From Octopus sinensis (lineage: Eukaryota): DNA of 23,013 nt. Location of the stretch: NCBI RefSeq assembly GCF_006345805.1, contig NW_021836740.1, positions 1-23,013 of the forward strand, in the 5' to 3' direction. The notes beneath the pieces are model-generated. The model ran no database searches. It had not been told where the DNA came from and saw only the letters and a list, made by a program, of their open reading frames with translations. Below are positions 1 through 23,013 of the stretch, piece after piece. A program made the position numbers and the translations under genes. Position 1 is the stretch's first letter. Every line of letters begins with the position of its first letter.

Positions 1-81
1 ACATATACATGTATATATACATATACATATATATATATATAACATATATATATATATATATACATATATATATACATATAC
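1..81. repeat. TA/TACA compound microsatellite
   Basis: Only TA, TACA and TATACA units. Confidence 0.95.
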
Positions 82-2639
82 ATTGGCCCGAATGTCAGAT
101 GGCCAAGGGTCTTTCTCTCCCAGGAATGACAAGATGTGAACGAGGACAGGCGAGGTCCCTCCTGAACCTCACCAACACCCTGTACATGGAGCAAGTAATA
201 CTCCAACCACCAGAGCAGGTAACACACTGGATCTCTGCTTCACAAATAATATGGATCTCATCCATAATGTGAAAGTGACACCGACACTACTCTCGGATCA
301 CAACATGGTAGAGCTGACCATGTACGGGCCAAAAGAGAGCACGGACATGCAGCCTACAAGAAACCCTCAGAATCTTTCCAGCTTGAACTTCAATAAGCCA
401 ACTGAAACAAATTGAGAAAGAGATTCTCAAACAAAACTGGCCTGAATGTCTCTCCTCGCCGGACATCGACATGATACTTCAACAATTCATGTCTGTAATG
501 CAAGCCATATGCTACAAATGTGTCCCAGAGAGAAAGGCCACTGTACACAAGAACAAATCCCCAGAGAGAGGAAAATTTTAATGAGACGGCGTATAAAAAT
601 TTGAAATCGCCTACACAAACAAATTGAAAGCAGTGAAAAGTCCCGCCTGAAAATAAAACTGTTGGAAATTGAAAATTGTCTGCAACTCTCCCATGAGAAG
701 GAAAGAGCAGACAAAGAAGCCTGGGCTATAGACAACATAAAAACTAACCCCAGAGCTTTCTACAGGTATGCCAAAGAAACAGCTACGGTGCACTGTAGGA
801 TAGGGCCACTCCTTGAAAAGGATGGCACACTCACAGGAAAACCAATCCCGGGTAAGTGAAATACTGAATGAACAATTCAAGAGTGTTTTCACTCCACCCC
901 TTGGGCATTTCCAAATCAGCAATCCAACTGACTTCTTTACCACTGCAGATATAGAATCAGAGGCAGCGACGATAAATTACATCAATATAAAGGAAGACGA
1001 TGTAATAAAGGCTATAGATGAAATGAAAATAGACTCAGCTATTGGCCCCGATGGATTCCCGGCAATCCTCCTAAAAGTATGTAAGAGAGTCTTAGCAAGA
1101 CCCACTGCAGTTCCTCTTTCAGAGCTTCCTTGCAGCTGGCAAACTTCCAAGAAAACTGAAGGAAGGTAAATATGCCCTATTCATAAAGGAGGTAGCAGAG
1201 CGGAGGCCAAGAACTACAGACCTATCTCTCTGACCTCACACATCAGCAAGGTCATGGAACGAATAGTCAGAAGGAAACTAATCACCTTCCTTGAAGAAAA
1301 TGACTTGCTGCCTGACACCCAACATGGTTTCCGACCAGGAAGAAGCTGCTTAACTCAGCTCCTACAACACTATGACTGGGTGCTGAAACAACTGCTCAAC
1401 CACTCAAATGTGGAAGTCATATATCTCGACTTTGCAAAGGCCTTTGATAAAGTCGATCATGGAATGATATGTCACAAACTGCGTGATCTTGGCATAGTTG
1501 GAAAACTAGGAGAATGGCTTCACGACTTTCTGAAGAATAGAAGTCAGTGAGCGGTGTTCCACAGGGCACTGTTTTGGGACCACTACTGTTCATAATGGCC
1601 CTCTCAGACATGCCCTCAGCCACGCGGAGAGCCACGATCACAAGTTATGCAGATGATACAAAAGTTTCACAGGCAATACAGAACCCTGAAGACACTAGGC
1701 ACCTGCAATATGAGCTGGACGAAATATACAAGTGGGCTGAAAAGAATAGCATGCAGTTCAATGCTGAAAAGTTTCAAGCTTTATACTATCAGCATGCAAA
1801 ACTGAATGCAATACCCAAGGAATACACTGGACCCGGAGGATTGCAATCCCAGAGGCACAATCAGTGCGTGACCTGGGTATTCACATGAGTGATGACGCGA
1901 CCTTTCATGTACATGTTGCTAAACTGACAATGAAATGCAGACGGCTGGCTGGATGGATTCTTAGAACCTTTAGAACAAGAGAACAAGAAACCATGATGGT
2001 CCTCTGGAAGACACTTGTCCTAAGTCACTTTGACTATTGCTCTCAGCTATGGTCACCATCCAGTGTCAAGTTGATCACAGAAATTGAGGCGATCCAACGA
2101 AGCTACACAAAGAAGATAGCCTCTATGCAGAATGTAAGCTACTGGGAAAGACTCGAGATTAAAATTATATTCCCTGGAGCGTAGGCGGGAAAGATATGCC
2201 ATAATATACATCTGGAAGATCCTGGAGGGAAGTGTCCTGAACTTTGGCATCGAGAGTTACGCAAATGCCAGAACTGGGCGCCACTGCGTGGTGCCTAGGA
2301 CTCCAAACTTGCCATCAAGATGTAGGACAAGATTCTGTGATAGCCTGGGCTTCCGAGGCCCACAGCTCTTCAATATCCTCCCGAGAAACCTGAGAGACCT
2401 GCATGGGGTGGATACAGATGTGTTTAAAATGGAGCTGGATCTCTTCCTGTCAGGTGTCCCAGATGAACCAACTTCACGGCAGGAGGGGCAGATGAGGGCA
2501 GCTGCATCGAACTCTCTCATGCACCAAATAGCAGTTGCTAGAAAGCCTCCATGAAGTGAAACCAAGTAGCAACACCAAATGGCGGTGCCCCAGCATGGCC
2601 ACAGCTCATAAGCTGAAACTAGAATCAATCAATCAATCA
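82..2639 (+). mobile_element. 5'-truncated CR1/L2-group non-LTR retrotransposon (LINE)
   Basis: APE C-terminal motifs (PTRAGNTLDLCFTN, SDHNMV), RT motifs (QHGFRPGRSC, YLDFAKAFDKVDH, GVPQGTVLGPLLF, YADDTK), short 3' UTR and (AATC)4 tail at 2623-2638. Exact clade within the CR1 group not resolved. Confidence 0.92.
83..2554 (+). pseudogene. LINE ORF2 (endonuclease C-terminus plus reverse transcriptase), frameshifted
   Basis: ORF fragments 662-859, 813-1169, 1254-1550, 1547-1888, 1864-2184 and 2288-2554 join into one ORF2. About 15 codons appear to be missing between FLKNRSQ and SGVPQG near 1549. Confidence 0.9.
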
Positions 2640-2966
2640 TATATATACATATACATACATATATATATACATATACATACATATATATATATACATACAT
2701 ATATACATATACATACATATATACATATACATACATACATATATATATATACATACATACATATATATACATATATATATATATATACATACATATATAT
2801 ATATATATACATACATATATATATATATATATATACATATACATACATATATATATACAAATACATACATATATATATACATATACATACATATATATAC
2901 ATATACATACATATATATATATACATACATATATATATATATATATACATACATATATATATACAT

Positions 2967-2997
<31 letters not shown>

Positions 2998-3069
2998 CAT
3001 ACATATATATATACATATATATATACATATATATACATATATATATACATATTATATACATATATATAC

Positions 3070-3125
<56 letters not shown>

Positions 3126-3639
3126 CATATACATTTATATATATATACATACATATATATATATATACATATATATATACATATATATATATATATACAT
3201 ACATATATATATATATATACATATATATACATATATATATATATACATTTATATATATATACATACATATCTAATATATATACATACATATATATATATA
3301 TACATACATATATATATATATATACATACATATATATATATATATACATTTAATATATATACATACATATAATATATATACATACATATATTATATATAC
3401 ATACATATATATATATATACATACATATACATATACATACATACATATATATATACATATACATACATATATATATACATATACATACATATACATATAC
3501 ATATACATACATATATATATACATATACATACATATATATATACATATACATACATACATACATATATATATACATATACATACATATATATATACATAT
3601 ACATACATACATATATATATACATACATATATATATACA
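2640..3639. repeat. 1-kb compound (TA)n/(TACA)n/(TATACA)n microsatellite
   Basis: Nearly pure T/A/C short-period repeat between the LINE tail and the Helitron end. Confidence 0.97.
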
Positions 3640-4477
3640 CTAGCAGAATTGCCCGGCGTTGCTCGGGGCTGAATTGCTTGAAAGTACTGTTAATGATTGC
3701 ACTGAATTATGATGATTATTCAGGCAAATATTGAAATAAGCTTACGGTGGGAGATAAGGACTTAACGCCAAACGTGTGCCATTGCATTGTTTTGGGTAAC
3801 CAAATTTCTGATGAGCATTATAGGGCACTAACTTTAAGTTTGAGAAAGTGTGGTGGTAGTCCGGGTGCTCAAAGGAATTGAGTACCTCTATTGGATAGTT
3901 GATGACGTCCTCTGGGTCAGGAGTTGTATCGATAGACTGATATACATCGACTTCCCCAGGAATGAGTTTTAGCATTTCATCATTAATATGGTGAACAGTT
4001 TTATTCCTCGGGGCCAGTATAGCCTTTTTGCCAATCCAATCCATATTCTGATAATTAGCTTGTAAATCTGGGAAACTGCATCTCTGAGATCAGAAGGCGT
4101 CTTAACAATGGTACAAATGGAATCGATGGCAATATTACCATTTTCATCCCCTGGTATTTTGCCTTCGCCAAGTGCAAGGAGGGTGTGAGGAAATGCTGGT
4201 GATGTGATATTACGTCGCATATGAGCACGCATATTGGTGTGAAGTTTGAGAGTTACTTCCGTTTATTTTTAAAAATGCATTAAAATGGAAAAAAATGATG
4301 GTAAATTATTTGTAAAATCATAGACTCATCGTAGACGCGCGCTAATACCCAGAAGGGCTCGATATGAATCACGACTATAAGATACCCGGTTTTGGTTAAA
4401 CTGCATCGCAAAATGTGGGAGTAGTTAGGAATCTAAATCGGAGTAGACAGACACACAACCTTTCTTTTATATATAAA
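3640..4477 (-). mobile_element. Non-autonomous Helitron with internal helicase remnant
   Basis: Minus-strand 3' end CCCG-AGCAACGC-CGGG hairpin, 8 nt, CTAG, then T at 3639. Pif1 fragment is on the same strand. The 5' end reads TTTATATATAAAAG, without the canonical TC. Confidence 0.85.
3742..4259 (-). pseudogene. Helitron Rep/Hel Pif1-family helicase C-terminal fragment
   Basis: LKLHTNMRAH, LLALGEG, AILAPRNKTVHHIN, YPIEVLNS, (frame-corrected) PGLPPHFLKLKV and QCNGTRL motifs; several -1 frameshifts. Confidence 0.9.
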
Positions 4478-4529
4478 TACATACATACACACACACACAC
4501 ACATACATGCATACATACATATACACATA

Positions 4530-5114
4530 AACCGAGTAAAAAATTTTAGTTATCTCTCTCTTTCACACATTACTCTCTCTGTCTCTTCACACACACTAAC
4601 AGAAGCACTTCACTTACACAACATACTGTCTGTCTCCCACACTCCATCAAACACACACACACACACATGTACATCAATGAGTCCCATGCACGGTAACTTC
4701 AAAGGAACTTCCCTCGTCATACAATCGCTTTCTCTTAGTCTCTTTCGCTCTCATTACTTATGTAAAAAAATAAAAGTTTTTTCTATGTGTCTAAAGAGGA
4801 AGTGGGAGGCAGAGTGAAAGAATCACTCACTACAGTAAGTGAATTACTTTCATTTTATTCCTTGCCCACTGTGTGTGTGCGTTTGCGTGTGCTGTAAACC
4901 AGACTAAGAAAAGCATTTGACACACACACCAGAATGTAAGTTTTCTGTAAATTTTGCTTAATTGGAGTTTAAATTTTAAAAACTGGACCTGGCATGACGC
5001 GATGCCTTGTACTCTCAAAACTGCTAGGTAAATTGTAATTGAAGAAATCCTATATTGTAGATTTGTATAACTCCCAAAGGGAGGCAGATAAAATCTGCCT
5101 TTTATAATAAGAGA
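4530..5114 (-). mobile_element. Helitron-like element (5' terminus only supported)
   Basis: Minus strand begins A|TCTCTTATTATAAAAG, followed by a 7-bp hairpin GGCAGAT-AAA-ATCTGCC (5083-5099). No own CTRR end found; left boundary approximate. Confidence 0.45.
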
Positions 5115-5249
5115 TATACATACATACATATACATATACATACATACATATATATATACATATACATACATACATATATATATATACATATACATACATA
5201 CATATATATATACATATACATACATCATCATCATCATCATCATCATCAT
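5115..5249. repeat. TACA/TA microsatellite followed by (CAT)9
   Basis: Direct reading; (CAT)9 at 5223-5249 is the tail of the adjacent minus-strand element. Confidence 0.95.
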
Positions 5250-6280
5250 TTAACGTCCGCTTTCCATGCTAGCATGGGTTGGACGGTTCAACTGGGGTCT
5301 GGGGAGCCCGAAAGCTGCACCAGTCCAGTCAGATCTGGCAGTGTTTCTACAGCTGGATGCCCTTCCTAACGCCAACCACTCCGAGAGTGTAGTGGGTGAT
5401 TTTATGTGCCACCGACACAGGTGCCAGACGAGGCTGGCAAATGGCCACGCTCGGATGTGTTTTTTATGTGCCACCGACACAGGTGCCAGACGAGGCTGGC
5501 AGACGGCCACGCTCGGATGGTGTTTTTATGTGCCACCGACACAGGTGCCAGACGAGGCTGGCAGACGGCCACGCTCGGATGGTGTTTTTATGTGCCACCG
5601 ACACAGGTGCCAGACGAGGCTGGCAGACGGCCACGCTCGGATGGTGTTTTTATGTGCCACCGACACAGGTGCCAGATGAGGCTGGCAAACGGCCACGATC
5701 GGATGGTGCTTGTTACGTGCCCACAGCACGGAGGCCAGTCGATGCGGTACTGGCTACGCCACGTTCGGATGGTTTTCTTATGTGCCACGTGCCACCGGCA
5801 CTGGTACCACAAAGATACAAATTCCATTGATGTTCATCTATTTTGATTTGTTTTGATTTTCACTTGCCTCAACAGGTCTTCACAAGTGTCACAAGAAGGA
5901 AGGTATGCACAGGTGGACTGACTACGTCCCAGGTAGGGGCCATGGGTTATGGCCTGACTAGTCTTGCCGGGTCTTCGGATGGTGTTTTTATGTGCCACCG
6001 ACACAGGTGCTAGATGAGGCTGGCGAACGGCCACGATCGGATGGTGTTTGTCATGTGCCCACCGCACTGACTACGGCACTGATGGATTTCTTGTGTGCCA
6101 CAGGCACTGGTACCACAAGATACAAATTCCATTGATGTTCAACTATTTTGTCTATTTTGATTTGATTTGATTTTCACTTGCCTCAACCGGTCTTCACAAG
6201 TGTCACAAGAAGGAAGGTATGCACAGGTGGACTGACTAGTCTTGCCGTGTCTTCGGAAGGTGTTTTTATGTGCCACCGAC
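5223..6280 (-). mobile_element. RTE-tailed non-autonomous retroelement (family D), internally amplified
   Basis: Minus-strand end ...CCAACCCATGCTAGCATGGAAAGCGGACGTTAAA(TGA)n and internal GGCGTTAGGAAGGGCATCCAGC. Homologous copies at 14448-14847, 22100-22269 and about 9228-9265. RTE link inferred from tail type. Confidence 0.7.
5396..5706. repeat. 62-bp tandem minisatellite, five near-identical units
   Basis: ATGTGCCACCGAC starts at 5404, 5466, 5528, 5590 and 5652. Confidence 0.95.
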
Positions 6281-6402
6281 ATATATATATATACATATAC
6301 ATATATATATACATATACATACATATATATATATATACATATACATACATATATATATATATATATACATATATATACATATACATACATATATATATAC
6401 AT

Positions 6403-6435
<33 letters not shown>

Positions 6436-6614
6436 CATACATATACATATATATATACATACATATATATATACATATACATACATATATATACACATAT
6501 ATATACACGCGCGTATATATACACATATATATATATACACGCGCGTATATATACACATATATACACGCGCGTATATACACACATATATATATATACACGC
6601 GTATATACACATAT
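6281..6614. repeat. TA/TACA microsatellite with ACACGCGCGTATAT variants
   Basis: Direct reading; CGCG-containing units at about 6505-6605. Confidence 0.95.
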
Positions 6615-6678
6615 AATTACTTGAGACATGTAAGTTATCTTAAGGGTAGTGCAAGGGTAAAAAGGTTGAGAAACACTG
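6615..6678. mobile_element. Orphan hAT (Charlie-like) terminal fragment
   Basis: GGTTGAGAAACACTG (6664-6678) is a CAGTG-type TIR followed by CTCTATAT, which fits the NTCTANAN target pattern. Partner end not found. Confidence 0.4.
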
Positions 6679-7356
6679 CTCTATATAGAAGTTATAGCAA
6701 GTATTTCATCTTTACGTGATATAATTAAGGCTGCATCATATATTTGCGTGGTTTGCCGGACATTGTCCAGCATACCTCTGCTTGTGTGGTGTCCCTGACA
6801 TTGTATGGTGTACTTGTTGGCATGCATCACATACGCTGACATTGTATGATGTAATTAACCGTGAGAGAAGCAGTATTAGTATCACAAGGTAATATTTATC
6901 CCCACTTAAAAGTAGATGTTTTAGAATACAAAATACTGCATTATTTACTATGAGAGAACCTCTTATATGGACTTATGGTGGATACAATCACTCTTGTTTG
7001 TATAACTAATGGGAGATAATTGTCTGCTACCAACCTTCCACTGCTGATATAAGCATAAGTGGTTATATGCACCACAATCAATATAAAAAGTTCTCTCGTT
7101 GTAAATAGCATGGCGTTTTGTGATCTAACATAACATCTCGTTTGAAGTGAGGATAAATGTTACCTATTGTATGATGTATCTGTCTGGCCTGCTGACATTG
7201 TATGGAATGTCAGTGTGACACACTTGACATTATACACTGTGCTTGCTACGTGTGTTAGACATACAGTATGCTTGCAGTTATGTTGATATCTAATCTTCTA
7301 CCACCAACCTTCCATCATGGCTGGTCGCGTGTGTCTGCATCTTTAAGATGACTCAC

Positions 7357-7471
7357 CAAAATGTAAACCCGGGCATTTTTTTTCTATAAAGGCCAATAGT
7401 TGCTCATGCATGTAAGCCTCCATTCTCTGCACTTTTGATGATTTCCATGAGACAGACAAGGACTGATACAG
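7357..7471 (-). CDS. Candidate internal coding exon of an unidentified host gene
   Basis: Consensus donor G|GTGAGT (7356-7351), acceptor ...GTCCAG|, open frame LYQSLSVSWKSSKVQRMEAYMHEQLLAFIEKKCPGLHF in apparently unique sequence. No homology recognised. Confidence 0.25.
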
Positions 7472-7593
7472 CTGGACATCAATGTTAATGCAGGCATTGC
7501 CATCAAAATACAAGTAGACAGAGCAACCTCTCTCCTCTCCCACCTCATAATTCTGCTGATTCACTGCCCTTGATTGGCTTATTATTATTATTA

Positions 7594-7746
7594 TTATTAC
7601 CTCCACCTTAGCAAAGGTTGAGGTATTGTTTTCAGTCATGTTTGTGTTTGTCCGTGGACAAGATATCTCAAGAACTGCTGAATGGATGTGAATGAACTGA
7701 CATTGGTGTTGCCTTGGAGGAGGTTTATGCTCTCTAAGTACCCTTA
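7594..7746. mobile_element. HINE/DINE-1-like (Helentron-associated) short element
   Basis: 5' CCTCCACC with local hairpin ACCTCcACCTT-AGCA-AAGGTtGAGGT, 3' subterminal inverted CTTGGAGGAGG, T-rich flanks, internal GTTTGT repeats. Confidence 0.5.
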
Positions 7747-7757
7747 TTATTTTTATT

Positions 7758-8154
7758 AAGGTGGTGAGCTAGCAGAATCGTTAGCATGCTGGGCAAAATG
7801 CTTGGCAGCATTTTCATCTGTCTTTACATTCTGAGTTCAAATTCTGCTGAGGTCAATTTTACATTTCATCCTTTCGTGGTTGATAAATTAAGTACCAGTT
7901 GCATACTGGGGTCGGTCTAATCAACTGGTCCCCTCCCACCAGAATCATTAGCATGCTGGACACAACGATTAGTAGCATTTTGTCTATGTTTACATTCTGA
8001 GTTCAAATTCTACTATGGTTGATTTGCCTCTCAACCTTTTGCATGGGGTCAATGAATTAAGCACCAGTTAAGTACTGGAGTTGATGTAATTGACTAGCCC
8101 ATTCCCCACGCCAAACAAATCACAGCACTTGTGCTTATAGTAGAAAGAATTATT
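7758..8154 (+). mobile_element. Two tandem family-B tRNA-derived SINEs (Nin/Deu-like middle domain)
   Basis: Head GGTGAGCTAGCAGAATCGTTAGCA, B-box GAGTTCAAATTC, middle GAGGTC...CATCCTTT...TAAGTACCAG; many copies in the window. Confidence 0.8.
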
Positions 8155-8696
8155 CACGTATTGGGGTCATTGAGGTCCCCCTTAAAATAGCTGGTTTTGT
8201 TCTTCTAGTAGAAATAATTCCTTCCCCAAAAGGAAGAAAGGCAAAATTGATCATGTTATATTAACATTTACCCCTCTATTTAGCCATATAAAGTATTTTA
8301 ATCAGACTTCCATTAATAGAAGACATAGCTGTTATTCTGCTAATTCCTCTTAACTACCCTGTATCTAAATTCTTCACTGAAAGGGTTTTTGTTTTATTTC
8401 TTTAACTACCTCCTCCTGCAATTTCCTCTGATTTACAGCCATTCTGTAAATATTGACAAATGCTTGATAAAGAAAGTAAAACACAAAATACATTTTTGAG
8501 ATTTTCTTCCTTATTTGAGAACTGTTGTTGATGTCTGTGTTGTAGTATAACTGTTGAAATTATTGAACAGTTTTTCAGCTAATGTAGTTGTTTAGGTTAG
8601 CACTGAAAGATCTGGTCTGATGTCAAAGGTGCTCCATCCTGTATTCTTGTACATTAGAGACTGCATTATACAATATATGTTTGTGTGTGTCTGTAT

Positions 8697-9055
8697 TATC
8701 TTTATCTTTTACTTGTTTTGATCATTGGACTGTGGCCATGCTGGGGCATTGCCTTGAAAAGTTTAGTCAGACAAATCAACCCCAGTACATTTACTTCAAA
8801 GTCTGGTACTTATTCTGTTGGTCTCTTTCGCCAGGCAATTATATTATTGGGATGTAAACAAACCAACACCAGTTGTCAAGTGGTGGGGGGCAACCAAATG
8901 TGCACACACATTATATACACCCCCCACACACACACACTGATTTCTATAGAGGTTCTATCTACCAAATTCATTCACAAGGCATTAGTTGGTGCTGTACAGT
9001 GAGACTGAACCTGAAACCTTGGGGTCACAAAGCGGGCTTCTTAACCACACAGCCA
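8697..9055 (-). mobile_element. Family-A SINE (tRNA head, CORE-like segment, CR1-like tail), decayed
   Basis: Aligns by eye to the better-preserved copies at 19978-20320 and 20996-21340. Confidence 0.75.
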
Positions 9056-9344
9056 GGTAGATTTGGCCACCATTTCTAGCACACAAAGCAGATGCATAGA
9101 GGCTCCTTTCAACCGTTGTTGTTTAGCCTCGGGTCAAGCTTGAAAGAGTATACTTATAATCAAAAGCATTTCAGCTCTGTGATTCCAATGTGTGACAAAA
9201 TGGACATCCAGTTATAAAACGTGTCTCTGTAAGTCTCATCCAACTCATGCCAGCATGGAAAGACAGAAGGAAAAAGAAATATGATAGCAGCTGGTGGAGA
9301 AATCAGGAGGAAAAGAAAACAGTCAATGATAGAGACAGGCGTGG

Positions 9345-10110
9345 CTCTCTCCTCCCCGTCTCTCTCTCCTCTCTGCCTTTCTCTCTCTCCTCATCGTCTC
9401 TCTCTCTCTCCTCTCCTCATCGTCTCTCTCTCTCCTCTCCTCATCGTCTCTCTCTCCTCATCGTCTCTCTCTCCTCATCGTCTCTCTCTCTCCTCTCTGC
9501 CTTTCTCTCTCTCCTCTCTGCCTTTCTCTCTCTCCTCTCTGCCTTTCTCTCTCTCCTCTCTGCCTTTCTCTCTCTCCTCTCTGCCTTTCTCTCTCTCCTC
9601 ATCGTCTCTCTCTCTCCTCATCGTCTCTCTCTCTCCTCATCGTCTCTCTCTCTCCTCATCGTCTCTCTCTCTCCTACTCGTCTCTCTCTCTCTCCTCCTC
9701 GTCTCTCTCTCCTCTACTTGTCTCTCACTCTCTCCTACTCGTCTCTCTCTCTCCTACTCGTCTCTCTCTCTCCTACTCGTCTCTCTCTCTCCTACTCGTC
9801 TCTCTCTCTCCTACTCGTCTCTCTCTCTCCTCCTCGTCTCTCTCTCCTCCTCGTCTCTCTCTCCTCTACTCGTCTCTCACTCTCTCTCCTACTCGTCTCT
9901 CTCTCTACCTCTTATCTCTTGTCTTCCTGTCACTCTTTTGCCTGTCCCCTCTCTTTCATTCTCCTTCACTCCTCTTGTCTTCCTGTCACTCTTTTGCCTG
10001 TCCCCTCTCTTTCATTCTCCTTCACTCTGTCTCTCTCTCTGTCTCTCTCTCTCTCTCTCCATATTTCTTTCTCTTTCACCTCACACCCACTCTCTTGGCC
10101 ACCTCTCTCT
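9345..10110. repeat. CT-rich minisatellite / polypyrimidine tract
   Basis: Units CTCTCTCTCCTCATCGT, CTCTCTCTCCTCTCTGCCTTT (21-bp period, GCCTTT at 9499, 9520, 9541, 9562, 9583) and CTCTCTCTCCTACTCGT. Confidence 0.95.
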
Positions 10111-10987
10111 GAGGGTTGTGCTGTGTCAGAGTGTCGATATACAAGAAATCTGCATTTGATTATGACAATGGCACAGTGATCTAATTACAAACCTCACTAT
10201 GTGCTAATTACTAATAAATTCTAATCCCATTCATTTATATCTCTTAGCAGCTAATTAATATTTCTCCTTCTTCTTTCGTTACCAACATAATCCGCAGTGA
10301 TCCATTATTTTCCACCACATCGCACCACCCCCAACCCACCCCTTCCTCTGCTTTCATTTAGGAAGCATCGTTAACGACCAGAAAGTTTATCTTTTTTGTT
10401 ATCCAACAAAGCAACTTACTTTGGTGTTGTCTCCATGTCACACTCAATTCCATTCCACCTCGTTACTTTACTTTGGCTATTAGCACATAATTAATTCCTC
10501 TGTACACTAATTCCTTTTCATACATACATACAATTGTCTCAAATCAAAAGCCTGAAGATTAAATTCTTTCTCTTTGTTTTTTGTTGTTTTTTTTTGTTTT
10601 TGTTTTTTTGTTTTTTGTTTGTTTGTTTTTAAATACTTTTTTGGTTTTTCTGCTTTTGTCATGTTTGATGGTTGACCAAAAAGTTTCTGGGAACTTATGG
10701 AAGAGGAATTTTATTACAGTTATAATGCATACATTATATCTTTTATCTTTTACTTACTTGTTTCAGTCATTAGACTGTGGCCAAGCTGGGGTGCCTCCTT
10801 GAACAAATGGACTCCAATATTTATTTTTTTCTAAACTTGGTACTTATCCCATCAATCTCTTTTTGCCAAACTGTTAAGTTACAAAGACAAACAGACCAAC
10901 ATTGGTTGTCAAACAGTGATGGGGGTACAGACACACACACACATAGGTGTGTGTGTTTGTGTATACATGACAACTTTCTTTCATTTC

Positions 10988-11233
10988 TATATTTAGATGA
11001 GGAAATATTTACATTTGACAGATATTTGTCCTCATCTTGTTTGTTATTAACACAACGCTTCGGCTGATATACCCTCCAGCCTTCATCAGGTTTTTTGGAG
11101 AAATTTCGAACCTGGGTTCTCATTCCTAAGGTATTTTTTGATGTTGTTGTTATTATTATTGTTCACTGCTTGGAATCGAACTCAGAATCTTGGAGTTAGT
11201 AGCCAGTGCTCTTAACCCCTATACTATATGCCC
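10988..11233 (-). mobile_element. tRNA-headed element carrying a Penelope-type hammerhead
   Basis: Minus strand: tRNA-like head 11233-11161 with B-box GAGTTCGATTCC, (AAT/AAC)n linker, hammerhead motif, tail. Confidence 0.62.
11051..11093 (-). ncRNA. Minimal type I hammerhead ribozyme, decayed
   Basis: CUGAUGA-A-GGCUG-GAGGGUAUAU-CAGCC-GAAG(C)GUU-GUG. Core GAAA reads GAAG and stem I is weakened. Confidence 0.6.
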
Positions 11234-11720
11234 TTCGACCAAATCCAGTCACAAGGCTTTGGTCAACCTGGGGCTATAGTAGAAGGCACCTGCCCAAGGT
11301 ATCACATGGTGAGACTGAACCCAGAACCATGTGGTTGGGAAGCGATCTTCTTACCACACCATCACACCTGTACCTGGGTCTAAATAAATCCATCATTAAA
11401 TTTTTAAGTAGGAAGTTTTTGAGTTACTTTTTCTTAAGTTTCCTAAAAGCTATGTTAATAGTGACAAAATTTGTTATCTTACTAAATCTTTACACATTCT
11501 TAATTATTTTCGAAATTAATTAAAACAAATGAAGAAATGTGGTCATAAAAACATTAAAGTAAGTTAATTAAAACGTGTATAGTAATGTGCCAAATGGAAT
11601 TGTTAAAGGAATTTTGATGCTAAATCTCTCGTACATTGGTTCTGTCTTTTCTAAAATGTAATGGATAATGAAACTGATAGTGGAACTGTGATATAGTGTA
11701 TGTATATACTATACTGCAGT

Positions 11721-12027
11721 GAGGCACATGACTCAATAGTTAGAGCATCAGGCTCTGGACCAGGCTGTGTGTTGTGTTCTTGAGCAAGACACTTTGTTTC
11801 ACATTGCTCCAGTTCACTCAGCTGTAGAAATGAGTTGTGACGTCACAGGTGCCAAGCTGTATCGGCCGTTGCCTTTCCCTTGGATAACACTAGTGGTGTG
11901 GAGAAGGGAGGCCGGTATGCATGGGCGACTGCTGGTCTTCCATAAACAACCTTGCCTGGACTTGTGCCTGGGAGGGTAACTTTCTAGGTGCAATCCCATG
12001 GTCTGTGTCATGACCGAAGGGGGTCTC
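11721..12027 (+). mobile_element. Family-C tRNA/CORE-like SINE, tail type 1
   Basis: GCACATGACTCAATAGTTAGAGC head and TGTGTTCTTGAGCAAGACACTT CORE-like segment, shared with 13002-13302. Confidence 0.7.
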
Positions 12028-12478
12028 AGTGTGTGTATGATGATAATGTTGTGTGTGATAGTGTATGGTAGTCAATGGCATATATGTGGGTATATGTATG
12101 ATTGTGTGCAATTGTAATGCTTATGTGCGTGATAATGCACAACAATGAAACTATTAGTGTGGCAAGTTTTTGTTCCCTAGCTCTCAGGTTAGCCTTATCT
12201 AAACAGATCTGTAGTGAAAAGCATTCCAATCGTGACCTGCCATTCTGTTTTCTCCTGACTGTGTCTAATCAGGACAACATTATCCAGTGTGTCTTTCTCT
12301 TACGACGACAGCAGTATTTCATAAGAGATTTGACTGCTATTTCTAGTAGGTCGAGTGATTATGTAGTGGTGCCTTCATTGGCTCATAACACCCAAGTAGA
12401 AGAGAGCTGAACATCCCAACAAACTAGTGTAGTATCATTAAACTACCTGCCAATGTTTTTGTATTATTATATTTAGGT

Positions 12479-12910
12479 GAAGGCTGGTGAGTTGGCAGAA
12501 TGGTTAGCATGCTGGACAAAATGCTTAGCAGCATTTCATCTGTCTTTACATTCTGAGTTCAAATTTTGCCGAGGTCAGCTTTGTCTTTCATCCCTTTTGG
12601 GGTTAATAAAATAAGTACTAGTTAAGCACTGGGGTCAATGTTACTGACTAGCCCTCTCCCTCAAATTTCAGGCCCATACCTATAGTAGAAAGGCTAAAAA
12701 AGGCAGTGAGCTGGCAAGATTGTTAGCATGCTGGACAAAATGCTTAACAGTATTTCATCCATCTTTATGTTCTGAGTTCAAATTCCACCGAGGTCACCTT
12801 TGCCTTTCATCCTTTCTGGATCAATAAGCGCTGTTTGAAAACTGGAGTTGATGTAATCAACTTACATCCTCTCTGAAATTGCTGGCCTTGTGCCAAAATT
12901 TGAATCAATA
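12479..12910 (+). mobile_element. Two tandem family-B SINEs
   Basis: Heads at about 12479 and 12699; same head, B-box and middle motifs as 7758-8154. Confidence 0.8.
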
Positions 12911-13001
12911 TATTATATTTAGGTGATTTCGAAGTGGTTTGGCAAGTTAGTATGACCAAAAGTAGCTTAACTGTTGTTATAAGCTGTATTTCTCATTGTG
13001 A

Positions 13002-13302
13002 ATGCATGTGGCTTAGTGGTTAAGGCATTCGGCTCACAATAGTAAGTTTAGGAGTTCAATTCCCGGCAATGCGTTGTGTCCTTGAGCAAGACACTTTATT
13101 TCACATTGCTCTAGTCTACTCAGCTGGCAAAAATTTCAAAGGGCCAGCCTTGTCACACTGTGTCACACTGAACCTCCCTGAGAACTACATTAAGGGTACA
13201 CGTGTCTATGAAGTGCTCGACCACTTGCACGTTACTGTCATGAGCAAGCTGTTCCATTGATCGTATCAGCTGGGACTCTCATCATCGTAACTGACAGAGT
13301 GC
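13002..13302 (+). mobile_element. Family-C tRNA/CORE-like SINE, tail type 2
   Basis: A and B boxes plus TGTGTCCTTGAGCAAGACACTT. Confidence 0.75.
13009..13062 (+). promoter_or_regulatory. Intact Pol III type-2 promoter (A box and B box) in SINE head
   Basis: TGGCTTAGTGG at 13009-13019 and GTTCAATTC at 13054-13062 match the consensus. Confidence 0.6.
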
Positions 13303-13468
13303 TCCTAGATTTCTCATTACATATGAAGAAAGATACCTTCAGATTGAAATGTTCTGGTTATTGGGTTGTGTCTGATCTGATAAGCAGAGCCGGCAGCTCA
13401 TGTCTTGAAAATCAACCTTACTCTTTAACAAGTTGTTTAGAATAACCTGAAGATCTGGAACATGTTCT

Positions 13469-13708
13469 ACATGTTTCAGTCATTAAACTGTGGCCATGCT
13501 GGAGTACCTCCTTGAGAGGTTCAGTTGAACAAGGCAACCCCATGGTACTTATTCTGTAAGCCTCTTTTGCTGAATTAAGATTTAAGGATGTAAACGAACC
13601 AACACCAGTTGTCAAGTGGAGGTGAGGGACAAACAAGGCAATTCCATGGAATATATTTTAAAGTCTGGTACTTATTCTATTGATCTCTTTTGCTGAACTG
13701 CTAAATTT
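13469..13708 (-). mobile_element. Family-A SINE 3' part with internal partial duplication
   Basis: TTTCAGTCATTAAACTGTGGCCATGCTGG tail; GGTACTTATTCT...CTCTTTTGCTGAA segment occurs twice. Confidence 0.7.
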
Positions 13709-13854
13709 GTGTGTGTGTGTGTGTACACATACATACTATGTATAAGTGCATGCACACACATACACATGCATGCACATTCAAATCCTGTGGAGGTCAACTC
13801 ACTCCTTTAGTTTTTTTTTAAATAAATAAAATTAGTATCAATAATTATATCTAA

Positions 13855-14074
13855 CCCCTTAACATTTGAACTGGCTATATCTGGCCCAAATATTCTACAT
13901 GTTTTGTATTCAAACAGGCCATATCCGACCTCTCACACCTACCTTACATTACCAATGTCATTCTAAAAATAATCACATCATCAAAATCTCAAAGCTACAA
14001 GATAATACACGATTAATTCAATCCAATGTGAATAAGCAAGCATTACATTTGGCAATAACTGGAATGCTAAAGCA
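13855..14074. mobile_element. Decayed piggyBac-like MITE
   Basis: Ends CCCCTTAACATT and AATGCTAAAGCA (8/12 inverted match); flanks CTAA and TTAG resemble a decayed TTAA duplication. Confidence 0.4.
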
Positions 14075-14447
14075 TTAGATTTTAACAGTTGACTGTAAAC
14101 CCCACCCACACTGCACTCTAAAAGTCAGTCTTTTTTTTTATTAATCAAAATCTTTAATTATATGTAAACTTTTATTTTTCTGTTCTTTCAGATGGAACAT
14201 AAATAAATTTGGATATTTACATTTTTACAGATGAAGAGATTTCATGAAGTCAGTTTCAATTCATTGGTAAGCATAAAAGTTGGTCTTTTATTGTTGAGCT
14301 TGTCTATGTTGTTGCAGGTCAACTCTTTATAGTTGTCAGAGAGGCCTAAACACCCAGATTATAAACTTGCAAGGGTGGAGAATCTCTTGTTTGCATTAAA
14401 ATTGAAACTAACTGCAGATGAGGTTTAAAGATAAAGAGATATATTGT

Positions 14448-14847
14448 AATCATGGCTGATGCCAGTGCCATCTGACTGGCACCCATGCCAGGGGTATGTA
14501 AACGGCACCGTTTGAGTGTTGGGCCTCATGGAGGCAGTGACAGGTGACCCAGACCTTTGGCGATATACTGTGCTTGTATTGACCTGTCAAACCAAGTGAA
14601 ACCGTAGTCGTGGCTGATGCTGGTGTCAGGTCATTACGTGCCACCCACACTGGTGGCACGTAAAAAACACCCACTACATTCTTTGAGTGGTTGGCATTAA
14701 GAAGGGCATCCAGCTTTTAGAAACTTAGTAAAATCAGATTGGAACCTGGTGCAGCCCTCCCTCCCTCCTCCGACCTACATGTTTTTGGTCAAACCATTCA
14801 ACTCTTGCCAGCATGGAAAGCAGATGTTAAATGATGAATTATGATGA
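14448..14847 (+). mobile_element. Family-D RTE-tailed element
   Basis: GGTGGCACGTAAAAAACACC, GGCATTAAGAAGGGCATCCAGC and GCCAGCATGGAAAGCAGATGTTAAATGATGA; reverse-complement homolog of 5223-6280. Confidence 0.75.
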
Positions 14848-14965
14848 GTGGGTGCTGAAAAGTTCCTGCATCTAAGGGTATTCTGAAAGGCGTGGTTGAA
14901 GGCCCAACCTTCTTTTACAGGGCTTAGAAAATCTAAAGAACCACTGTAATAAGAGGGAAGTATAT
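14846..14965 (+). mobile_element. Mariner-derived short element, left part
   Basis: TIR-like GGGTGCTGAAAAGTTCCTG followed by a transposase C-terminus-like LQGLENLKNHCNK (14915-14953). Right end lost in the microsatellite. Confidence 0.5.
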
Positions 14966-15104
14966 ATATGTGTGTGTGTGTGTATGTATATATAGATAGG
15001 TGTGTGTGTATGTATATATAGATAGATAGATGTGTATATATATATGTGTGTGTGTGTGTCTGTCTGTCTGTCTGTCTGTGTATATCTGTCTGTTTGTGTG
15101 CGTA

Positions 15105-15143
<39 letters not shown>

Positions 15144-15151
15144 TCATCATC
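14962..15151. repeat. TG/TA/TCTG/ATAG compound microsatellite
   Basis: Direct reading. Confidence 0.9.
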
Positions 15152-15360
15152 ATGTGTATGTGTCTTTGTATCTGTTTGTCTCCCTATCACTGCTTGACAA
15201 CTGGTGTTGCCAAATTAGTAGTTTGGCAAAAGAGACCAACAGAATAAGTATACTAGGCTTAAACAACGAGTCCTGGGATTGATTTCTTCGACTGAAAAAA
15301 ACCCTTGAAGGTGGTGCGCAGTCATATGACTGAAACATGTAAAAGAATAAAAGAACAATA
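15152..15360 (+). mobile_element. Family-A SINE 3' half
   Basis: CTTGACAACTGG...GGCAAAAGAGACC...CAGTCATATGACTGAAAC and AAAAGAAT tail. Confidence 0.75.
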
Positions 15361-15626
15361 AGAACGCGTTCATGAATGAAGCAGAGACTCAACACCTGTT
15401 TCTGTCTTCAATAGGTTTTGGCTCTTGCCTAGAAAGAACCATATTTCTAAAACTTAGGTTGTTGACATACTCTTTGCCTCTGCAATACAAAATTTTAAAT
15501 AATCATACTTAAATTAAAACATTCCACCATATTTTTAAGAATCTTTTATGATATTATGTTGCAGAAATGTAGAACAAGTATTTTGCTAAATTTCTCAAAG
15601 TTCCTGATTATCTTGAAATTAATTAA

Positions 15627-15871
15627 CCCTTTTGTTACCATAATTTTGCTAAATCTCTCTAAAGTGTTGATTATTTTGTTATTACACTGCTTTTGTTGCA
15701 ATTAATTTTGAAAATAATGACGAATTTGGTAAAACAACTTTGTCATTAATTTTGTTTTTGGAACATAAATTAACATGAAATTTTGTATAGATTTTAATTT
15801 AGATCAATTTAAAACTGGAAGATTGTATCCTGGATTGAGGAGCAGTGCTAGGTGGGTTGTTATGAAAAGGG
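15627..15871. mobile_element. piggyBac-type MITE with TTAA target duplication
   Basis: TTAA|CCCTTTTGTTACC ... GTTATGAAAAGGG|TTAA (10/13 inverted match). A related internal fragment lies inverted at about 11455-11530. Confidence 0.65.
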
Positions 15872-16126
15872 TTAAAACAGTGTATTTTCATTAGAAATCA
15901 AAATTCCTTTTTTTATTTCTATTTTACTCGTGTTTTCCATACTGGTAGGAGTTGGGATCTCTGTCACTTCCTCATCTCCTACTTACAATACTGTTGGTAT
16001 AACGAACAACATTAGATCAGTCAAGTCTAAATATATTCTTTCCCCTCATATGACTATCCATATCTTTCTACTGTTTGTTTCATCATTTGTTTTATGTTCA
16101 CTTTTTAGTGTTAGCATGGGTTAGAC

Positions 16127-16285
16127 CAGTAGTTCTCAACTGCAATCCACAAGGCCCTTGAGGGTTCATATAACATTTTGTTGTTTAAATTTGTTCAATA
16201 AAATTGCTTCTACTTCTACGTTACACAAAGTATTTTACTTTTTTAATACAATTCCTAATAATATTTAATTATAGAAATACACAGT
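16127..16285. mobile_element. hAT-like element, left end only
   Basis: Starts CAGTAGTTCTCAAC after GGTTAGAC; right end not found. Confidence 0.4.
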
Positions 16286-16479
16286 TCTATATTTAAGAAA
16301 TGAGGAATTATGTACATTATTTACATTTGACAGATGAGGACAAATATCCTGTGTTCCTTTCTGTGGAAGAGCGTAGGCTCGAAACTTTAAAGACTTTCAT
16401 TTCCCAAACGTTATACTAATACATCTGTTTGTTGTCTACACCACCTGTCTTCGTCTTTTTTTTTTGTGAATTCTCCCTA
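16286..16479 (+). mobile_element. Penelope-related hammerhead-bearing repeat
   Basis: Shares TTTACATTTGACAGAT with the 10988-11050 segment, then a second hammerhead motif; ends at a (TA)n tract. Confidence 0.5.
16357..16392 (+). ncRNA. Minimal type I hammerhead ribozyme, decayed
   Basis: CUUU-CUGUGGA-A-GAGC-GUAG-GCUC-GAAAC-UUU-AAAG. Stems I and II pair; CUGANGA has A to U and stem III lacks its G. Confidence 0.5.
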
Positions 16480-16672
16480 TATATATATATGTGTGTGCGT
16501 GTATATGTTTGTATTTATCCTCTCCACCATTGCTTGACAATGAAGTGTTGCATGATATCAAAACAAGAAGATGTTAATGTGCAGTGGTGCATGCAAACCT
16601 GCACATGGACATATGGGTCTTCCCACACTGTTTCTATCTCCTGAATTTTACTCTGAAGGCAATTGGGTAAAC

Positions 16673-16956
16673 CAGCAGTTCCCAAACTTTTTCAGGCTGC
16701 TCCCCACTTGGCACCTAGGCCACATTCCTGCCCCCACCATCACCACAAACACTGACCACTTTCTGCTTCAAATTCAAAATAGCTGTATTTCACAAATAAA
16801 ATTTAACCTAATCGACCCATTATTTAGGTGTTTTTACATCCATCTCTCCCTTCCAGCCACCCCATTATCATCCCACTTTTCTTCAACACCCCTACCCATT
16901 TCTCCACTGCTCTCCTTCGAGGGTGGGAGCAGTACTACCCACTTTGGATACCACCA
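16673..16956. mobile_element. hAT MITE with 8-bp target-site duplication
   Basis: CAGCAGTTCCCAAA ... TTTGGATACCACCA ends; flanks GGGTAAAC (16665-16672) and GGTTAAAC (16957-16964), 7/8 identical. Confidence 0.65.
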
Positions 16957-17957
16957 GGTTAAACAAATGCCTTAGTTTACCCAGACATTTACTCAATGCT
17001 GCTCAGCAAGATAGATCCTACAGAGAACCACATGGGCATGCTTGACTGTGCATTGTGGAATACGAGTCTCCCAAATCATCTTCTTACATAAAAATAGAAT
17101 AACCACGCAATAATTTTCATAGACAAAAATAAAAGTCTAATTTAATTCTGTTCTATACTCATGTGCATAACAATGGTTCTTTATTTTCTTTATTTTTTAT
17201 TTTTTGTGAACAACAGATGGTTTACAGATCAATAAAACTTTTGCTGTAAAGATTAATCATATTGATCATATTGATTATTATTTTTTAGCAATAAGATGGT
17301 TCGATAGAAATATATTTATTTCACATGTATTTATTTGTAGTGGATGTCTCCTTTCTCTCCCTCCCTCCCTCTCTCTCTCTATCTCTCTCTCTCTGGTTTA
17401 TCTGCCTATATGGTTTATCTGCCTGCTCCCCACTCTCCTGTTCACAAAATGTGACAACTTGATAGCTAAACACATAGGGTTCCCTTCTGTAGTTCCCATG
17501 GAGACAGCCACATACAGCTGTTTGGCAGAGATGGGGGTAGTATAACTATAACCCCCCCCCCTCACACATCCTAAAACAAAGAACCAGAGCCAGAGAGAAA
17601 TGGATTTAGTGATGGAATATGATATAATAGATAGATCCATAAAAGCCAAGAGGTAGGATGGGTGTGGACAGGGTGGAAGGTGTCTCAAAGACAACAAGTG
17701 AGTGGTGAGGAATTAGTGGTTGTTAAGATAACTGGGAGTAGATTAGTGATTTCTTTGTTAAAACTATGCATAGTACTGTGGTCAGCAGGGTGAGAGTTAG
17801 TAACAAGTTCAGTAGTGATTTTAGTACATGCAACAGGTGTACATCAATGAATTCCTTTCTGCCCCCTCTTGTTTATTATATAGTTCATCAGGCCATAACA
17901 GGGGAGTCCAGGACTGACTGTTCATGGGGATTCCTTTATGTCTGCCACCGAGGTCTT

Positions 17958-18182
17958 GTAGCTGGTCATGTTAGAAAGGATTGTTCTGGGTTCAAATTCT
18001 GCTGACAGCGTCTTAGGCTGACGTCTCGGGCATCCTGCCGGATGGTCCCGGAGACATCCACCTGCCGACTGCAAGCCCTCAATATAGTCTTGACCCCCTT
18101 TCGGGGTTGAAGTACCAGTTGAGTACTTGGGTCAATGTAATCAACTATCTCCCTCCCTTTGTGCCTATAGTAGAAAGGGTTA

Positions 18183-18237
<55 letters not shown>

Positions 18238-18705
18238 GAAGGCGGTGAGCTGGCAGAACTGTTAGCATGCTGGACAAAATGCTTAGAGGTATTTTGTCTG
18301 CCTTTATGTTCTGTGTTCAAATTCCACCAAGGTTGACTTTGCTTTTCGTCCATTCAGGATCAATAAAACAAGTACCAGTCGAGTACTGGGGATGATGTAA
18401 TTGACTCAGCCCCTTCCTCAAAAACTGCTGTCTCTGTGCTAAAATTTGGAACTATTATTATTCCGCCATGGTCAACTTTATCTTTCATCCTCTCAGGGTT
18501 GATAAAATAAGTACCAGTTGAACACTGGGGTTGATGTAATCAACTCATCCCCAAGCTGCCCTTGTGGTAAAAATTTGAAATATTAATTACTATTTAGGTG
18601 GCGAGCTGGCAGAATCATTAGCATGCTGGATGAAATACTTTCCAAGTTCAAATTCCACCAAGGTCGACTTTGCCTTTCCTCCTTTTGGGGTTAATTAATT
18701 AAGTA
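17958..18705 (+). mobile_element. Cluster of four family-B SINE copies or fragments
   Basis: Copies start near 17958 (with insertion), 18238, 18462 (3' half) and 18594, joined by (TTA)n tails. Confidence 0.78.
18186..18237. repeat. (TTA)17 microsatellite (SINE tail)
   Basis: Direct reading. Confidence 0.95.
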
Positions 18706-18966
18706 TATATATTATATATATATATATTATATATATATATATATATATAATATGTGTGTGTGTGTACAGAGGGGTGACATTTAGTAGAAATGAACTGGAA
18801 GTGATCCTCTTCAATAACTATCATGAACAGCAGTAGCTTTCTTCAAACAAATACATGTCGTTGATTGGTCGAAATTACCCAAATACAACAACTTTAACAT
18901 GAAATAACTTCTAAAATACAAAATTTTGTCAAAAACGTCGTTCAGAGTAAATTGAAGACCAGTTTA

Positions 18967-19029
18967 TGGGATTGCCTTAGGTTTCACGTCCATAAAGGGC
19001 TTAGCTTTATGGTGTATCATCAGATCCCA
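18967..19029 (-). ncRNA. Type I hammerhead ribozyme, cleavage triplet mutated
   Basis: UGGGAU-CUGAUGA-U-stem II (CCAUAAAG/CUUUAUGG)-GAAA-CC-UAA-GG-CA-AUCCCA; triplet is GCA instead of GUA. Confidence 0.7.
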
Positions 19030-19243
19030 AAACCTGTTGGCTTAAGGCCTGTCTAGTGAGGCTATAAAGGCCTATCCATACCAACATCTGATTTCTAAAA
19101 AACGCAAATAGGTCCCTAATCTTCTTCTTCTCAGATAAGACTAAAAACATATATAGGATAGACACCTTTAATTATGATAGGCTGCTAGAAAAAATATCAC
19201 ACAGAATTGTAGGCATGCAGAGAGGCCCTAAGCCAACAGGCTC

Positions 19244-19306
19244 TGGGATCTGATGATATTCCATAAAGGTAAGACTTTTATGGACCTGAAACCTAAGGTA
19301 ATCCCA
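19244..19306 (+). ncRNA. Type I hammerhead ribozyme with intact core
   Basis: Stem I UGGGAU/AUCCCA, CUGAUGA 19250-19256, stem II CCAUAAAG/UUUUAUGG, GAAA 19288-19291, stem III ACC-UAA-GGU, GUA site with predicted cut after 19300. Base of stem II is imperfect. Confidence 0.78.
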
Positions 19307-19332
19307 TAAACCAGCCTTATCTAACTTTAATA

Positions 19333-19586
19333 CATGGTCTAATCAAAAGTATCCAGACTGTTTCCATAGTAACGAAGATAAAGCACACAGAGTGAAACTG
19401 CTTGGTACAGATTGATCTTAAACTCTGCTGTACATGCGCACTAAGTTTTAACATTCTAACTCACTTCTGCTGTTTACAGCAGTGCTTGGGAGGAAAGGTG
19501 TATAATATGTGATCATCGCATTGACCATGGCAGAGAAAGTTGAGCAGAGAATTTGTATCAAATTTTGCCAAAAGCGTGGCGATACC
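19333..19586 (+). mobile_element. Mariner transposon 5' end, truncated by a SINE
   Basis: TA|CATGGTCTAATCAAAAGTATCCAGACT TIR-like end, then the transposase start. Confidence 0.75.
19527..19586 (+). pseudogene. Mariner transposase N-terminal fragment
   Basis: MAEKVEQRICIKFCQKRGDT matches the mariner EQRxxIKFC N-terminal motif. Confidence 0.75.
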
Positions 19587-19863
19587 TATTTTTTGTAAGC
19601 CTAGCACTTATTCTATCAGTCTCTTTTGCTGAACTGCTAAGTTACAGGGACATAAACACACCAATATCGGTTGTCAAGCAATGGTGGGGGTGGGGACAAA
19701 CATATATATACACCACAGGCTTTCAGTTTTTGCCCACCAAATCCACTTTCAAGGCTTTGGTTGGCCCAAGGCTGTAGTAGAAGACACTTGCCCAAGGTAC
19801 CATGCAGTGAGGACTGAATCCAGAACCATGTGGTTGGGAAGCAAGCTTCTTACCACACAGCCA
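19587..19863 (-). mobile_element. Family-A SINE (left member of inverted pair)
   Basis: Head TGGCTGTGTGGTAAG, CCTTGGGCAAGTGTC CORE-like segment, CTTGACAACCG domain. Confidence 0.85.
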
Positions 19864-19977
19864 TTTGAGAACTACTGTATGTTTTCTATACTGAGAATAT
19901 GTAGCTCTCACCTTTTTGACTGCATGTGTGTGTGTTCACGCACACATTATATATATAGGCACAACAGTGACTGTCCA

Positions 19978-20320
19978 TAGATGCAAGAGTGGCTGTGTGG
20001 TAGGTAGCTTGCTTACCAACAATATGGTTCCAGGTTCAGTCCCACTGCGTGGCACCCTGGTCAAGTGTCTTCTACTATAGCTTCGAGCCAACCAAAGCCT
20101 TGAAAGTGGATTTGGTGGGCAAAAACTGAAAGCCTGTGGTGTATATATATGTTTGTGTGTCTGTTTGTCCCCCCCCCACCATTGCTTGACAACCGATATT
20201 GGTGTGTTTATGTCCCTGTAACTTAGCAGTTCAGCAAAAGAGACTGATAGAATAAGTCCTGGAGTCAATTTGTTCAACTAAAGGTGGTGCTCCAGCATGG
20301 CCAGAGTCAAATGCCTGAAT
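19978..20320 (+). mobile_element. Family-A SINE, near full length (right member of inverted pair)
   Basis: Head to GGTGGTGCTCCAGCATGGCC tail. Confidence 0.85.
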
Positions 20321-20923
20321 ATATACACAGAGAGAGAGAGAGAGATAGTAAGAAAGTTAAATAATCAGACATGTTAGCTCATTCTAAAAAACAAAAAAAA
20401 AGTTGTTAAAAAAAAAACGAAAAGTTTAACTAGCATGTGTAATAGAAATTTATGGCTTTGGCACAACTGCCATATTCATTTTAGCAATTCTAGAATGAAT
20501 TATTTCTCTTTGCTTACATCTCTTGTCTCTTGGTGATGAATGTACATATATGGGAATACACCCCGCTCCCTCCCTTTGTCTCTAGCTTGACAGCAGTTAA
20601 GTCATTATAGCATATGCTAATGAGAGAATATAGGACTGTCAATTCTGGGTGATTTTGTTGTTTTTTATTTTCCTTTTCTTTGTTCTGGAAAGTGGAGGAG
20701 GGCTGTAGCCTAGAATTTCCCAGAACATTTTCATAGCTCCTTTTCTAGGTAAAGGTAAACTATTATCAGATAAAGTATCCAGCATGACAGTCAATCTCCC
20801 CCAACCTGAAGTAGTCATGGGGGGGGGGGGTTTAGCCCTTGACTCCATTTTGCTACCTTATTTCTGGTGAAATACTTTGCTTAGGTTTCAATTAATTCAA
20901 TTTTTTTTGTAAATAATGAATAG

Positions 20924-21340
20924 CATGGCTGTGTGATAAGAAGCTTGCTTCTCCACCACAGTGTTCTGGGTTCAGTCCCACTGTATGCAAGCATTATAGG
21001 CACAGGAGTGGCTGTGTGGTAAGTAGCTTGCTTACCAACCACATGGTTCTGGGTTCAGTCCCAGTGTGTGGCACCTTGGACAAGTGTCTTCTACTATAAC
21101 CTCGGAATGAGCAAAGCCTTGTGAGTGGATTTGGTAGACAGAAACTGAAAGAAGCCTGCTGTGTATGTGTGGGAGTCGGTGTTTGTTCCCTCATCACTGC
21201 TTGAGAACCAATGTTGGTGTGTTTGCATTCCTATAACTTTGCAGTTTGACAGAAGGAGACAAATAGAATAAGTACTAGGCTTAAGAAATAAATCCTGGGG
21301 TTGATTTGTTTGACTGAAACAAGTTAAAGAATAAAAGAAT
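20924..21340 (+). mobile_element. Family-A SINE head fragment plus near full-length copy
   Basis: Head-only piece 20924-20988; full copy 20996-21340. Confidence 0.8.
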
Positions 21341-21354
21341 TAACTTAGTCATTA

Positions 21355-21461
21355 TTACTCTTATGTTTCAGTCATTTGACTATGGCCATGCTGGAGCACC
21401 ACCTTAAGGGATTTTAGTTAAAGAAATCAACCCCATAACATTGTTTGTAAGCCTAATACTT
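21355..21461 (-). mobile_element. Family-A SINE 3' end
   Basis: TTTCAGTCATTTGACTATGGCCATGCTGGAGCACCACC. Confidence 0.75.
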
Positions 21462-21482
21462 ATATGAAGGGCTTCTCTCAGT

Positions 21483-21708
21483 TTTTTATTTCTTTATTGC
21501 CCACAAGGGGCTAAACACAGAAGGGACAAACAAGGACAGACAAACAGATTAAGTCGATTATATCGACCCCAGTGCGTAACTGGTGCTTATTTAATTGACC
21601 CTGAAAGGATGAAAGGCAAAATCAACCTCGGCAGAATTTGAACTCAAAACGTAATGGCAGACGAAATACCATTAAGCATTTCACTCAGCGTGCTAATGTT
21701 TGATCAGC
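21483..21708 (-). mobile_element. Family-B SINE with variant tail
   Basis: Reverse complement of the family-B middle (GAAAGGATGAAAGGC...GAATTTGAACTC). Confidence 0.75.
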
Positions 21709-21710
21709 AT

Positions 21711-21810
21711 GAGGCTATAGTAACAGACACTTGCCCAAGTAGCCACGCAGTGGGGCTGAACCTGGAACCATGTGGGAAGCAAGCTTTTTACGAAGACACC
21801 CATGTCTACA
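21711..21810 (-). mobile_element. Family-A SINE head fragment
   Basis: GACACTTGCCCAAG...CTGAACCTGGAACCATGTG. Confidence 0.7.
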
Positions 21811-21819
21811 CCTATGCGT

Positions 21820-22100
21820 TTGGAACATAAATTGGCATGAAATTTCCATGGAAGGTTTTAATTCAGAAAGCTCTGAATGGGCTTGGAATAACTGGGGCAG
21901 CAATGAGGAAGGGTTATAAATTCTATCACTGTAGCTGCAGAGAAGGTCACTGAGTGGCTTCAACTAAAGACCAGTAGTTTTCTGCTATTTGAATGCAAGC
22001 AAGGACTTGATCAACCCTGGCTGGGTGAACTGAGAGGGGTCTGATGGCAAAAGACCTGAAACATCATTAACAATGTAATTACAGGGCATCTGCAAGATGC
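21820..22100 (+). mobile_element. Probable 3' remnant of an RLE-clade (HERO-like) LINE
   Basis: With one frameshift near 21911 it reads KALNGLGITGAAMRK-VINSITVAAEKVTEWLQLK, resembling the LGxxG...I..AAEKA..WLWLK C-terminus of R2-superfamily/HERO ORFs. Recognised from memory, not searched. Confidence 0.45.
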
Positions 22101-22269
22101 ATCATCATAATCATAATTTAGCGTCCATTTTCCATGCTGGCATGGGTTGGACAGTTTGACAGGAGCTGACCAGCCAGAGATCTGCACAAGGCTCCAGTTG
22201 TCCGTTTTTGCAAGGTTTATTGGTTGGATGCCCTTCCTAATCCCGTTTGAGTGCTCTGGGTGCTTTTTA
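22100..22269 (-). mobile_element. Family-D RTE-tailed element, 3' part
   Basis: (CAT)n-TTTAGCGTCCATTTTCCATGCTGGCATGGGTTGGAC ... GGATGCCCTTCCTAA. Confidence 0.72.
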
Positions 22270-22420
22270 TAGTAATTTTTAAAGTAACTTGCATCATAGA
22301 ACCAAGGGCAGTTTCAAGCAGGTTGATATGAAAAAGGTTTGTCAGTTGCAACTAAATGTACCTTTCATCAAATCTATTCCCAGAATGACCACCACAACAT
22401 TTATTTCAAACATTGTGCAG

Positions 22421-22600
22421 TCATGGCTGTGTGATTGAGAAGTTTGTTTCCTAACCATATGGTTCTGAGTTCAGTCCCACAGCATGGTACCTTAGTCAAG
22501 TGCCCTCTACTATAGCCCCATACTGAGTGGATTTGGCAGATGAAAGCTGAAAAAAGCCCATCGTATATACATGCATGTGTGTGTCCTTGTCTTGACAGCT
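22421..22600 (+). mobile_element. Family-A SINE 5' half, decayed
   Basis: TGGCTGTGTGA...GAGTTCAGTCCCAC...GAGTGGATTTGG. Confidence 0.7.
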
Positions 22601-22752
22601 GTGATAGTTGTAAATGAATATCACAGTTATACAAGCAGTGTCATTAATTTCCAATATTCAATGGGAATGCATCGTTTTCCCCTATGGTCAAACATGACAG
22701 AAAGCAGTTTTGTTGATGCCCTAATGAGTCAGCTAGACCACTGCCTTCTAAC

Positions 22753-23013
22753 AATAATAATCCTTTCCCCTAGAGGCACAAGGCCTACAAAGTTGGGAGG
22801 GGGCTGGTTGATTACATTGACTCCAGTACTCAATTGGTACTTATTTTATTAACCCCGAAAAGATAAGCAAAGCTGACCTTGGCAGAATTTGAACTCAGAA
22901 CATAAAGACAGACAAAATTCTGTTAAGTATTCTGCCCGGTTTGTAAACGATTCTGCCAGCTTGCCACCTTAATAATAATAATGATTATAATCCTTTCTAC
23001 AAAAGGTACAAGG
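22753..23013 (-). mobile_element. Family-B SINE plus the 3' end of a further copy cut by the window edge
   Basis: GATTCTGCCAGCTTGCCACCTT head (reverse complement) ends at 22970; AATCCTTTCTAC starts the next copy. Confidence 0.78.

What the first reader, a model, noticed from the sequence alone, without database searches (positions are those of the whole stretch)
18959..19314. Twin outward-facing hammerhead ribozymes forming the inverted arms of a 348-bp element
Seen: two 89-bp inverted arms (79/89 identical, ungapped) enclose a 172-bp spacer and are flanked by CCAG on both sides. Each arm encodes a type I hammerhead on the strand reading outward. The right arm has stem I UGGGAU/AUCCCA, CUGAUGA, a long stem II, GAAA, stem III and a GUA site (cut predicted after 19300). 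The left arm has GCA at that site. Stem III, ACCU-A-AGGU, is self-complementary. Established: Penelope-like elements carry type I hammerheads in their terminal repeats, often in inverted arrangement, and short palindromic stem III variants cleave as dimers. Inference: a transcript from either strand would end in a ribozyme and could alternatively fold into an 89-bp hairpin that blocks it. This could be a compact ribozyme-bounded mobile unit or a self-cleavage/dsRNA switch. It could also simply be a 5'-truncated Penelope insertion with an inverted repeat. The base of stem II is imperfect in both arms, so activity is not assured.
Basis: partly seen in the sequence, partly recalled or inferred. 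Interest (0 to 1): 0.85.

Follow-up and report, generated by a model that had tools for sequence, protein, structure and literature searches.

The report
Decayed head-to-head Penelope-type hammerhead relic
A 364-bp inverted repeat in octopus-like DNA carries a hammerhead-ribozyme motif at each outer end, and it is most likely the old, decayed footprint of a Penelope-type retroelement that inserted as two truncated copies head to head, which is a known pattern rather than a new kind of element.

Summary
Two 100-nt inverted arms (18955-19054 and 19219-19318, 86% complementary) enclose 164 nt. Each arm, read outward, has the layout of a type I hammerhead.

The right arm has every invariant core base, a 6-bp helix I with a closing stem, a 10-bp helix II, a small palindromic helix III and a GUA site, with the cut predicted after 19300. 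The left arm has C at 16.1 (GCA), which breaks the NUH rule. Neither arm has the usual G10.1-C11.1 pair, so activity is doubtful.

Rfam finds no hammerhead here. It also misses real Penelope-like element (PLE) hammerheads that I fetched as controls, so that negative says little.

The same architecture appears in a weevil PLE and a lamprey PLE: outward-facing hammerheads at both ends, produced by an inverted 5'-truncated copy. Published work describes it too.

The best reading is a solo, roughly 14%-diverged relic of a head-to-head PLE-type, or PLE-mobilised non-autonomous, insertion. There is no PLE ORF in the window.

I could retrieve no sibling copies, so the family consensus, the copy number and the "distinct mobile unit" idea remain untested. 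The CCAG "target duplication" is ambiguous because it lies inside the helix I closing stem.

This is a known kind of feature and of low interest.

The parts
18955..19054 (-). Left arm. Read on the minus strand it is a degenerate copy of the hammerhead-bearing 3' end. Helix I is 19029-19024 / 18972-18967, CUGAUGA is 19023-19017, helix II is 19016-18986 and GAAA is 18985-18982. Position 16.1 is C (18974) and position 17 is A (18973).
19055..19218 (.). Unique 164-nt spacer. It has no inverted or direct similarity to the arms. It is presumably the upstream continuation of the longer of the two truncated copies, or filler DNA.
19219..19318 (+). Right arm. Read on the plus strand it holds a complete type I hammerhead layout.
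19238..19249 (+). Right arm, 5' strand of helix I: closing stem AGGCU (19238-19242), bulged C (19243) and UGGGAU (19244-19249).
   Evidence: part of the minimum-free-energy fold
19250..19256 (+). Core box CUGAUGA (C3 to A9). It is followed by an unpaired U at 19257, the extra nucleotide typical of PLE hammerheads.
   Evidence: PMC4209133
19257..19287 (+). Helix II: an A-U pair, a 1x2 internal loop, a 10-bp stem and a UAAGA loop. There is no G10.1-C11.1 pair.
19288..19300 (+). G12 A13 A14, then helix III ACC-UAA-GGU (a near-palindrome), then A17. Predicted cleavage is between 19300 and 19301.
19301..19317 (+). Right arm, 3' strand of helix I: AUCCCA (19301-19306), internal loop UAAACC, and closing stem AGCCU (19313-19317).

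Best explanation
The feature is a solo, old relic of one insertion made by Penelope-like-element (PLE) machinery in an octopod genome. It consists of two 5'-truncated copies of the hammerhead-bearing 3' end of a PLE, or of a PLE-mobilised non-autonomous derivative, joined head to head.

The inferred mechanism is this. The PLE RT/GIY-YIG protein cuts both strands of the target, and each strand primes reverse transcription near the 3' end of the element's RNA. The two cDNAs grow towards each other and are joined. One copy is about 100 nt long. The other is about 264 nt, made of an arm plus the spacer.

Each outer end therefore carries the sense-strand hammerhead, which reads outward and lies a few tens of nucleotides from the terminus.

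In the parent element the ribozyme would process multimeric or read-through transcripts, probably as a dimer through its palindromic helix III. At this locus it has no role and has decayed. The left copy lost U16.1, the base of helix II is irregular in both copies, and the arms now differ at 14 of 100 positions.

Shown here: the inverted repeat, the hammerhead layout, the decay, the absence of a PLE ORF, and the same architecture in real PLEs. Inferred: PLE parentage, a single-event origin, and the loss of function.
For: 1. All invariant hammerhead positions are present, in the right order and with three helices, in the right arm. The same layout is in the left arm. Chance is very unlikely.
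2. The motif has traits reported for PLE hammerheads. These are an extra nucleotide between A9 and 10.1, a long helix II and a small palindromic helix III (PMC4209133).
3. Controls fetched here show the same architecture. In the weevil PLE L008, an identical hammerhead lies on the + strand at 6308-6342 and on the - strand at 3309-3275, both reading outward. This arises because an inverted 5'-truncated copy (3219-3762) mirrors the 3' end (5854-6398) at 99-100% identity. The lamprey locus L009 has two head-to-head PLEs with outward hammerheads.
4. Literature. [quoted passage not shown] A purified PLE protein cleaves and extends both target strands, and the hammerhead sits near the reverse-transcription start (PMC11167929). 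Dual PLE hammerheads 100-700 bp apart on opposite strands have been seen in Schistosoma (PMC4209133).
5. The host is an octopod. Octopus genomes carry about 30 Penelope families (PMC13282606).
6. The arm differences (9 transitions, 5 transversions) include a core-breaking change and non-compensated changes in helix II, as neutral decay predicts.
Against: - No sibling copy and no octopod PLE with similar termini could be retrieved, so parentage rests on architecture, not on sequence homology.
- There is no PLE ORF in the 23-kb window. The flanks are SINE-like repeats.
- The highly conserved G10.1-C11.1 pair of PLE hammerheads is absent from both arms. The control PLE hammerheads have it, together with a contiguous helix II and no helix III hairpin. 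This motif is therefore atypical even before decay.
- Rfam models give no hammerhead hit, although they also miss the control PLE hammerheads.
- No clear target-site duplication lies outside the 100-nt arms.
Confidence: 0.6

Rival explanations
1. A distinct non-autonomous family whose unit is the whole two-arm element. This would be a foldback, MITE-like or inverted retrozyme that is mobilised as a unit, with CCAG or ACCAG as its target-site duplication.
For: A 5-nt direct repeat, ACCAG, lies at symmetrical positions next to the arm ends. The element is compact, solo and not attached to any ORF. Its size is in the range of non-LTR retrozymes and MITEs (PMC7229834).
Against: There is no second copy in the window or in any searchable collection. 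The CCAG bases pair in a helix I closing stem in both arms, and the arm homology continues 4 nt past them. The chance that random flanks would pair in the same register in both arms is 0.15%. Real PLE insertions produce the same shape without being foldback elements.
Confidence: 0.12
2. A secondary rearrangement. Either a single hammerhead-bearing repeat was later duplicated in inverted orientation, for example by template switching, or two independent insertions of the same family landed head to head.
For: Inverted pairs are not rare in this window. A head-to-head pair of SINE-like repeats lies 285 bp downstream at 19603-20260. The 14% divergence between the arms would also fit two different source copies.
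Against: Both arms stop at the same outer position and have the same 100-nt extent. A single event explains this more simply. The PLE mechanism yields this form directly.
Confidence: 0.13
3. Not a hammerhead at all. It would be a chance hammerhead-like motif, or a box C/D snoRNA-like sequence, inside the terminal inverted repeat of an unrelated transposon.
For: Rfam gives no hammerhead hit. The best sub-threshold hits are box C/D snoRNA models (snoZ122, 22 bits against a 38-bit cut-off, E about 0.2), because of the terminal stem plus UGAUGA. The G10.1-C11.1 pair is absent. At relaxed stringency, chance motifs occur about 0.05 times per Mb.
Against: At the observed stem lengths there were no chance hits in 258 Mb. 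The box D candidate, CUGA, exists only in the right arm and lies 11 nt from the terminal stem instead of next to it. What both arms do keep is GAAA and the helix III hairpin. Rfam also misses genuine PLE hammerheads.
Confidence: 0.08
4. A host-used RNA switch. Transcripts would either self-cleave at the terminal ribozyme or fold into a long hairpin that feeds small-RNA or RNA-editing pathways.
For: The whole-element RNA folds into an 88-bp hairpin (-161 kcal/mol on the + strand, -182 on the - strand) that buries the ribozyme. The isolated right arm folds as the hammerhead three-way junction, within 2.5 kcal/mol of its minimum free energy.
Against: Any inverted repeat folds this way. One ribozyme is broken and both are atypical. 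There is no evidence of transcription, of conservation, or of selection on the arm differences.
Confidence: 0.04

Closest known systems
Hammerhead ribozymes in the terminal repeats (pLTRs) of Penelope-like elements (Cervera and de la Pena 2014, PMC4209133)
   Same: Type I topology. An unpaired nucleotide between A9 and 10.1. A long helix II. A small palindromic helix III that would need dimerisation. Location near the element terminus. Occurrence as dispersed solo motifs, and as pairs on opposite strands 100-700 bp apart.
   Different: There is no G10.1-C11.1 pair; here it is A-U followed by a 1x2 internal loop. Helix I is longer (6 bp plus a closing stem). There is a real 3-bp helix III hairpin rather than the bare ACGU of the control PLEs. 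No link to a PLE ORF has been shown.
Complex PLE insertions with an inverted 5'-truncated copy (Craig et al. 2021, PMC8557442), as seen here in Sitophilus oryzae locus L008
   Same: Two copies head to head, with 3' ends and hammerheads facing outward. The arms are mirror images that end at nearly the same outer position.
   Different: In L008 the main copy is full length (2.6 kb with ORF), the arms are 99-100% identical, and a 30-nt tail is visible on one side. Here both copies are severely truncated (about 100 and 264 nt), the arms are 86% identical, and no tail or target duplication can be recognised.
Animal non-LTR retrozymes (PMC7229834; bioRxiv 10.64898/2026.07.22.740005)
   Same: Short (170-400 nt), AT-rich, non-coding units with a type I hammerhead. 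They are thought to derive from PLE pLTRs and to depend on PLEs.
   Different: Retrozymes are direct tandem repeats whose transcripts cut themselves into monomers and circularise. Here the two motifs are on opposite strands, so one transcript never holds two sense ribozymes. There is no tandem repeat.
Miniature inverted-repeat transposable elements (MITEs)
   Same: Size of about 350 bp, long terminal inverted repeats, no ORF, and a possible short flanking direct repeat.
   Different: The arms encode a full hammerhead layout on the outward strand, which MITE biology does not explain. The candidate duplication lies inside the arm homology. No other copies are known.

Membership tests
Hammerhead ribozyme, type I | Invariant core C3 U4 G5 A6 N7 G8 A9 and G12 A13 A14 | tested here: met
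   CUGAUGA and GAAA are exact in both arms.
Hammerhead ribozyme, type I | A15.1-U16.1 pair and an NUH cleavage triplet | tested here: inconclusive
   Right arm: met (GUA, A17 at 19300). Left arm: not met (C at 16.1, position 18974, giving GCA).
Hammerhead ribozyme, type I | Three helices around the core, with helix I open | tested here: met
   Helix I is 6 bp plus a 5-bp closing stem, helix II is 10 bp, and helix III is 3 bp. The minimum-free-energy fold of the isolated right arm contains helices I and II, and the full hammerhead fold lies 2.5 kcal/mol above it.
Hammerhead ribozyme, type I | Helix II stacked on the core through a 10.1-11.1 pair, almost always G-C | tested here: not met
   With U19257 bulged, the 10.1-11.1 pair is A-U, followed by a 1x2 internal loop in both arms. 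The control PLE hammerheads have G-C.
Hammerhead ribozyme, type I | Match to the Rfam hammerhead covariance models | tested here: not met
   No hit at the gathering threshold or at E<=10. The test has little power for this subtype, because genuine PLE hammerheads in L008 and L009 are missed too.
Hammerhead ribozyme, type I | Site-specific self-cleavage | not testable with these tools
   Needs in vitro transcription.
Hammerhead ribozyme, type I | Core conservation and compensatory changes among related copies | tested here: inconclusive
   Only the two arms are available. Four one-sided changes keep pairing (three in the closing stem, one in helix II). One pair (10.2-11.2) differs on both sides without compensation, and one change breaks 16.1.
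Penelope-like element insertion | Hammerhead on the sense strand close to the 3' terminus of the copy | tested here: met
   The cut site is 18 nt from the outer arm end in both arms. The distance is 56 nt in control L008.
Penelope-like element insertion | An inverted 5'-truncated copy abutting the other copy head to head | tested here: met
   The arms are mirror images with a common outer end and an abrupt inner end. Controls L008 and L009 have the same layout.
Penelope-like element insertion | Sequence homology to, or linkage with, an RT plus GIY-YIG ORF | tested here: not met
   There is no PLE ORF in the window. The only RT is a frameshifted LINE at 813-2184, and the flanks are SINE-like. 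Homology to octopod PLE termini could not be tested, because no octopod PLE was among the best 120 hits.
Penelope-like element insertion | A 30-40 bp tail at one end, with a variable target duplication | tested here: inconclusive
   Similarity beyond 18955 and 19318 is about 7 of 14 positions. The only symmetrical direct repeat is ACCAG, which lies inside the arms.
Non-LTR retrozyme | Direct tandem repeats of 150-450 bp, each with a sense hammerhead | tested here: not met
   There is no tandem repeat at the locus. The two motifs are on opposite strands.
MITE | Terminal inverted repeats plus a target-site duplication of fixed length, in many copies | tested here: inconclusive
   Inverted repeats are present. 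The duplication is ambiguous. Copy number could not be tested.
Box C/D snoRNA | Box C next to the 5' strand of the terminal stem, and box D (CUGA) next to its 3' strand | tested here: not met
   CUGA occurs only in the right arm (GUGA in the left) and lies 11 nt from the stem. Rfam scores are 22 bits against a cut-off of 38.

The most novel reading that the evidence does not exclude
The two-arm unit is the founding copy of an octopod family of hairpin-forming, hammerhead-bounded non-autonomous retroelements that move as a whole. Alternatively, the host uses it as a switch between self-cleavage and double-stranded RNA. The unusual A10.1-U11.1 pair and internal loop of helix II would then be a functional variant rather than decay.
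Probability: 0.06. Interest if true: 0.6.

Novelty: new member of a known kind. Interest (0 to 1): 0.2.

Why it matters
The significance is small. The locus adds a cephalopod example to the known link between hammerhead ribozymes and Penelope-type retroelements. It also shows what a very short twin-primed relic looks like after long decay.

Two practical lessons follow:
- Rfam's hammerhead models do not detect PLE-type hammerheads. They missed genuine ones in control loci, so annotation pipelines will leave such motifs unlabelled.
- Outward-facing twin hammerheads in inverted arms should be read first as a by-product of PLE integration, not as a new element class.

If a genome-wide search showed many complete two-arm copies, the finding would become more interesting.

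Tried and rejected
1. Sibling copies by DNA pattern. Two scans of JGI metagenome contigs gave 0 hits and 1 chance hit (L006). One scan of bacterial and archaeal genomes gave 1 chance hit (L007). One scan of viral contigs gave 3 chance hits (L001-L003) with no helix I partner.

2. Sibling copies by protein. A query made of all six reading frames of the element found nothing at E<=10 among 5.8 billion proteins.

3. Octopod DNA. The window's own RT ORF is not on record. A 21-kb Argonauta hians locus (L005) and a 796-nt metagenome contig (L004) hold no copy.

4. Octopod PLE parent. A search with the Poseidon_Ac RT-EN returned insects, reptiles and lamprey but no cephalopod in the best 120. I used these hits as controls instead.

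5. Literature search for the exact core strings found only unrelated primers.

6. A copy of the post-cleavage tail inside the spacer, which would have indicated a full-length retrozyme-like unit. The alignment was not better than shuffles (83 of 500 shuffles scored as well).

7. Continuation of the inverted repeat into the spacer. Not better than shuffles.

8. Box C/D snoRNA reading. Rejected; see the rival explanations.

9. microRNA-precursor hits (MIR4208, MIR2630; 28-33 bits against cut-offs of 140-144). These only reflect the long hairpin.

Full report
**Source and setting**

The window is animal DNA rich in interspersed repeats and microsatellites. A frameshifted LINE reverse transcriptase at 813-2184 has its best named relatives in Octopus (65% identity) and Argonauta hians (77% over half the query). 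The source is therefore an octopod cephalopod. Octopus genomes are about two-thirds repeats and include some 30 Penelope families (PMC13282606). The giant squid genome was reported to hold 235 Rfam hammerhead_1 loci and Penelope elements (PMC6962438).

**The observation**

The repeat finder reports one long inverted repeat: arms 18955-19054 and 19219-19318, 100 nt, 86% complementary, 164 nt apart. blastn gives 93 nt at 88%. The repeat ends abruptly on the inner side. The spacer has no significant inverted or direct similarity to the arms. There is no other copy of arm or spacer in the window.

**The hammerhead layout**

Read on the + strand, the right arm runs as follows:
- AGGCU (19238-19242), then bulged C
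- UGGGAU (19244-19249)
- CUGAUGA (19250-19256)
- helix II (19257-19287)
- GAA (19288-19290)
- ACC-UAA-GGU (19291-19299)
- A17 (19300), then the predicted cut
- AUCCCA (19301-19306), loop UAAACC, then AGCCU (19313-19317)

A descriptor of my own requires the two core boxes, helix I abutting both of them, a helix II hairpin, an A15.1-U16.1-closed helix III and H17. It finds this site and nothing else in the window.

The isolated 85-nt RNA has helices I (with the closing stem) and II in its minimum-free-energy fold. The full hammerhead fold is only 2.5 kcal/mol above that.

The left arm has the same layout on the minus strand, with CUGAUGA at 19023-19017 and GAAA at 18985-18982. It has C at 16.1 (18974), so both the A15.1-U16.1 pair and the NUH rule are broken.

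**Is it chance?**

First-order Markov sequence with the window's composition gave these results:
- no hit in 400 simulated windows;
- 13 hits in 252 Mb at relaxed stem lengths of 5, 4 and 3 bp;
- 3 hits in 258 Mb at 6, 4 and 3 bp, and none once helix II had to reach 6 bp.

The observed helix II has 10 bp. By extrapolation, well under one such motif is expected by chance per octopus-sized genome. PLE-derived hammerheads number hundreds to thousands per animal genome (PMC4209133). The motif is real in the sense of descent from a hammerhead. The simulation does not model real repeats, so these figures are rough.

**Weak points of the ribozyme**

PLE hammerheads characteristically have one unpaired nucleotide between A9 and 10.1 (PMC4209133). 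If U19257 plays that part, the two arms read as follows:
- right arm: A10.1-U11.1, a 1x2 internal loop, then 10 bp;
- left arm: A-U, C-G, a 1x2 loop, then 8 bp.

Even so, the highly conserved G10.1-C11.1 pair is absent from both arms. The pair at 10.2-11.2 differs on both sides without compensation (U/C against C-G). Activity of either copy is therefore doubtful.

Published PLE hammerheads cleave poorly in vitro even when intact, and do so as dimers. In one PLE the ribozyme was dispensable for insertion in vitro (PMC11167929).

**Rfam**

No hammerhead family is reported at the gathering threshold on the whole window. None appears at E<=10 on 481 nt or on each 91-nt arm.

To learn what this negative is worth, I fetched real PLE loci with the Poseidon_Ac RT-EN sequence from the supplement of PMC11167929. 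My descriptor finds textbook PLE hammerheads in them:
- L008: CUGAAGA-U-GCUAGC...GCUAGC-GAAAC-GUU
- L009: CUGAUGA-A-GGCCGC...GUGGCC-GAAAC-GUC

Rfam reports none of them at the gathering threshold over 38 kb. It also reports none at E<=10 on 91 nt around the L008 motif. The Rfam negative in the window is therefore uninformative for this subtype.

The sub-threshold hits that do appear are two kinds. Box C/D snoRNA models score 22 bits against a cut-off of 38, because of the terminal stem plus UGAUGA. microRNA-precursor models score because of the long hairpin. A C/D reading fails because CUGA exists only in the right arm and lies 11 nt from the stem.

**What the architecture means**

The control loci answer this directly.

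In the weevil locus L008 a full PLE (ORF 4001-6286) ends with a hammerhead at 6308-6342 on the + strand. An identical hammerhead lies at 3309-3275 on the - strand, and both read outward. The cause is an inverted 5'-truncated copy, 3219-3762, that mirrors the last 544 nt of the element (5854-6398) at 99-100% identity. A 30-nt extension is present on one side only.

In the lamprey locus L009 two full copies lie head to head, with outward hammerheads at 1737-1703 (-) and 6425-6459 (+).

This matches published descriptions:
- a purified PLE protein cleaves and extends both strands of its target, and starts reverse transcription just downstream of the hammerhead (PMC11167929);
- pairs of PLE hammerheads 100-700 bp apart on opposite strands were noted in Schistosoma in 2014 (PMC4209133).

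The window's element is the same shape in miniature. Two copies are truncated to about 100 and about 264 nt. The hammerheads are 18 nt from the outer ends and there is no ORF.

**Age and decay**

In the young control insertions the two arms are 99-100% identical. If the window's arms were likewise identical at birth, 14 differences in 100 give a Jukes-Cantor distance of 0.155 between the arms, or about 0.08 per arm. On the calibration used for Octopus repeats (0.09 for about 25 million years; PMC13282606), that is on the order of 20 million years. This is an inference.

The differences comprise 9 transitions and 5 transversions. They include one core-breaking change, one lost pair at the tip of helix II and the uncompensated 10.2-11.2 pair. 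Four one-sided changes keep pairing through G-U, three in the closing stem and one in helix II. Three out of three in the closing stem has a chance of about 1 in 8 for transitions. That is not evidence of selection.

**Boundaries and the CCAG**

ACCAG occurs at 18958-18962 and at 19310-19314.

Against a target duplication:
- the arm homology continues 4 nt further (CCTT against TCTT);
- these bases form the 3' strand of the helix I closing stem in both arms (AGGCU/AGCCU on the right, AGGUU/GGUCU on the left);
- with random flanks, a closing stem of 5 bp or more in the same register in both arms arises in 0.15% of trials, and in the right arm alone in 12%.

For a duplication: two mismatches within 4 nt is high for arms that are 86% alike. 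I leave this undecided. The ends are uncertain by about 8 nt.

**Folding alternatives**

A transcript of the whole element folds into an 88-bp hairpin (-161 kcal/mol on the + strand, -182 on the - strand) that buries the ribozyme. This follows from any inverted repeat. The two ribozymes lie on opposite strands, so they can never be in one transcript and cannot dimerise with each other. A homodimer of two right-arm RNAs is predicted at -55.1 kcal/mol, against -49.2 for two monomers.

**What could not be done**

None of the searchable DNA collections holds octopod genomes. Pattern scans, a six-frame protein search and one Argonauta locus gave no sibling. No cephalopod PLE was among the best 120 relatives of Poseidon_Ac. 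Four points therefore remain untested:
- the copy number;
- the family consensus;
- linkage to a PLE body;

**Verdict**

The best-supported explanation (confidence about 0.6) is an old solo relic of a head-to-head PLE-type insertion with decayed ribozymes. This is a new example of a known kind, not a new class. Interest is low unless a genome-wide search reveals a family of complete two-arm units.

Noticed in passing
window 19603-20260: A second head-to-head inverted pair lies 285 bp downstream of the element. It is made of two copies of a tRNA-like SINE family, 80.6% identical over about 660 nt, with heads facing each other around 19865-19984 and tails outward. Other copies of the family lie at 11235-11375, 20998-21283, 21699-21791 and 22423-22520. 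There was no Rfam hit at E<=0.1 over 19500-21400 and no ARAGORN tRNA in the window.
   Followed up: partly
L008 3773-3830 and 6341-6398 (Sitophilus oryzae PLE): The full-length weevil PLE copy begins within 2 nt of the predicted hammerhead cut site. A 58-nt direct repeat starts at U16.1. This suggests that the template RNA's 5' end was made by ribozyme cleavage in vivo.
   Followed up: partly
L008, L009 and window: Rfam release 15 hammerhead models miss genuine PLE-type hammerheads, both at the gathering threshold and at E<=10 on 91-nt pieces. Annotation pipelines that rely on Rfam will not label this subtype.
   Followed up: yes
window 3745-4044 (- strand): A 100-aa ORF matches the helicase region of the Helitron transposase Helraiser (7lcc, residues 1277-1371, E=5.8e-7). 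It is a Helitron fragment and has no Pfam hit.
   Followed up: partly
window 813-2184 (+ strand): A frameshifted non-LTR (LINE) reverse transcriptase is split over four ORFs in three reading frames; RVT_1 is matched by two of them (1254-1547 and 1547-1885). Its nearest named relatives are in Octopus and Argonauta.
   Followed up: partly
window 7744-8109, 12462-12925, 18218-18705, 21552-21701, 22775-22991: A second abundant short interspersed repeat family is present, with copies 72-85% identical. One block ends about 250 bp upstream of the element, so the element is hemmed in by SINE-like repeats on both sides.
   Followed up: no
window 5395-5721, 2638-3639, 6279-6615, 9345-10048: A 62-bp tandem repeat (5.3 copies, 95% matches) has related units out to about 6064. 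There are also long (AT)/(ACAT)-type microsatellites, and a CT-rich low-complexity block with strong strand skew (GC skew -0.53).
   Followed up: no
window 19193-19210 versus 19248-19260: The spacer contains AAUAUCA-CA-CAGA, which is complementary to UCUG-AUGAUAUU across the right-arm hammerhead core. In the fold of 19150-19325 this pairing replaces helix I. It is probably coincidence.
   Followed up: no
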